In this document: positions 1 to 64,000 of the stretch, in pieces | How positions within the stretch are numbered: position 1 is the first letter of the stretch | Layout of the letters: each line of letters opens with the position of its first letter | Assembly (NCBI GenBank): GCA_018396535.1 | Contig: JAGTQC010000005.1 | Span: 64,001 to 128,000, forward strand | DNA: 64,000 bases | From: Candidatus Bathyarchaeota archaeon | GTDB lineage: Archaea > Thermoproteota > CALKCG01 > B24 > DRYS01 | Direction of reading: 5' to 3' | Position numbers and translations under genes: made by a program | Notes under the pieces: model-generated | Databases searched by the model: none | What the model was told of the DNA's origin: nothing | The model's input: the letters and a program-made list of their open reading frames with translations, nothing else

Positions 1-11
1 ACGTATATAAG

Positions 12-698
12 CTAGGGCTCTATCACCGAGCCTATATCGTATCCCTCGAGAGCTTTCACTATATTCTCTGGAGTTAAACCTGACACAACTATAAATCTGA
101 ATGGTGTTTCTGATAAAAGTCGACATGCTTCTGGATCTATTACTTGGTTTATACCTGCTTTATACCTCACATCCGCGAATATCTTTTTCAATTCCTCGAT
201 TTTAATCTTAGAAAGTTTTTTCGCATCTCTATATATGTTCGGATCTTTATCGTATATGCCGTCAACCTTCGATGCTTTAACTATGACCTCGGCCTTCAAC
301 CTTCTAGCTAATAGGATAGCTACAGAGTCTGTAGTCATACCAGGGGTTAATCCACCCATAACAACAAGTAAACCATTATCTTGCATAGCTTTAGCTTCAT
401 CGATACTTCTTGCTATAACACCCTTCGTTAGATCTTTCAGACACTTAGAGAGTAGTAGAGCTACTATGCGTGAAGCCTCTATCGCTATCTCATCTTTATC
501 TTCCTCTGCTAATCCTAATTTTTCAGCTATACTTATTAAACTCCGTGCAAACTCTCCTCCACCAACTACTACTGCCAACCTGTACTCCATTCCTGCAAGT
601 CTTCTTATAACAGATGAATACGCATATAACACGCCTGGATCTATAGGTGACGCTATGATAGAACCGCCTATCCTAATTACAGCACTTAGATCCCTCAA
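12..698 (-). CDS. pyrH: Uridylate kinase (archaeal UMP kinase)
   Basis: Amino-acid-kinase fold motifs IRIGGS, VVGGGEFAR, GMTTDSVA and VDGIYDKDP. Confidence 0.93.
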   Translation of the reverse strand: MRDLSAVIRIGGSIIASPIDPGVLYAYSSVIRRLAGMEYRLAVVVGGGEFARSLISIAEKLGLAEEDKDEIAIEASRIVALLLSKCLKDLTKGVIARSIDEAKAMQDNGLLVVMGGLTPGMTTDSVAILLARRLKAEVIVKASKVDGIYDKDPNIYRDAKKLSKIKIEELKKIFADVRYKAGINQVIDPEACRLLSETPFRFIVVSGLTPENIVKALEGYDIGSVIEP

Positions 699-773
699 CG
701 CTCGGATAACTTTAAAAGCTGTTTTCAGGTATAAACATGACGGAAGGATAGGAAGTATAAGTGGGGATATTAT

Positions 774-3008
774 TTGTCCTCTAGTAGGCTTCCTAAAAAG
801 CTCAGTACTAGAATTCTAGAAGCTTTAGCTTCTAGCATTAGGATGGAGATACTTAGATTACTACACGAAGAAGGCCCTCTTTCATATAGTGAACTTATGG
901 ATAGACTAAATCTGGATCCTGTTAAGCATGCAGGTAGGTTCGCCTATCATCTCAAGAAGATTCAATCTGCTAATCTCATAACGCTATCAAAGGAGGGTAG
1001 GAAGTATCAGCTTACAGATTTGGGATGGAAAATATATGAGCTTACACGTGAAATAGAGGAGCATGCCCTTAGAGCTGGTACAAGACTTCTAGTAAGAACA
1101 TCGCGTACAACCATAGAGGAGTTCGATCGTAACCGCATAGTAGAATCGCTTGTTAGAGAAGCTCAAATACCTCAGGAGATAGCTGAAAGAATAGCTAGAA
1201 AAGCTGAGGAAAGACTCCTCGATCTGAGGGTAAAATATCTTACAGCTCCCTTGATCAGAGAATTCGTAAACGCTATACTCATAGAAGAAGGTATGGAGGA
1301 GTATAGGCATAAGCTTACTAGGCTAGGTTTACCAGTCTATGATGTTAAGAAGTCTTTTCAAGATATAGGTGCTAGAGGCGGTATTGCTAAAGACGTTAAA
1401 GATCGTGCGGGTGAGGCTGTACTTAGAGAGTACGTCCTACTTGACATACTACCTAGAAGAGTCGCAGACTCCCACCTATCTGGTTATATAGATATAAGAA
1501 AACCTGGGTCATGGATACTCCATCCAGATGTGATAATACATGATATAGAAGAGATCCTAGCTAGACATGCTTCAATGTTAACATTACCATCAGAAGAGAG
1601 TAGGCTAAAGCTCTACATAGCATATCTATCAAAGTTCATAAGAGATGTATGCTATGAGATACATGAAGAACAGGTAGTAGAATACTTCAACGTCTATCTA
1701 GCTCCATACGTAACTGGGGTTAGAGATATCGAAATAGAAGACGAACTCATATCTTTTCTTATATACCTCTCTGATCTGAAACCCACGGTATCACTAGGAC
1801 TTGAACTAGGGATACCGAGTTTCATGGAAGAAAAGAGGGCTCTTGGAAAGAAGATCGGATATGGCGATCTATACGATGAAGCGTATCGTTTACTTAGAAG
1901 TCTACTTAGATGTTATGAGAGGCTAATGAGCTTTAATAGATTTCGGAGATGCCTACCGCGTTTAATAGTTAAGCTCAGAGGAGGGGATATAGATGAAGAT
2001 ATACTGCTTCATATCCACAGAATCATATCCTTAGGTGGGGAAGTAACGTTTTCTAATTTAGCTAAGACTAATGGAATAACATCATCTGAGGGTATATGGA
2101 TTGAAGCGGATAAAGGTTTACCAGAATATGCTTTACTAAGGAGTCTTTGGATCGGTGGTGTGTCTGTGAATATACCTAGAGCTTCATATGAATCTCATGG
2201 AAGAGAGAATATATTCGCTCGTAGATTAGAAAGGATATGTAGAGATGCCGTAGACTCTCTATTATTCAGGTATAGTGCTGTATCATCTAATATATCCTCT
2301 AATCTTCTCCCCACTCTATTTGGTGGAGTTAGCCCATACTCTAGTATCAAAAATTGTAAATACGGTCTAAACTTAGTAGGTCTCTTAGAAGCTGCTATGC
2401 TTTTCACAGATTCAGAAAACTTTATCGAAGACGATGTATTGGATTATACGTGGAAGATCATAGACTATTTACGTGAGATAGTGAGAAGTATAGAACAGGA
2501 AACAAGAATTAAGATAACCCTATCTAGTATAGCCGATATCGATGCTTCAACTAGGCTTGCCAATATGGATCAGTTATACTATGGTAAAGCTAAAGAGTAT
2601 AAACACTTATATAGACCGTTCTATGCCTCTGGCTCTCTCATACCTATGGATATAGATGTATCGACTATAAATAGAATAAGAATAGAAGCTGAATTTCATA
2701 GAAAGATTGATGGAGCATTAGCTGTAATACCGTTGAGTGAAGATGATATTGAGGATGTAGAAGCCATGAAAGACTTAACCATAGAAGCGTATGAAAACTA
2801 TGATCTAAGATGGTATAGCTATGGGTTTAAATTCACATATTGCACCTTATGCCGTAGACATTTCAACGGCTTTATCGAAGTATGTCCAGAGTGTAGATCA
2901 TCTAGAGATCTTGTAAGATATGTCAAGATAGGTGCATCGTATATGAGTGAGTATGTTTTACCAGATGGTGTAAGAAATGCTTTATTGAAGTCTAACAGCT
3001 CTCATTAA
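774..3008 (+). CDS. ArsR-like wHTH + ATP-cone + class III (NrdD-like) ribonucleotide reductase fold, probably catalytically degenerate
   Basis: N-terminal HTH (IRMEILRLL...FAYHLKK), ATP-cone (EEFDRNRIVESLVREA...LTAPLIRE), NrdD-like barrel (HLSGYIDI; VSVNIPR) and C-terminal Zn box CTLC..CPEC. No RxxGY glycyl-radical loop seen. Confidence 0.8.
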   Translation: MSSSRLPKKLSTRILEALASSIRMEILRLLHEEGPLSYSELMDRLNLDPVKHAGRFAYHLKKIQSANLITLSKEGRKYQLTDLGWKIYELTREIEEHALRAGTRLLVRTSRTTIEEFDRNRIVESLVREAQIPQEIAERIARKAEERLLDLRVKYLTAPLIREFVNAILIEEGMEEYRHKLTRLGLPVYDVKKSFQDIGARGGIAKDVKDRAGEAVLREYVLLDILPRRVADSHLSGYIDIRKPGSWILHPDVIIHDIEEILARHASMLTLPSEESRLKLYIAYLSKFIRDVCYEIHEEQVVEYFNVYLAPYVTGVRDIEIEDELISFLIYLSDLKPTVSLGLELGIPSFMEEKRALGKKIGYGDLYDEAYRLLRSLLRCYERLMSFNRFRRCLPRLIVKLRGGDIDEDILLHIHRIISLGGEVTFSNLAKTNGITSSEGIWIEADKGLPEYALLRSLWIGGVSVNIPRASYESHGRENIFARRLERICRDAVDSLLFRYSAVSSNISSNLLPTLFGGVSPYSSIKNCKYGLNLVGLLEAAMLFTDSENFIEDDVLDYTWKIIDYLREIVRSIEQETRIKITLSSIADIDASTRLANMDQLYYGKAKEYKHLYRPFYASGSLIPMDIDVSTINRIRIEAEFHRKIDGALAVIPLSEDDIEDVEAMKDLTIEAYENYDLRWYSYGFKFTYCTLCRRHFNGFIEVCPECRSSRDLVRYVKIGASYMSEYVLPDGVRNALLKSNSSH

Positions 3009-3484
3009 ATTAGGTTGAGTAGAGCATCGTTTCTATCCATAATCCTGCGGCAGTAGTGGCACTGTATCAGTAAGGGATCCTTAGATATGACGTGAAATAC
3101 GGGTTTGATAGGTTCATGGCTATTCGATATGCAAGATGGATTACCGCATTTAACAAGACCTACTAAGATATCAGGTATCTTAACTTTCATCTTTGATAAA
3201 ACCTCGTAATCTCTTATTATATTTATCGTAGCATTAGGAGCTATCAAAGCTATTTTATGAACCTCGCTTTCTACTAGTTCCTTCCCTTCGATCTTAACGA
3301 TATCCTTTAACCCAAGCTTATGACTAGGTACATTCATTACGACGCTTATCGTTAATCCTTCCTTACCGGTTAAACCTAGTATCCTAAGTACATCTAAAGC
3401 ATAGCCTGCGGTTATGTGGTCTATAACTGTTCCATCCTTAATCTTTTGCACTCTTAACTCCCTTCGTTCATCCAATGTCTTCAC
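3005..3484 (-). CDS. pyrI: Aspartate carbamoyltransferase regulatory chain
   Basis: IKDGTVIDHI, KDIVKIEG and Zn ligands CGNPSC..CHYC. Confidence 0.96.
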   Translation of the reverse strand: MKTLDERRELRVQKIKDGTVIDHITAGYALDVLRILGLTGKEGLTISVVMNVPSHKLGLKDIVKIEGKELVESEVHKIALIAPNATINIIRDYEVLSKMKVKIPDILVGLVKCGNPSCISNSHEPIKPVFHVISKDPLLIQCHYCRRIMDRNDALLNLI

Positions 3485-3576
3485 CTAGCGTAACACTATC
3501 CTTAAGCTAGGATTTTAGTCTTTCTACAATCTCTAGGGTAAAGGATATCTATAGCTTACTGGATAGTAGCATAAAT

Positions 3577-4287
3577 ATGCAACGCTACATATCTAGAAGA
3601 GCTATGGTAGGTAAAGCCTGTATAGGGTTGAATTCTACGATATTAGGTGCAAGCGTAATCGGTGATGGTAGTTTCATAGATTCGTATACGATCTTAGGTT
3701 ATCCTACCAGGCATAAAATTATGAAGCTACTCGAAAACGACTATATAGACTACGATGCTTTAGATAGCTTCAGCGAAGGCTGCCGCATAGGTAGTCGATG
3801 CATAGTTAGATCAAATACCATAATCTATGAATACACAAATATAAGCGATGATGTCGAGATAGGTCATGACGTACTAGTAAGAGAGTTTGTCTATATAGAT
3901 AGTTCTACACGTATAGGATCTCATACAGTCATAGATGGCTATGTAGAGATAGGTAAGAAGGTTAATATACAGACTGGCTGTTATATCCCACCTAAAGCTA
4001 TCATAGAGGATAGAGTATTCATAGGACCGTATACATTAATCCTAAATGATAAGTATCCTCCTAGCGGTAGACTTGTAGGCTCTAGGATATGCCATGACGC
4101 TATCATAGGTGCCGGAGTAACCATACTACCGGGAGTAGTAGTAGGCGAGGGGGCTGTCGTAGCTGCAGGGGCGCTCGTTACCAGAAATGTCGAACCATAT
4201 ACCGTCGTTAAAGGTAGACCTGCTAGACTATGTTACTCCAGGGATGAGTATGAAGAGAGAAAGAGAAGGTATATCAATCAAGCCTAG
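3577..4287 (+). CDS. Hexapeptide-repeat (left-handed beta-helix) acyltransferase
   Basis: Repeated [LIV]G hexads, NDKYPP and IGAGVTILPGVVVGEGAVVAAG. Confidence 0.88.
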   Translation: MQRYISRRAMVGKACIGLNSTILGASVIGDGSFIDSYTILGYPTRHKIMKLLENDYIDYDALDSFSEGCRIGSRCIVRSNTIIYEYTNISDDVEIGHDVLVREFVYIDSSTRIGSHTVIDGYVEIGKKVNIQTGCYIPPKAIIEDRVFIGPYTLILNDKYPPSGRLVGSRICHDAIIGAGVTILPGVVVGEGAVVAAGALVTRNVEPYTVVKGRPARLCYSRDEYEERKRRYINQA

Positions 4288-4511
4288 GGTTGGAGTTCTA
4301 GAAGTGTTTCGGTAGATGTAACGTTAGGTAACCTGTTTATTTCAAGAACCGCTCGGCATATATCCCCTACAACTGGAGCTTCTATGAAGGCTACTAAATC
4401 ATACCTACCAAAGGTAAAGAATGCCTTTGTAACACCCTTAATCTTCCTTACAGATTCCAGTGTACCTATTACACCCTTTGGCTCTAGTTTAACGAAAACT
4501 ATAGCTTTCAT
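4284..4511 (-). CDS. Stand-alone Lrp/AsnC ligand-binding (RAM) domain protein
   Basis: 75 aa with the GRYDLVAFIEA and STETL pattern. Confidence 0.85.
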   Translation of the reverse strand: MKAIVFVKLEPKGVIGTLESVRKIKGVTKAFFTFGRYDLVAFIEAPVVGDICRAVLEINRLPNVTSTETLLELQP

Positions 4512-4523
4512 CTAATATTCACC

Positions 4524-4757
4524 TCATGTAGATGGGAATATTATGAGGGTCTCCGTAGATTTAACCCCCCTCACCTGAGCTAGTTTAAGTACATTTTCTC
4601 CAAGTCCCTTCAAATCCTCCGCTTCTATCTCTACTACAAAATCCCAGCGGCCTAATGTAGCTGTAACCGATCTAACACCCTTCGCTTTACTAAGTTCTAG
4701 ATTTAATATTTCGAAAGAACCCGGCTTAGCTTCTATCAGTACGATAGCCTCTATCAA
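4524..4757 (-). CDS. Stand-alone Lrp/AsnC ligand-binding (RAM) domain protein
   Basis: 77 aa with GRWDFVVEIEA and KSTETLI; tandem paralogue of the neighbouring gene. Confidence 0.85.
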   Translation of the reverse strand: MIEAIVLIEAKPGSFEILNLELSKAKGVRSVTATLGRWDFVVEIEAEDLKGLGENVLKLAQVRGVKSTETLIIFPST

Positions 4758-4816
4758 CTCTAACCCCCTATGCTTATTAACACCCTCTCGAATATAACAG
4801 TTTATAGTGTCTAGCC

Positions 4817-5278
4817 GTGGGAGTCCAAGGATCTCTAGAATTGGAAGTATACGTGCATGCTACGGAAGATGAACATAAAGTTATGAAAGCTGTTAGTAAC
4901 ATACTACCTAGGGATCTCTATGAGAAGCTACGCTTCGATAGGGTTAGAACAAGAGGACATTATGGCAATCCTATAACAGTCATAAAGGCGGAGGCTAGGT
5001 TGGATGATGCTAAAGCTATATCGAAGTATATACTTGAGAAGATGGAAAAATACGATAGAGAGTATATTCGTAGGAATCTAGAAGTATTCGTAGATAGCGT
5101 TGGTACCATATATCTTAGATTCGATAAACAGGAAGCATACCTTGGTAGGATTGTGTTAAAAAGTAGCGATCCGATATGCGTAAGATTAAGATTCGATATA
5201 CCTCCAGGTGGAAGAATTAATCCTATCGAGTATATAGGAGGGATAATCTTTGAAGAGGTACGTAGATCTTCATGTTAA
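4817..5278 (+). CDS. Exosome-superoperon RNA-binding protein (COG1325-like)
   Basis: VHATEDEHKV, GHYGNPI and YLRFDKQEAY motifs; operon context. Confidence 0.88.
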   Translation: MGVQGSLELEVYVHATEDEHKVMKAVSNILPRDLYEKLRFDRVRTRGHYGNPITVIKAEARLDDAKAISKYILEKMEKYDREYIRRNLEVFVDSVGTIYLRFDKQEAYLGRIVLKSSDPICVRLRFDIPPGGRINPIEYIGGIIFEEVRRSSC

Positions 5279-5927
5279 ACCTAGGAGTGAGGAGGATGTA
5301 CACGATATTTTAGAAACAGCTTTGAAGCTAGGTTATAAAGCCATAGGATTAGTTATCGATAGCATCTACAGTCAGTTAGTAGAGGAGTATAACGGATTGA
5401 AGATATTAAAGAGGATTGATGTAGATGCAAAGCTAGATGATCTACGTAAATATAGAGTAAGGTTATCCAGGAAGTATGATATCGTATCAGCTATCTGCCG
5501 AGATAGTAGCGATATTAGGAGAGCTCTAAAATGCGGCTTCAATATAATCTGTTTCAAAGGCCTACCTAGCACTCCTAAAATAACCGATTTCTCCCTCATA
5601 AAGTATAGTGAAGCATACTTAGAATTAGATCTATGCGATCTACTATCCTTTAATGAAGATGAAAGGATAATGGTCTTCAGATCAATAGCTAGAATATTCA
5701 GATACGCATCTAGGAAGGATGCTAAACTTATACTAGCGAGCGGCGCAGTTGACTCCTATAAGCTTAGAGCACCATTAGATTTAGCAAGTATGGTGCTTCC
5801 CGCAGGTGTAACATGGTTTGAAGCTTTAACAGCAGCCGTATACAATCCATCTATATTCTTCTCGTATATGATACGTAAGAGTATGGGGTATGTAAGTGAA
5901 GGTGTTAGGATCGTTAGAAGGTGGTAG
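5250..5927 (+). CDS. rnp3: RNase P protein component 3 (Rpp30)
   Basis: YVDLHV, LGY and LASGA..LRAPLDL; superoperon position. Confidence 0.85.
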   Translation: MKRYVDLHVKPRSEEDVHDILETALKLGYKAIGLVIDSIYSQLVEEYNGLKILKRIDVDAKLDDLRKYRVRLSRKYDIVSAICRDSSDIRRALKCGFNIICFKGLPSTPKITDFSLIKYSEAYLELDLCDLLSFNEDERIMVFRSIARIFRYASRKDAKLILASGAVDSYKLRAPLDLASMVLPAGVTWFEALTAAVYNPSIFFSYMIRKSMGYVSEGVRIVRRW

Positions 5928-6255
5928 GGTTATCCCTCTGAAAACTATTCGAAGAAGGTATATACTTATAGAGCTAGTGAAGAGTAGTATGCATATAGAT
6001 GCTAAACATATAGTTTCAGAATTAAAGAGGAGTTTACTTAGATTATACGGAGAATATGGTTTAAGCTTAGCGGATATACATCCCATAGAATATGGTAGTA
6101 GCTATCTCGTAATATCATGCGATCATAGAATGCTTCAGCAGGTTAGATCTGCTATAGCTTATCTAGATCGTATCGGTGGTATCGATGTACTACTATGTGT
6201 ATCCTCAGTATCCGGAACCCTTAAAAAGCTTAGGATGAGGATGAGGTTCACGTAA
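5896..6255 (+). CDS. rnp2: RNase P protein component 2 (Pop5/Rpp14); true start probably slightly downstream
   Basis: RRRYI..LYGEYG..VSGTLKKL. Confidence 0.85.
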   Translation: MKVLGSLEGGRVIPLKTIRRRYILIELVKSSMHIDAKHIVSELKRSLLRLYGEYGLSLADIHPIEYGSSYLVISCDHRMLQQVRSAIAYLDRIGGIDVLLCVSSVSGTLKKLRMRMRFT

Positions 6256-6304
6256 CATTTATCTTTAAAGGAGTTGTATCTAGTAGAACTCGAGGTTAAC
6301 GTAT

Positions 6305-7021
6305 ATGTTTACACCACCTGGAGCCTATGATAGAGTCATAACGATATTCTCTCCTGAGGGTAGATTACTTCAGGTAGAGTATGCTGTCGAAGCTGTTAGG
6401 AGAGGTGCTACTATAGTAGGTATAGTATCTAGGGAAGGGGTAGTCTTAGGAGCTGAGGAGAAGGCTACATCTAAACTTCAGGATCCAAGGTTTTCATGGA
6501 AGATTTACCAGATAGATGACCATATAGGTGTCGCTATAGTAGGTTTAGGCGCGGATGCCCGTATACTTGTAGATCAGGCTAGGATATATGCTCAGACGCA
6601 TAGATTAACCTATGGTGAACCTATAGATGTAGAAGTTCTAGCTAGAAGGATAGCTGATATAAAGCAGGCTTACACGCAGTATTCTGGTGCTAGACCCTTC
6701 GGTGTCGCTATGGCCTTCGGAGGTGTAGATAGAGAGGGGCCGAGGCTATTCGTAACTCTACCAGGTGGAGACTACTGGGGTTACAAGGCTACATCGCTAG
6801 GTGCGAATAGCGAGCAAGCGTCAGAAGTATTGGAAGCTGAGTACAGGGATGATTTAGCATTAGATGAAGCTATACTACTATGCTTAAAAAGCTTCTCTAA
6901 AGCATTAGAGGGTAAGGTTGGCGGGCGTAATGTGAAGATAGCTGTAATACCTGTATCGACTAAGCAATTCAGAAGACTTACCGATGAAGAAGTCGATCTA
7001 TACGCAGCTAAACTCGGTTGA
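6305..7021 (+). CDS. psmA: 20S proteasome alpha subunit
   Basis: YDRVITIFSPEGRLLQVEYA signature. Confidence 0.97.
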   Translation: MFTPPGAYDRVITIFSPEGRLLQVEYAVEAVRRGATIVGIVSREGVVLGAEEKATSKLQDPRFSWKIYQIDDHIGVAIVGLGADARILVDQARIYAQTHRLTYGEPIDVEVLARRIADIKQAYTQYSGARPFGVAMAFGGVDREGPRLFVTLPGGDYWGYKATSLGANSEQASEVLEAEYRDDLALDEAILLCLKSFSKALEGKVGGRNVKIAVIPVSTKQFRRLTDEEVDLYAAKLG

Positions 7022-7062
7022 TACATATACACCTATCTTAAGGAAATTGTTTAAATTTTAGC

Positions 7063-7779
7063 TTGGATTATTCTACCGTAGATGAGGTTATGAAGGGTAG
7101 TAGTACACTAGCTCGTATAAGGAAGGATGGGGAGCGGTATGAGATACTAGTTTATAGCGAAGCTGCCTTAAACTATAAGCTCGGTTTAGAGAAGGATATA
7201 ACTAAAGTCCTAGCTTCTACCGATGTATTCACAGATTTTAGACAAGGGTTAAGAGCTTCGGTGGATAAGCTTAGAAAAGCCTTCGGTACAGATGATGTAT
7301 ATAAGATAGCGGATTTGATAATCAGGTATGGTGATATCCAGATACCTGCTGAACTTAGAAGGAAGATGATCGAGGAGAAGCGTAGGCAGATAGTAGCATT
7401 CATAACAAGAAATTGTATCGATATACGGACTGGTTTACCGATACCAGCGCTTAGAGTTGAGCAGGCTATGGATGAAGTCGGCGTATCTATAGATCCGTTC
7501 GAAGATGCTGAGATCCAGGCTAGACGTGTTATAGAGGCTATTAAGAGTATAGTACCCTTAAAGATCGAGTCTATGCGTATCGCTGTTAAGATTCCATCTA
7601 GATATGTTGGCAAAGCATATAATCTAGTATTGGGTATAGGTAACGTTGAGAGAGAGGAGTGGCAGAAGGATGGATCCTGGGTAGGTATAGTTACTATCCC
7701 TGCAGGTCTACATGGCGAATTTATAGATAAGCTAGGTAAAGTTACAGAAGGTGAAGCTCAGGTTAAGATATTGAAGTGA
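7063..7779 (+). CDS. Ribosome maturation factor SBDS/Sdo1 (ATG at 7090 is a likely start)
   Basis: GERYEILV, AFGTDD and P..RVEQAM; operon context. Confidence 0.93.
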   Translation: MDYSTVDEVMKGSSTLARIRKDGERYEILVYSEAALNYKLGLEKDITKVLASTDVFTDFRQGLRASVDKLRKAFGTDDVYKIADLIIRYGDIQIPAELRRKMIEEKRRQIVAFITRNCIDIRTGLPIPALRVEQAMDEVGVSIDPFEDAEIQARRVIEAIKSIVPLKIESMRIAVKIPSRYVGKAYNLVLGIGNVEREEWQKDGSWVGIVTIPAGLHGEFIDKLGKVTEGEAQVKILK

Positions 7780-7789
7780 GGGTAGAGTT

Positions 7790-8488
7790 ATGTCTACGAT
7801 AGAGGAGAGAAGATTAGTTCTACCTGGAGATCTAGTAGTAGAGGGTGAAGGATACGAGCTTGGAGCTAACGTCTACAGGGATGGTGTGAAGATATATTCT
7901 CAAGTAATCGGGCTTGCGAGTATAGTAGATAACAAGGTTTCTGTAACAGCTCTCAAAGGCGTATACATACCTAAACGTGGAGATATAGTAGTAGGTATAG
8001 TTAGAGAAGTAGGTATAACTAGATGGCTTATAGATATAAACTCCCCGTATCAGGGTGTACTCCCAGCTGTAGATGTTATCGGAAGGAAATTCTCTACTGA
8101 TAAAATCGATCTTAAGGACTACTTGAAGGTAGGGGATGTTATAGTTGCTCGAGTCGTTAGTTTCGATAGGACAACGGATGCTATACTAACTGTAGATGGG
8201 AAGGGGTTGGGTAGAGTAGATAATGGTAGACTCGAGTATATAACACCTACTAAGATACCTAGATTGATAGGGAAGAAGGGTTCTATGATAAATCTTATCA
8301 AGAAGGAGAGTGGATGTAATATAACGATAGGTAAGAATGGAGTGATACTTATAGAAGGTCCAAGTAGGGAGTTGGAGGAGTTGGTAGCAGAACTTGTAAA
8401 GAAGATAGATAGAGAAGCACACGTACCTGGTTTAACGGATAGGGTAGCTGAGATCCTTAGATCCTCTATGAAGGGTGGGCAGGTATGA
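7790..8488 (+). CDS. rrp4: Exosome RNA-binding subunit Rrp4
   Basis: S1 + KH domains ([11 protein letters not shown]; [11 protein letters not shown]). Confidence 0.95.
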
Positions 8489-9201
8489 GCGAGTTCACTA
8501 GGAGAGATGGAAGGAAGCCTGATGAGTTAAGGCCTATAAAGATGAAGGTTGGCGTACTAGATAAAGCTGATGGATCGGCTTACGTAGAGCAGGGGGGTAC
8601 TAAAGTCCTCGTAGCTGTGTATGGGCCGAGGGAGGTTCATCCTAGACATCTAGGTCTACCAGAATCAGCTATAGTTAGATGTAGATACCATATGGCTCCA
8701 TTCTCTACTAAAGAACGGAAGAGCCCTACACCTACAAGGAGGGAGATAGAGCTATCCAAGGTTATAAAGGAAGCTTTAGCAAGTACTATAATGCTAGATC
8801 TATACCCTAGAACAACTATAGATATATTCGTGGAAGTACTGCAGGCAGATGGTGGAACGAGGTGTGCAGGTATAACCGCAGCCTCGCTCGCCCTAGCGCA
8901 TGCAGGTATACCTATGATCGATCTAGTATCAGCTTGCGCTGTAGGTAAATGGAACGGTAGGATTATAGTAGATCTAACAGGTGAGGAGGATGAGGAGTGT
9001 GAAGCAGATATGCCTGTAGCTTTAATGCCGAGTTTAGAAAGGGTGACGCTAATACAGTTAAACGGTAGGTTAACTCCAGATGAGTTTTTAGAAGCCTTCA
9101 ACCTCGCGGTGAAAGCTTGCAAGTATATAGGTGAGCTTCAGAAAGCTACTCTTAGAAGCTATTATGAGAAGATAAAGGAGGAGGTTCTATATGAGCAGTA
9201 G
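8485..9201 (+). CDS. rrp41: Exosome catalytic subunit Rrp41
   Basis: RNase PH fold: [16 protein letters not shown] and QADGGTR. Confidence 0.96.
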
Positions 9202-10003
9202 ACTAGTAATACCGGAGCTTACGAAGAGGAGGATTAGGGAGCTTGCTAGTCAACGTAGGAGGATCGATAAGAGAGGGTTAGCAGAGTTTAGAACAGTATT
9301 CATAGAGAGGGGTATTATACCACAAGCTGATGGCTCCGCTCTCGTCCATATAGGTAATACGAAGGCTATAGCAGGTATTAAGATAGATCTAGGTCAGCCA
9401 TACCCGGATATGCCTAACGCAGGTGTCCTAGCTGTTAACGTAGAATTGATGCCCCTAGCCTCACCTACATTCGAACCAGGACCACCTGATGAGAGGGCTG
9501 TAGAGGTAGCGCGTATAGTAGATAGAGCTATACGGGAGGGTAGGATGATAGATCTAGAAGAGCTTGTTATAACACCTGGTAGGGAAGTCTATGTTATCTT
9601 CGTAGATACCTATCTCGTAGATCATGATGGTAATATGATAGATGCATGTGTACTCGCAAGCGTAGCTGCACTCCTAGATGCTACTATGAGGAAGGCGATA
9701 GTATCAGAGGGTAGAGCTAGATTGATAGATGAGAGATCCCCCCTACCTATAAGACACTATCCCTTAACCGCTACTATATGTAGGATAGGTGAGACGCTTA
9801 TAGTAGATCCGATACTAGAGGAGGAGGAGACTGCTGAAGCTAGGATTACCATAGGCTTCGATGAGGAGGATAGGATATGTATGATACAGCATAGTATAGG
9901 TATGCTTAGGTATAGCGAGCTATACCAAGCGATAAATATATCTAGGGAGGCTGTATCCCGTTTAAGGAAGGAGCTCTGTAAGGTGTTCCCGAATGCCGGG
10001 TAG
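9191..10003 (+). CDS. rrp42: Exosome subunit Rrp42
   Basis: [15 protein letters not shown] and DHDGNMIDA. Confidence 0.96.
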
Positions 10004-10217
10004 AAGGCAGAAGACTCTCGGATGGCTTAAAGCTAGGTATGGAGCTACTGTTAGAGCTAGGTATACTACAGTATGGGTTCAAGCTCATAGCAGGTATAGG
10101 TGTCCGAGATGTATGTTTATAGGTTTAGAAAGGGTTTCGGTAGGTATATGGCGTTGTAGGAAGTGTGGTTTAACTATAGCTGGAGGAGCATACCAGCCTA
10201 CTACTAAGATAAAGTAG
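9993..10217 (+). CDS. rpl37ae: 50S ribosomal protein L37ae (eL43)
   Basis: RYGATVR, CPRC..GIWRCRKCG..AGGAY. Confidence 0.95.
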   Translation: MPGRRQKTLGWLKARYGATVRARYTTVWVQAHSRYRCPRCMFIGLERVSVGIWRCRKCGLTIAGGAYQPTTKIK

Positions 10218-10225
10218 TCTAATCT

Positions 10226-10489
10226 ATGATCGGGGAAGCCTACTCTGTGATAAAGGTGGATCTAGGTAGGGTAGAGGTTAATAGGATAGTATACGAGGTT
10301 TTGAAACCTGAAGCTAGGAGTCTACCATCTAGAAGGGTGGAGGGTATTGTAGGATTGGATGAGAATGGTGTGGTAGTATTAGAGATTAGAGCATCGGATA
10401 CTATAGCTTTAAGAGCTGCTGTGAATAGCTATATGCGTCTATTAAAAGCTGTGAAATCAGCTCTAGATGTAGTATATATCTATCCATGA
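10226..10489 (+). CDS. pcc1: KEOPS complex subunit Pcc1
   Basis: LKPE..I.A.D..ALRAAVNSYMR; superoperon position. Confidence 0.9.
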   Translation: MIGEAYSVIKVDLGRVEVNRIVYEVLKPEARSLPSRRVEGIVGLDENGVVVLEIRASDTIALRAAVNSYMRLLKAVKSALDVVYIYP

Positions 10490-10532
10490 TAAGTTTTTAA
10501 ACATCCCGCTACTCGTAGTAGATTTAGAAGAT

Positions 10533-10606
10533 GCCTCGGTAGCTCAGCCTGGTAGAGCAGCAGCCTTGTAAGCTGCGGGTCGCGGGTTCGAATCCCGCCC
10601 GAGGCT
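10533..10606 (+). tRNA. tRNA-Thr(UGU), intronless, CCA not encoded
   Basis: Acceptor stem GCCTCGG/CCGAGGC, anticodon arm GCAGC-CTTGTAA-GCTGC and T arm GCGGG-TTCGAAT-CCCGC. Confidence 0.97.
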
Positions 10607-10746
10607 CTCCCCCCTCCTATTTTCTCCATGATTTCCGTTATGGTTTTTATCCATATGCTATCCGTAGATCTGTAGGTTTCCCCATCTGGTTTCCAGGTTT
10701 ACTCTACCACTGGGAAAGTTTATCTAGTATTGTATTAATCTAGTTT

Positions 10747-13053
10747 ATGATGGTTCTCTCCATGAGGGTGTATGGTGTAGGTTATGGTAGGGTTTTAGCA
10801 TTCGTATTATCTATGGTTATCGTAGCTTCGCTACTGGTAGCGTTATACTTCACCTACTATATGTTTATGGAGAGGTGTGGGAGATGTTTTATAGGTTTAG
10901 TAAGGATCGAGGGTGCGATAATTTATGATGAGGATGCCTACAGGTATCTAAGACTCATAGAGTCTGCGGCTGTGAATTCTAGTATAAAGGCTTTAGTAGT
11001 GTACGTCAACTCTCCAGGTGGATACGCTGATCTAGTAGAAGCTATACATCTAGAGTTATCGAGTCTAGGAAGGGTTAAACCAGTAGTATGCGTAGCTCAG
11101 CTAGCTTTATCAGGAGGATACTATATAGCGGTAGCTGCAGAACATATATACGTATACCCTACATCATATGTAGGTAGTATAGGTGTTATAGGTATCGGGC
11201 CATCTATACTAGTACCATCTGAGAGGGTTATGGAAACCGGGCCGTACAAGATTGTAGGATTCTCTAGACTACTATTCCCATACAATATAACAGAAGCTTT
11301 AGATAACTTCCTAGATGCAGTAGAATCCGGGAGGAGGGGGAGGCTAAGATTAAGCCGTGACGAGCTTAGTAGAGGATTAATATACATCGGTAGCGAAGCT
11401 GTGAAGCTAGGATTAGCTGATGAACTCGGCTCGATAAGAGATGCGTTAAACCTAGCTTCGAAGAAAGCTGGTATAGAAGAATACGAAGTCGTAGATCTAA
11501 ACACCGGTAAACCCTACACAGAGTATACAAGCTCTAGAGAATTATACGAATATTTATGGAAGGATATATCGCTAGAAGCATTATCGAAAACCCATCCACC
11601 ACCAGCACTATACTACATATACCTACCCCCACAGCTATACCTAGAGCTAGCCTCCCAATACCATACAATAGTATACAACACCACATACTCTAACGGTAGA
11701 GTCCTAGTAGATCTAAGCCACGGGAATACAGTATCATGGATAGATCTAGATGTACTATCCGGTAAGCTCGTAGAGAACGGTGCATCCATAGCGTTCACGA
11801 GAAGCTGGATGGATATAGAGGATAAACTACTCAATTCATCAGCTCTGATAATAGCTACACCAACAGTAGCCTACACCGATAGAGAAGCTAAACTAGTAGA
11901 GGAGTATGTAGAGAAGGGTGGTATACTACTACTATTCTTCGATCCATCAGTCGAGTATGTATCCATACCAAACCTCGCATACCCTATCAACACTATAGCA
12001 TCCAGGTTCAACATATACTTCGCAGGCGGATACCTATACAACAATCTGGAAAACTTCGGATTCTACAGAAACATATACGCATACATAGCTAAAGAAGCTA
12101 TCGATAACCCAATAGTATTAAACGTAACTAGGATAGCGTTATTCACAGCTACACACATATACTCATCAAGCCCAGCTCTAGCATATACATCGAACAACAC
12201 ATACTCATCGACAGCGGAGAAGCCTGGAAGATACACCGTAGCAGTATACGGTAGGAGAGGTTCAGGGCTAGTCGTAGCCTTCAGCGATCTATCATTCCTA
12301 CAAGAACCATACTGCTACGTAGCCGATAATCTTAAACTCGTAGAGAATATAGCATCCATCATAGCTCAGAATACACCCCCAGCTCGAAGAGTAGAGAAGC
12401 CGCCAACCATACCCGAGATACCTGAAACTAGAGAGATAAGCGAGCCTAAGATACCGGTAGGTTTAGAGAAGGAGTATCTATGCATAGAGGATGGAGAGGA
12501 GTACAGGATAATATGGGTTAAAGTAGGTGATAGAGAAATCCTAGTAGTATACCCGCAGACAACCATACACTACTACTACGATGAGGAAGGCTCCCTTACA
12601 AGCTGGACTACAGATAACATTACATGCATATACCTAGAACCCATACCTAAACCACCCTACCCGCTAGTCGCTGGTAAAGAATGGGGTTGGCGTTCAAGAT
12701 ATAGCCTATCGATCAGCAGCCTAGAATATCTAGGCTCGATAGAAGGCTACTTTAAAGTCGAGGATGTAGAGGAGATAGAGATAGCTGGTAGAGTATACCT
12801 AGCAGCTAGGGTTGCATTCGAGATAAACGATACACTATACATGGATGGCGCATCATCTAGAAGCATATCTAGAGGATTCCAGTGGATATGCAGCGAGATC
12901 GGGCATATAAGAGAGGAAACCACCACATACTACTACATAGATAGCATACTACAGACGATAGTTAAGAGGATACTAGTACTGGAGGAGGTTAGGTATAGGA
13001 GCAAGTCTATATATAGCTGGAATACGATACACATACAACAGGTAGTATACTAG
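10747..13053 (+). CDS. Membrane-anchored S49 (SppA-like) peptidase fused to a GATase-like/DUF4350-like domain and a C-terminal beta-rich domain
   Basis: N-terminal TM, VNSPGG, LSGGYYIA (Ser) and GPYK (Lys); central VLVDLSHG..YVEKGGILLL..AFSDLSF domain. Confidence 0.8.
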   Translation: MMVLSMRVYGVGYGRVLAFVLSMVIVASLLVALYFTYYMFMERCGRCFIGLVRIEGAIIYDEDAYRYLRLIESAAVNSSIKALVVYVNSPGGYADLVEAIHLELSSLGRVKPVVCVAQLALSGGYYIAVAAEHIYVYPTSYVGSIGVIGIGPSILVPSERVMETGPYKIVGFSRLLFPYNITEALDNFLDAVESGRRGRLRLSRDELSRGLIYIGSEAVKLGLADELGSIRDALNLASKKAGIEEYEVVDLNTGKPYTEYTSSRELYEYLWKDISLEALSKTHPPPALYYIYLPPQLYLELASQYHTIVYNTTYSNGRVLVDLSHGNTVSWIDLDVLSGKLVENGASIAFTRSWMDIEDKLLNSSALIIATPTVAYTDREAKLVEEYVEKGGILLLFFDPSVEYVSIPNLAYPINTIASRFNIYFAGGYLYNNLENFGFYRNIYAYIAKEAIDNPIVLNVTRIALFTATHIYSSSPALAYTSNNTYSSTAEKPGRYTVAVYGRRGSGLVVAFSDLSFLQEPYCYVADNLKLVENIASIIAQNTPPARRVEKPPTIPEIPETREISEPKIPVGLEKEYLCIEDGEEYRIIWVKVGDREILVVYPQTTIHYYYDEEGSLTSWTTDNITCIYLEPIPKPPYPLVAGKEWGWRSRYSLSISSLEYLGSIEGYFKVEDVEEIEIAGRVYLAARVAFEINDTLYMDGASSRSISRGFQWICSEIGHIREETTTYYYIDSILQTIVKRILVLEEVRYRSKSIYSWNTIHIQQVVY

Positions 13054-13055
13054 GT

Positions 13056-13853
13056 ATGGCTAGTAGAGATGGTAGAGGTGTAGAGTGTAGTAGATGCGGC
13101 TCATCCATAGATATACCTGAAGCCATCTTCTGTCCTAAATGCGGGGCGCCGCTGCGAAGAAGTATAAGCGATGTAGCGTGGAGTATAACAGATGTATTCA
13201 AAGTCCTCCTACTATCCTTCCTCATATTCATACCATCAGTCATAGCGATAGGCTTCATAACATACATAGTATCCGGGGTAGACCCATTCAGCTCCTTCCT
13301 CACATCCTTCACCCTACTATCCCTATTCCACGTAATCCTACTATCGTTCACGCTTATCTACATAAAGAGGAGGGGTGGAAGCTTCAAATCCCTAGGATTA
13401 AGAAGTATCAGTAGAAGGATTATACTATTAGGCATAGCTTCAGGTTTAACGATAGTCGTAGCTAACATATCGGTAACCATGCTGCTCCAACCGACGATAG
13501 GAGCTAGCCCAATACAGGAGGAGATATATAGGCTAATATCCAAGCCTGGTATGCAGATAGCTATAGCTGTATTCTCAGTCTTGTTAGCGCCATTCGTCGA
13601 GGAGGTATACTTCAGAGGATTCAGCTACCAAGCCTTCAAGAAATCCTGGGGTGTAAAGGCAGCTATACCGTTATGCTCGATATTCTTCTCTATACTACAT
13701 ATGGATCCATGGAGCATACCCAACACATTCATAGCAGGACTGATACTAACCCTAGTATACGAGAAAACAGGAAACCTAAACGCTACGATAATAGCTCACA
13801 GCATAAACAACCTATCAGCTATACTCATCTACCTACTATCCTATACGCCTTAA
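13056..13853 (+). CDS. Zinc-ribbon + CPBP (CAAX/Abi) intramembrane metalloprotease
   Basis: CSRCG..FCPKCG, EEVYFRG, FSILH and HSINN. Confidence 0.9.
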   Translation: MASRDGRGVECSRCGSSIDIPEAIFCPKCGAPLRRSISDVAWSITDVFKVLLLSFLIFIPSVIAIGFITYIVSGVDPFSSFLTSFTLLSLFHVILLSFTLIYIKRRGGSFKSLGLRSISRRIILLGIASGLTIVVANISVTMLLQPTIGASPIQEEIYRLISKPGMQIAIAVFSVLLAPFVEEVYFRGFSYQAFKKSWGVKAAIPLCSIFFSILHMDPWSIPNTFIAGLILTLVYEKTGNLNATIIAHSINNLSAILIYLLSYTP

Positions 13854-15020
13854 CGTTATAGCGTTATAAAGGCATATAGAGGAACATAAACCACAGCCTA
13901 CACATACTCTATGATCCACAACCGGCCTACCATCCGCTACCCTTATAGCTTCATAGAAGCATGAACGTAGACAACGCATACATCTAACACACCTACCATA
14001 ATCTATATCCGATTTATACACGGATACCCTATCAAGCTTCTCGAAATCTAAGACGTTAGGTAGAGCTACCCCGATTACATCACCCACACTAGAGAATCCT
14101 CTACTCGCAAGCCATCTATCAAGCTCACTCAGGATACGTGTTATAAACTGGAATCCGTGCATTATGATCGCTGTACAGATCTGTACAGATCTACATCCAA
14201 GCATTAGGAATCGGAGTACATCCTCATACCCAGATACACCTCCAGAACCTACTACACATGCTCTAACACCAGACTTAACTATCTTGTAAACCCAGCTACA
14301 GCTTATCGGCACCATCCATGGACCGCCATATCCACCTAAACCACCCCATACAACAGGCTTCATAGAATCCACATCGATCACTAACCCTTGGAAGCGAGCC
14401 GTAGCTACAACTAGATCCACCCCAGCTCTATCAGCAGCTAAAGCTATAGCTAGAGGATCCGCACCATGCGGTGTAAGCTTAACAGCTACAGGTATATCCA
14501 CAACCCTCTTAACCGCTGCTACAATCCTCTCGACGATACTAGGATCCGCCCCAGCAGTCTTACCCATAAGCACACCCTCCCCAGCTTCGACATGAGGGCA
14601 GGATAGATTAAGCTCAACCATAGAGACGCCAGCCTCCCTAACCATAGATGAAAGCTTAACCCATTCATCGATACTCCTACCAGCTATGCTAGCAACTACT
14701 ACAGCACCATACCTTCTAGCATAATCCACAGCTATACCAAGATCCTCGATAGCCTCCTCTGGAGATAGCTCAGACATAAGCTCTACAGAGTAGAGAGAGT
14801 AGAATCCTGAATCCACAGATTCAGGATGCATCACATAGAATCTAGGCCTAGGCTGAAGTCTATGCATCTCAGCGAAGGTTATAGTCTTCGAAACAACAGC
14901 TGCAGCTCCATACTCCATACATCTAATCATAGCCCTAGAATCTATGGTAGGCGTACCAGCAGCCACCATCAACGGATTCTTAAACCTTACACCAGCTACC
15001 TCTACAGATAGATCTGGCAT
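13836..15020 (-). CDS. PreA-like dihydropyrimidine/dihydroorotate dehydrogenase with C-terminal 2x[4Fe-4S]
   Basis: FKNPLMVAAG, ELNLSCPH, VKLTP and two CxxCxxCxxxC motifs. Confidence 0.85.
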   Translation of the reverse strand: MPDLSVEVAGVRFKNPLMVAAGTPTIDSRAMIRCMEYGAAAVVSKTITFAEMHRLQPRPRFYVMHPESVDSGFYSLYSVELMSELSPEEAIEDLGIAVDYARRYGAVVVASIAGRSIDEWVKLSSMVREAGVSMVELNLSCPHVEAGEGVLMGKTAGADPSIVERIVAAVKRVVDIPVAVKLTPHGADPLAIALAADRAGVDLVVATARFQGLVIDVDSMKPVVWGGLGGYGGPWMVPISCSWVYKIVKSGVRACVVGSGGVSGYEDVLRFLMLGCRSVQICTAIIMHGFQFITRILSELDRWLASRGFSSVGDVIGVALPNVLDFEKLDRVSVYKSDIDYGRCVRCMRCLRSCFYEAIRVADGRPVVDHRVCVGCGLCSSICLYNAITLRRIG

Positions 15021-15057
15021 AAATCACCACCCCGAATCTATACATAAGGAGAGTAGG

Positions 15058-16032
15058 CTAGAGTATGCCAGCACTCCTAAGCGCTCTACGTATAACCTCC
15101 CTCTCACCCTCAGATACAGGCTTCAAAGGCGGCCTCACATATGTATACCTTATAACACCGAGCATAGCTAAAGCCTCCTTAAGCCTAGCCCTATACGCTC
15201 TAACAGGAGGCGCGAATATAACATCAGCTAAAGGTTGAAGCCTAGAAGCTATCTCCATAGCCTCCCCATACCTACCCTTCCTCGTAAGCTCATACATCTC
15301 TACAAGTAGATCTGTACCTATAGTACCGAATCCTATAAGCGCCCCATCAGCACCGAGAACTAGAGATTCGTATATGAAGTTATCGTTACCGGTTAAAACA
15401 GATACCCTAGGATTAAACTTCTTAACAACTCTAAGAGTCTCTAGAAACTTCCTAGCATCGAAGGAAGCCTCCTTTATAGCTACCACACCATCGAGCGATG
15501 TCACAAGCCGTAGAGTCTCCTGATCGAATACTACACCACCAAGATCCGGTTGTAGTTGAAACACAACCAGCGGTATACGAGAACCATCATACACAGACTT
15601 ATAGTATTCATATACAACCTCTGAAGCATAACCCCCAGCGAATATAGATGATGGAAATACCAGTAGAGCATCAGCACCAGCATCCCTAGATTCACACGCC
15701 CACCTAACTACTTGAGGTATATAGCCAGGCTGAAGCCCAGCTACTATCGGAATCCTACCCCCGACAACATCTCTGACTATCTCTATAACCTTCAACCTCT
15801 CCTCAGGTAGTAGATGGAAACCCTCACCCGTATCCACGTTTACAGCTAACCCACCTATCCTAAAACCCGAAATCCATTTCACATAGTTTCTCAGAGAATC
15901 CTCATCTATACTATAATCCTCTAGCATAGGGCATACGATAGCAGGTATTATACCCTCCAATCTAACTATGCTCATACCCATGCATCTAGAAACTAATACC
16001 CAGTTAATTAATATTACCCCTATCCTCTCCAT
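15058..16032 (-). CDS. DHDPS/N-acetylneuraminate lyase family aldolase/dehydratase (true start probably about 20 codons in)
   Basis: GIIPAIVCP, TGE and Schiff-base IKEAS. Confidence 0.88.
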   Translation of the reverse strand: MERIGVILINWVLVSRCMGMSIVRLEGIIPAIVCPMLEDYSIDEDSLRNYVKWISGFRIGGLAVNVDTGEGFHLLPEERLKVIEIVRDVVGGRIPIVAGLQPGYIPQVVRWACESRDAGADALLVFPSSIFAGGYASEVVYEYYKSVYDGSRIPLVVFQLQPDLGGVVFDQETLRLVTSLDGVVAIKEASFDARKFLETLRVVKKFNPRVSVLTGNDNFIYESLVLGADGALIGFGTIGTDLLVEMYELTRKGRYGEAMEIASRLQPLADVIFAPPVRAYRARLKEALAMLGVIRYTYVRPPLKPVSEGEREVIRRALRSAGIL

Positions 16033-16044
16033 AAAATGAGTACC

Positions 16045-17331
16045 CTACTGAAACTCGAATATCCTACCCCCTACTATAGTCTTCGCAACCCTAACCCTAT
16101 ACGATCCAGCACTCCCACTGATAGAGAGGATAGCTATATCGGCTATACAGCCATCCGATATACTACCTACAGACTCCAACCCCTCTAACCTAGCTTGATT
16201 AGTAGAGGTAAACATCGATGCTAGGTGTAGAGAATCCTCAAAAGATCTTGCAGGCCTATCTATCATAAATCCTGAAAAATCTCTTGTGAATAAGTTTAGT
16301 AGATTCTCGAAGGCTCTATCCATAGTGAGTAGGCTTCCAAATAGGGTTCCAGGTGGAGGCTGCTTATATACACCATCAGCATCTCTGTAACGTTTAACAA
16401 CTAGTACACCACCATCATCACTCCTACATCCTACAACCGAGAATGCCTCAAACTCACCTCTAGGTACCTCCTCATCTATAGGGAATACAGCATCGGTTAT
16501 CGCTATAACCTCACCCATCCTACCCTTCTGTATACGTCTCTCGATTATATCCGATACATACCTAGTATCCACATGGTATCCATCAAATATTATCTCGATA
16601 GATATAGGTAGAGTTAAAGCCCCCTCATACATCCCCCCACCCTCGAACGGTTTAAAGGATTGCCCCATAGCCCCATTCGTTATATGAACGATATACCTTA
16701 ACCCCCTCCTCCAAGCCTCCTCAAGTCGTCTAGCAGAAGCTTTAGAATGACCGCAGCCAACTATAAGACCTCTAGAACTAGCATATCCTACTAGATCCGA
16801 TCCGAAATCCACAGCTATATTAACTAGTCTAGCAGCTCCTGTCTCGATTATACCATCGAGGAGTTCAACAGCCCCCTCACTCCAAGGCTCAACTATGTAT
16901 TCACGAGGCTGGGCTCCACCACACTCAGCTCTTATAAACGTCCCCTCTACGTGAGCCCCCTCAATCCTAGCCCCATCTAAGCCATTCCGGTTAGAAGACA
17001 TATACGATCTTATACTACGTAGATAACTCAGAAGCCTATCCCTAGGCATAGCTATAGTAGCTATCTTCACCGATGTCACTCCATGCCTAACTAACGCTGA
17101 AGCAACCCTAGATAACCTATCTACACCTATATCCGAGATAGATCCTATCAGATCATGTACATGCTGATCCCTAAACCCTGGTATGATAAACAACCCGCTG
17201 CAATCTATAGTCTCACCTACTCTAACACCATCATAAACCCTTGTGATCCTACCATCCTCTACAGCTACATCTGCTCTAACTAAACCCTTAGGTGTTAAAA
17301 CCCATCCGCCACGAAGGGTAAAAGAATACAT
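16045..17331 (-). CDS. NagA-like amidohydrolase (N-acetylhexosamine-phosphate deacetylase family)
   Basis: PGFRDQHVH, HVEG, GHS, HITN.AM, DGYHV and ITDA. Confidence 0.8.
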   Translation of the reverse strand: MYSFTLRGGWVLTPKGLVRADVAVEDGRITRVYDGVRVGETIDCSGLFIIPGFRDQHVHDLIGSISDIGVDRLSRVASALVRHGVTSVKIATIAMPRDRLLSYLRSIRSYMSSNRNGLDGARIEGAHVEGTFIRAECGGAQPREYIVEPWSEGAVELLDGIIETGAARLVNIAVDFGSDLVGYASSRGLIVGCGHSKASARRLEEAWRRGLRYIVHITNGAMGQSFKPFEGGGMYEGALTLPISIEIIFDGYHVDTRYVSDIIERRIQKGRMGEVIAITDAVFPIDEEVPRGEFEAFSVVGCRSDDGGVLVVKRYRDADGVYKQPPPGTLFGSLLTMDRAFENLLNLFTRDFSGFMIDRPARSFEDSLHLASMFTSTNQARLEGLESVGSISDGCIADIAILSISGSAGSYRVRVAKTIVGGRIFEFQ

Positions 17332-17341
17332 AGCTAATGTT

Positions 17342-18250
17342 TTAGCCTAGTAGCGAAAGCCTCGATAGAAGATCCTCTAAGAAACGCTTAGATTCCACCA
17401 CATCTGAATCTATATCTCCCCTATACCCTGCTCCACCTATATCGACAGCTATATAGCCTCTATACCCATGCTTAGCTAACGCTTTAACTACACCCTCCCA
17501 ATCTACGGTACCCCTACCCGGGGGTAGATGTAGATTATCCCTTCCATCATTATCTGATGCATGCACATAGGATATCCTAGAACCTAGCTTCTCGACAGAT
17601 AAAGGTAGTATCTCCTTCTGAGCATGTAGATGACCTGTATCCAGAACCGCGTAGAAGTTATCTGCACCTACAGCATCTAGCAACCTAAGCATAGCATCAG
17701 TATTACTTATATTCTCCCCAACCCTAGGTTCTAGGCAAAGCTTAAGCCCATACTCCTCAGCTAGACGGCTACATCTCTTAAAGCTCTCAACAATCCTAGC
17801 CCAAAGCTTAGGATAACTAAATCCTGGATCTACTTCAACCCTAAATTGTATACCAAAGCTTATAGCCTCCTTATACGGTACAGTACCTATGAACTTGAGT
17901 GGAGGAGTAAACGAATCTAGCTGAATCATATCGCAATCTAGGAATCTAGTTATCCCACAACTCTCCTCGAAATTCTTCAATGCTCTGCTCCATAACACCT
18001 CATCTAGACTAACTATATCTGGGAATATAGCGCATACATTGATAACCTTGAGACCTAGATCGCTACATAGCTTCCTAACCTCCCCCTTACGCTCCCTAAA
18101 CTCTAATAGCTGCGCCTCTCTAACAACCTCAACCTCCACAGCATCGAAGCCTAGCTTAGCCATCTCGCGTAGAGCTGTTAAAGTCTTATCGAATGATGGA
18201 GGATACCCATACTTAGTTATAGCATATAGCCAAGCACAACTAACCTTCAA
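17342..18250 (-). CDS. Sugar phosphate isomerase/epimerase (xylose-isomerase-like TIM barrel)
   Basis: CLEP, LDTGH, HASDN and HLPPGRG. Confidence 0.88.
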   Translation of the reverse strand: MKVSCAWLYAITKYGYPPSFDKTLTALREMAKLGFDAVEVEVVREAQLLEFRERKGEVRKLCSDLGLKVINVCAIFPDIVSLDEVLWSRALKNFEESCGITRFLDCDMIQLDSFTPPLKFIGTVPYKEAISFGIQFRVEVDPGFSYPKLWARIVESFKRCSRLAEEYGLKLCLEPRVGENISNTDAMLRLLDAVGADNFYAVLDTGHLHAQKEILPLSVEKLGSRISYVHASDNDGRDNLHLPPGRGTVDWEGVVKALAKHGYRGYIAVDIGGAGYRGDIDSDVVESKRFLEDLLSRLSLLG

Positions 18251-18360
18251 CCCGACTCCACCAGCCTATACTATCGATGAAATATCTGCATATAAACGTT
18301 GACTATAATACTAAGGCGAAAGGAATATATAACAGGTCATCTAGATACCCTTAAGGAGAT

Positions 18361-20469
18361 ATGAGCGAATACATGGGTATACGTACTAGGACATGGATCA
18401 TAGGAATAATAGCCGTAATATTATCCACCATATTCACTACATTCGTAGCACTATTCACAACAGGAGGAACACTATGGGGTTTAACCATAAATCCATGGGC
18501 TCAGGCGCAATCCGGAACTTTAACATTCGTATTCTGGTGGCCTCTAATTATAGCCTCTTTAGCAGCGGTATTAGCTAGGAATGGCGGATTGAATAAACAG
18601 GAAGTAACGATAGTACTAGCTATGGTTTGGGTTTCCTGGATGATCCCATCATTCTACGGTGTACTACCCGTCCTCACCATGATGGGTACTGCTCGTCAGA
18701 TTCCAGCCTTCCACCGATGGAATCTAGAGTATCTTAAACCTGCTCATTGGCAGTGGGGTCCTGATCCGTTCAACGATAAGCTTTGGGAGTCTTGGATGTA
18801 TGGTGGACCAGTACCATGGGCTGAGTGGATGCCAGCCCTATCCTGGCATATCGTTAGGATACTAGCCTACTATCTATGCTACATGTTCCTAGCTAGCATG
18901 TTTAGGAGACAATGGGTTGATCTAGAAGCTCTACCATTCCCACATGCTACTGCTGCTGCTAAGCTTATAGATATGGCTTATGAGAAGGTTGATGGAGGAA
19001 CAAGACTATTCCAAAACGTATGGCTATGGCTAGGACTACTAATAGGATTCCTAGCAATATACCCATACTGGGCATGGACACTACCAGGACTAGGAGTAGC
19101 GCAGTTAATGTATCCGGCAACACAGGGGATAGATTTAACACCGTACGTTATACTACCCCAGGCTCCGTTAACGTTCAACTTCGAAGCATTCTTCATAGGA
19201 TTCTTCTTCCTAATACCCGTGAAGACGCTGTTTAGCTTCATAGTAGTAGATGCTATAGCCTTCAGAGTTATACCCCCTATCATATGCTATCTAGGCTTAT
19301 GGGAGCCTCACTCTGCAGGTTCTTCAGGAGGTATAAACGCTTATATAGGGTGGACACAGGAGGGATGGACTGGCCCACTCATGCAGAGTTGGCAGCAGAC
19401 CTGGGGTAAGCTAGGCTGGATCACTGTGGGAGCGATGTTCGGGTTAATGTTCTTCCCGATATTCGTCACCTATAGGAGCGAGCTTATCAACGCCTTCAAA
19501 GCTATAATAGGTAAAGCTCCACCGGAGGTTGAAGCTAGAGAACCGTTGAAGTTTAGGTATATGCTACTAGGCTTCATAGTATTCCTACTAGTATACATAG
19601 CTACATGGTGGAGTTCGAGTCTCGGATACCTACCAGTATTATGGGGTATATTCTGGACCGTTGTGAATGGATTATACTGGGTTGGTAGAGCTAGGATAGC
19701 TGGTGATGCAGGACTTATATTCGAGGATCTATGGAATGAGCAGAGGTTTGCACACTACTGGAACTCAACCATGGTAGGATGGTTCCTAGCAGATACATCT
19801 TCACCATTCTTCATGGATGATCTGCAGAAGAGGTATCTTGTAGTAAGAGCAGATTATCCATGGTATACCTCTGTTATAAAGGCAGCCCCCATGGCTTCTA
19901 TTATAGAATCGTATAAGATAGGATCATTAGAGGGTGTACATTCCAAGTATATATTCATTGCAGGGCTTATCGCTACGATACTAGGTGTCGTACTATCGAT
20001 GTTCGTGATACTGCAGATGTGGTATAGCTTTGGAGCTTTAAACCTTTCTACATTCAACTATACAGGTGCACCGCATAACCACTATCAGAGGGGCCCCACG
20101 TACAGGGTCGTCGCGGTTGTTGGAGATTACTGGAGGCAGGGTATAACCGTGAAGCCTACAGCTAATCAATGGATACTATTCTCTGTAGGATTCATAATAG
20201 TATCCCTAATTCACGCTCTATCAGCTAGATACCCATGGTTCCCTGTAAACGCACCTGGAACAGCTTTAGGTCTAGGTATATTCCAAGCAGCATTATGGTT
20301 CCCAGCGATAATAGCTTATATAGCTAAGGTTATCGTTATGAGGATTGGTGGAGCTAAGCTATACGAGGATGTAGCTATGCCATTCGCTATAGGTATGGCT
20401 GCATCTGTATCCTTAGCGATACTACTGGGAGTAGCTTCAGGCTTCGCTACAACTCTAACCATGATGTAA
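18361..20469 (+). CDS. Polytopic membrane protein, probable transporter (DUF6785/OPT-like)
   Basis: 702 aa with many TM segments and the FRRQWVDLEALPFP motif. Confidence 0.7.
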   Translation: MSEYMGIRTRTWIIGIIAVILSTIFTTFVALFTTGGTLWGLTINPWAQAQSGTLTFVFWWPLIIASLAAVLARNGGLNKQEVTIVLAMVWVSWMIPSFYGVLPVLTMMGTARQIPAFHRWNLEYLKPAHWQWGPDPFNDKLWESWMYGGPVPWAEWMPALSWHIVRILAYYLCYMFLASMFRRQWVDLEALPFPHATAAAKLIDMAYEKVDGGTRLFQNVWLWLGLLIGFLAIYPYWAWTLPGLGVAQLMYPATQGIDLTPYVILPQAPLTFNFEAFFIGFFFLIPVKTLFSFIVVDAIAFRVIPPIICYLGLWEPHSAGSSGGINAYIGWTQEGWTGPLMQSWQQTWGKLGWITVGAMFGLMFFPIFVTYRSELINAFKAIIGKAPPEVEAREPLKFRYMLLGFIVFLLVYIATWWSSSLGYLPVLWGIFWTVVNGLYWVGRARIAGDAGLIFEDLWNEQRFAHYWNSTMVGWFLADTSSPFFMDDLQKRYLVVRADYPWYTSVIKAAPMASIIESYKIGSLEGVHSKYIFIAGLIATILGVVLSMFVILQMWYSFGALNLSTFNYTGAPHNHYQRGPTYRVVAVVGDYWRQGITVKPTANQWILFSVGFIIVSLIHALSARYPWFPVNAPGTALGLGIFQAALWFPAIIAYIAKVIVMRIGGAKLYEDVAMPFAIGMAASVSLAILLGVASGFATTLTMM

Positions 20470-20489
20470 AAAGAGGGGAACTTTAATTA

Positions 20490-21260
20490 TCAGCCTTTAA
20501 TATTTTTTAATATTCTCTCAGCGTTGCCATAGAATATATTCTGTATCTCATCTCTCGTAAAACCTATTTGTGGGAGAGCCACTTCCCAGAAGTTTTTATA
20601 TCGTAGAAAGTTTTCTGGGGCCGTGTCTGTAGCATACAATAGCCTGTTTGGATCAGCATCGTAGCGTATCCTATTCTTTAATGCTAAAGCTACCCAGAAT
20701 GTATGTCCTCCGCATATATCGAAGTATAGGTTCGGGTTATGCATCATGAGTACAGCAGCTTCATCACACCATGGATGCCCTAGATGTGCTCCGATTATTA
20801 TCAAATTAGGAAAGCTTCTAGCAATCCTATCTAGACGGATCGGGCGCATAAAATCCGATGAGACTCTATATTCTCTATCTACCGGATCCCTAGCTACGAT
20901 ACCTGTATGGAATAGTATAGGCATCCTATACTTTTCAGCTCTCTCATAGTATGGAAAGAATTCATCGCTATCATAAGGCTTCAAAGGCTTTATAATCTTC
21001 AACCCAGTAAACCCGCGAGAATATAGATCATCTACAACTTTAGTATCATCTACACCTAGATGTACAAACCCGAATCCCTTGAATAGATCTGGGTATTCCT
21101 GGAAAGCCTCTTCTATAAGCCTATTCTCATCTACTCCTCTAAACCTACCTAAACTCTGAAGCCAAACCATGGATATATCAGCTTTCTCACAACCCTCTAC
21201 TAGACGTTTTAACGGATCTCCACCGATAGGGTAGTGTACATGCACATCTATAGCTTTCAT
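20490..21260 (-). CDS. Amidohydrolase_2 family metallo-hydrolase
   Basis: IDVHVH, PILFHTG, AHLG and YATD. Confidence 0.88.
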   Translation of the reverse strand: MKAIDVHVHYPIGGDPLKRLVEGCEKADISMVWLQSLGRFRGVDENRLIEEAFQEYPDLFKGFGFVHLGVDDTKVVDDLYSRGFTGLKIIKPLKPYDSDEFFPYYERAEKYRMPILFHTGIVARDPVDREYRVSSDFMRPIRLDRIARSFPNLIIIGAHLGHPWCDEAAVLMMHNPNLYFDICGGHTFWVALALKNRIRYDADPNRLLYATDTAPENFLRYKNFWEVALPQIGFTRDEIQNIFYGNAERILKNIKG

Positions 21261-21302
21261 AACCCGTCAACCTATAAGCTAGTATATCTACTAGATATAA
21301 GC

Positions 21303-22289
21303 TTATGGTATACGCCCTAAGCTACCCAGTCTCCCAGCTATCCTCCTCGCAGCTTCTCTAAGCTCCCCAACTCTATCCTCAGGTACCCCATCATATGTGA
21401 ATACCCATGCACCCCATTCTACACCTGCAGCATACTTAAGCCTATCCCTAGATAAGTGTGGAGTATAGAATTCTACATGTAGTCTATAATCCTTGTTCAC
21501 CTGTTTAATAGGTGCTTGATGGAATATCATCATATAGGCATACTCTGATCCAAATAGCTCCTCGTAAACACCGGTAGCTACCCTTATAGTATCGGCTAGT
21601 AGGAGTGCTGAATATCTATCGAGCTCGTAGAGTAGTTTAACATCTCTCAATGGATATATATGCATCTCGTATGGCCACATAGCATAGAATGGTAGTAGGA
21701 GTATGAATTCATCGTTGACATATACTATACGTTTAGATTCCCTAATCTCCGCTTCAACTATATCTTCAAAAAGGTTTCTCCCATAATCCCTTCTATACCT
21801 GATAACCGATTCTATCTCTCTAACTATCCTCGGAGGGATGAATGTGAATGCGTAAATCTGGCTGTGAGGATGGGTTAGCGAAACACCTATCAGTACACCC
21901 TTATTCTTAAAGGGCATCACATATTCTATAGCTGGGTTAGATGCGATATCCCTGGTTCGTTCACCTAGCAGGAGTATATACTCCGACACCTGCTCTAAAG
22001 GTATATCTTGAAAATCCCCCTCATGCACCGGTGTTTCCACTACTACTTCACATACTCCTAAAGCCTCACTCTTAATAAACGGTTCACACCCCTCATCTAC
22101 TTTAGGCGGGTTAAGCGATAGAGCTGGATATCTATTCGGTAGAGCTAAGACTCTCCACTCACCCTGAGTTTCAGATCCGCCGGGGCAAAACGGACAGAAG
22201 GTTGAATGCCAAGGCCTCCCCTTCCTATGACCAGCTACTATTATCCAGCAGTCTAGGAGCGGATTCCACCTCAACTCATGTCCAGACAT
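21303..22289 (-). CDS. galT: Galactose-1-phosphate uridylyltransferase
   Basis: ELRWNPL, CPFCPG, NRYPAL and catalytic HPHSQ. Confidence 0.92.
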   Translation of the reverse strand: MSGHELRWNPLLDCWIIVAGHRKGRPWHSTFCPFCPGGSETQGEWRVLALPNRYPALSLNPPKVDEGCEPFIKSEALGVCEVVVETPVHEGDFQDIPLEQVSEYILLLGERTRDIASNPAIEYVMPFKNKGVLIGVSLTHPHSQIYAFTFIPPRIVREIESVIRYRRDYGRNLFEDIVEAEIRESKRIVYVNDEFILLLPFYAMWPYEMHIYPLRDVKLLYELDRYSALLLADTIRVATGVYEELFGSEYAYMMIFHQAPIKQVNKDYRLHVEFYTPHLSRDRLKYAAGVEWGAWVFTYDGVPEDRVGELREAARRIAGRLGSLGRIP

Positions 22290-22427
22290 AGTTTAGCCCC
22301 CATCGATGCAAGCTTTCATTGCATCTATCACCCATAACTAAGATAGCCATCTAGTATGTAACCTTTCCCCCTCGACTTCATAGGATAATCTCCAAGTCTA
22401 AATAGATCATCCTATAAAATCCATATC

Positions 22428-23702
22428 TTATACATAGGTTCTAAGATCTACCCTCGCTCCCTCACCTATCTTAGAAACCCATGCTGATGGACATCCTATA
22501 TCTAGACAAGCCTTCCTTATCCTTATAGCTTCATCGAAGCTTCTAGCTAAACCGAGTATAACTCCTCCAAGACCCGCACCCGATATCTTAGCACCTAACG
22601 CACCTGAATCCAGCATAGTAGACCATATCTCTTCGAGTCTAGGTAGACTTACCTCGTATAAATCTCTCAATAGTGTATGCTGGAATGAGAGTATGCACCC
22701 CAATACTGAGATCGGATCATCGAAATTAGGTCTATACTCTGATGAAAATTCATCACCTACTATCGAACGATATAATTCTGGCTGAGCTTTCATATACTTG
22801 ATAATCGATAGAGCATACATAGTCGATCTATGCATTCGTATAGTGAAGATTACCCTATTAGCAAGTTTAGATGGGAGAGAGGATAGATAAGGCTCTATCT
22901 CCTCCTCAGATATATCCTCCCATCTAGGCTCATAGTATCTACGACCAAGCTTCAAAGCTAATTCTACCGGGACTTTAACCTCATCTAGGAGAATCCTTAA
23001 CGCTTCATCTATCTCTGCTTGTCTAACAGGATGAACCGATACTATCCTACGCCTCACACCTGAATCTGCTAAGACCATTATGAAACCTCTATCCGGAAGC
23101 TCCTCCACATCGTATGGTGGCCTCGTATCTAGCTTCAATATCCCGCCATAAGATGAACCATACTGATCTAACCTACCACACGGTATACCCATAACATCAT
23201 GCTCAGCAGTATAAGCGATCTCAGCTACATCTCTCCTAGAAAGCTGGAGATCGTATAGTCCAGCTATAAGTTTAGCTATGGAAACTTCTAGAGCAGCGCT
23301 ACTCGATAAACCCGAACCTATAGGTACATGGCTTAGTATAGCTATATGTAACCCATCTATCCCAACACCCATATCCATGAATACTTTAACGAGAGCTCTA
23401 GCATAATCACCGAACCATCCACCACCCCTAAGCTTCAAACTACATATATCCACCTCATCTAAGTAGTCTACACCTTCATCGAATAGATTAACCGATGATA
23501 CTCGTAGTATACCATCCCTAGACCTATAACCGGCTGCATAGCATCTAAGTTCGATAGCTATAGGTACGACTGGTAGACCCTTATAATCTTGATGCGTATT
23601 TAGAAAATCAGCTCTACCTGGAGCTGAAGCTATCACAACCTCGGCATTCCTTGATGGATCTAAGAATCCTATCAACCTAGATACTACATCCTTCAGGGAC
23701 AT
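22428..23702 (-). CDS. Galactokinase-family GHMP sugar kinase
   Basis: PIGSGLSSSAA, CGRLDQ and GAKISGAGLGG; the sugar-binding motif is the atypical GRADFLNTHQDY. Confidence 0.85.
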   Translation of the reverse strand: MSLKDVVSRLIGFLDPSRNAEVVIASAPGRADFLNTHQDYKGLPVVPIAIELRCYAAGYRSRDGILRVSSVNLFDEGVDYLDEVDICSLKLRGGGWFGDYARALVKVFMDMGVGIDGLHIAILSHVPIGSGLSSSAALEVSIAKLIAGLYDLQLSRRDVAEIAYTAEHDVMGIPCGRLDQYGSSYGGILKLDTRPPYDVEELPDRGFIMVLADSGVRRRIVSVHPVRQAEIDEALRILLDEVKVPVELALKLGRRYYEPRWEDISEEEIEPYLSSLPSKLANRVIFTIRMHRSTMYALSIIKYMKAQPELYRSIVGDEFSSEYRPNFDDPISVLGCILSFQHTLLRDLYEVSLPRLEEIWSTMLDSGALGAKISGAGLGGVILGLARSFDEAIRIRKACLDIGCPSAWVSKIGEGARVDLRTYV

Positions 23703-23732
23703 ACCTAGCCTCTTATAAGCTAAACAGTCTAT

Positions 23733-25253
23733 CTATATTGATGCCATACTCTTAGATATACGCTCCCAGATAGGAATCATCCTCCTCCGCGATTCAGGAC
23801 CTAGTATTATAGGTTCTATACCCGCTATCTCGCATAGATATGTTAACGAGCGTACATGATCCCCTGCGACAGCTAGTATATGATTAGATGGGAATACGTT
23901 TATGAATTCTTCGAAACTGCAATGTAGTCTGGCATGGACGTGAGGCCATGTTGGGTTAGTCTCCTCGTTTATAGCCTTCCTCTCATCTGGTGGTAACTCT
24001 ACAGCTTCACCTAACACTATAACCATGTAGAGTCTATCATCCCATAATCCTAGACGAGCAAATGTTAAGGGTCCAGGAGCTGCATCGAATTCGACTGAAG
24101 CCCCTCCAGCTTTAAAGTAGAATTCTAAAGCTGGATGGAGGGTTATCTTCTTGAAGTTCTCCCTAGGATCGAAGCTTCTAGAAGCATACCAGCTTGAATG
24201 ATTACCTGAATTACAGAAATCCCATATATCCCTATCTGGATGGTAGAGTCTAACATCCATGAATAGTACGGGTAAACCCCCGCTCACATATTTCAATATC
24301 TGCATAGTTAATGCTGCGAGAGCATCTGCTTCTGTAGCGCATACCATAGGCTCCTTAGATCCATTCCAATCGTATGGATCGTTCATAAGCATCTCAGCTA
24401 CATCTGTTATACATACATGCTCTGATAGCTCCCTCTGACCCTTTATACCGCAGAAATCGAACCCCATCTCCTCGTTAATCATCTTCATAGCTAGGTATAG
24501 CCTCACCTGCTTCTCTAAGGCTTCGGGTGTAAGCATCTTCCCATCATATCTTATACGATCTCCTAGAAGATCTTCAAGCCACTTCATACCCTTCCTAACC
24601 TCTGTCTCATCCACCTTCTCCATCATCTTAACAAGTAGGAATTGATCTATATGGTATAAAGTCACACCGAAAGCCTTCTGTATAGGTACTAGGTGGAAGT
24701 ATCCAGTCTCCATACCCATGGAGTGCCCACCATAGAGTCCGTAAACCTCCCCTCTAAGATTCGTATATGCTTGAGCAGCTCTAACCCAATCTATAACTCT
24801 AGATTGAACATCAGGATCATCTATATCACCGATTATACGATGAGTCCTTACACCAGCCTGTCTCAAAGCTCCATCCGTAGCTAGTAAGCCTACGTTACCA
24901 GGATACTTACCACTATTATTGGATAGGCATAGGATTGGCTTATCCCTACCAACCGTATTTATGAATGGCCATACTAAATATGGGAAATCCCATACATAGA
25001 AGCATAGTATAATCTGTCTACAATTAGCTCTAACAAGTTCCTCCCCTACTCTACGAGCAGTCCTTATAGATTTTATAGTTTCAGAGCCTACTACAACTTT
25101 AGGTGTAGATCCATCTATATTCCTAGCTTTACTACGTATTATCTCAGCCCATCTATTAACCACCTCCATACACTCTTTCTCGTTAGCCTTGTACACATGC
25201 TCCCTCTCATCATTTATCAAAGCGATACCTATAGGCGTGGTTTTCAAATCCAA
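23733..25253 (-). CDS. L-fucose/L-arabinose isomerase family protein
   Basis: GGHSMGM, GQRELS, ATEAD, DVR, CNSG and TNPTWPH (FucI-like). Confidence 0.88.
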   Translation of the reverse strand: MDLKTTPIGIALINDEREHVYKANEKECMEVVNRWAEIIRSKARNIDGSTPKVVVGSETIKSIRTARRVGEELVRANCRQIILCFYVWDFPYLVWPFINTVGRDKPILCLSNNSGKYPGNVGLLATDGALRQAGVRTHRIIGDIDDPDVQSRVIDWVRAAQAYTNLRGEVYGLYGGHSMGMETGYFHLVPIQKAFGVTLYHIDQFLLVKMMEKVDETEVRKGMKWLEDLLGDRIRYDGKMLTPEALEKQVRLYLAMKMINEEMGFDFCGIKGQRELSEHVCITDVAEMLMNDPYDWNGSKEPMVCATEADALAALTMQILKYVSGGLPVLFMDVRLYHPDRDIWDFCNSGNHSSWYASRSFDPRENFKKITLHPALEFYFKAGGASVEFDAAPGPLTFARLGLWDDRLYMVIVLGEAVELPPDERKAINEETNPTWPHVHARLHCSFEEFINVFPSNHILAVAGDHVRSLTYLCEIAGIEPIILGPESRRRMIPIWERISKSMASI

Positions 25254-25330
25254 CCACCATAGAAATCATGGCATATATATGAGAGAAAAATCTTCTGGTC
25301 TCCGATAACGGATATATAGAGTATCGCTCA

Positions 25331-25975
25331 CTATACAGCTGCTATACTGTATAAACTATACCAGCTATCAGCTACTATCGAGGCATAGCGGTAATCCTCT
25401 ATTCTGAATCTAGGTCTCAATATACCTATACGTATAGGTATACCAAGTTCTCGATAGATCTCGAAGAATACAGGATTATCATCGACTATGATCTTAACCC
25501 TATACTCCTCCAATATCCTTTCCAGAAGCATACGGCGTATACTCGTCGGATCCTCTATATACTTCTCCAGATCTGGCGCCATATATATCATCATCGGATC
25601 AACTGGAAACCCCATCGATCTAAGCTCATCTAGCGTCGCATCTCTCATATTACTAGTCCTACCTGTAAGATATACTATCGTATAGCGTCTAGACCATATG
25701 GATACCGTATCGGCTGCATAGGGTATGGGTTTATCCATCTCGAGGAGTTTAAACCCATCAGGATCGTAGCATAAGAGTATAGACCAGAACTTCAAGTAGA
25801 TAGGATGATAACCAGGTCCATAGTATTTCCTAGCTATATGGCTAGATCCATACATCTCTAATTCGCTTATAGGTATATCTAGCCCGGTTACCCTACGCCA
25901 CGCAGCCTGCCTCCTAAGAGATGTATCGATTATAGTCTCATCGATATCTAGGACGACAGCTTCTCTAAATCGCAT
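25331..25975 (-). CDS. HAD-superfamily phosphatase
   Basis: DIDET, LTGR and VDDN motifs. Confidence 0.85.
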   Translation of the reverse strand: MRFREAVVLDIDETIIDTSLRRQAAWRRVTGLDIPISELEMYGSSHIARKYYGPGYHPIYLKFWSILLCYDPDGFKLLEMDKPIPYAADTVSIWSRRYTIVYLTGRTSNMRDATLDELRSMGFPVDPMMIYMAPDLEKYIEDPTSIRRMLLERILEEYRVKIIVDDNPVFFEIYRELGIPIRIGILRPRFRIEDYRYASIVADSWYSLYSIAAV

Positions 25976-26073
25976 CGACCATACCTCGATACAGATTTAG
26001 GATATAAAATCTGAAGGTAAACTTCTTTTAAACGTTTATCTCTACATAGTCTAGGAGTCAAGAGTGAAGAGGT

Positions 26074-27225
26074 ATGGAAGCTACGCTTATCGAAACACCT
26101 CTAGGAATACTACTACTAGATAATGATGGTAGATTCATCGATGGGGAGAGGTTTAGAAGCGTAGATGAAGCTATAGATAGGCTTAGACGTATAAGTCGAG
26201 GTGAGACTGTAGAGGAGCTTAGAACCCTACTCGAGAGATGGGTTGATAGGATAAAGATATTGAAAGTCTCTTCAGACGATATAGCCTCGAATCTGAGAGG
26301 GGAATTCGGTTTCGATATAACCGTAGATAAGGCTAATCCTGTATGGAGGATGTATAATAGGAAATCTGTAGAGATACTTAGAGAGATCGGCTGGGTTAGA
26401 GATGCTAGAGAGTATGCGAATATCAAGAGGGAGGTTGGGTTACTACTCGCAGAGAAGGTTATCTCCGAAGCTCTAGCATCTAGGGATCTACTGATAATAC
26501 AGTGTGCATCAGCTATCGATGATCTAGCTGAAATCATAAATATGCTCTGGAGTAGGCTTAGAGAATGGTATGGTATACATTTCCCAGAGCTCGAGAAGAT
26601 AGTAGATGAAATCGAACTATACGCGAAGATAGTGCATAGTATCGGAGGTAGAAGTAATTTTACAGAGGAGAAGCTATCCGAGCTTAAGATCTCTAGATCT
26701 AAAGCTGCGGATATAATCGAAGCAGCCATAAACTCTCTAGGTGGTGATATAGGTGAAGCAGACTTAAGACAGATAGCTGAACTAGCGTATACGATACTAC
26801 AGCTTATAGCCCTCCGCGAAAGGCTAGTAGGCTATCTAGAAGATTCTATGCGTAGGGAAGCCCCGAATATTACAGGTTTAGTCGGCCCTATCATAGGAGC
26901 TAAGCTTATAGCTAAAGCTGGAGGTTTAGAGAAGCTTGCGAAGATGCCTGCTAGTACTATACAAGTTTTAGGTGCGGAGAAAGCGTTATTCAGAGCTATT
27001 AGAAGTGGTGGAAAACCTCCTAAGCATGGGATAATATTCCAGCATACCTTAATCCATCAGGCGCCTAAGAAGATACGTGGAAAGATAGCGAGAGCTCTTG
27101 CAGCTAAGCTAGCTATAGCTGCGAGAGTAGACTACTATACAAAGGAGGATATAAGTGAGAAGCTTAGGAGAGAGTTGAACGAGAGGGTAAAGGAGATTAG
27201 ATCAGCCTACATAGAGAAGGGTTAA
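26074..27225 (+). CDS. nop5: Box C/D RNP protein Nop5 (Nop56/58)
   Basis: REWYGIHFPEL, IQVLGAEKALF and PPKHGIIF. Confidence 0.96.
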   Translation: MEATLIETPLGILLLDNDGRFIDGERFRSVDEAIDRLRRISRGETVEELRTLLERWVDRIKILKVSSDDIASNLRGEFGFDITVDKANPVWRMYNRKSVEILREIGWVRDAREYANIKREVGLLLAEKVISEALASRDLLIIQCASAIDDLAEIINMLWSRLREWYGIHFPELEKIVDEIELYAKIVHSIGGRSNFTEEKLSELKISRSKAADIIEAAINSLGGDIGEADLRQIAELAYTILQLIALRERLVGYLEDSMRREAPNITGLVGPIIGAKLIAKAGGLEKLAKMPASTIQVLGAEKALFRAIRSGGKPPKHGIIFQHTLIHQAPKKIRGKIARALAAKLAIAARVDYYTKEDISEKLRRELNERVKEIRSAYIEKG

Positions 27226-27347
27226 CCCTCTAATGGATAGATGATATCTGTAGCCTACTAACTCGTATACTAGCTAATCTAATCGTCTAGGGGGAGCAAT
27301 ATTTAAACGTAGATAATCGTCATAAATCTATGTAGCGGGATTAATCT

Positions 27348-28040
27348 ATGGTGAAGATCGAGCCTTTAAAGGATATAGAGGGTGTATACAGGGTTCTAGG
27401 ATTAAAACCTGCTAGGATAGCTACACGTAACCTTACGCCTGGGCGTCAAGTATACGGTGAGAAGCTTATAGTATACGAGGGTGTAGAGTATAGGGTTTGG
27501 GATCCATATAGGAGTAAATTCTCAGCTGCTATACTTAAGGGTCTCAACAGGCTGCCTATAGGTAGAGGATCTAGGATACTATACCTAGGCGCAGCTACAG
27601 GTACCACTTCGAGTCACGTATCCGATATAGTAGGCGATGAGGGTGTAGTATACTGTGTAGAATTCTCTGCTAGAGCTCTCAGAGAGCTTGTGATGAACGT
27701 AGCTAGGTATAGGGAGAATATGGTTCCAATCCTAAGCGATGCACGTCTACCCGAAGCTTACCGCTTCATAGTGGATGAAGTTGATGGGATATACTGCGAT
27801 ATAGCTCAACCCGAGCAAGCTAGAGTTTTAGCAGATAACGCTGACCTATATCTCAAGCCGGGTGGCTTCATACTACTAGCGGTTAAAGCTAGGAGTATAG
27901 ATGTGAAGAAATCGCCTAAGGAGATATACGAGAGAGAAGTGAATATACTTAAGGAGAGGGGGTTCAAGATACGTAGTGTGATAAACATAGAATCCTACCA
28001 TAAGGATCATGTTATGGTCTACGCCACTTACAAACCTTGA
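27348..28040 (+). CDS. flpA: Fibrillarin-like rRNA/tRNA 2'-O-methyltransferase
   Basis: YRVWDPYRSK, LYLGAATGTT and DIAQPEQ. Confidence 0.97.
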   Translation: MVKIEPLKDIEGVYRVLGLKPARIATRNLTPGRQVYGEKLIVYEGVEYRVWDPYRSKFSAAILKGLNRLPIGRGSRILYLGAATGTTSSHVSDIVGDEGVVYCVEFSARALRELVMNVARYRENMVPILSDARLPEAYRFIVDEVDGIYCDIAQPEQARVLADNADLYLKPGGFILLAVKARSIDVKKSPKEIYEREVNILKERGFKIRSVINIESYHKDHVMVYATYKP

Positions 28041-29245
28041 TACACCATCAACTCGGCTATCCTATAGTAGAGATATTTGAGGGGAAGGTTAGACTAATCC
28101 TACCAGAGGTATCTCTAAAAAGTAGCATCCCCCCTAAAACTCCTGTATTCTACAACCCCGCTATGGCGAGAAGCCGGGATATAGGCGTACTATTTATTAG
28201 AGTTTGCGAAGATCTACCGGGTGGGGGGTTAAGCGTATGTGATGCATTGGCAGGATCGGGTGTGAGAGGGCTGAGATACCTTATAGAGACATCTAGGGTT
28301 GGACACCTCGTATCGAACGATATAAGTAGAGAAGCTGTTAAACTGATCTCAGTAAACGTCAATGTAAACGGTGTATCTGATAGGGTAACTATAGAGAATC
28401 GCGATGCGAATAGTCTACTAGCAGACTATGCTTCTAGAGGAGAGCGGTTCCATATTGTAGATATAGACCCCTTCGGCTCACCTGCAAACTATATAGGTAA
28501 CGCTATAATGGCAGTACGCGGTAGAGGTATCCTAGCAGCTACGGCTACAGATACGGCGCCGCTTTCAGGAGTATATCCTAAGACATGTCTTAGGCGGTAT
28601 GGAGCTATATCCATTAAGACAGAGTTCTATCATGAAGTCGGTTTGAGAATACTGGTAGGATATATAGCGAGGATTGGTCTAACCTACGATCTAGGAGTAG
28701 ATAACCTCTTAGCCTATAGAGAATTACACTATTTTAGATGCTATGTAAGGGTTGAACCTGGGGTTCGTAGAGCTGAGAAAACTCTAGATAACATAGGTTT
28801 CATAACATACTGTAGTACATGTATGTATAGGAGGAGTATACCGTTGGTAGACGCTGCTCTCCGTAGCAGCCCCAGTTTAACAGTATGCCCTCTATGTAGC
28901 TCTAACCTAAACTTCATAGGGCCCCTATGGATTGGTAGGCTGGCTTCGCCAAGCTTATGTAGGAGTATGGTGGAGGAGATCGAGAGAACGGTCGTAACAG
29001 ATAGGGATCATATAACTAGGCTTCTATCATATCTAGAATACGAGGCATCTATGCCTCCGACATACTATACACTAGATCGTATAGCGTCTAAGCTTAGAGT
29101 AGAAACACCAAGCTTCGAAAAGATCAGAGATATAATCATAGGGGAGGGCTACAGATTCTCTAGAACACACTTCGATCCTAAAGGGTTTAAAACAGATATG
29201 GATCCGATAACTCTACTAGAATTGTTGAGGAGACACCTAGAATGA
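28037..29245 (+). CDS. trm1: tRNA (guanine26-N2,N2)-dimethyltransferase
   Basis: VFYNP, GSGVRGLRY, DIDPFGSP and TATD. Confidence 0.95.
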   Translation: MIHHQLGYPIVEIFEGKVRLILPEVSLKSSIPPKTPVFYNPAMARSRDIGVLFIRVCEDLPGGGLSVCDALAGSGVRGLRYLIETSRVGHLVSNDISREAVKLISVNVNVNGVSDRVTIENRDANSLLADYASRGERFHIVDIDPFGSPANYIGNAIMAVRGRGILAATATDTAPLSGVYPKTCLRRYGAISIKTEFYHEVGLRILVGYIARIGLTYDLGVDNLLAYRELHYFRCYVRVEPGVRRAEKTLDNIGFITYCSTCMYRRSIPLVDAALRSSPSLTVCPLCSSNLNFIGPLWIGRLASPSLCRSMVEEIERTVVTDRDHITRLLSYLEYEASMPPTYYTLDRIASKLRVETPSFEKIRDIIIGEGYRFSRTHFDPKGFKTDMDPITLLELLRRHLE

Positions 29246-29271
29246 TCGTATAGTAGAATCTGTATGTATAG

Positions 29272-29637
29272 CTAGTCTACTAGACTCTCTCCTTGACGGA
29301 GTATCCACTCTTCTAGGAGTTTACATTTTAGGTGGGATGAATCGCCTCCGATACCGCATAGTGAATCCTTCTCGCATAGTATACATGGCGCGGATTCTAT
29401 AGATAGTCGACTAGGCTTATTATCCACTATCATAATCCTATACGTCCATCTATTAGATTGAAGGATACGTTCCCTCCTTATCAAACCCTTCCTCTCTAGA
29501 TTCAGGACTATCCTCGCCACCTCTTTACTTGTTACACCCAGCATCTTCCATAGATTACTCTGTAGTACCCCATCCTTTGAGCTTCTTATAATCTCCAGAG
29601 CCTTCTTCTCTAACTCCTCCCCGCTTCTTCTAGCCAT
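29272..29637 (-). CDS. TFE-beta / Rpc34(hRPC39)-like wHTH protein with FeS-type Cys cluster
   Basis: wHTH (GVLQSNLWKML..LERKGLIRRE) plus PCILC..C..C..L.EW C-terminus. Confidence 0.8.
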   Translation of the reverse strand: MARRSGEELEKKALEIIRSSKDGVLQSNLWKMLGVTSKEVARIVLNLERKGLIRRERILQSNRWTYRIMIVDNKPSRLSIESAPCILCEKDSLCGIGGDSSHLKCKLLEEWILRQGESLVD

Positions 29638-29755
29638 AACCTACATCTAATAGTCCGCCTCGATACTAGATAAGCCTTTCCAGTATGGGGTAAGCCTCTC
29701 CCTAGGTAATGTTTAAAGATATCGTTATCCACTCTAATATCACTGGATCTAAGCT

Positions 29756-30157
29756 TTGAGCGAGTCGACGGATATAGAGTTTGAGAATATAAAAAGACGT
29801 ATGCTAGCTAAACTTCAGAAGAAGATAGCATCTAGTGAAGGTGTACAGCATAGGGAGGAGCTGAATCCTGAGAAATATGTCGAAAATAATCTTGAAGGTA
29901 AAGCTGTAGAGATACTCGAATACTTTAAGCAGCAGTATCCAAACAATGTGTATAAGGCTGTAGTAGAAGCTATAGCTAAAGCTATGATGCGGGGGGTTAT
30001 CCCTAAACCCCTCGATGCTGTAACACTATATAATATACTTTTGAATCTAGGTTTAAGAGTTAGACTTCCTAGCCGAATCTATGTAGCTAAGAAGGGTGAG
30101 GTTAAAGACTTCTCCGAATATCTTAGGGAGAAGCTATCAGAGGAGTCTGGTACATAG
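29756..30157 (+). CDS. PDCD5-like dsDNA-binding protein
   Basis: N-terminal IKRRMLAKLQ helix followed by a helical domain typical of the family. Confidence 0.6.
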   Translation: MSESTDIEFENIKRRMLAKLQKKIASSEGVQHREELNPEKYVENNLEGKAVEILEYFKQQYPNNVYKAVVEAIAKAMMRGVIPKPLDAVTLYNILLNLGLRVRLPSRIYVAKKGEVKDFSEYLREKLSEESGT

Positions 30158-30258
30158 TAAGCCTATGATATTAAGCTGTATTTAGTCTGGGATAATATTT
30201 AAATGAGTGTTTTTCAGTCTCTTATACTAATAGCTAAGGTTTATGGAGAAGTCTAGGT

Positions 30259-31503
30259 ATGATTACTAAAAGTTCCTCAAAGGATATAGGTAGAGTTGTG
30301 CTAGCGTTTTCAGGTGGATTAGATACATCTGTAGCTGTTGTATGGCTTAGAGAGAAGTATGGAGTGGATGTTATAACAGTGACGGTAGATGTAGGTCAAA
30401 ACGAAGATTTTAAAGAGGTAGAAGCTAAAGCGGAGAAGCTGGGGGCTATCAAGCATTATACGTTAGATTGTAAAAGAGAGTTTATCGATGAATACGTGTT
30501 CAAATCTGTTAAAGCTAACGGTTTATATCAAGGTGAATACCCGCTTAGCAGTGCTTTATCGAGGCCGCTTATAGCATCTAAGTGTGTGGATATAGCTTTA
30601 AGAGAGGGGGCGGATGCCATAGCTCATGGATGTACAGGTAAGGGTAATGATCAACTAAGATTTGAGATCACGATAAAGTCTCTAGCACCAGATCTTAAAG
30701 TATTAGCACCAGTGAGGGAATGGGGCTTTAATAGAGATTGGGAGGTAGAGTATGCGTTAAAGCATGGCATACCTATAAAACCTAAGAGGGAGAGATATAG
30801 CATAGATGTGAATCTATGGGGTAGATCGATAGAGTGCGGTCCACTAGAAGATATATCCTCAGATCCACCTGAGGATGTATTCGAATGGACCAATCCGCCA
30901 TGGAAGGCTCCAGATAAACCTGAAGAAGTCTCTATAAAATTCGAGGATGGTATACCTAAAGCTATAAACGGAGAGGAGATGGATGGGGTTAAGCTGGTAT
31001 CCTTCTTGAATAATCTAGCTGGATTGCATGGTATAGGACGTATAGACCATGTAGAGGATAGGACTACTGGTATAAAGACTCGTGAAGTATATGAAGCCCC
31101 CGCAGCTACATGTATACTTAAAGCACATAAGGATCTTGAAAAACTAGTGTTAACTGGACGCGAATTAAGGTTTAAGGAGCAGGTCGATGTGGAGTGGTGT
31201 AGCCTTGTATATACTGGTTTATGGATGGATCCGCTTAGGGAAGCTTTAGATGCCTTCATAGATACGATCGAGAAGAGAGTTTGCGGTGAGATAACTCTCA
31301 GAATGTATAAAGGCTCCGTTACGATTGTATCGAGGAAGTCGGAGTATAGTCTATACGATGTAGATCTAGCAAGCTATAGTAGTAGCAGCCTATTCGATCA
31401 GAGGTGGGCTGAAGGATTCATAACATTATGGGGTCTACCTACAATCCTCGCTAATCGGGTTTCTCGAAAAAAGTTATCTATCAGATATGCTTATGGGGGG
31501 TGA
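30259..31503 (+). CDS. argG: Argininosuccinate synthase
   Basis: AFSGGLDTS, HGCTGKGNDQ and YEAPAA. Confidence 0.97.
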   Translation: MITKSSSKDIGRVVLAFSGGLDTSVAVVWLREKYGVDVITVTVDVGQNEDFKEVEAKAEKLGAIKHYTLDCKREFIDEYVFKSVKANGLYQGEYPLSSALSRPLIASKCVDIALREGADAIAHGCTGKGNDQLRFEITIKSLAPDLKVLAPVREWGFNRDWEVEYALKHGIPIKPKRERYSIDVNLWGRSIECGPLEDISSDPPEDVFEWTNPPWKAPDKPEEVSIKFEDGIPKAINGEEMDGVKLVSFLNNLAGLHGIGRIDHVEDRTTGIKTREVYEAPAATCILKAHKDLEKLVLTGRELRFKEQVDVEWCSLVYTGLWMDPLREALDAFIDTIEKRVCGEITLRMYKGSVTIVSRKSEYSLYDVDLASYSSSSLFDQRWAEGFITLWGLPTILANRVSRKKLSIRYAYGG

Positions 31504-31509
31504 GTAGGT

Positions 31510-31683
31510 ATGCAGATTAAATGTCCTGAATGTGATGGTGATATACCGGTACCCGAAGATGTGGTTCCAGGAGAAATAGTTCCATGCCCAGATTGCGGAT
31601 CTGAGTTTGAAGTGTATCTAGGTAGTGATGGAAGTATAGAGCTGAAACCTGTAGAGATAGAGGGTGAGGATTGGGGAGAATAA
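31510..31683 (+). CDS. lysW: Amino-group carrier protein LysW/ArgW (57 aa, below the ORF-track cut-off)
   Basis: Manual translation MQIKCPECDG...CPDCGSEFEV...EGEDWGE*, with a Zn ribbon and the diagnostic C-terminal EDWGE. Confidence 0.97.
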   Translation: MQIKCPECDGDIPVPEDVVPGEIVPCPDCGSEFEVYLGSDGSIELKPVEIEGEDWGE

Positions 31684-31704
31684 AGTCTAGGGAGTAGGAA
31701 AGGT

Positions 31705-32514
31705 TTGAGGATCGTATTGAAGATAGGTGGAAGCCTATTAGCCGAAGGGGTTGAAGAAACAGAGCTAGCCTCAGATATAGAGAGGATAGCTTCAGAGCAT
31801 AGCTTAGTTATAGTTCATGGAGGAGGAAGGGATGTAACTCATGTATGTGAGCGTATGGGTAAGAAGCCTATCTTCGTAACATCACCTGAAGGATTTAGGA
31901 GTAGATACACGGATCTAGAAACTCTAGAGATATACGTTATGGTTATGGCTGGGAAGGTTAACAAAGAGCTTGTAGCATACCTTAGGAGCAGAGGATTGAA
32001 TGCTATAGGTCTTTCAGGAGTGGATGGAGGGATATTGAAGGCTGAGAGGAAGAAGAAGCTTATCATAATCGATGAGAGAGGTCGTAAAAGAGTTATAGAA
32101 GGTGGGTATACTGGGAGGATAGTATCCGTCGATACTCGTATACTAGAGTATCTATTGAATCTAGGCTACATACCTGTAATCGCACCTATAGCTTTAGGGA
32201 CTGAGGGCGAAATGCTCAACGTTGACGGAGATAGAGCTGCAGCTTATATCGCTGGCGCTATGAAAGCGGATAGGCTTATCCTAACGACGGATGTGGATGC
32301 TGTATACGTTAAAGGTAAGCCTATCAGTAAGTTGAGTCTAGATGAAGCTAAGGCTGCGCTTAAGGATATAGGGCCGGGTATGATAACTAAGATCTACGCA
32401 TCTATAGAAGCATTAGCGATGGGTGTAGGGAGAGTACATATATGCTCTGGTAAAGGCGATTCCCCACTCCTCAAAGCTTTAGAAGGATTAACAGGGACTG
32501 TTCTAGAACGGTAG
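31705..32514 (+). CDS. lysZ: [LysW]-aminoadipate/[LysW]-glutamate kinase
   Basis: VHGGG, SPEGFRSRYTD and NVDGD; adjacent to lysW. Confidence 0.92.
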   Translation: MRIVLKIGGSLLAEGVEETELASDIERIASEHSLVIVHGGGRDVTHVCERMGKKPIFVTSPEGFRSRYTDLETLEIYVMVMAGKVNKELVAYLRSRGLNAIGLSGVDGGILKAERKKKLIIIDERGRKRVIEGGYTGRIVSVDTRILEYLLNLGYIPVIAPIALGTEGEMLNVDGDRAAAYIAGAMKADRLILTTDVDAVYVKGKPISKLSLDEAKAALKDIGPGMITKIYASIEALAMGVGRVHICSGKGDSPLLKALEGLTGTVLER

Positions 32515-32525
32515 ATTACCTAGGC

Positions 32526-33677
32526 TTGGAGGATGTAGATGCTATGGGAGACTATACTCGTAGGGAAGCTGTGGATCTCCTCTCCCGCATGATAAGCATA
32601 TATTCACCCACTGGTTATGAAAGCGAGCTAGCTAATTTCATCCATAGCGTATTAACAAGTTACGGAGTGAATGCTAAGATCGACTCCATCGGTAACGTAG
32701 TATCTACCATAGGATGCGGTGATCCTAGAATACTCTTATGCGGCCATATGGATACTATACCAGGCTATATACCTATCAGGACTAGGGGTACACGTATATA
32801 TGGTAGAGGAGCTGTCGATGCTAAGGGGCCTCTAGCATCCATGATATCCTCCTTCATAATAGCATCCAGGTATAGCTTCAGCGGTACGATCATACTTGCA
32901 TGCGTAGTAGATGAGGAAGGAGAGAGTAAAGGTATATCTAGGATTATAGATGATGGTATCTATGCAGATTACGCTATATTCGGCGAACCTAGCGGATCCT
33001 CCAGTATCACTATCGGTTACAAAGGTAGTATGCATGTAAAATTAACGGCTAAAAGCGTTGGTGGACATGCATCGGCTCCGTGGCTATACGATAACCCTCT
33101 AGAACTCATATTCGAAGCATACAAGTCTATAAAGGAGAGGATCGAGGGTTTATCTATCTCTGATGATAGATTCTATAGGTATAGCGTGTCTTTAACGATG
33201 GTTAAGGGTGGTGTAGCAGCGAACGTTATACCATCAGATTCAGAAGCCTACCTCGATGTAAGGCTTCCCCCAGGGGCTACTCCTCAATCCATCTTAGAGA
33301 TCGTAAAGCAGGAAGCTCTAAATACTGCTAGCAAATATAGGAGGAGTAGGCTAAAGGTGGAGGTATCAGATTTAACCCCTCCATACGAAGGAGAAGCCGA
33401 TTCTACACTAGTGGAAGCCTTTCGTAAAGCTGTGAAATCCGAGCTAGGTGTTGAACCTAGGCTTATCAAGAAGAGTGGGACGAGCGATATGAATATATAC
33501 GCTAATAGAACTGGAGCCATATCTGTAGCGTACGGGCCTGGTAATCCTAGATTATCGCATAGGAATATCGAATGGATAGAGGTGGAGGATTACATACATT
33601 CGATAAGGATATTGCTTAGAGCTTTATCATATATAATGGGTATAGGTGTAGGTGATGTAGGAGATATTTTAACCTAA
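32526..33677 (+). CDS. lysK: [LysW]-lysine/[LysW]-ornithine hydrolase (M20)
   Basis: GHMDT, GRGAVDAKG, DEE, GEPS and YGPG. Confidence 0.88.
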   Translation: MEDVDAMGDYTRREAVDLLSRMISIYSPTGYESELANFIHSVLTSYGVNAKIDSIGNVVSTIGCGDPRILLCGHMDTIPGYIPIRTRGTRIYGRGAVDAKGPLASMISSFIIASRYSFSGTIILACVVDEEGESKGISRIIDDGIYADYAIFGEPSGSSSITIGYKGSMHVKLTAKSVGGHASAPWLYDNPLELIFEAYKSIKERIEGLSISDDRFYRYSVSLTMVKGGVAANVIPSDSEAYLDVRLPPGATPQSILEIVKQEALNTASKYRRSRLKVEVSDLTPPYEGEADSTLVEAFRKAVKSELGVEPRLIKKSGTSDMNIYANRTGAISVAYGPGNPRLSHRNIEWIEVEDYIHSIRILLRALSYIMGIGVGDVGDILT

Positions 33678-34900
33678 AACATAGCTTTAAAGTTTCGTCT
33701 AGATAATTCATCCTCTATAGATCTAGCTATAACCTCAGGTTGTACTGGTAGACCTATAAGCGTAGTCTTACCCCTATAGCCTACGCTAGAAGGCTTCACC
33801 TCTATTAATCCAGCGATGGATAGAGTCTTCATGTAGTTCCAAATCTGAGTATGCTTCTTAGGCTCTACACCGTATTCTTCACATACAACTCTATATGCTT
33901 CTTCTACCCTCCCAGTCGGGAAGTATGCCTCTTCAGGTGAAAACTGGGATATACGTGCTACAGCTAGTAGTAGGAGTAGCTCGTGATCTGCTAGATTCCT
34001 TATATTATCCCTGACAGGTATGATACTGTATACTACGGATTGCTGGATTGCACGTATATGGATCGGTAGGACGATCCTAGAGCCTACACTATCAGCATAC
34101 CTTCCAGCTTTAAGTAGGAGTTCGACAGCCCATCGTATATTACCAGATGATGAGCATATATCCGTTACGAGTCTTAAAGCTTCATCAGATATAGCTCCAT
34201 ATTTGAAAGCTAGATCTGCCCTATACTTTACGATATCATATACCTCGCTCCTAGTATAGCTGTGTAGATCTAGAACATAGCCTTGGAGAGTTTCTAGTAT
34301 AGGTGTACTTAGATTGTTACGTAGGGCTTCGATATCTCTCACGATGAGAATTAGGTGTACTCTCTGCTTAGATCCCATAGACATCTCGTATAATCTCGAA
34401 AGACTGATCAGAAGCTTCACACCCTTCGATGTGAGTAGAGCCTCCACCTCATCTAGCGTTAATAGAAGATAGCAGTCGTTATCATCTAAAGCCTTCAATA
34501 AGAATGATAGTATCTCTTCGAAGGAGAAGCCTCTAGACGGTATATCCGGTATGATCCTCGATGCCACCGTAGTTAGGATCGTATGCGGGCTACCTCGAAA
34601 TTCCTGAGCGTTAATATACACTGAATTGAGTCTTATACCCTTATCGATACATATCTTCTCGAGATCGCTGCAAAATTTACGTGCTAGCACAGTCTTACCT
34701 ACACCAGTCGAACCTACGATAGTAACTTTAGAAGCCATGCTTCCAGGCTCACTTACTAACGAGCGGAATATCCTAGTTAGAATCCTGTATTCATGCTCCC
34801 TATGGGGTAGGCGTGGAGGTATATACGATAGATCTAGTGTATGCTCATTCTTGAATACGCTTCCTACTCTAAGACCTTCCCTGAGTATATCCTCGCTCAT
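33674..34900 (-). CDS. cdc6: Orc1/Cdc6 replication initiator
   Basis: YIPPRLPHRE, Walker A GSTGVGKT, Walker B LDEVE and C-terminal wHTH. Confidence 0.95.
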   Translation of the reverse strand: MSEDILREGLRVGSVFKNEHTLDLSYIPPRLPHREHEYRILTRIFRSLVSEPGSMASKVTIVGSTGVGKTVLARKFCSDLEKICIDKGIRLNSVYINAQEFRGSPHTILTTVASRIIPDIPSRGFSFEEILSFLLKALDDNDCYLLLTLDEVEALLTSKGVKLLISLSRLYEMSMGSKQRVHLILIVRDIEALRNNLSTPILETLQGYVLDLHSYTRSEVYDIVKYRADLAFKYGAISDEALRLVTDICSSSGNIRWAVELLLKAGRYADSVGSRIVLPIHIRAIQQSVVYSIIPVRDNIRNLADHELLLLLAVARISQFSPEEAYFPTGRVEEAYRVVCEEYGVEPKKHTQIWNYMKTLSIAGLIEVKPSSVGYRGKTTLIGLPVQPEVIARSIEDELSRRNFKAMF

Positions 34901-35057
34901 AGATCATCGCTATATCTCGTAGTCGAAGCCTTTAAGCATAATAGGGCTAGATCGATGTAAAGTATATATTGCTAATCAAACTATTTTTTAATTTCTAAAG
35001 CTAAACGTTAACGCTTATAAATCGATTTAAAATAGGATCGTATAGGTGTAACGGTTC

Positions 35058-35396
35058 ATGCAGAGTGATGTAATAACTGTTACAACTCAGTGGATCCCGG
35101 GGTACGAGGTTGAAGCAGTTTTAGGACTTGTATGGGGTATAAGCGTTAGAACTAGGGGTATGCTCGGTAGGTTTATCTCAGGTATAGAAGCGATCGTAGG
35201 TGGTAGAGGTTCAGCATACCTAGAGGAGCTGGATAAAGCTCGTATGGAGGCTCTAGAAGATTTGAAGAGAAGAGCTGCGAGTATGGGTGCTAACGCTGTA
35301 TTATCGATAGATTTCGAAACTACCGAGATACTAGAAGGTTTCATAGTTGTGACAGCTTACGGTACAGCCGTAAGGGTTAGAAGAGTATCGAGCTAG
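35058..35396 (+). CDS. YbjQ/UPF0145 family protein
   Basis: TT..IPGYE..LGLV, MGANAV and AYGTAV. Confidence 0.92.
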   Translation: MQSDVITVTTQWIPGYEVEAVLGLVWGISVRTRGMLGRFISGIEAIVGGRGSAYLEELDKARMEALEDLKRRAASMGANAVLSIDFETTEILEGFIVVTAYGTAVRVRRVSS

Positions 35397-35399
35397 TCT

Positions 35400-36122
35400 T
35401 CACATACTATTAAACCGTCTAACCTTCTCTACGAGTATCGAGAGTTTAGTCTCATCTAGACGGCTCTTAACCCAATCGCCTACACTACATACAGCTCTAC
35501 GTACTCCTACCACATCGAAGCCTAGCTTAAACACCCTATCTATATCATCTAGCTTCAACCCGCCTGCTAATGCTTTAATCAACCCTCTAGATGAAGCTTT
35601 ATCAGCGAATGAGGTAAGATAACTCGTATCCAAGTAGTCGAATACATTATTCCCACCCTTAGTCTTCACATCTATCATCACCCCGTCAGCACCGGCATCC
35701 GCTGCGATATCAACTATCTTCATAGGCTCTAATGATCTTATCCTAGCGTAATCCGCATAGCCTACTAGAACTATCCTAGTATCAGAGGAAACCTCCCTCA
35801 CAGCTATACATATCTCCCTAGCAAGTTTCAACCCATCTCTAACCCTCGATACACCGTATAAGCCTGCCTTAACATAATTTATACCTATAGTAGCCGCGCC
35901 ACGGGCAGCTAACGAAGCCGTACCGGGTAGATTAGGTAGATCACCTATAGTAGCACTAACCTCTATACCTCTAGGTACTATCATCCTAATATCCCTTATC
36001 ACTCTAGGTATACTCGCACCTAGAGCCCCCTCCCTAGGATTCTTAACATCGATTATATCGACGCTATACCTGGAAGCGATCTTAGCCTCACGTCGATCTA
36101 CTACGCTTACGAGGAGCTTCAA
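35400..36122 (-). CDS. mfnB: (5-formylfuran-3-yl)methyl phosphate (4-HFC-P) synthase, methanofuran biosynthesis
   Basis: MKLLVS, DIIDVKNPREGALGA, VSATIGD.P..PGTA, ALAG and GVR. Confidence 0.92.
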   Translation of the reverse strand: MKLLVSVVDRREAKIASRYSVDIIDVKNPREGALGASIPRVIRDIRMIVPRGIEVSATIGDLPNLPGTASLAARGAATIGINYVKAGLYGVSRVRDGLKLAREICIAVREVSSDTRIVLVGYADYARIRSLEPMKIVDIAADAGADGVMIDVKTKGGNNVFDYLDTSYLTSFADKASSRGLIKALAGGLKLDDIDRVFKLGFDVVGVRRAVCSVGDWVKSRLDETKLSILVEKVRRFNSM

Positions 36123-37359
36123 TAGACGCCACCCCAGCCTTCCCTAATAGAAACTCTATCTCAGAGCTCGTTAGATCGTAGCTCTTCAAGAGTTTTACAC
36201 CGTAATCTGGGTTACTCCTTAGGATGAATAATATGTATGGTATGATATCGGATAAAGCAGTCCTTCTAGATGTTAGGCATCTAGAAGCTATTTTAGAAGC
36301 TATAGAGTTCATAACCTCCCGTTCACTCTTGATCGATGATAAGAACTTTATCCTTTCAGGGAAATGGAATGGGGTCCACTTCGATTTAGTAGCCTCCTTA
36401 GCGACAGCCACCCCGCCGGTCATAAGCTCTGTAACGAAGGATAGTAGCTCCCATCTCTGAAGAAGCTTAACCCTAGATCTAAATAGATCTGCTTTAGCTA
36501 GATTCTCCATAGCTATAGCTAAATCCCTAGGATCTGTAAGCTGCGAGGGTGTATTCTCGTATATCCATTCAAACATCATATCTGGATCTACATCTATAAG
36601 CGATAATGCTCTTCTAGCAGTAGCTACAGTCTTAGCGTTAAATATCATAGATAATACATCGAATATCGGTTCTATACGATTCCTATATGGAAGCCATTTA
36701 ACATCATCTATCGTTATCCTCCTCCTACCCTGGCTTACAGTTTGCAGATCGTTTATAGCAGATCTTAGATCACCCTCAGATCTTTTCGCTATGAATTCTA
36801 AAGCCTCCTTATCTACCTCTATACCCTCCCTCAAACATATCTCTCTAAGCTTCTTCACAACCTCCCACTGTTTAAGCCTCTTAAATTCTAGCATAAGGCA
36901 TACCGATCTTAGGGGTGCAAGCTTAGGATCCCATGCATCGTTAGCTGTTAGAACTATAGGTTGACGAGTCTTCTCTAAAACCTCTACTATAGCCTTCACT
37001 CCCCCCTTATCCTCCTCACTCATACCATCAACCTCATCTAACAATATGATACGTCTACTCATAGAACCCATAAGAGTACCCTGGGATGCTGCTACACCTA
37101 CGATACGCTTTATTATAGACTCACCCCTCTGATCGCTTGCATTCAATTCGACGAGATCGTATCCATATGTTCTAGCAGCAGCTTCTACTAGACTTGTTTT
37201 ACCCACACCTGCTGGACCGTATAGTAGAGTTGCCTTATACGTCGGCTTACCCTTAACCCAACTCTCCAGCCACTCGATAAACTTCTTCTTAGACTCTTCG
37301 TTACCTACAACCTCCTCTATCCTCTTCGGACGATACTTTATTATCCAAGGTATACTCAA
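36088..37359 (-). CDS. rfcL: Replication factor C large subunit
   Basis: PWIIKYRP, GPAGVGKT, ELNASD and DEVDG. Confidence 0.95.
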   Translation of the reverse strand: MSIPWIIKYRPKRIEEVVGNEESKKKFIEWLESWVKGKPTYKATLLYGPAGVGKTSLVEAAARTYGYDLVELNASDQRGESIIKRIVGVAASQGTLMGSMSRRIILLDEVDGMSEEDKGGVKAIVEVLEKTRQPIVLTANDAWDPKLAPLRSVCLMLEFKRLKQWEVVKKLREICLREGIEVDKEALEFIAKRSEGDLRSAINDLQTVSQGRRRITIDDVKWLPYRNRIEPIFDVLSMIFNAKTVATARRALSLIDVDPDMMFEWIYENTPSQLTDPRDLAIAMENLAKADLFRSRVKLLQRWELLSFVTELMTGGVAVAKEATKSKWTPFHFPERIKFLSSIKSEREVMNSIASKIASRCLTSRRTALSDIIPYILFILRSNPDYGVKLLKSYDLTSSEIEFLLGKAGVASIEAPRKRSRST

Positions 37360-38333
37360 CCCGAACCCCTACCTACTAACGCTAACCTTGCTAGGAATGC
37401 TGATATCTGAACCTCTTCATCAGCTCCTTGAGCTATCCTAAAATCTATCTCACCTAGATAGTTTATAAGATCCACCTTCTGCTTCTCGCTTATACTAAGC
37501 TCGTATACGCTGGAGTGCATCCTCTTAACTATATCGCTACCCGCATACCCCCTCTGGTATAGAAGCATCCTGAGGAGCATTCTACTCTTAGTGAAATCCC
37601 CTTTAAGCGCATACTCCATCATCTCGGCAACCTCCCTAGGATGCACCCATCCTACTACATCGTACACTACATCCGCTACTATAGGTTTACCTAAAGATGC
37701 AGAAGCTTGAAGAATATTAACAGCTTTCCTAAGATCACCCTCAGCCACCTCATATATAGCTTTCGCCCCATCCTCGGTGAGTTGAACCCTTTCAGCATTG
37801 CATATACGCTTAAGATACGCATAGGTATCCTCGAAGGAGAGGGGTGTAAACCTGAATATAGCAGTCCTAGATTGTATAGGCTCTATTATCCTATTACTAT
37901 AGTTGCAGCTCAGTATGAAGCGGCATGTATCGGTATACCTCTCCATAGTCCTCCTTAAAGCTTGCTGAGCATCAGCTGTAAGATTATCAGCTTCATCCAA
38001 TACGAGTATCTTAAAAGGTACCTCTGTAAGCGTAGCTGATCTAGCAAAATTCTTAACTGTAGTCCTTATAACATCTATACCACGCTCATCTGAAGCGTTA
38101 AGCTCTAAGAAGTTCTCACGGTAATTCTCACCGAAAAGGTCGTGTGCCAAGCAGTGTGCAGCCGTCGTTTTACCAGTACCAGGTGGACCTGCAAAGAGAC
38201 AGTGAGGCATAGTCTTCGTTTCCACAAACTTTTTAAGTCTCTCAACTATCTCCTTCTGGTTAACCATCTCATCGAGCGTCCTAGGCCTATACTTTTCAGC
38301 CCATAGCTCATACTCCTTAGCGTAGAGGCTCAT
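37356..38333 (-). CDS. rfcS: Replication factor C small subunit, intein-free (ATG at 38333 preferred over the track start 38405)
   Basis: WAEKYRP, GPPGTGKT, DEAD and SRT. Confidence 0.96.
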   Translation of the reverse strand: MSLYAKEYELWAEKYRPRTLDEMVNQKEIVERLKKFVETKTMPHCLFAGPPGTGKTTAAHCLAHDLFGENYRENFLELNASDERGIDVIRTTVKNFARSATLTEVPFKILVLDEADNLTADAQQALRRTMERYTDTCRFILSCNYSNRIIEPIQSRTAIFRFTPLSFEDTYAYLKRICNAERVQLTEDGAKAIYEVAEGDLRKAVNILQASASLGKPIVADVVYDVVGWVHPREVAEMMEYALKGDFTKSRMLLRMLLYQRGYAGSDIVKRMHSSVYELSISEKQKVDLINYLGEIDFRIAQGADEEVQISAFLARLALVGRGSG

Positions 38334-38457
38334 AACCCGATTAAACAGATGAACGTTTAGAACGATATAAACTATTAACCGCCATGAAGTAAAAAACCGG
38401 TACAACCATACAATGTTTATTCGCGTATAGGTTTAAACTAGGCTAGTATACATGGAT

Positions 38458-39600
38458 CTACAGATTTTTCAAGAATGCTGTACTTATATATCCTCTTTTA
38501 TGGAGGATAAAGATCGTAGCTAACGATAGAGCAGCTGCGGTTATCGTGATAACAATTATCGATGGAAGATTATACTCGGATACCGTTACTCTAATCCTTT
38601 CCGTCTCATAGGTTAAGCCTTGAGATGAGTATCGAGCCCATATATACGCTACTCCTGTTCTAGTAGGTTTAAATCTATAGGAGAAGCTTCCATCTTCTTT
38701 AACAGTGATATCAGCTATAGGCTCCCCATTCACTATCAAAGTAACATTCTCCCCGCTTAATCCTACGTTATGGATGCGGAGGATTCCCTTCAATCCAACC
38801 TCACCCCCGATAGCTACATCCTGGCTATCCGCTTCTAGCTTAAACTCCGGTTTACCCCATAGAATCTCTATCGAATATACGCTAGGCGGATAGTATATAT
38901 AAGACCAGTATTCATCCATATGCTTCGATACTATAGGTTTCAGATACATACTACCATTTAATAGGCATACGAATATACCATCCGCAAGATCGCGTGGTAT
39001 AGATATATTAGATGCTTCGCTACACCTCCCCCCTCCCCTAATCGTTAATAATATGGAATCGGATCTTATTATCGGATCCGATATCAGCGTGGAGTTTGTA
39101 TATATCTTCAAAACATAGAGGCAACCTCTATCCCTATACCTATACTCATAATACGTTAAATCTGATATACCGAACGGATTCTTAACTATATGTAGCTCTA
39201 CCCTATCTATAGACTCTAAGTTTCTAAACGTCCAGACAATTCTATGTCTTCCATCTACTCTTATAGGTTTACTCATTCCATCAGATGCATCCGGCACCGC
39301 TAGCTCTACCATCATCGTATAATTCGAGGAGCCTTCTAGAGTTAATGTCATCCCATCCATAGGCGTTATGTACGAATAAACTGAAAGAATCCTTAGCAGA
39401 TTATATGGATCTAAATCCATAAGCCTAACTCCTGAAACATACATACTCAAATAGCCTTCTTCTAGCTTAAAATCAACTTCTAAACTCCTAATAGATATCT
39501 TCGTAGGATACCCTAGGATATCTGTTAAGATACCATAATGCCGTGTACTACCGCGTATCCATGATGTAAGCCATAAAATCTCTGTTATACATCTATCCAT
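38458..39600 (-). CDS. Hypothetical surface protein with Ig-like segment and C-terminal TM anchor
   Basis: Beta-rich GENVTLIVNG..DGSFSY segment, then a hydrophobic helix and basic tail. Confidence 0.55.
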   Translation of the reverse strand: MDRCITEILWLTSWIRGSTRHYGILTDILGYPTKISIRSLEVDFKLEEGYLSMYVSGVRLMDLDPYNLLRILSVYSYITPMDGMTLTLEGSSNYTMMVELAVPDASDGMSKPIRVDGRHRIVWTFRNLESIDRVELHIVKNPFGISDLTYYEYRYRDRGCLYVLKIYTNSTLISDPIIRSDSILLTIRGGGRCSEASNISIPRDLADGIFVCLLNGSMYLKPIVSKHMDEYWSYIYYPPSVYSIEILWGKPEFKLEADSQDVAIGGEVGLKGILRIHNVGLSGENVTLIVNGEPIADITVKEDGSFSYRFKPTRTGVAYIWARYSSQGLTYETERIRVTVSEYNLPSIIVITITAAALSLATIFILHKRGYISTAFLKNL

Positions 39601-40514
39601 TCCCCATAGAATTCGAAGCAGCCTGAAATACTGGTGACACCGTTTTCCGATCTACAATTGATCCACCCGGTATTAATCCATGCACACCTCAACTCAGATG
39701 CCTTATCTATAGCATAGAAGTATAGATCGAGTATACTGCTCAAGATCGGATACCGTAAACTCTTTAGAATAAAATCTAGTATAGGGATATCTAGATCTGA
39801 TTCGAGAAACTTTCTAAGCCCTTTCAAACTACCTGAAACCTCAGATGATAGATGGAGGGTGCACCCCTCAGATCCTATACCATAGTCTTTAAGCTGTGTT
39901 TTAAGTGAAAGCATCCTCTCTGAAGATATGCTTACGATAGCTTCATACAGATCGATCATGGTAGGTATAATCTTTATGAACCCTTCTACTATAGCTCTAT
40001 CTAACCCGATAAGGGTATAGCTTAACGATACGGTTGTATTGAAGTATATTTCGAAGAAACGTGTGATCTTCACATACCTACCCGTACCTTTAGATGTGAT
40101 GTTTAATCCATCACCCCTCAGTAGATCTATACTAAGTAGGAGTCTAAGCTCATCCCTACCCCCTTCAATCCTACATTCTAGATCGAGTGTATGGTTTATA
40201 GCCGGTATGAAATCTCTAGCAAATACTAGTAAAGCATCGATCATAAATCTATAGCAGCTATCCTCAGCTTCGCTTCTAATCGAAAACATTAATCTATCAA
40301 ATCCATCTATACTAGATCGATTACCTTCAGCTCTAATCTTGACGCCTATCGATCCATCTGGATAGAATCTAAATGCTAGATCACCTACAAGCTCTATCGA
40401 ATAACTTGGTAAACCCGATATGTAGCAGCTGGATGGCGATAGGTATGCGGAGTTAACATACACTAGTATTAACGATATAAGTATAAGTCTAGGTATACCT
40501 TCAACTATATTCAT
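39585..40514 (-). CDS. Hypothetical secreted protein (signal peptide)
   Basis: N-terminal hydrophobic signal; overlaps the next ORF by 16 nt. Confidence 0.5.
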   Translation of the reverse strand: MNIVEGIPRLILISLILVYVNSAYLSPSSCYISGLPSYSIELVGDLAFRFYPDGSIGVKIRAEGNRSSIDGFDRLMFSIRSEAEDSCYRFMIDALLVFARDFIPAINHTLDLECRIEGGRDELRLLLSIDLLRGDGLNITSKGTGRYVKITRFFEIYFNTTVSLSYTLIGLDRAIVEGFIKIIPTMIDLYEAIVSISSERMLSLKTQLKDYGIGSEGCTLHLSSEVSGSLKGLRKFLESDLDIPILDFILKSLRYPILSSILDLYFYAIDKASELRCAWINTGWINCRSENGVTSISGCFEFYGEWIDV

Positions 40515-40634
40515 AGATACGTGTTAATACTCGTTAAGCAGCTTCTATCTTAAGCTTATAGCACTATTCGACTACTAGAAGAAATCATCGAGGCAGAGTA
40601 TAGTATGCTAGGAGGGTTAAAATTCTTTATAGAG

Positions 40635-42926
40635 CTACATCACATCTACATGACTAAAGAATATCCTTCTAGAATCTAGAATTCTAGCTGTTCCAACTAT
40701 TTCAAATTTTCCTGTTAACCTTATATCCTCAGAGGAGCTACCCACCATTACGGTATATACGCCAGGCTCTACCGTTAGCTTCATACGGCGATCGTAGAAA
40801 GCTAACTGCTCAGCCCAGAGCTTGAATCTAACAGTTTTAACCTCCCCTACATTCACTGGTATCCTCTTGAATCCCTTAAGCTCCTTAACAGGTCTAGATA
40901 CGGATGGGGTATCCTTACGTATATACAGTTGTACAACCTCCTCTCCTAAACGTGTACCAGTATTCTCTATCCTAAGCTTCACTTCTACATAGCCGTTAGG
41001 CTGTATCCTAGATGGTGATATCTCTAGGTCTCTATAGCTAAAGCTAGTATAGCTTAAGCCGTGGCCGAACGGGTATAAGGGTTTAGCATCCATAGAGATA
41101 TAGCTTCTGAACGATGACGGTCTCCTAGAATAGTAGACTGGTATCTGCCCAGTCTCCTTAGGTATAGATATCGGGAGTCTACCAGCCGGGTTGTAGTATC
41201 CGAAGAGTATATCCGCTATAGCGTTTCCCCCTTCCTCTCCTGGGAACCATGCTTCGATTATAGCTTGACACTTATCGACTATACGATCGAGTATAAGTGG
41301 TCTACCGTTAACCAATACTAGTATGATAGGCTTACCTACGCTATGTAGTGCTTCTACAAATTCCTCCTGTACACCTGGAAGCCTTAGATCCACCCTATCA
41401 TTCCCCTCACCGGATAAGCCTGAACCGAATAATCCAGATGTTTCACCTAGTACAGCTACCACTACATCGGATTTCTCAGCTATAGCTATAGCTTCATCAA
41501 ACCCCTCCTTAGATGTACTCGATACATCGCAGCCCATAGCATAGTATACGCTACATGAGGAGGGTACTCTACTCTTTATCCCATCTAGTACGCTCACTAT
41601 CCTTACAGCATCTACCGCTGTACGTACATGCACAGTGTAACTATAATCTCCTAGGAGGCATCTAGTCGAAGCCGCATTCGGACCTACCACTGCTATAGAC
41701 CTGATATCTCTAGGTATCGGTAGTATACCATCGTTTTTAAGTAGGATTATAGATTCCCTCGCCACTTGGAGAGCTAGGCTTCTATCCTCCTCAGTATCGA
41801 ATAGAGATGGAGCTCTATCCACATCTACATATGGATCTTCGAATAAGCCTAGAAGGAACTTTACCCTTAAAACCCTGGCTACAGCTATATCCACCAACTC
41901 CTCAGATACGAGCCCCTCACGTACAGCTTGCAGTAGTGGATCCCCATAACATAGTCTATCTGGAAGCTCAACATCTATACCAGCTTCTAATGCCTGTATA
42001 GCTGCATCCCTCTCATCATAGGCTACAAGGTGGAAAGTCTTCAGCATTCTTATAGCTCCGTAATCGGATACGACGTATCCCTGAAACCCCCATTCACCTC
42101 TAAGTATATCTGTAAGTAGTTCACGTGAAGCTGCACATGGTATACCATCTATATCATGGTATGCATTCATAAGCGATAATGCTCCAGCACATTTCACAGC
42201 AGCTTCGAAGGGGAACATGAATACCTCCCTTAATTCTCTAGGAGAAACATGTACTGGAGCTAGGTTCCTACCCCCCTCAGGAACACCGTGGGCTACGAAG
42301 TGTTTAGGTGTAGCTACAACCCCATACCTGATATCAGAGCCTTGTAGACCGCGTATGTAGGCTACACCTATAGATGCAGCTAGGTATGGATCCTCACCAT
42401 AAGTCTCCTCAGTCCTACCCCACCTAGGATCTCTCGCTATATCTAACACTGGTGCTAAACCTTGATGCGCTCCCACAGCCCTCATTTGTCTACGTATAAC
42501 TTCAGCTACTCTCTCTACGAGTTGCGGATTCCAAGTACTAGCTAGGTTTATAGCCTGCGGGAAGCTGGTAGCGTTGAAAGCCATGAATCCTGCTAGACAC
42601 TCCTCATGTACTATAGCTGGTATACCTAGTCTAGTCTCTTCTCTTAGAAACCTCTGTATAGCATTCGCTACTTCAGCCGCCTCCCTAGGTGTTAAACCTA
42701 TCCTACTACCTGAGACCCTAGTTATCTGTCCTACACCATGCTTGAGGAGCTCCCTAGCCTTCTCTACAGAAAACTTTCTCCCATCGAGTAGCTTAGAAAC
42801 ATCTACCGACGATAGCTGAGCTATCTTCTCCTCAAGAGTCATCCTGGAGAGTAGATCCTTAACCCTATACTCTATAGGTAGATTCGGATCGAGGTATGGA
42901 GGTTTAGATGACTGTTGAGAAGACAT
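40635..42926 (-). CDS. GH3 beta-glucosidase/beta-xylosidase
   Basis: RDPRWGRTEETYGEDP, KHF, VSDY nucleophile and C-terminal Fn3 domain. Confidence 0.95.
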   Translation of the reverse strand: MSSQQSSKPPYLDPNLPIEYRVKDLLSRMTLEEKIAQLSSVDVSKLLDGRKFSVEKARELLKHGVGQITRVSGSRIGLTPREAAEVANAIQRFLREETRLGIPAIVHEECLAGFMAFNATSFPQAINLASTWNPQLVERVAEVIRRQMRAVGAHQGLAPVLDIARDPRWGRTEETYGEDPYLAASIGVAYIRGLQGSDIRYGVVATPKHFVAHGVPEGGRNLAPVHVSPRELREVFMFPFEAAVKCAGALSLMNAYHDIDGIPCAASRELLTDILRGEWGFQGYVVSDYGAIRMLKTFHLVAYDERDAAIQALEAGIDVELPDRLCYGDPLLQAVREGLVSEELVDIAVARVLRVKFLLGLFEDPYVDVDRAPSLFDTEEDRSLALQVARESIILLKNDGILPIPRDIRSIAVVGPNAASTRCLLGDYSYTVHVRTAVDAVRIVSVLDGIKSRVPSSCSVYYAMGCDVSSTSKEGFDEAIAIAEKSDVVVAVLGETSGLFGSGLSGEGNDRVDLRLPGVQEEFVEALHSVGKPIILVLVNGRPLILDRIVDKCQAIIEAWFPGEEGGNAIADILFGYYNPAGRLPISIPKETGQIPVYYSRRPSSFRSYISMDAKPLYPFGHGLSYTSFSYRDLEISPSRIQPNGYVEVKLRIENTGTRLGEEVVQLYIRKDTPSVSRPVKELKGFKRIPVNVGEVKTVRFKLWAEQLAFYDRRMKLTVEPGVYTVMVGSSSEDIRLTGKFEIVGTARILDSRRIFFSHVDVM

Positions 42927-42999
42927 TACGTTAAGATATCCGTTTAACAGTATATATAAGTCTAAGTCTAGTTATAGCTATCTACTGTATGATTATGAG

Positions 43000-43332
43000 A
43001 TGAGCTGTATAAAGGATAGTCTAGAAGTTGATGATCAAAGATACACGATGATGTATATCGAGCTAGAGAACTCCATACTAGTAGTGTTTAGTGAAGGTAA
43101 TCCTAGACTCGGAACCCTAGCTGCTGCTACCGATATCGGTCTATCATCTATAATCCTCGGAGGTAGGAGTATACTTCTAGCTAAATCTCTTGCATTACTC
43201 CTCTTCCAAAGGTTTAGGATACCAGTAATACTCTCCCTATACGTATCTGAAGGGGTTAATGAGAAGAGGATCCTCGATGTATTCCTAAAACTTCTAGATA
43301 GAGTTAGTAGGAGACGAGCTCAGATAGTGTAG
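43000..43332 (+). CDS. Small conserved hypothetical protein (possibly proteasome-assembly-chaperone-like)
   Basis: 110-aa ORF with the RLGTLA motif. Confidence 0.45.
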   Translation: MSCIKDSLEVDDQRYTMMYIELENSILVVFSEGNPRLGTLAAATDIGLSSIILGGRSILLAKSLALLLFQRFRIPVILSLYVSEGVNEKRILDVFLKLLDRVSRRRAQIV

Positions 43333-44575
43333 GGCTTCCTAGAACCTTCCTCGATGCCTCAGCTACCCTATCCCTAAACTCCCTGTATGTATATACTCTA
43401 ACTATGTTCATAAACGATTTGAGTACAGAGACTAATTGTGAAGCTTCAGCTAACCTATACCTACTCACCCTCCCATCTAATTCTACTTTAAATACAGGTA
43501 TCTGGTAGGCTTCGACATCCATAGCGTATGCATACGGTACTGATGGAAGTGAGGGTGCATCTATAAATACCATAGATTGATCTACACCTGCTGTAGATGC
43601 TATCTCAGACTCAATCCTCATCCTAACAGACTCCTTAGCTAGGAGGGAAACTAGAAGCCTATCCTCTATGAAGTATAAGCGTTCGTACGCACACTTTAGA
43701 AGTCTTCGTGAAGCTATATCTTTGATAAACTTAGATGAATCCTTATTCTCTAGTAGTATCGACCACATCGTATAGTCATCTAAAGCTATATACTCCTCCA
43801 CACTACTAAAGAATGGTATCCCCATATCCTCCGCAGCTAGCTCTATAGCTTTACCTAGCATTATCTGAACAGCTCTAGATACCTTATGGTAATATATAGT
43901 CCTAAACGATTGGATACGAGCTATTAGAAATGATTCAAGAGTGGGTAGCGCTGTATAATCCACAGCTAGCTCTCCATCGATAATACCGAAGGTATATATC
44001 AACCTATAGATATCTATGGATCCATATCCAGCACCCGTATGGTAGGAGTCTCTTACTAGAAAGTCGAGTTTATCCGCATCTACCGCTCCATGTATAATCT
44101 GATTCATATAAGCCGGCATCTTTCTACATCTACCTACAGCGAGTAAGCCTATCTCTTCTGGGTTAAACCCGTAATTCTCTACAACATCTGCTATAGAAGT
44201 CTCCTTCACGATCTCTACAGTCATATCCTCATGGGTTTTACCTAGAAACTTGTATAGTAGTGGTTCGAATACATGGGAGAATGGACCGTGACCTACATCA
44301 TGTAGTAAGCCTGCTAATCTAAGTTTAACTATATCCTCCTCTGAGAGTTGTATAGGTAGATTCTGAGCGGCCAAACCAGCAAGATACATAACTCCTAGTG
44401 AATGTTCAAACCTAGTATGATTCGCAGCTGGGTATACATACTCCGCTCCACATAGCTGTTTTATACGTCTAAGTCTCTGAACAGCATCCTGATCTATGAT
44501 ATCCCTCTCAAACTCTGTTACCCTTACATACCCGTATATGGGGTCTTTAATGAATCCCCAGTACTTACTATACAA
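43304..44575 (-). CDS. HD-domain phosphohydrolase (SAMHD1/dNTPase-like)
   Basis: QRLRRIKQL, HTRFEHSLG, LHDVGHGPFSH and DADKLD. Confidence 0.93.
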   Translation of the reverse strand: MYSKYWGFIKDPIYGYVRVTEFERDIIDQDAVQRLRRIKQLCGAEYVYPAANHTRFEHSLGVMYLAGLAAQNLPIQLSEEDIVKLRLAGLLHDVGHGPFSHVFEPLLYKFLGKTHEDMTVEIVKETSIADVVENYGFNPEEIGLLAVGRCRKMPAYMNQIIHGAVDADKLDFLVRDSYHTGAGYGSIDIYRLIYTFGIIDGELAVDYTALPTLESFLIARIQSFRTIYYHKVSRAVQIMLGKAIELAAEDMGIPFFSSVEEYIALDDYTMWSILLENKDSSKFIKDIASRRLLKCAYERLYFIEDRLLVSLLAKESVRMRIESEIASTAGVDQSMVFIDAPSLPSVPYAYAMDVEAYQIPVFKVELDGRVSRYRLAEASQLVSVLKSFMNIVRVYTYREFRDRVAEASRKVLGSPTLSELVSY

Positions 44576-44644
44576 GATCTAGACACCCTAACCCTATATA
44601 TCTAGACGTTAGGTAAGTCATATAAATGGGTTAAGGTGTAGGTT

Positions 44645-45502
44645 GTGAACGTAGATGCAGCTATACTTAACGATGTACTATCAAACTTAGAGCAGATAGT
44701 ATCGAAGTATGAGTATTTTACAAGCGATGTAGCTGCTGAACTTAAGAGTATTTGTAGAGGCCTACATCCAGTAGTGGTTAGACGTATATATGTATCGGTT
44801 AGAGGGTTACTTACACCGAAACCGAAGGTTTATAATGGTTTATTCATAGCCGTATCTGGTATCGATAAATCTGGTAAAGAGACGCAATGCTTTAATCCAA
44901 ATCATCTAGAGGGTGTAGTATCGGTTAAAGACCTACTTAAAAACTATGGTTACCGTGTATACGCTGTAAGTTTACCAAGCTATAATACCGTTTTAGGCTC
45001 GCTTGTTGGAGCATACATAGGGAGGAGTGATACTAGGTATAGGATAGTATTGACTGGGAGGATAGATGATGATTTAGCTTGGATTTTGTGGAGCTTAGAT
45101 AGGGGACAGTATGCTGAAAGAGTTTCGAAGATACTTCTAGATGGAGGCTCCGCTATACTAGCTAAGAGATGGACTGAGAGCAATCTTGCATATCAGGCTG
45201 CTAAAGGTATAGATCCGTCTAGGATACTACTCTTCGAGAGGAATATACCTCAACCGAGTTTAACTATAGTGATAGATATACCTGTAGAGGAGGTTCTACG
45301 TAGGGTTAAAGATCCAGATCTATACGAGCGGAGTAGTAGATATCTAGATATGGTTCGTAAGATGTATTTCAAGCTGATAGAGGATGGATTAATAAGATCT
45401 ACTATCATAGTTAACGGTCTAGGTAAGCCGGAGGATGTTAATCGAAGATTAATAGCGGTAATACGCCATGCTATACCTAGGAGACGAGTACAGGAGGGTT
45501 GA
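44645..45502 (+). CDS. tmk: Thymidylate kinase with about 60-aa N-terminal extension
   Basis: P-loop GIDKSGKETQ, RWTESNLAYQ and P.LTIVID. Confidence 0.75.
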   Translation: MNVDAAILNDVLSNLEQIVSKYEYFTSDVAAELKSICRGLHPVVVRRIYVSVRGLLTPKPKVYNGLFIAVSGIDKSGKETQCFNPNHLEGVVSVKDLLKNYGYRVYAVSLPSYNTVLGSLVGAYIGRSDTRYRIVLTGRIDDDLAWILWSLDRGQYAERVSKILLDGGSAILAKRWTESNLAYQAAKGIDPSRILLFERNIPQPSLTIVIDIPVEEVLRRVKDPDLYERSSRYLDMVRKMYFKLIEDGLIRSTIIVNGLGKPEDVNRRLIAVIRHAIPRRRVQEG

Positions 45503-45907
45503 GCTTGCTTAAAGCTTCGATAACCTCTCGTATACTATTCATCCTAAATAACAAATTTAATGAGTATGATAGCTTATGCATTTATATATGAATCAATTCT
45601 TGAATAATAGTCTCTTAATTAACTGTTTCATCTTCTCCTACTTTCTAGGCTTCTTCATCGAATCTGATAGTCTAAAGCCTAGAATAGTGGGAAGGTAGAG
45701 TAAAGAAGCGAAGGTAGTGTAGGGAAACAATATCTATGAACGCGACTATGGATCTTGGAAAGGATGTAGTTATGAAAATCGAAGGGAAGGGATGGGGGTA
45801 CCTCACCCATAAGGATTGGCTATGATTAGAATGTTATGGAAGCTTTAATAGAATTGAGGATTAGGAAACCCTTATATCCTCCTTAGATCACCTCTTCGTA
45901 GGGAGGT

Positions 45908-46186
45908 ATGAAAGTACCCACCTCTATAAACACCTACTGCCCTAAATGTAGAGCGAAGACTGAGCATAAGGTATCGATATATAGACGTGGTAAGGAGAGC
46001 TCTCTCAGAAAGGGTGCTAGGCATCATGAATGGCAACTGCATGGGTATGGTGGACAGAAATTCCCTGAGCAGAGGAAGCATGCTAAAACTACTAAGAAAC
46101 AGGTTATACTATTAAGTTGTGTTAAATGTGGTTATACTCTTCATCGTTTAGGTGTAAGACTTAGTAAGCTAGAGGTTAAACATTAG
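45908..46186 (+). CDS. rpl44e: 50S ribosomal protein L44e (eL42)
   Basis: TYCPKC, GYGGQKFP, AKTTKK and CVKCG. Confidence 0.96.
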   Translation: MKVPTSINTYCPKCRAKTEHKVSIYRRGKESSLRKGARHHEWQLHGYGGQKFPEQRKHAKTTKKQVILLSCVKCGYTLHRLGVRLSKLEVKH

Positions 46187-46232
46187 GTAGCATAAAGATT
46201 AATTAGTTTCGAGAATTACTAATCTTTTAGCT

Positions 46233-46486
46233 ATGCCGAAAGCATTCGTCCTCATAAATGCTGAGATAGGGTATGAGAGTGAAGTATTGAAATCTTTGAA
46301 GAAGATAGAGAATGTGAAGGAAGCATATATGGTGTATGGTATATATGATATAATCGTTAGGGTAGAAAGGGGTTGTTAAACCCCCTATAAGCCGATAGTA
46401 TGGAGAAGCTTAAGGAGATAGTTACGTGGAAGATAAGGAGATTAGAGCATGTTCAGAGTACTCTAACGATGATAGTCATAGAGTAG
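46233..46486 (+). CDS. Intron-containing stand-alone Lrp/AsnC (RAM) domain protein: join(46233..46367,46391..46486), 76 aa
   Basis: Spliced translation MPKAFVLINAEIGYESEVLKSLKKIENVKEAYMVYGIYDIIVRVE|ADSMEKLKEIVTWKIRRLEHVQSTLTMIVIE* matches the G.YD....EA and ST.T motifs of the paralogues at 4284-4757. Confidence 0.88.
46368..46390 (+). other. Putative 23-nt bulge-helix-bulge (BHB) mRNA intron
   Basis: AGGGGTTGTTAAACCCCCTATAA; central helix GUAG/CUAU, bulges AAA and AAG, intron stem GGGGUU/AACCCC. Canonical cuts restore the frame. Confidence 0.8.
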
Positions 46487-46497
46487 ACGTAGAATCT

Positions 46498-47124
46498 CTA
46501 GATACCATGTAGTCTAATCTTAAACGCTGAGAGGATAAGTCTTAGAAGTGTAGAGGATACTACAGGTATACTAGATTCATCTACGAACGATGCTATCAGA
46601 CCTACAGCATCGATTTTTTTAATCCTAGCTAAGCCTACTATCAACCCTGAAAGACCTTCAACTCTACTTCTAGAGATAGTCTTAACATTGTATCCCTTGA
46701 ATATGTCTAGGAGATTTCTCCTAGAAGCGAATGCTAGTATATCCTCGCTACTCGATTTAATCCCATCCAACGCTACTACGAGTCTGCATCTATATCTACG
46801 TGTATAGTCTAGTATAAGACCTGCTATCTCATAGTATGGTTCTGGGCTGACCGGGCTAGGTTGAACCCTAGCTTCAACTAGTATAATCCTAGGATCTGAA
46901 TCCGATATATAGTACCATTCATAGCTGTTCAGTTTAGCTAAACCTAGCTCATCTATATCTGTATAATCTGGATTATAGGGAGTATACATGTGAGCGAATA
47001 ACGCTCCTCCAGCTATAGACCTCATTTTCCTAAGAGTTAAATATCCAACCTCCCCCACCCCTACCAATAGTATAGATGGTTCGATACCTTCTTCACGGAT
47101 GATTCTTAAACTCGTCTTCAACAT
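46498..47124 (-). CDS. PAC2-family proteasome assembly chaperone
   Basis: G.GEVG, QP, VVALDG and GLSGLIVG..GL pattern. Confidence 0.75.
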   Translation of the reverse strand: MLKTSLRIIREEGIEPSILLVGVGEVGYLTLRKMRSIAGGALFAHMYTPYNPDYTDIDELGLAKLNSYEWYYISDSDPRIILVEARVQPSPVSPEPYYEIAGLILDYTRRYRCRLVVALDGIKSSSEDILAFASRRNLLDIFKGYNVKTISRSRVEGLSGLIVGLARIKKIDAVGLIASFVDESSIPVVSSTLLRLILSAFKIRLHGI

Positions 47125-47291
47125 GGCTTGATAGTTACGAGTAGTATCTAATAATGTGATATAAATTTAACCTGTTTCTCATGGAGTATACGATCTATAT
47201 CCATCGCATAGTGTTGCAGTATGATACGTACAATTCTATTCGATTATATTTATTAGCTGAACAGGCTTAGCATCCTTATGGGTGTTATGCA

Positions 47292-49298
47292 TTGGTATTC
47301 ATCTTTGGTGTAGACTATTATCCTGAGCATTGGCCTAGGAGTAGATGGGATATCGATGCCGAGCTTATGTCTGAGTTATGCTTTAACACCGTACGTCTAG
47401 CAGAGTTTTCTTGGAGTAGGATAGAGCCTAGGGATGGTGTATATGATTTCGGATGGTTAGATGAAGCTATCGATATACTAGCTAAGAAGGGTATAAGGGT
47501 TATACTAGGTACTCCTACCGCAGCTCCTCCACCATGGCTTATAAGAAAGTATCCAGATATCCTACGTATAGATCCTAACGGTATTAGAGCTCCCGCTGGG
47601 ACTAGGAGGAATTACTGTCCGAATAATCCAAACTATATAATGCATACTAAGAGGATAGTCGAGAGGATGGCTTCGCACTATAAGGATAACCCTCATATCA
47701 TCGGCTGGCAGATAGATAATGAATTCGGGATAGATCCATGCTACTGTGATAACTGTATAGAAGCTTTTAGAAGCTGGTTGAGGGAGAAGTATCGGGATAT
47801 AGATTTACTGAATAAGTTTTGGGGCTCCATATTTTGGAGTCAGGAGTATAGGGATTGGGGTGAGATACAGCCACCTAAGCCTCCTTTGGATATGCAGAAT
47901 CCTAGTCTATGCCTTGATTGGCATAGATTCATGAATGATTCATGGGTGAGCTACCAGAAAATACAGGTGAATATTATCCGTAGGATCGCACCCCATCATA
48001 TAGTCACGCATAATCTTATGGGGTTGTATAAGGAGCTCGACTACTTTAAACTAGCTGAACCGCTGGATGTAGTCTCGTTCGATTACTATCCTAAGCGTAG
48101 TCTAACCGTAGACTATGCGAGGGGGGCTATGGCTCACGATGTTATGCGTAGTTTAAAGAAGAAGGGTTACTGGGTTATGGAGCTTCAAAGTGGAGCTATA
48201 AAAGCTCCTATGGCTCCTATACCTAAACCTGGTGAGATAAGGCTTTGGACTTTCCAATCGGTGGCAAGGGGGGCTGATGGAATACTATACTTTAGATGGA
48301 GATCTTGTAGGTTTGGAGCTGAAGAGTATTGGCACGGTATCTTAGATCATGATGGTATTCCTAGAAGGAGGTTCTCAGAGGTTAAGAAGGTATCGGAGGA
48401 TCTTAGGAAGGTGGCTCCGTATATAGAGGGCACGATAGTTAAGCCTGAGATAGCCTTCACCCTAGTCTACGATAGCATCTGGGCTTGGGATCTAGAATTA
48501 ACTTATGGTGGAAGAAATTATTATGGTCTAGGCTCATGGGATCCAGCTCTGGATGTATATAGAGCGTTATACTCTAGGAATCTACCAGTGGATTTTGTCA
48601 ACCCATATAGAGATGATCTATCTAGGTATAGGATCGTCTTCGCACCCCCACTCATCCTTATGGATAAGCATATAGAGGATCGTTTAAGAAGCTATGTCAG
48701 TGATGGGGGTATACTAGTAGCGGTACCTAGAACCGGGGTGAAGGATTGGAATAACGTTATAGTCGATTCTACACTACCAGGTGGTTTATCTGATGTATTC
48801 GGTATAAATCTGGAGGAGTATACTGGTCTACCAGATGAGAGTAGAGTATACGTAGAGATGGATGAAGCTATCTTCGGTAAGAAGGTGGTGGGATCGGGTA
48901 GGTGCTGGGCTGAGATGTTAGCATCTAGGGGAGCTGATATTATCGCATACTATAGATCCGGTATATATGATGGAAGGCCTGCTATAGCTATGAATAGGTA
49001 TGGTAGAGGTATCGCCATATATATCGGATCGTTTCTAGATACGAGTAGCTATATACCGCTGATAGATTGGTTGATTAGGATAGCTGATGTTAAGCCTATT
49101 CTACACCCGCTAGATGGGGTTGAAGCTATCGAGAGGATAGGTTCTGAAGGTAGGGTTGTATTCGTGTTAAACTATAATGAAAACTCGGTTAGCATACATC
49201 TAGAGGAGGAGTATCTAGATATTTTAGCCGGAGGAAGTGTTCGTGGAGATATAGGGGTCGACGGGTTGGATGTTAAGATACTTAGATCATCGAGTTAA
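47292..49298 (+). CDS. GH42 beta-galactosidase
   Basis: GVDYYPEHW, EFSWS, WQIDNE and WVMELQ. Confidence 0.95.
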   Translation: MVFIFGVDYYPEHWPRSRWDIDAELMSELCFNTVRLAEFSWSRIEPRDGVYDFGWLDEAIDILAKKGIRVILGTPTAAPPPWLIRKYPDILRIDPNGIRAPAGTRRNYCPNNPNYIMHTKRIVERMASHYKDNPHIIGWQIDNEFGIDPCYCDNCIEAFRSWLREKYRDIDLLNKFWGSIFWSQEYRDWGEIQPPKPPLDMQNPSLCLDWHRFMNDSWVSYQKIQVNIIRRIAPHHIVTHNLMGLYKELDYFKLAEPLDVVSFDYYPKRSLTVDYARGAMAHDVMRSLKKKGYWVMELQSGAIKAPMAPIPKPGEIRLWTFQSVARGADGILYFRWRSCRFGAEEYWHGILDHDGIPRRRFSEVKKVSEDLRKVAPYIEGTIVKPEIAFTLVYDSIWAWDLELTYGGRNYYGLGSWDPALDVYRALYSRNLPVDFVNPYRDDLSRYRIVFAPPLILMDKHIEDRLRSYVSDGGILVAVPRTGVKDWNNVIVDSTLPGGLSDVFGINLEEYTGLPDESRVYVEMDEAIFGKKVVGSGRCWAEMLASRGADIIAYYRSGIYDGRPAIAMNRYGRGIAIYIGSFLDTSSYIPLIDWLIRIADVKPILHPLDGVEAIERIGSEGRVVFVLNYNENSVSIHLEEEYLDILAGGSVRGDIGVDGLDVKILRSSS

Positions 49299-49312
49299 AC
49301 CCAACCCCTCAT

Positions 49313-50590
49313 CTATACATACTCCTCTACCACTATGACTGTATCTATAGGATCTAAAGGTTTCTCAGGTACCTCTACTACCAGATCTTTTCCATCCCAT
49401 CTATAGGTTAATCCTCCATTATCTTGAGCTGCTAGTAGGTATACCTCTCTAGGTTCAATCCTCCCCTCTACATCGAATATTCTAAGCTCCCTATCCCAGG
49501 GCCATCCGAATACATGTATATAGAGTTTACCATATCTATATGTACACCTATACGGCGCATCGCTAGGTATATCGAAGGGTGCTGCTCCAGCACCGTAGAT
49601 GCTTTCTCCATTCTTCCTAAGCCATCTACCTACCTCGAGTAGTATATCTACTGATGGTTTCGGTATCTCCCCTTCAGCAGTAGGCCCTACGTTGAGTAGT
49701 AGATTTCCACCCTTACCTACGACTTCTACAAGTATTTGTATAACTCTACCTGGAGACTTCCAGTTATGATCGTAGCTTTTATAACCCCATGTATCGTTAA
49801 GGGTCATAGGTACCTCCCAATCATCATCTATCTTTCTATCTGGTATCTGGTTATCGCCCATCGATATATAGTCAGCTAAACCTCTAGAAGGTATGGTAGG
49901 TCTACCTATCCTACCACCTATACGTCCGCTTATGATAGTCTCTGGAGATATTCTGCGAACTAGATCTCTAAGCTCGCGTGCAAGCTCAGGTATGGGGGTA
50001 GTTATATCGAACCATAATACTGCTACAGGCTTATATTTCGTTAGAAGTTCTTCGACTTGCGGCTCCACATACTCCCTGAAGTATCTTGTAAAATTTTGCT
50101 TCGATATATCGTAATCCCAATCGTTACCCATACCATCTGGATGATGCCAATCCAGCGTCTGAGAGTAGTAGAATCCAAGCTTCATACCCTCCATCCTACA
50201 AGCTTCTGCAAGCTCTTTAAGAGGATCTCTTCTAAACGGGGTTGCCTTAACGATATTATAGTCAGTATACCTTGTATCGAACATACAGAACCCATCATGA
50301 TGTTTAGCCGTTATAACGATATACTTCATACCTGCATCCCTAGCTATATGAACCCATTCTCTAGCGTTGAACTTGGTAGGGTTGAATCTCTCTGCAAGCT
50401 TCTCATACTCTCTCACAGGTATCCTAGCATTATACATTATCCATTCACCTATACCAGATATACACCTACCCCTCCACACACCAGCAGGTATAGCGTATAA
50501 ACCCCAGTGTATGAACATACCGAATCTAGCTTCACGCCACCAAGCCATACGTCTATCCCTTTCGCATATATGCTCCATTATAACCACCAC
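49313..50590 (-). CDS. GH29 alpha-L-fucosidase
   Basis: FGMFIHWG, TAKHHDGF, LWFD and GGNLLLNVGP. Confidence 0.95.
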   Translation of the reverse strand: MVVIMEHICERDRRMAWWREARFGMFIHWGLYAIPAGVWRGRCISGIGEWIMYNARIPVREYEKLAERFNPTKFNAREWVHIARDAGMKYIVITAKHHDGFCMFDTRYTDYNIVKATPFRRDPLKELAEACRMEGMKLGFYYSQTLDWHHPDGMGNDWDYDISKQNFTRYFREYVEPQVEELLTKYKPVAVLWFDITTPIPELARELRDLVRRISPETIISGRIGGRIGRPTIPSRGLADYISMGDNQIPDRKIDDDWEVPMTLNDTWGYKSYDHNWKSPGRVIQILVEVVGKGGNLLLNVGPTAEGEIPKPSVDILLEVGRWLRKNGESIYGAGAAPFDIPSDAPYRCTYRYGKLYIHVFGWPWDRELRIFDVEGRIEPREVYLLAAQDNGGLTYRWDGKDLVVEVPEKPLDPIDTVIVVEEYV

Positions 50591-50699
50591 TGATAGCTAG
50601 CGTAATGTAATCTTCATAAGATTTTCGAGATAGCTGAGTCTATATGGGATAATATTTATATAATACACCCATGTTACTACTGTTTTTCCTCAGCTAGGT

Positions 50700-51677
50700 T
50701 TGTGGGATTTAATATACGGGTTTACATGCATACTTGGAGGCATAACCCTCCTATACATGAGCTCGGGTAGGGTCGTCGGATATGCGTCTAGGCTAGCATA
50801 CATTCTAAACCTGAGTAAGATATACCTCGGAATGGGTATCATTGCCTTCATAACAGCTCTACCAGAGTTGATAACCTCTGTAGTAGCAGCTACATACGGT
50901 GCCTCACCCCATATGGCGTTAGGTGATGTGGTTGGCTCAAACATATACAATGTACTAGTTGTTATAGGTGTATGTGGGCTAGCTAAGAAGAGATTAAACG
51001 TGGATCGCTATGCTTTAAGAAAGGAAGCTTCGATTATGCTAATCCTATCCACCACCCTTACTCTACTACTCCTCCTAACGCGTAGGTTAACCTCATGGAT
51101 ATCATCCATATTCCTACTAGTATACCCAATCTACCTGTACCGCTCTATAAGATCTATAAATAGGAATGAACTACTAGCTAATGGAGGCTGTAGACATGGT
51201 AAACATAGATGTGAAGCTATCGGCTATCTAGCTATGATGATAGCTTATGGTTTAATCCTTGTAACCGGTGCATACATACTAGTATACGGTGCTATGGTTA
51301 TAACAGATACCTTAAGGTTAAGTCACCTATACGTTGGTATGAATATACTATCATTAGGATGTACAATTCCAGAAATAGCTGTCTCTATAACCGCAACGTT
51401 TAAGGATGAATACGATATAGCCTTCGGAAATGTTATAGGAGATAATATAATAACAATAACATTAGTGCTAGGTATAATAGGTTTAATAGCTCAACCAGAA
51501 GTTACTCTAAGAGATATAATATTCACTATGCCATTCATGATATTTGTAATAATTTTAGTCTTAATCATAAATGAATACTTTAAAAACATTGAGAAAATAC
51601 CTGGATTAGCTATAATAGCACTAACCATAGCATTATACATTCTAGAAACAATATTCTTTCATACATCTATCTTGTAG
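50700..51677 (+). CDS. Na+/Ca2+ (CaCA, YrbG-like) antiporter
   Basis: Alpha repeats TALPEL..GDVVGSNIYN and CTIPEI..GNVIGDNI. Confidence 0.9.
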   Translation: MWDLIYGFTCILGGITLLYMSSGRVVGYASRLAYILNLSKIYLGMGIIAFITALPELITSVVAATYGASPHMALGDVVGSNIYNVLVVIGVCGLAKKRLNVDRYALRKEASIMLILSTTLTLLLLLTRRLTSWISSIFLLVYPIYLYRSIRSINRNELLANGGCRHGKHRCEAIGYLAMMIAYGLILVTGAYILVYGAMVITDTLRLSHLYVGMNILSLGCTIPEIAVSITATFKDEYDIAFGNVIGDNIITITLVLGIIGLIAQPEVTLRDIIFTMPFMIFVIILVLIINEYFKNIEKIPGLAIIALTIALYILETIFFHTSIL

Positions 51678-51701
51678 TATATACGTTACATCATTGAGAT
51701 A

Positions 51702-52220
51702 ACGAACGTTGCAAATGAATCTACAGATATATTTCTCTTACAGAACGATTTACGTGTACTTTACGATGAGGTTTTAGAAGGTAGAAAAACATTAGGTAAT
51801 ACCGTGAATGTATTATGATGAGTGTAAGCTCAAACTTCGGTAACAAGTTCAGTGTTGCCGAGCTTCACTATTCCTACTTATGCTTCCGGTACAGATACTG
51901 CTTAATAGCATACCCTATGGCTTCTCCTAGCCGACAATACCTATAGATGAAGTTGACTATAAAGCCTAATAAAGTAGGATATAAAATTCATTAAACTGTT
52001 CATGATTTATCTCAGACCAGTCAGTTCTCTACCCAGCTCTATAACATTCTTATAATGCTTTTCATTTCCCACTCTTCTAAACAGCTATTCTAGACATCTG
52101 GTTTATCGAATTCTCGCTTCACAAACCATCTTAATCTTTGCTATTAGAACAAACAAGACGCCGATAACATTAGCTGAAGCTACTAAAAGCTGGCTCCACA
52201 AAAGATATAGCTATCGTTTA
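51702..52220 (+). pseudogene. Decayed C-terminal half of an MgtA-type (P-type IIIB) Mg2+ ATPase
   Basis: Fragments across frameshifts and stops: DIFLLQNDLRVLYDEVLEGRKTLGN, IMMSVSSNFGNKFSV, MLPVQILLN, WFIE and SQTILIFAIRT. Confidence 0.85.
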
Positions 52221-53229
52221 AAACAAACACCTATTCCGCCTAAGATGATCGGAATATACCTTACAAAAACTATGAGACTCATCCAAAATGTTATCGCTAC
52301 TATCTTTCTAAACTCAGAAGATGAAATATCGATCGACTCTTTCTAGAAGATCTGTAGAGAAGCATAGAATACCCGCCTAACCACTACCAAATAATTCACG
52401 TTTTATAAGGAAGATAAAGTTAATGCTATACCTTACAGAGCCTAAGAATATTATGGGAAGCATGAAGCTTAGCTTATTTTAAAATATGTAGACATCTACC
52501 AAAACAAATTGTAGAGAATGTGAAGAACAAGAATATCTTCCATCAAAATCAAACTCTAAAATAAGGAAGAAATACTTCAAGCTAGACGTAGTTAAAGAAT
52601 TCTACTTGTTTTTCTTAGGCATCTCTAATATACATAGATGTTATTCATAGTTTACTAAACCCTCTAAATAGCTATAGTATTGGTGTTAATTTCACTTCCA
52701 CCCCCTCTTCATCTGTATGAAGCTCAGCATTTAGTAGTGGTGTTTTCGGTTTTACTCCTTGGAGAAAGATTGCTCCGTATATCTCCCTGACGATTAAATG
52801 CGTGTCGGCTTTAAAGTCAGCAATCTTGAGGTTACGCCTTAAAGCATCCTCATGAACAAAATGAGGCGGAAGGATAATGGCGCATCCTCCCTGGCTGTTA
52901 CCATGTCTAGGAAACGAAACCTTCCAGTAACGTAGCCAACCACGTCTCCCTCCTCAAACTTTGGAAAAGCGTATTCAAGTGTGGCTATATCACCGCTTAT
53001 GTCAATGACCCTCAGCGCTAATCCTATCCTTTAAGATCCTCCTCTCTTCAGACCTCTCCCTTATGAGTAAGCGCTTCGTGAAAGATAGAATCCTATCTCT
53101 ATTCGTGTAAAGCACAGCATAACCATAACGCGGACACGAAACTAAGCCAAACCGAATCCACGTACCACATTTAGAGTAAAACTCCATACCCAGCTACTCA
53201 GAACAAAATTATTCGTAAAGGGTCGAACC

Positions 53230-53454
53230 CTAAAATTTCATTATTTCATCTGAAAATTGCTTAAGATTTATTTTTAACTTTTCATAGTATTCTCTACCTT
53301 TCTCGGTTATTTCCCATATTTCCAGAGAGGTATCCTTTCCTATATATCCTTCATTTATCAGCTTCCATCTTCCCCACCTTATATGGTTCACGCATCTATT
53401 TTCTTTGACCGAGAGCAACATTTCAAGATCCTTTAGCTTAAGCTTATTTTTCAT
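53230..53454 (-). pseudogene. Mrr-N-like winged-helix fragment (restriction-system associated)
   Basis: NHIRWGRWKL..GYI..WEITEKGR pattern, in a low-GC context. Confidence 0.6.
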
Positions 53455-53663
53455 CTTCTTAAAACACCTATTATCATAGACTTGGTAACGTTAATGATAT
53501 TTTACCCAGATCTATTTAATCAGTTTCCTTCTCTCTTGTACACCAGATGAGAGCATACTTTTAGATTGGCAAGTATTAGTCCAGGCAGCTCTTCGTTAAA
53601 GATATTTGAGCTTGCTTTCTTCAGAATCGAGATAATATCTTTCTAAATTCGCATATCAAGCTC

Positions 53664-53890
53664 TTAGGAAATTGAATATGTAGCCTTGGCCCTGGCGGTG
53701 GAGAGGTCGAATGGAACATGCCTAAATATTGCGCATAGGTTAGTAGCGTACTTTAGAACTCTAGCCCTAGAAAGGCCTAGGCTCTTCAAGTAGTCTATGA
53801 AGAACATTAATATTCCACCATAGGGCAACTGGCTCAGCTTAGACCTATCGGTTTCAAGCCCCCCTCAACATTACGTATATCCGCATTCAC
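53664..53890 (-). pseudogene. N-terminal fragment of an archaeal tyrosine integrase/recombinase
   Basis: Manual translation ..FIDYLKSLGLSRARVLKYATNLCAIFRHVPFDLSTA*; frameshifted and truncated, just downstream of the tRNA 3' end. Confidence 0.65.
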
Positions 53891-53953
53891 ACTAAACTCT
53901 GTACTCGAAGACTTGAAAAAGGAGGCTATGTAGGACTCCAGAATTAGGGGTGA

Positions 53954-54030
53954 TGGAGCCTCGGGCGGGATTCGAACCCGCGACCCGCAGCTTACGAGGC
54001 TGCTGCTCTACCAGGCTGAGCTACCGAGGC
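53954..54030 (-). tRNA. tRNA-Thr(CGU), intronless, CCA encoded
   Basis: Reverse complement is identical to 10533-10606 except the anticodon is CGT, followed by CCA. Confidence 0.97.
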
Positions 54031-54074
54031 TCTATACTTTACTTCTATTTTTCGGAAATTTATTCTTTAACCCT

Positions 54075-54804
54075 AGCTGTGTATGAGAGTCTTGATACCG
54101 GTTCTCTATACTCTCCTTCTATCTATAGGTATATCTACCGGTTTTCTTTTGAAGCTGGATTGTATTATGCAGTTAACTACTTCTTACTCTTTCTACAGCT
54201 TCCACCATATCTTCCATGAGGATTCTTTGAATTCTATCCTATTATATCTAGATCCTGATCTACCCCGTTTCTCAGTAGATGAGAGTACATGTTCTCTAGA
54301 GTATCTACTTCGGAATATCCTATCTCGATTTCTCCATTCTATTAGTCTAGGATTATCCTACTCCCAGCTAGAGTTATCTTGATCGTCGTAGGGTTATCCA
54401 CTAGACCTGTCTGTACCACCATCTAAATACTATTCTCGATTAATACTACTGTTTACTAAATCCTCTACTTCTTCAGCTTTATGTAGTACTAATGGTAAAT
54501 ATTATGATATAGTTTGATTCATTAATACGTTTCGCATAATATATGCTTTCCATGTTTGTAAGTTTCTAAATCTATATCTCTATGGGTGTGGTGAGGTGTA
54601 CATATGCATATTACACCGTGATTGCTTAGATTGAGTATATCGTTATAGTCTACGAACCATTTTGCATTATTCCTCTCTCTTTCACTCCTAGCTAACTCTT
54701 ATTTTATCACATACATCTACGAGTTTAGCATTCTCCACCCTATTTATACCATCCATATGTGTACGTCCTATGCATCTAAGCTCTACTATACTAAATCCTA
54801 TCAT
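54075..54804 (-). pseudogene. Decayed Gfo/Idh/MocA-family sugar oxidoreductase
   Basis: Fragments MIGFSIV..IGRTH..NAKLVDVCD and WFVDY..ICTPHHTH..HGKHILCE, with multiple stops and frameshifts. Confidence 0.8.
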
Positions 54805-54913
54805 AGCTATGATAGGCCTCGATTATTCATGGATATAGGAGGTATAGTTTGGTAATACATAATCTGAATGAAGCTTGAATTCTATAGTGTTAGAGTAGGG
54901 TTGGTTAACTATT

Positions 54914-55348
54914 TTATAGATCTAGTATAAACCGTGCTTTCACACCTTCTTCATCTTTATAAACCTTCATCTGATGGTATGTTACAGCTTTGATACTAGT
55001 CTTAGATATATGTCTTCTAGGATCGTATACTTCACCTAAGATACGTGCTCTAAGCTTATACATATCATCCTCCATACCTATATACTCTACATCTATTTTA
55101 GAAGCTAGGAATCCATCTATATCAACCATTATTAATAGCTTCTCAAGCCAATCGTATAATAATGCTTCTAGATCCTCCCCCTCAGCTTCGATTATCCTCT
55201 CATCCCTAGGCTCGATTAGACTAGTATCAGTTATAACTTCGTAGAGAGCTAAACCTGCATTCTCGTAGCATTCTTCATAGCTTCCACCATAAGCTTCTAT
55301 ATAGGCATCGGCTGAATGCTCTAGGAATCTAAACCCTCCCATACCCAT
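54914..55348 (-). CDS. Archease (RtcB activator)
   Basis: FLEHSAD, LLYDWL and IKAVTYH. Confidence 0.95.
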   Translation of the reverse strand: MGMGGFRFLEHSADAYIEAYGGSYEECYENAGLALYEVITDTSLIEPRDERIIEAEGEDLEALLYDWLEKLLIMVDIDGFLASKIDVEYIGMEDDMYKLRARILGEVYDPRRHISKTSIKAVTYHQMKVYKDEEGVKARFILDL

Positions 55349-55352
55349 CCCT

Positions 55353-56429
55353 TCATCTACTCATCAACATTCTAAGCTTCTCCTTGAATTTAAGCCTTGC
55401 ATCTACTTCTTCTTTAAGTCTACCTATGATAGCTATATCTCCGGGATCAACTCCTCTTAACTCAGCTAGGTATAGAGAAGTCATATCTCCTACATATACT
55501 AGGCTAGCTATACAAGCTAGCCTAGATGAACCGCTACCCCAAACCTCTATTAAATCCGATACCCTATCATGTAGAAGATTCTTAGTAACTTCCATCCTAA
55601 TCCTAGCCTCCTCGGATTCTAGTATAGATCTTAGAAGTATAACAGCTATGTTACTAGGCCTGAATCCGTTATCCTGGTAGGCTACTATCTCGTTATGGTG
55701 GAGTTCAGGTATACTAGCATCGACTGCGTAGACTTTACTATTCTCGTTAAACTGGGTTCTCCATCTGAAAGCTACGGAGCTTATAGACTCCCATCCATAT
55801 ATGATCGGTAGCTTATAAAGTACTCTATACGCTATATGTTTAGCTATATTACCCTCCTCTACCGTTACTGATGGTGCTAGCCTACTTCTAAGCATTTCTA
55901 AAGCTTTCAGAGTATCTTGAAGCTCATCTTTAAACCTACCTGAATCTAGTATGTTAGCTTCTAGAAAAGCTAGGGTTGAGGATAGCATAACGCCTAGAGC
56001 TGCTCTAGGCTGGTATCCTCTAGGTACCTTTATATGCGGTACACCTAGATTATAGCATAGCTCTTCTAGTAAGCCTCCAGAACTTAAGCCTACTATCCTA
56101 GCTCCAAGCTTGAAGGATCTGTAAGCTATACTTAAAGCCTCCTCTGTATCACCTGAATAGCTTAAGACGAGTACTAGTATATTCTTATCGATGAAGTTTG
56201 GAGGATTGTATCCTCTAATCGTGTAGACTGGTATACGACACCATTCTCTAAGCCAATCTGAGGCTAAGCCTCCTACGATAGCTGATCCACCCATACCTGC
56301 GAATACTATACCACTCGGCCTCCATCCATCGAGGTAGCTTGATGCATCGATCTTGAAGCCTATATCCGCCCCCATCTTATACTGATCTACAGATTCCAGT
56401 ATCGCTTTGAATACAGGGTTTAGATCCAT
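55353..56429 (-). CDS. Bifunctional phosphoglucose/phosphomannose isomerase
   Basis: GMGGS, SYSGDTEE, QPRAA, QFNENSK and PELHHNE. Confidence 0.93.
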   Translation of the reverse strand: MDLNPVFKAILESVDQYKMGADIGFKIDASSYLDGWRPSGIVFAGMGGSAIVGGLASDWLREWCRIPVYTIRGYNPPNFIDKNILVLVLSYSGDTEEALSIAYRSFKLGARIVGLSSGGLLEELCYNLGVPHIKVPRGYQPRAALGVMLSSTLAFLEANILDSGRFKDELQDTLKALEMLRSRLAPSVTVEEGNIAKHIAYRVLYKLPIIYGWESISSVAFRWRTQFNENSKVYAVDASIPELHHNEIVAYQDNGFRPSNIAVILLRSILESEEARIRMEVTKNLLHDRVSDLIEVWGSGSSRLACIASLVYVGDMTSLYLAELRGVDPGDIAIIGRLKEEVDARLKFKEKLRMLMSR

Positions 56430-56580
56430 ACCTCTGCAACCCCTACTCTATCTTGGATATTTAGCGTAATACCTTATCGAAGAATATAAACCTCTGTAGG
56501 AGCTGGGGTTTTGATAGAGTTAATTAGGAGTGTTAGCTATATCGGTGAGGTTAGTTTAAATATAGCTGGAGGTTTGGTAG

Positions 56581-57597
56581 ATGGGTTTCGAGATAGGCTT
56601 AATATATGCTACGATCCTATCTCTAGCATCATCGTTCTTAGCGACTCTTATAGCTACACCTAGGATAGCTGAATTCAATAAGCGTCGTGGTATAGTCGGT
56701 GTCGACTACCATAAGCCTGGTAGGCCTGAGATACCTGAGATGGGTGGTTTATCCATGCTTATAGGTCTATCTATATCTAGTATGGTAATCCTAGTCCTCT
56801 ATCCATCAAGCTTCTGGTATACCTTAAGCTTCATACTCACTGTGCTATCGGTTGGCTGTGTAGGAGTAGTGGATGATCTCTTAGGTTTAGGTGCTAGGGT
56901 TAAGCCATTATTAACGTTTATAGCAGGTTTAGTACCGGTTCTCCTTAATATACCTGCATACCCGAAGATCTATGAGGGATACCTATCCGTACCATTCGGT
57001 AGGATTAGGATAACGATACTATACAATCTACTCCTACCTATAGGTATAGCTGTATCCTCTAATACTATGAATATGTGTGATCCTGTTAACGGTGTTATGG
57101 CTGGTTCATCGATAATCATATCGTTAACCCTACTCTTAGCTTCACTATTCACTGATAGATTTTATGCTTCACCCTATATAGCATCCATACTAGGATGTGC
57201 TCTAGCCTTCTACATCTATAACAGGTATCCGGCTAGGGTGTTCCCAGGGGATACTGGTACCCTATCGCTGGGTGCTGCTATAGCTTATGCATCCGTTATA
57301 GGAAGGCTAGAGTTTATAGCTTTAATAGCTATGCTTACACAGATACTTAACGCTCTATTCACCTTGATAAGCTTAGGGGGTTTGATCGAGAGGAGGAGTA
57401 TAAGCGAGAGACCTGTACGTGTACTCGATGATGGGCGTATAGTAGCTAGCGTTAACCCTCAGGCTCCCATAACCTTAACTAGGATGTTCACAGCTTCTAG
57501 ACCTATGAGTGAGAGGGAGGTAGCCTACTCCTTCTTCATACTTACAAGCTTCTCATGTATACTAGCTTTGATTACTATACCTTTGATACCTAGGTGA
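56581..57597 (+). CDS. UDP-GlcNAc:dolichyl-phosphate GlcNAc-1-P transferase (AglH/GPT, MraY family)
   Basis: D.HKP...IPEMGG, DD, NM.D..NG and YNRYPARVFPGDTG. Confidence 0.9.
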   Translation: MGFEIGLIYATILSLASSFLATLIATPRIAEFNKRRGIVGVDYHKPGRPEIPEMGGLSMLIGLSISSMVILVLYPSSFWYTLSFILTVLSVGCVGVVDDLLGLGARVKPLLTFIAGLVPVLLNIPAYPKIYEGYLSVPFGRIRITILYNLLLPIGIAVSSNTMNMCDPVNGVMAGSSIIISLTLLLASLFTDRFYASPYIASILGCALAFYIYNRYPARVFPGDTGTLSLGAAIAYASVIGRLEFIALIAMLTQILNALFTLISLGGLIERRSISERPVRVLDDGRIVASVNPQAPITLTRMFTASRPMSEREVAYSFFILTSFSCILALITIPLIPR

Positions 57598-57603
57598 TTA
57601 GCT

Positions 57604-57855
57604 ATGGTTAGGTTAGGATTCTTCCTGAATATACTATTCGCTTGGCTCCTCCTAATAGTACTATCATACCTAACTATCAATGTAATAGCATCGATAACTA
57701 TCCCAGATGGATATATATTCAAGCTTATCGAAGCTATAGTTAAAGCTCTATCGGTAGCTATACTCCTAGCTCTATGGCTTTATACGTGGAGGAGGATTTC
57801 TAAGCTATACTTCGAGAAGCTTCTGAAGGGTAGGGTATCGGTATCCAGCTTCTAG
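57604..57855 (+). CDS. Small two-TM membrane protein
   Basis: Two hydrophobic helices; co-oriented with the preceding gene. Confidence 0.55.
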   Translation: MVRLGFFLNILFAWLLLIVLSYLTINVIASITIPDGYIFKLIEAIVKALSVAILLALWLYTWRRISKLYFEKLLKGRVSVSSF

Positions 57856-57908
57856 CGATATAGTTATAAGCATCGATTTCATCCTCTACCAGTACCAGTG
57901 TATAGGTT

Positions 57909-58376
57909 ATGCCTAGCTGGGGATACTCTCTTAAATCTCTGAATCTAGATCCTGAGAGGACTGCTATAGCTTCGCTTAGAGATGTAGATATGAGTATGAA
58001 GAAGGCTGTAGAGGTATGCTCATCGATAAAGGGTTTAACTCTAGAGGAGGCTAGGAGGCTTTTAAGAGATGTTATAGCTTTGAAGAAGCCTATACCTTAT
58101 AGACGGTACTTTAAGAAAGGATCGCATAAACGTCAACTTCAGGAGTGGCATAGTGGTGGATACCCTGTTAAAGTATGTCGCTATCTACTTAAACTACTGG
58201 ATTCTGTAGAAGCTAATGCTGAGCATAAGGGTCTCGATACTAGTAGACTTGTTATAGTTCACGCTGCTGTTCATAAGGGTAGGAGGATACCTAGATATAT
58301 GCCTAGAGCCTTCGGTAGAGCTACTAGATGGGGTAGGCAATTGGTGCATGTAGAGATAGCTGTTCGTGAATTATAG
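57909..58376 (+). CDS. rpl22: 50S ribosomal protein L22 (uL22)
   Basis: S.KKAVEVC, GYPVK, ANAEHKGLD and PRAFGRAT. Confidence 0.95.
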   Translation: MPSWGYSLKSLNLDPERTAIASLRDVDMSMKKAVEVCSSIKGLTLEEARRLLRDVIALKKPIPYRRYFKKGSHKRQLQEWHSGGYPVKVCRYLLKLLDSVEANAEHKGLDTSRLVIVHAAVHKGRRIPRYMPRAFGRATRWGRQLVHVEIAVREL

Positions 58377-58493
58377 AGTGTTCTCCGAGTATCTATCAGA
58401 AGATCCTAGTCTATGCTGCCGGGTTTAACATATACCGGTTCTCAAAGCTTTAAACACTGCTTTCAACGCTACCCTATCTAGAGGTATCGGATT

Positions 58494-59039
58494 ATGCAGT
58501 CTGAGAAGGGTGGTTATATATTCGAGGATCTAGGCTGTACGGTATCTGATGAAGAGTCTGAGCAGGCTGAGAGGGAGCTTAAACTACTCTTATTCGAGAA
58601 GGGTCTACTCGAAGATATCCTATCTAGTATACAGGATGCTGGATCGATAGATCCATCGGATAGGGAGAGGATCTATAGGAAGTATGATGATCAGCTTAGA
58701 TCTATAGAGGAGCGTATAGGTAGATGTAGACTCGTAGTTAAGCTTAGGAAGCTTGAACTCGGTAGGATGAAGCTTCTCGATATGCTGAGAGATAGGCTTG
58801 AGAATTTAGATAGGGAGATTATGGAGATCCGCTCAACTCTAGGTAAGCAGAGGAGGGAGTCTAGAACTAAACCTGAGGTTGTGGAATCTAAGCAGGCTAG
58901 GAGTCGTGTAGCCGAGGCTAGGGGGGTTAAGCAGGTAGAGGTGGTAGAGGATTTGGGGGAGAGGGATGAGCTTCAGAAGCTTCAAGAAGATATAATGGCT
59001 ACCTTAGAGAAGCTTGAACAGTTGGATCTCGAGCTTTAG
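58494..59039 (+). CDS. Hypothetical coiled-coil protein
   Basis: E/K/R/L-rich helical ORF. Confidence 0.55.
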   Translation: MQSEKGGYIFEDLGCTVSDEESEQAERELKLLLFEKGLLEDILSSIQDAGSIDPSDRERIYRKYDDQLRSIEERIGRCRLVVKLRKLELGRMKLLDMLRDRLENLDREIMEIRSTLGKQRRESRTKPEVVESKQARSRVAEARGVKQVEVVEDLGERDELQKLQEDIMATLEKLEQLDLEL

Positions 59040-59044
59040 CAACG

Positions 59045-59416
59045 TTATCCTCCTAGATGCTTCTCGATAACCCTCCTCAACCTATCCTTCGATAGTAGCC
59101 CTTCTATACGTTCTACGAGTACTCTATCCTTGAATACTATTATCGTAGGGATAGCTGTTATACTATAGGTTACCGCTAGGATCCTACCGAGGGGTTTATC
59201 TACGTTAACCTTACCGAACGATACTCTCCCACTATACTCTGAAGCTAAATCCTCTATGATAGGTGCTAGTAGCCTACATGGCATACACCATTCAGCCCAG
59301 AAATCTATGACTACCACACCATCCCTTCCTATAAACCTCCTATACTCTTCTAGAGATTCTTCACCTAGCTCACGTATAGGCTCCATACCATCCCCCCTAT
59401 ACCGCAACCATAACAA
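59045..59416 (-). CDS. trxA: Thioredoxin (true start probably the internal Met)
   Basis: DFWAEWCMPCR and IPT. Confidence 0.93.
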   Translation of the reverse strand: MLWLRYRGDGMEPIRELGEESLEEYRRFIGRDGVVVIDFWAEWCMPCRLLAPIIEDLASEYSGRVSFGKVNVDKPLGRILAVTYSITAIPTIIVFKDRVLVERIEGLLSKDRLRRVIEKHLGG

Positions 59417-60776
59417 TTACATCGTTTACATTCGTTCCTGTAGGTCCTGTGAATATACAATCCCCAAGCTTAGAGAAGAAGCTATAGCTATCATTCCTAT
59501 CTAGATACTCCTCAGGCTTCAATCCTAGTGTTAAAGCCCTATCGTATGTATAGCCATCGGCTACAGCTCCAGCTGCATCTGTAAGTCCATCCACTCCATC
59601 AGTCCCCATGGAGGCTATGGCAACTCCTCTAAACCCTCTAATCTTAATCGATGCTGCTAGAGTTAACTCCTGATTCCTACCTCCAACCCCATCACCTTTA
59701 ACAGTAACCGTTGTCTCACCTCCAGCTAGTATAACGGTAGGTTTGGGTGTAGGCTTACTCTTCAAAACTACACCCTTCAATACGCCTGCTAGCGTATATC
59801 CTACATACCTAGCCTCCCCCTCTATGTATGATGAGAGGTTTACGACGTTGTAACCCATACCCCTAGCATGCTTCTCCATCTCTTCCAAAGCTATAGAGTT
59901 ACCGGCTATTATGAAGTTGTAGGTTTTCTCGAATATACGATCTCCTGGTTTAGGTGTCTCGGATATCATACCTGCACATCCGGCTTCTATTATCTTCCTC
60001 ACGCTATCTGGTATAGAATCCCATACCCTATATCTCTGGAGTATGCTTCTAGCATAATCGTATGTAGTCGTATCTGGGGCTGTCGGTCCTGAAGCTATGG
60101 TATCGAGCCTATCACCTACTACATCCGATACTATGAGGGATATGATCGTAGCTGGGTAGGCTGCAGCTGCTAATCTACCACCCTTAACCTGTGATAGATG
60201 CTTCCTAACAGCGTTTATATCCTCTATAGGTGCACCGCATTTAAGCAGAATCGATGTAAGCTTCTGTAGATCTTCTAGCGATACTCCTTCGATAGGTTTA
60301 GTCATTAGAGCAGATCCTCCACCAGATAGGAGGCAGAAGATTAGGGTATCCTCACCTACTCCTTTAAGCATATCGAGCATAGCTGAGACTCCTCTAACAC
60401 CACCCTCATCAGGTATGGGATGACCTGCTTCGTTGAGTTTAATCCTCCTAACCTTGTATAGTCTAGATGTTCCTCTAGGTATATTAACTACTCCGCTATC
60501 TATATGTTCACCAAGTATCTCTTCTAAAGCTTCAGCCATAGCTCCTGAAGCTTTCCCACCACCTACGACTAGTATCCTACTATACTTCTTTAGATCGTAT
60601 TCTACACCCATCACGTATAGCTTATCCCTAGAGATGCTTACACTTCTCTTAACAGCTATCCTAGGATCAGATGCTTCCAAAGCCTTATCTAGTAGTCTTA
60701 GTATAGCTTCTCTAGCAGCTCTATCCTCATCGTATACAGCGTTACCTAATATTCTTTCAGGAGATCTAATCCTCAT
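59397..60776 (-). CDS. Glycerate 2-kinase (MOFRL/class II)
   Basis: GGGKA, SGGGS, SDVVGD, GGET, GGRNQE and TGPTGTNVND. Confidence 0.93.
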   Translation of the reverse strand: MRIRSPERILGNAVYDEDRAAREAILRLLDKALEASDPRIAVKRSVSISRDKLYVMGVEYDLKKYSRILVVGGGKASGAMAEALEEILGEHIDSGVVNIPRGTSRLYKVRRIKLNEAGHPIPDEGGVRGVSAMLDMLKGVGEDTLIFCLLSGGGSALMTKPIEGVSLEDLQKLTSILLKCGAPIEDINAVRKHLSQVKGGRLAAAAYPATIISLIVSDVVGDRLDTIASGPTAPDTTTYDYARSILQRYRVWDSIPDSVRKIIEAGCAGMISETPKPGDRIFEKTYNFIIAGNSIALEEMEKHARGMGYNVVNLSSYIEGEARYVGYTLAGVLKGVVLKSKPTPKPTVILAGGETTVTVKGDGVGGRNQELTLAASIKIRGFRGVAIASMGTDGVDGLTDAAGAVADGYTYDRALTLGLKPEEYLDRNDSYSFFSKLGDCIFTGPTGTNVNDVIVMVAV

Positions 60777-60861
60777 ATCCTACCAGGGTTAGGATAGGTT
60801 GGAGCGAAGTTCTTAAATCTATCCTCGCATAGACTATTCTAGGTTTGGAGAGCTGATCGAT

Positions 60862-61401
60862 TTGGGTATTCCATACCTATTCGAAAGGAGGGGTAACGTC
60901 AGCCTTATAGTAGGATTACTCGTATCTGTAACTATAGGAACCCTGGCTTTGATAATAGCTGAGGATATAGCGGATATAGGTATAGCGTTAGGCGCATTCC
61001 TAGGCGGGTTGATAGCTGGTAGATTCACTGTTAAACCATTGAACGGAGGATCTAGGGGTGCAGCTGTAGGTGTGCTAAGCCTTCTACTATACTACTTCTT
61101 CATAGTACCTGCACTCTATATGGCTAGACTTATAACTATACCTGAGGTGGAGCCTTCTACGCTGGAATTGATAGTTGCATGGATAGTAACTATACTAGAG
61201 CTTGTAGGTGTAGGATTCGTAGGCGGGGTTGCCGGCTACTATACTACTATAGGTGTTAAACCAGCTATGAAGCCTACTCCGGAAGCTAAACCTACTATAC
61301 CAAGCTTATCTAGATGTCCTAGATGCGGTGCATCCCTACCAGTCGATGCTATATACTGTCCACAATGCGGTTTTAAGGTTAGGGAGGTTAGACCCGTCTA
61401 A
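60862..61401 (+). CDS. Membrane protein with C-terminal double zinc ribbon
   Basis: About 4 TM helices plus CPRCG..YCPQCG. Confidence 0.7.
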   Translation: MGIPYLFERRGNVSLIVGLLVSVTIGTLALIIAEDIADIGIALGAFLGGLIAGRFTVKPLNGGSRGAAVGVLSLLLYYFFIVPALYMARLITIPEVEPSTLELIVAWIVTILELVGVGFVGGVAGYYTTIGVKPAMKPTPEAKPTIPSLSRCPRCGASLPVDAIYCPQCGFKVREVRPV

Positions 61402-62245
61402 TATCTAAGCTTAGATCTATAGCTTTAACAGAATGTGTTAACCTACCCAGCGATACTATATCGATACCCTTAGATACGTATTCGACTATATTCTCCTCAT
61501 CTATACCTCCAGATACCTCTATCAAAACCCTTCTCCTCAACCCCCTCTCCTCTAGTAGCTTCACAGCTTCCTCCACCATGCTAACCGTGAAGTTATCTAG
61601 CATAACTATATCAGCTCCAGCTTCAGCAGCTTCTACAGCCTCCTCGATACTAGATACTTCTACCTCGATCTTATATGCGAAGCTAGCTCTAGCTTTAGCC
61701 TTCGCTACAGCTTCTCTAACAGATCCTACTAGAGCTACATGATTATCCTTTATCAGTATCATATCCTCGAGTCTAAGCCTATGTGTATCTCCTCCACCAA
61801 CCTCTACAGCTTTCTTATCGAAGTATCTAAGACCGGGTGGTATCTTACGTGTAGCAGCTATCTTAACATCTAACCCTGCTTCTCTAACCTTATCTACGAG
61901 TCTACGTGTAGCTGTAGCTATACCACACATACGTGAGAGTAGGTTGAGTAGAGTCCTCTCGATAGCTAGTATAGTTCTAGCATCACCCCTAACCTTGAAT
62001 ATTGTATCTCCTCTCCTAAACCTCTCTCCATCAGCTATGCTATACTCTACTCTCAACCCAACTATCTCAGATAGTATACACGCCTCCCATAAACCTGCTG
62101 CTACCCCATCCTCCTTAGCTACGATAACCCCCTCCGCTTCTACATCCTCATCTACCAGGATAGCTGTAGTTACATCCGTTAATCCTAGATCCTCTTCTAG
62201 AAACTCTAGTAGCATATCGGCTACTACCTGTTTAGGAAGCCACAT
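61388..62245 (-). CDS. nadC: Quinolinate phosphoribosyltransferase
   Basis: TRK, HR, IKDNH, IEVEV, MLDN and SGGI. Confidence 0.96.
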   Translation of the reverse strand: MWLPKQVVADMLLEFLEEDLGLTDVTTAILVDEDVEAEGVIVAKEDGVAAGLWEACILSEIVGLRVEYSIADGERFRRGDTIFKVRGDARTILAIERTLLNLLSRMCGIATATRRLVDKVREAGLDVKIAATRKIPPGLRYFDKKAVEVGGGDTHRLRLEDMILIKDNHVALVGSVREAVAKAKARASFAYKIEVEVSSIEEAVEAAEAGADIVMLDNFTVSMVEEAVKLLEERGLRRRVLIEVSGGIDEENIVEYVSKGIDIVSLGRLTHSVKAIDLSLDIRRV

Positions 62246-62300
62246 ACTAGATCAATCGTAAATCTTAAACACTCTCCTAGATAACCTTGTATATGTCTAG

Positions 62301-62996
62301 ATGTATGGTGGGAGGGTGGCTCTAGCTTTCTCAGGTGGTAAGGATAGCGTTTATACAGCATGGCTCCTATCATCTCAAGGATTCGATCTAATACTATTCA
62401 CTATCCAGCCTGAAAGCGATGGATCATGGATATTCCACTATCCTAACTCAGCTTACACATGGATGCAATCTGAAGCTCTAGGTCTGCCATGGATTAAGCG
62501 TAGGAGTGTTGTAGGGGAGAGGGAGGAGCTGGAGTCTCTGAGAGGCGTAGTAGATGAAGCTATAAGGATCTGGGATATCGGAGCTCTTGCTTCAGGAGTC
62601 GTTTATAGCTGGTATCAGATGAGGATATTCCAGCTTATCTCAGATGAGTTTGGGTTGAAGCTTTATACACCGTTGTGGGGGAAGGATCCGTTGAAGCTTC
62701 TACTCGAGGAGATCGAATCCGGTATGGAGATAATAGTTACCAGCGTAGCTGCGGAGGGTTTGGGTGAGGATTGGCTCGGTGTTAAGCTTGACTATGATTC
62801 TATAGATAAGTTGAGGATGCTTAGCCTCAGGTATGGTTTAAGCCCTATAGGTGAGGGGGGTGAGATGGAGACTTTCGTAGTAGATGCGCCATTCTTCAAG
62901 TATAGGATCCATATAAAGCGTTCTAGAAGGGTGTGGAGGGGTGTGAGCGGATACCTAGATATAGAGGAGGCTACGCTGCATCCTAAGCTTCTCTGA
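62301..62996 (+). CDS. Diphthine--ammonia ligase (Dph6 family)
   Basis: SGGKDS, PLWG and GEGGEMETFV. Confidence 0.92.
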   Translation: MYGGRVALAFSGGKDSVYTAWLLSSQGFDLILFTIQPESDGSWIFHYPNSAYTWMQSEALGLPWIKRRSVVGEREELESLRGVVDEAIRIWDIGALASGVVYSWYQMRIFQLISDEFGLKLYTPLWGKDPLKLLLEEIESGMEIIVTSVAAEGLGEDWLGVKLDYDSIDKLRMLSLRYGLSPIGEGGEMETFVVDAPFFKYRIHIKRSRRVWRGVSGYLDIEEATLHPKLL

Positions 62997-64000
62997 ATAC
63001 TCTTATAGCATCAGCTACCCTCTCGTATACCTCTTCTTCATCTATATTCACGATACGGTTATACCAGACTACCGGCTCCCCATCTACTATCGTAGAGTGT
63101 ACATCGCTACCGCTACAAGCGTAGACTATATTCGATATGAGACCCTCAGCTCCGTGTATAGGTTGTAGTCTAGGCTTTCTAAGATCTATGATAGCTATAT
63201 CCGCACGTGCTCCGATGCCTATGTAGCCAGCTTTATCTATACCTAGCGCTCTATATCCTTGGATAGTAGCTGCCTCCAATACCCTCCATGCTGGTAGAGT
63301 TGTAGGATCCCACCTATACCATTTATGTATCAGAGCAGTGGCCTTCATAGTCTCGAACATATCTAGGCTATTATTACTCGCAGCCCCGTCTGTTCCAAGC
63401 CCTACTACTACACCTTTCCCTATCATATCTGGTATAGGTGCTACCCCACCGACTGCTAGCTTTAGATTGGATATAGGGCAGTGGGCTACCTTAACTCTAC
63501 GTGAAGCTATAATCTCTATCTCTCTAGGTGAGAGCCATACACAATGTGCCGCTATAACTCTATCTGTTAGGAATCCTAGGGAATCTAGGTATTCGATCTC
63601 TCTCCTACCATACATCTTCTCAAACCTACTCTGCTCCCCCCTCGTCTCCGCTAAATGTATATGAACTAGCAGATTCTCCCTCTCAGATCTATCCCTAACC
63701 CACATCAAGGTATCATCTGAGCATGTATAGGGTGCATGAGGTCCTAGAGCAGCTTTAACCCTATCATCTCCTAGACTCTTCACGTAATCTATAAATCTCT
63801 CAGCAGATCTACGACTATAGATCCTTAGTTTTAGATCTGATCGCCTATCCTCTGGATCGAAGGTATCTATAATACCTACAGAAGCTACTATCCTCATACC
63901 TACTTTTAGAGCAGCTTTCACAGACTCCTCTGGATGATAGTACATATCTAGGAAGCATGTGGTTCCGCTCCTAGCCATCTCCATACATGCTAGTAGTGCT
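62983..64000 (-). CDS. MTA/SAH deaminase-family amidohydrolase, 5' end outside the window
   Basis: GPHAPY, HIHLAET, AHCV and LGTDGAASNN; the frame stays open to the window edge. Confidence 0.88.
   Translation of the reverse strand, partial: ALLACMEMARSGTTCFLDMYYHPEESVKAALKVGMRIVASVGIIDTFDPEDRRSDLKLRIYSRRSAERFIDYVKSLGDDRVKAALGPHAPYTCSDDTLMWVRDRSERENLLVHIHLAETRGEQSRFEKMYGRREIEYLDSLGFLTDRVIAAHCVWLSPREIEIIASRRVKVAHCPISNLKLAVGGVAPIPDMIGKGVVVGLGTDGAASNNSLDMFETMKATALIHKWYRWDPTTLPAWRVLEAATIQGYRALGIDKAGYIGIGARADIAIIDLRKPRLQPIHGAEGLISNIVYACSGSDVHSTIVDGEPVVWYNRIVNIDEEEVYERVADAIRVFREA

What the first reader, a model, noticed from the sequence alone, without database searches (positions are those of the whole stretch)
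46233..46486. Candidate BHB-spliced mRNA intron in a Lrp/AsnC RAM-domain gene, hidden from the ORF track
Seen in sequence: ATG 46233 gives 45 RAM-domain codons ending ...IIVRVE at 46367. A 23-nt insert (46368-46390) with an in-frame TAA follows, then ADSMEKL...STLTMIVIE* resumes in another frame. The junction folds into a canonical bulge-helix-bulge. Exon pairs are G46360/G46361 with C46393/C46392 and the central helix is GUAG(46362-65)/CUAU(46385-88). The bulges are AAA(46366-68) and AAG(46389-91), and the intron stem is GGGGUU/AACCCC with a GUUA loop. Cutting after the second nucleotide of each bulge removes exactly 46368-46390. The product is a 76-aa protein whose VE|A junction aligns with IEA in the intact paralogues at 4284-4757. 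Unspliced, the product would be a 48-aa stub. Established: EndA cleaves BHB motifs and RtcB/archease ligates; BHB introns in archaeal mRNA are best known from crenarchaeal cbf5. Inference: the tRNA-splicing machinery processes a regulator mRNA here, possibly making its expression splicing-dependent. An archease gene lies about 8.5 kb away.
Basis: partly seen in the sequence, partly recalled or inferred. Interest (0 to 1): 0.95.

Follow-up and report, generated by a model that had tools for sequence, protein, structure and literature searches.

The report
tRNA-type intron in small RAM-domain gene
A 23-base insert that breaks a small amino-acid-sensor-type gene of a hot-spring archaeon is almost certainly an intron cut out of the mRNA by the tRNA-splicing enzymes. 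In print this is confirmed inside a coding sequence for only one archaeal gene (cbf5), but here it is one of several such introns in the same genome.

Summary
Exon 1 is 46233-46367, a 23-nt insert with an in-frame TAA is 46368-46390, and exon 2 is 46391-46486. The insert folds as bulge-helix-bulge (BHB), and the rule cuts restore a 76-aa RAM domain (Pfam positions 2-40 and 42-72).

- **Conservation:** All 14 other orthologues I found in the organism's class-level lineage (16 species genomes) were compared: 13 carry an insert of 21-32 nt at the same codon, and one lacks it precisely.
- **Structure and selection:** Helices keep pairing through compensatory changes. Both exons are under strong purifying selection (dN/dS 0.04 and 0.09).
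- **Not an artefact:** An independent metagenome contig holds the insert.
- **Other sites:** In another order of the phylum the same gene carries BHB inserts at three other codons.
- **Not special to this gene:** The same genome has like inserts in cbf5 (at the published site), aEF-2, aIF5A, a radical-SAM gene and a DHH gene. It also encodes two EndA paralogues, RtcB and archease. The "regulatory switch" idea is therefore unsupported.
- **Missing:** I obtained no RNA read across the junction.
- **Earlier work:** This scan has already noted such mRNA introns on other DNA, including this gene family and this genome. In the papers I searched, only cbf5 is reported.

Verdict: a new member of a known kind.

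The parts
46233..46367 (+). Exon 1: 45 codons, MPKAF...IIVRVE (N-terminal part of the RAM domain)
   Evidence: PF01037 profile positions 2-40, E 8e-6. dN/dS 0.04 among 14 orthologues.
46368..46390 (+). 23-nt BHB intron with an in-frame TAA at 46377-46379
   Evidence: Inserts of 21-32 nt lie at the same codon in the 13 other intron-bearing genomes.
46391..46486 (+). Exon 2: 31 codons, ADSMEKL...TMIVIE, plus the TAG stop
   Evidence: PF01037 profile positions 42-72, E 1e-4. dN/dS 0.09.
46362..46365 (+). 5' strand (exonic, GUAG) of the central 4-bp helix H; pairs with 46385-46388 (CUAU)
   Evidence: Compensatory A-U to G-C change at the third pair, and G.U to G-C at the first, across genera.
46385..46388 (+). 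3' strand (intronic, CUAU) of the central helix H
46366..46368 (+). 5' bulge AA|A; predicted cut after 46367
   Evidence: The A-N|A form recurs in every insert found.
46389..46391 (+). 3' bulge AA|G; predicted cut after 46390
46369..46384 (+). Intron hairpin h': GGGGUU / AACCCC with a GUUA loop
   Evidence: The stem sequence differs between genera but pairing is kept.
46360..46361 (+). Exon-exon helix h, 5' side (GG); pairs with CC at 46392-46393. Weak at 2 bp; the MFE fold uses 46353-56 with 46393-96 instead.
   Evidence: 3 bp, CGG/CCG, in most relatives.
54917..55333 (-). Archease gene (cofactor of the RtcB ligase); part of the machinery, with no shown link to this locus
   Evidence: PF01951, E 3e-43.

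Best explanation
The 23 nt at 46368-46390 are an archaeal bulge-helix-bulge (BHB) intron inside the coding sequence of a stand-alone RAM-domain gene.

Proposed mechanism:
- The gene is transcribed with the insert.
- The pre-mRNA folds so that the last exon-1 bases (GUAG) pair with the intron's 3' end (CUAU). This presents two 3-nt bulges separated by 4 bp, flanked on the intron side by a 6-bp G+C-rich hairpin.
- The splicing endonuclease EndA cuts after the second base of each bulge. In this genome EndA is probably a two-subunit form.
- RtcB, helped by archease, joins the exons to read ...GUA GAA|GCC GAU...
- Only the spliced mRNA encodes the 76-aa protein. The unspliced mRNA gives a 48-aa stub.

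What is shown here: the geometry, its conservation with compensatory changes, selection on both exons, intron-less alleles, presence of the machinery, and sister introns in the same genome.

What is inferred: the cutting and joining themselves.

The intron is best seen as one member of a genome-wide population of mRNA mini-introns in this lineage. It does not look like a device special to this gene.
For: 1. **Exact domain restoration.** Pfam PF01037 matches positions 2-40 in exon 1 and 42-72 in exon 2. The spliced product is 76 aa.
2. **Canonical register.** The order is h, H (4 bp), 3-nt bulge, h' on the 5' strand and h', H, 3-nt bulge, h on the 3' strand. The cuts after the second bulge base equal the junction defined by homology. 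The chance of this at a fixed junction is 8.5e-6 at this quality.
3. **Conservation.** The class-level lineage holds 16 species genomes, and I found the orthologue in 15 of them.
   - 14 genomes in 5 genera of 4 families carry an insert of 21, 22, 23, 30, 31 or 32 nt at the same codon. Some inserts are in frame but contain stop codons.
   - One genome (G003) has a precise intron-less allele.
   - No orthologue was found in G005, which is 82% complete.
4. **Covariation.** 93.8% of cells are paired, against 37-54% when the partners are slid. Four pairs change on both sides, and 0 of 500 shuffles reach the observed score. H reads GUAG/CUAU, GUAG/CUAC, GUGG/CCAC or GUGG/CCAU.
5. **Selection.** dN/dS is 0.04 for exon 1 and 0.09 for exon 2, at dS about 1.3.
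6. **Real DNA.** A 740-nt contig of an independent hot-spring metagenome covers 45879-46618 with no gap (X8 record 16). 20 runs from 11 studies hold at least part of the locus.
7. **Machinery.**
   - There are two EndA paralogues. One is nearest the catalytic subunit of the Aeropyrum pernix heterotetramer, 3p1z_B. The other is nearest the M. kandleri and M. jannaschii enzymes and matches the A. pernix structural subunit only weakly.
   - RtcB and archease are also encoded.
8. **Internal positive control.** cbf5 of this genome carries a 34-nt insert of the same architecture. It splits the catalytic Asp codon as G|AT, which is the position published for crenarchaeal cbf5 introns (PMC2738675).
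9. **Sister introns.** Like inserts restore conserved motifs in aEF-2, aIF5A, an AmrS-like radical-SAM gene and a DHH gene.
10. **Other sites in the same gene.** In another order of the phylum, BHB inserts lie at codon 12 (7 genomes of one genus), codon 60 (8 genomes of two genera) and codon 53 (1 genome). In each case the BHB-rule cuts restore the frame.
Against: - **No RNA evidence.** The single metatranscriptome that holds part of the locus has a contig over the neighbouring L44e gene but nothing over 46174-46389.
- **No spliced product on record.** The public protein collection holds only the 48-54-aa stubs for the intron-bearing lineages and no spliced-length product.
- **Weak outer helix.** It is only 2 bp in this genome, and the MFE fold chooses a different outer pairing.
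- **Mismatches in one genus.** Two genomes of genus g5 have a mismatch (U.C or U.U) at the second pair of the central helix.
- **Unremarkable energy.** The local folding energy is not significantly lower than that of shuffled sequence.
Confidence: 0.9

Rival explanations
1. Regulatory gate. The insert is a real BHB intron that has been retained because splicing controls how much RAM protein is made, for example by coupling an amino-acid sensor to tRNA-splicing capacity. This would parallel HAC1/XBP1 splicing.
For: Expression does depend on splicing, because the unspliced mRNA gives a 48-aa stub. The gene has gained or kept introns at four different codons in different lineages. An archease gene lies 8.5 kb away.
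Against: The same genome has the same kind of insert in cbf5, aEF-2, aIF5A, a radical-SAM gene and a DHH gene. An intron is therefore not special to this gene. Relatives do well without it: G003 and most genomes of other orders have intron-less alleles. No ligand-responsive or alternative structure was found. Archease shows no conserved linkage to this gene.
Confidence: 0.1
2. Pseudogene. A 23-bp insertion has inactivated the gene and exon 2 is no longer translated.
For: The insert has an in-frame stop and shifts the frame. Gene callers report only a 48-aa product.
Against: Exon 2 has dN/dS 0.09 at dS about 1.3 and stays open in all 14 intron-bearing genomes. Inserts of different lengths always sit at the same codon and always fold as BHB.
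Confidence: 0.02
3. Translational recoding. Ribosomes bypass or frameshift over the hairpin, as in phage T4 gene 60, so no RNA splicing is needed.
For: A stable hairpin follows the last exon-1 codon. Bypassing tolerates gaps of variable length.
Against: There are no matched take-off and landing codons (GAA before the insert, GCC after it). Insert lengths are 21-32 nt in all three phases, and some contain two stop codons. What is conserved is the BHB geometry specifically: 4-bp H and 3-nt bulges, with exonic bases paired to the intron's 3' end. Bypassing does not require that geometry. The same architecture occurs at the cbf5 site, where RNA splicing has been reported in Crenarchaeota (PMC2738675).
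Confidence: 0.03
4. Split gene. The two halves are made as separate peptides, 48 aa and about 28 aa starting at ATG 46400, which then assemble into one RAM fold.
For: An ATG at 46400 opens a 28-aa ORF in the exon-2 frame.
Against: That Met is an internal, conserved residue of intron-less orthologues as well (ADSMDKL). I saw no ribosome-binding or promoter signal ahead of it. The idea does not explain the conserved BHB pairing between exon 1 and the end of the insert.
Confidence: 0.03

Closest known systems
BHB intron of the cbf5 (pseudouridine synthase) pre-mRNA in Crenarchaeota (Watanabe 2002; Yoshinari 2006; Yokobori 2009, PMC2738675)
   Same: Both are short inserts inside a coding sequence with a relaxed BHB at the exon-intron borders. 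The predicted cuts fall after the second bulge base. Both occur in organisms with a hetero-oligomeric EndA, and both are patchily gained or lost among relatives. The cbf5 intron itself is present in this genome at the published position, splitting the catalytic Asp codon as G|AT.
   Different: The gene is different, a 76-aa stand-alone RAM module. The lineage is different: records are titled Candidatus Bathyarchaeia, and it forms a small class of its own in the genome collection. The insert is shorter (21-32 nt). The same gene is interrupted at four different codons in different lineages, whereas the cbf5 paper I read assigns the cbf5 intron to a single position.
BHB intron in the 5' UTR of Haloferax volcanii HVO_1309 mRNA (Schwarz et al. 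2020, PMC7714728)
   Same: An mRNA is a substrate of the tRNA-splicing endonuclease. That paper states that cbf5 was the only other mRNA example then known.
   Different: That intron lies in an untranslated leader of a euryarchaeon with a homodimeric EndA. Here the intron lies inside the reading frame and must be removed for the protein to be made.
Archaeal tRNA and rRNA BHB introns, including the non-canonical, multi-site tRNA introns of Thermoproteales
   Same: The motif, the cut rule and the enzymes are the same. Short introns occur at varied positions, with signs of repeated gain.
   Different: The host here is a protein-coding mRNA, so frame restoration is an additional constraint.
Stand-alone RAM modules (PDB 2zbc, 2cvi, 2e1a)
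   Same: The intron-less orthologue matches 2zbc over residues 2-77 at E 1e-24. The family is the same size and has no HTH domain.
   Different: No intron is reported for those genes, as far as I know. The function of this orthologue group is unknown.

Membership tests
Archaeal BHB (EndA/RtcB-spliced) intron | Two 3-nt bulges on opposite strands, separated by a 4-bp helix | tested here: met
   H is 46362-65 with 46385-88; the bulges are 46366-68 and 46389-91. 96.4% of cells in H are paired across 14 genomes.
Archaeal BHB (EndA/RtcB-spliced) intron | Flanking helices h (exon-exon) and h' (intron) | tested here: met
   h' is 6 bp. h is only 2 bp here and 3-4 bp in most relatives, which is the relaxed form.
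Archaeal BHB (EndA/RtcB-spliced) intron | Cuts after the second base of each bulge give a functional joined RNA | tested here: met
   The rule cuts remove exactly 46368-46390 and restore a complete PF01037 domain. The same holds for the 30 related loci listed and, checked by eye, for L009 and L012. Together these cover four sites.
Archaeal BHB (EndA/RtcB-spliced) intron | Structure maintained in evolution by compensatory changes | tested here: met
   Four pairs change on both sides. The covariation score is 0.193 against 0.103 for shuffles (0 of 500 reach it). Slid controls give 37-54% paired.
Archaeal BHB (EndA/RtcB-spliced) intron | Genome encodes the endonuclease and the ligase | tested here: met
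   Two EndA paralogues, RtcB and archease.
Archaeal BHB (EndA/RtcB-spliced) intron | Excision seen in RNA (spliced transcript or circular intron) | tested here: inconclusive
   The only RNA run holding part of the locus has no cover over the gene. No spliced-length protein is in the public collection. An earlier scan note (e1-5605886) reports an RNA-derived contig lacking a 22-nt insert in a small Lrp/AsnC (RAM-domain) gene of a related hot-spring archaeon. I could not check it.
Stand-alone RAM module (Lrp/AsnC ligand-binding domain without HTH) | A single PF01037 domain of about 75-80 aa with no DNA-binding domain | tested here: met
   The two exons cover profile positions 2-72 of 73. The total is 76 aa. 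The intron-less orthologue matches 2zbc at E 1e-24.
Full-length Lrp/AsnC transcription regulator | N-terminal HTH DNA-binding domain | tested here: not met
   The product starts 6 residues before the RAM domain. NCBIfam regulator models match only their C-terminal halves, far below their cut-offs.
Pseudogene | Relaxed selection or decay downstream of the lesion | tested here: not met
   Exon 2 has dN/dS 0.09 and is open in all 14 intron-bearing genomes.
Programmed frameshift or translational bypass | A constant frame change with a slippery site, or matched take-off and landing codons | tested here: not met
   Insert lengths of 21-32 nt fall in all three phases, and the in-frame ones contain stops. 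No matched codons are present.

The most novel reading that the evidence does not exclude
In these Thermoproteota lineages, splicing of mRNA by the tRNA-splicing enzymes is routine and not a single-gene curiosity, and the mini-introns are (or recently were) mobile. The same 76-aa gene has been entered at four different codons in different lineages. Two of these sites lie in different genera of one family whose third sampled genus has none. Meanwhile the site-B intron has persisted across a whole class-level lineage. This would imply an intron-gain mechanism acting on protein genes, for example reverse splicing plus retro-recombination, and a sizeable set of genes that gene callers mis-annotate.
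Probability: 0.5. Interest if true: 0.8.

Novelty: new member of a known kind. Interest (0 to 1): 0.62.

Why it matters
- **State of the literature.** The papers I could search report BHB introns inside coding sequences for one archaeal gene only, cbf5 (PMC2738675; PMC7714728 says so explicitly in 2020).
- **What this locus adds.** This locus and its sister introns in the same genome show that the tRNA-splicing machinery very probably processes several mRNAs in a hot-spring lineage. These include mRNAs for core translation factors.
- **Four sites in one gene.** They make this small gene a natural data set for asking how BHB introns are gained and lost in protein genes.
- **Annotation.** Gene callers report only a 48-aa stub here and a 60-aa fragment in a relative. 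Proteome and metabolic reconstructions of such MAGs therefore miss or truncate real genes.

Tried and rejected
- **RNA evidence.** One run search and one read-laying were allowed. The only RNA run (X12, 0.16 of the sampled words) has a contig on the L44e gene but no cover of 46174-46389. Its contigs at 46400 onward belong to other organisms whose intron-less alleles also occur in DNA runs. This is uninformative.
- **Spliced product in the protein collection.** Exon-1 queries for this genus and for genus g3 returned only 48-54-aa stubs plus intron-less relatives at 87% identity or less.
- **Rfam.** Nothing relevant in 46000-46700. The bacterial-type promoter and terminator scan was uninformative.
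- **Genome-wide scan.** The relaxed BHB-plus-ORF scan gave 54 hits against 38 for a decoy register, so it is mostly noise. I count only the inserts that restore a recognisable conserved motif. The candidate at C9:41515-41537, in an FGGY-type kinase, was not convincing.
- **Naming the second order** (sites A, C and D). A search for archaeal amoA found nothing, but its control also rang nowhere, so it is uninformative. Locus overlap with named records found none. An exact-protein look-up gave only a run accession.
- **Pseudogene, recoding and split-gene readings.** Considered and rejected; see the rival explanations.
- **Joined product.** I did not type the joined 76-aa sequence into any search. 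The exons were examined by reference, and the intron-less orthologue L013 stood in for the whole protein.

Full report
**1. The observation**

- ATG 46233 opens 45 codons that end IIVRVE at 46367. Read on unspliced, the frame gives R-G-C and then TAA, a 48-aa product.
- The downstream reading ADSMEKL...TMIVIE-stop (46391-46486) lies in another frame.
- Deleting 46368-46390 (23 nt) joins GAA|GCC and gives a 76-aa protein.
- Pfam's Lrp/AsnC ligand-binding (RAM) domain PF01037 matches exon 1 at profile positions 2-40 and exon 2 at positions 42-72 of 73. The two pieces are adjacent halves of one domain with nothing missing.
- The two intact tandem paralogues at 4284-4511 and 4524-4757 (minus strand) read IEA at the matching place.

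**2. The fold**

- the 4-bp helix GUAG (46362-65) with CUAU (46385-88);
- the 3-nt bulge AAA (46366-68);
- the 6-bp stem GGGGUU/AACCCC with a GUUA loop.

The order of elements on the 5' strand is outer helix, 4-bp helix, bulge, intron helix. On the 3' strand it is intron helix, 4-bp helix, bulge, outer helix. From established knowledge of the motif, this is the register of pre-tRNA BHB substrates.

Cutting after the second base of each bulge removes exactly the 23 nt that homology says must go.

The outer helix is weak. This makes it a relaxed BHB.

Energy alone is unremarkable (z = -1.39). The geometry at a fixed junction is rare, though. Only 8.5e-6 of 19.7 million position pairs in this genome reach this quality, and 1.6e-4 meet a looser definition.

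**3. Relatives**

The genome is 1.41 Mb in 14 contigs with 41% G+C. It comes from hot-spring metagenomes. Public records of its relatives are titled Candidatus Bathyarchaeia. In the genome collection its class holds only 16 species genomes, the same set as its order.

I found the orthologue in 15 of these 16 genomes.
- 14 genomes, in five genera of four families, carry an insert at the same codon, after ..RVE and before A-D/E-S/T-M. Insert lengths are 21, 22, 23, 30, 31 or 32 nt.
- The 21-nt and 30-nt inserts are in frame but contain stop codons.
- One genome (G003) has a precise intron-less allele..RVEADSMDRL...
- In G005, which is 82% complete, no orthologue was found.

**4. Covariation**

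The central helix reads GUAG/CUAU or GUAG/CUAC in the window's genus, GUGG/CCAC in two genera and GUGG/CCAU in one. The synonymous A-to-G change in the Val codon is matched by U-to-C in the intron. The intron hairpins differ in sequence between genera but all pair.

On a 14-sequence alignment:
- 93.8% of cells form standard pairs, against 37-54% when the 3' partners are slid by 1-3 columns;
- four pairs show changes on both sides;
- none of 500 shuffles reaches the observed covariation score or percentage paired.

Two genomes of one genus have a U.C or U.U mismatch at the second pair of the central helix.

Intron-less alleles use other synonymous codons at the junction: CGT GTT GAA, or AAG GTT GAA.

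**5. Selection and reality of the DNA**

Among the 14 intron-bearing genes, dN/dS is 0.04 for exon 1 and 0.09 for exon 2, at dS about 1.3. Exon 2 is therefore translated in its own frame, which excludes a pseudogene.

A 740-nt contig from an independent hot-spring metagenome covers 45879-46618 without a gap. A roughly 91%-identical strain variant also keeps the insert. 20 runs from 11 studies hold at least part of the locus. It is not an assembly artefact.

**6. Machinery**

The genome encodes two EndA paralogues of 187 and 189 aa.
- One is nearest the catalytic subunit of the Aeropyrum pernix heterotetramer (3p1z_B, E 7e-48).
- The other is nearest the Methanopyrus and Methanocaldococcus enzymes and matches the A. 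pernix structural subunit only weakly.

This fits a two-subunit enzyme of the broad-specificity kind. The subunit arrangement is inferred, not shown.

RtcB and archease (window 54917-55333, minus strand) are also present.

**7. Not a one-off in this genome**

My own scan for BHB geometry combined with ORF restoration was noisy when relaxed: 54 hits against 38 for a decoy register. It nevertheless recovered inserts of the same architecture that restore well-known motifs. That architecture is a 4-bp helix, an A-N|A bulge, a hairpin that is G+C-rich in most of them, the complementary strand, then an A-N|R bulge.

| Gene | Insert | Junction |
|---|---|---|
| cbf5 | 34 nt | GHGGTL\|DP |
| aEF-2 | 32 nt | QIR\|NIGIIAHVDHGKT |
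| aIF5A | 35 nt | SKPG\|KHGSAK |
| AmrS-like radical-SAM gene | 21 nt | PIE\|KKP |
| DHH phosphoesterase gene | 22 nt | THG\|DCDG |

The cbf5 insert splits the catalytic Asp codon as G|AT. [quoted passage not shown] For those introns, cDNA evidence of splicing has been reported. This is an internal positive control for the architecture.

Earlier notes of this scan list these same loci, plus aIF5B and SAM synthetase, in this genome. I did not verify the last two.

**8. Four sites in one gene**

In another order of the same phylum, most genomes have the intact gene. The exceptions are:

| Site | Junction | Genomes | Insert length | Notes |
|---|---|---|---|---|
| Codon 12 | TEI\|G | All 7 genomes of one genus | 25-27 nt | H is UGAG/CUCA or CGAG/CUCG, a compensatory pair |
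| Codon 60 | SWRI\|RRLDKV | 8 genomes of two genera | 29-39 nt | H is GAGG/CCUC; hairpins of 6-10 bp differ in sequence |
| Codon 53 | DRLK\|EIV | 1 genome | 29 nt | H is 3 of 4 pairs; 7-bp hairpin |

In every case the BHB-rule cuts restore the conserved protein.

The codon-12 and codon-60 sites lie in different genera of one family, and a third genus of that family has none. This points to repeated, fairly recent gain, although differential loss is not excluded. The site in the window is old by comparison, at class level.

**9. What the protein is**

The intron-less orthologue matches the solved stand-alone RAM module 2zbc over residues 2-77 (E 1e-24) and the 75-aa Pyrococcus modules. NCBIfam regulator models match only through their C-terminal halves, far below their cut-offs.

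The product is therefore a RAM module without a DNA-binding domain. It belongs to an orthologue group that is highly conserved in Thermoproteota and Asgard records. Its neighbours vary:
- L44e here;
- an E1-like gene and a metallo-beta-lactamase-fold gene in one lineage;
- Pcc1 and TiaS, identified by eye from the translations, in another.

Its function is unknown. From established knowledge of the fold, small-molecule sensing is the usual role.

**10. Interpretation**

The best explanation is a BHB intron removed by EndA and joined by RtcB (confidence 0.9).

Housekeeping genes in the same genome carry the same kind of intron, and relatives thrive with intron-less alleles.

Pseudogene, translational bypass and split-gene readings are each contradicted by selection on exon 2, by the variety of insert lengths and phases, and by the conserved pairing between exon 1 and the intron's 3' end.

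**11. What is missing**

- No RNA read across the junction was obtained. The one metatranscriptome holding part of the locus covers the L44e gene only.
- The public protein collection holds only stubs for the intron-bearing lineages.
- An earlier scan note (e1-5605886) reports an RNA-derived contig that lacks exactly a 22-nt insert in a small Lrp/AsnC (RAM-domain) gene of a related hot-spring archaeon. I could not check it and do not count it as evidence.

**12. Novelty**

- **In print.** A 2020 paper states that cbf5 is the only BHB intron reported in an archaeal mRNA apart from the 5'-UTR intron it describes (PMC7714728). The 2009 cbf5 paper notes that introns in other protein genes had only been predicted. 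My literature searches found nothing on Bathyarchaeia or RAM-domain genes.
- **Within this scan.** Such mRNA introns have already been noted many times on other DNA. This includes this gene family in relatives and another gene of this genome.
- **Classification.** The mechanism is that of cbf5, so I file this as a new member of a known kind. The four-site pattern and the class-wide persistence are the parts a specialist would find most notable.

Noticed in passing
G000 C1:62867-62900 (+), outside the window (locus L179): cbf5 of this genome carries a 34-nt BHB insert that splits the catalytic Asp codon (G|AT). This is the position published for crenarchaeal cbf5 introns, so that intron also occurs in this Bathyarchaeia-labelled lineage.
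   Followed up: yes
G000 C9:125139-125170 (-), C7:48986-49020 (+), C11:41481-41501 (+), C1:37658-37679 (+): Same-architecture inserts of 32, 35, 21 and 22 nt interrupt aEF-2, aIF5A (next to the hypusine lysine), an AmrS-like radical-SAM gene and a DHH phosphoesterase gene. Each restores a conserved motif when removed.
   Followed up: yes
L010, L163-L168 (codon 12); L169-L176 (codon 60); L177 (codon 53): In another order of the phylum, the orthologous RAM gene carries BHB inserts at three other codons. Gene callers report only a 60-aa fragment for the codon-12 form.
   Followed up: yes
window 4284-4511 and 4524-4757 (-): Two tandem stand-alone RAM-domain paralogues of 75 and 77 aa, both intact and without introns. 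They also give sub-threshold GYD and NapD matches.
   Followed up: partly
window 44645-45502 (+): A dTMP-kinase-like ORF of 285 aa with an N-terminal extension of about 60 aa. It scores below the equivalog cut-off (63 bits against 83), and its P-loop reads GIDKSGKET.
   Followed up: no
window 53954-54030 (-) and 54917-55333 (-): A tRNA-Thr(CGU) gene lies about 0.9 kb from the archease gene. No functional link was examined.
   Followed up: no
whole genome G000: ARAGORN finds only 36 tRNA genes in a genome that is 93% complete. Five are called with introns, including a doubtful tRNA-Val with an 844-nt 'intron' on C3. Non-canonical or multiple tRNA introns may hide the rest.
   Followed up: no
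window 46498-47124 (-) and 47292-49298 (+): Downstream neighbours are a weakly matching proteasome-assembly-chaperone (PAC2-type) family protein and a 668-aa ORF that looks, by eye, like a GH42-type beta-galactosidase.
   Followed up: partly
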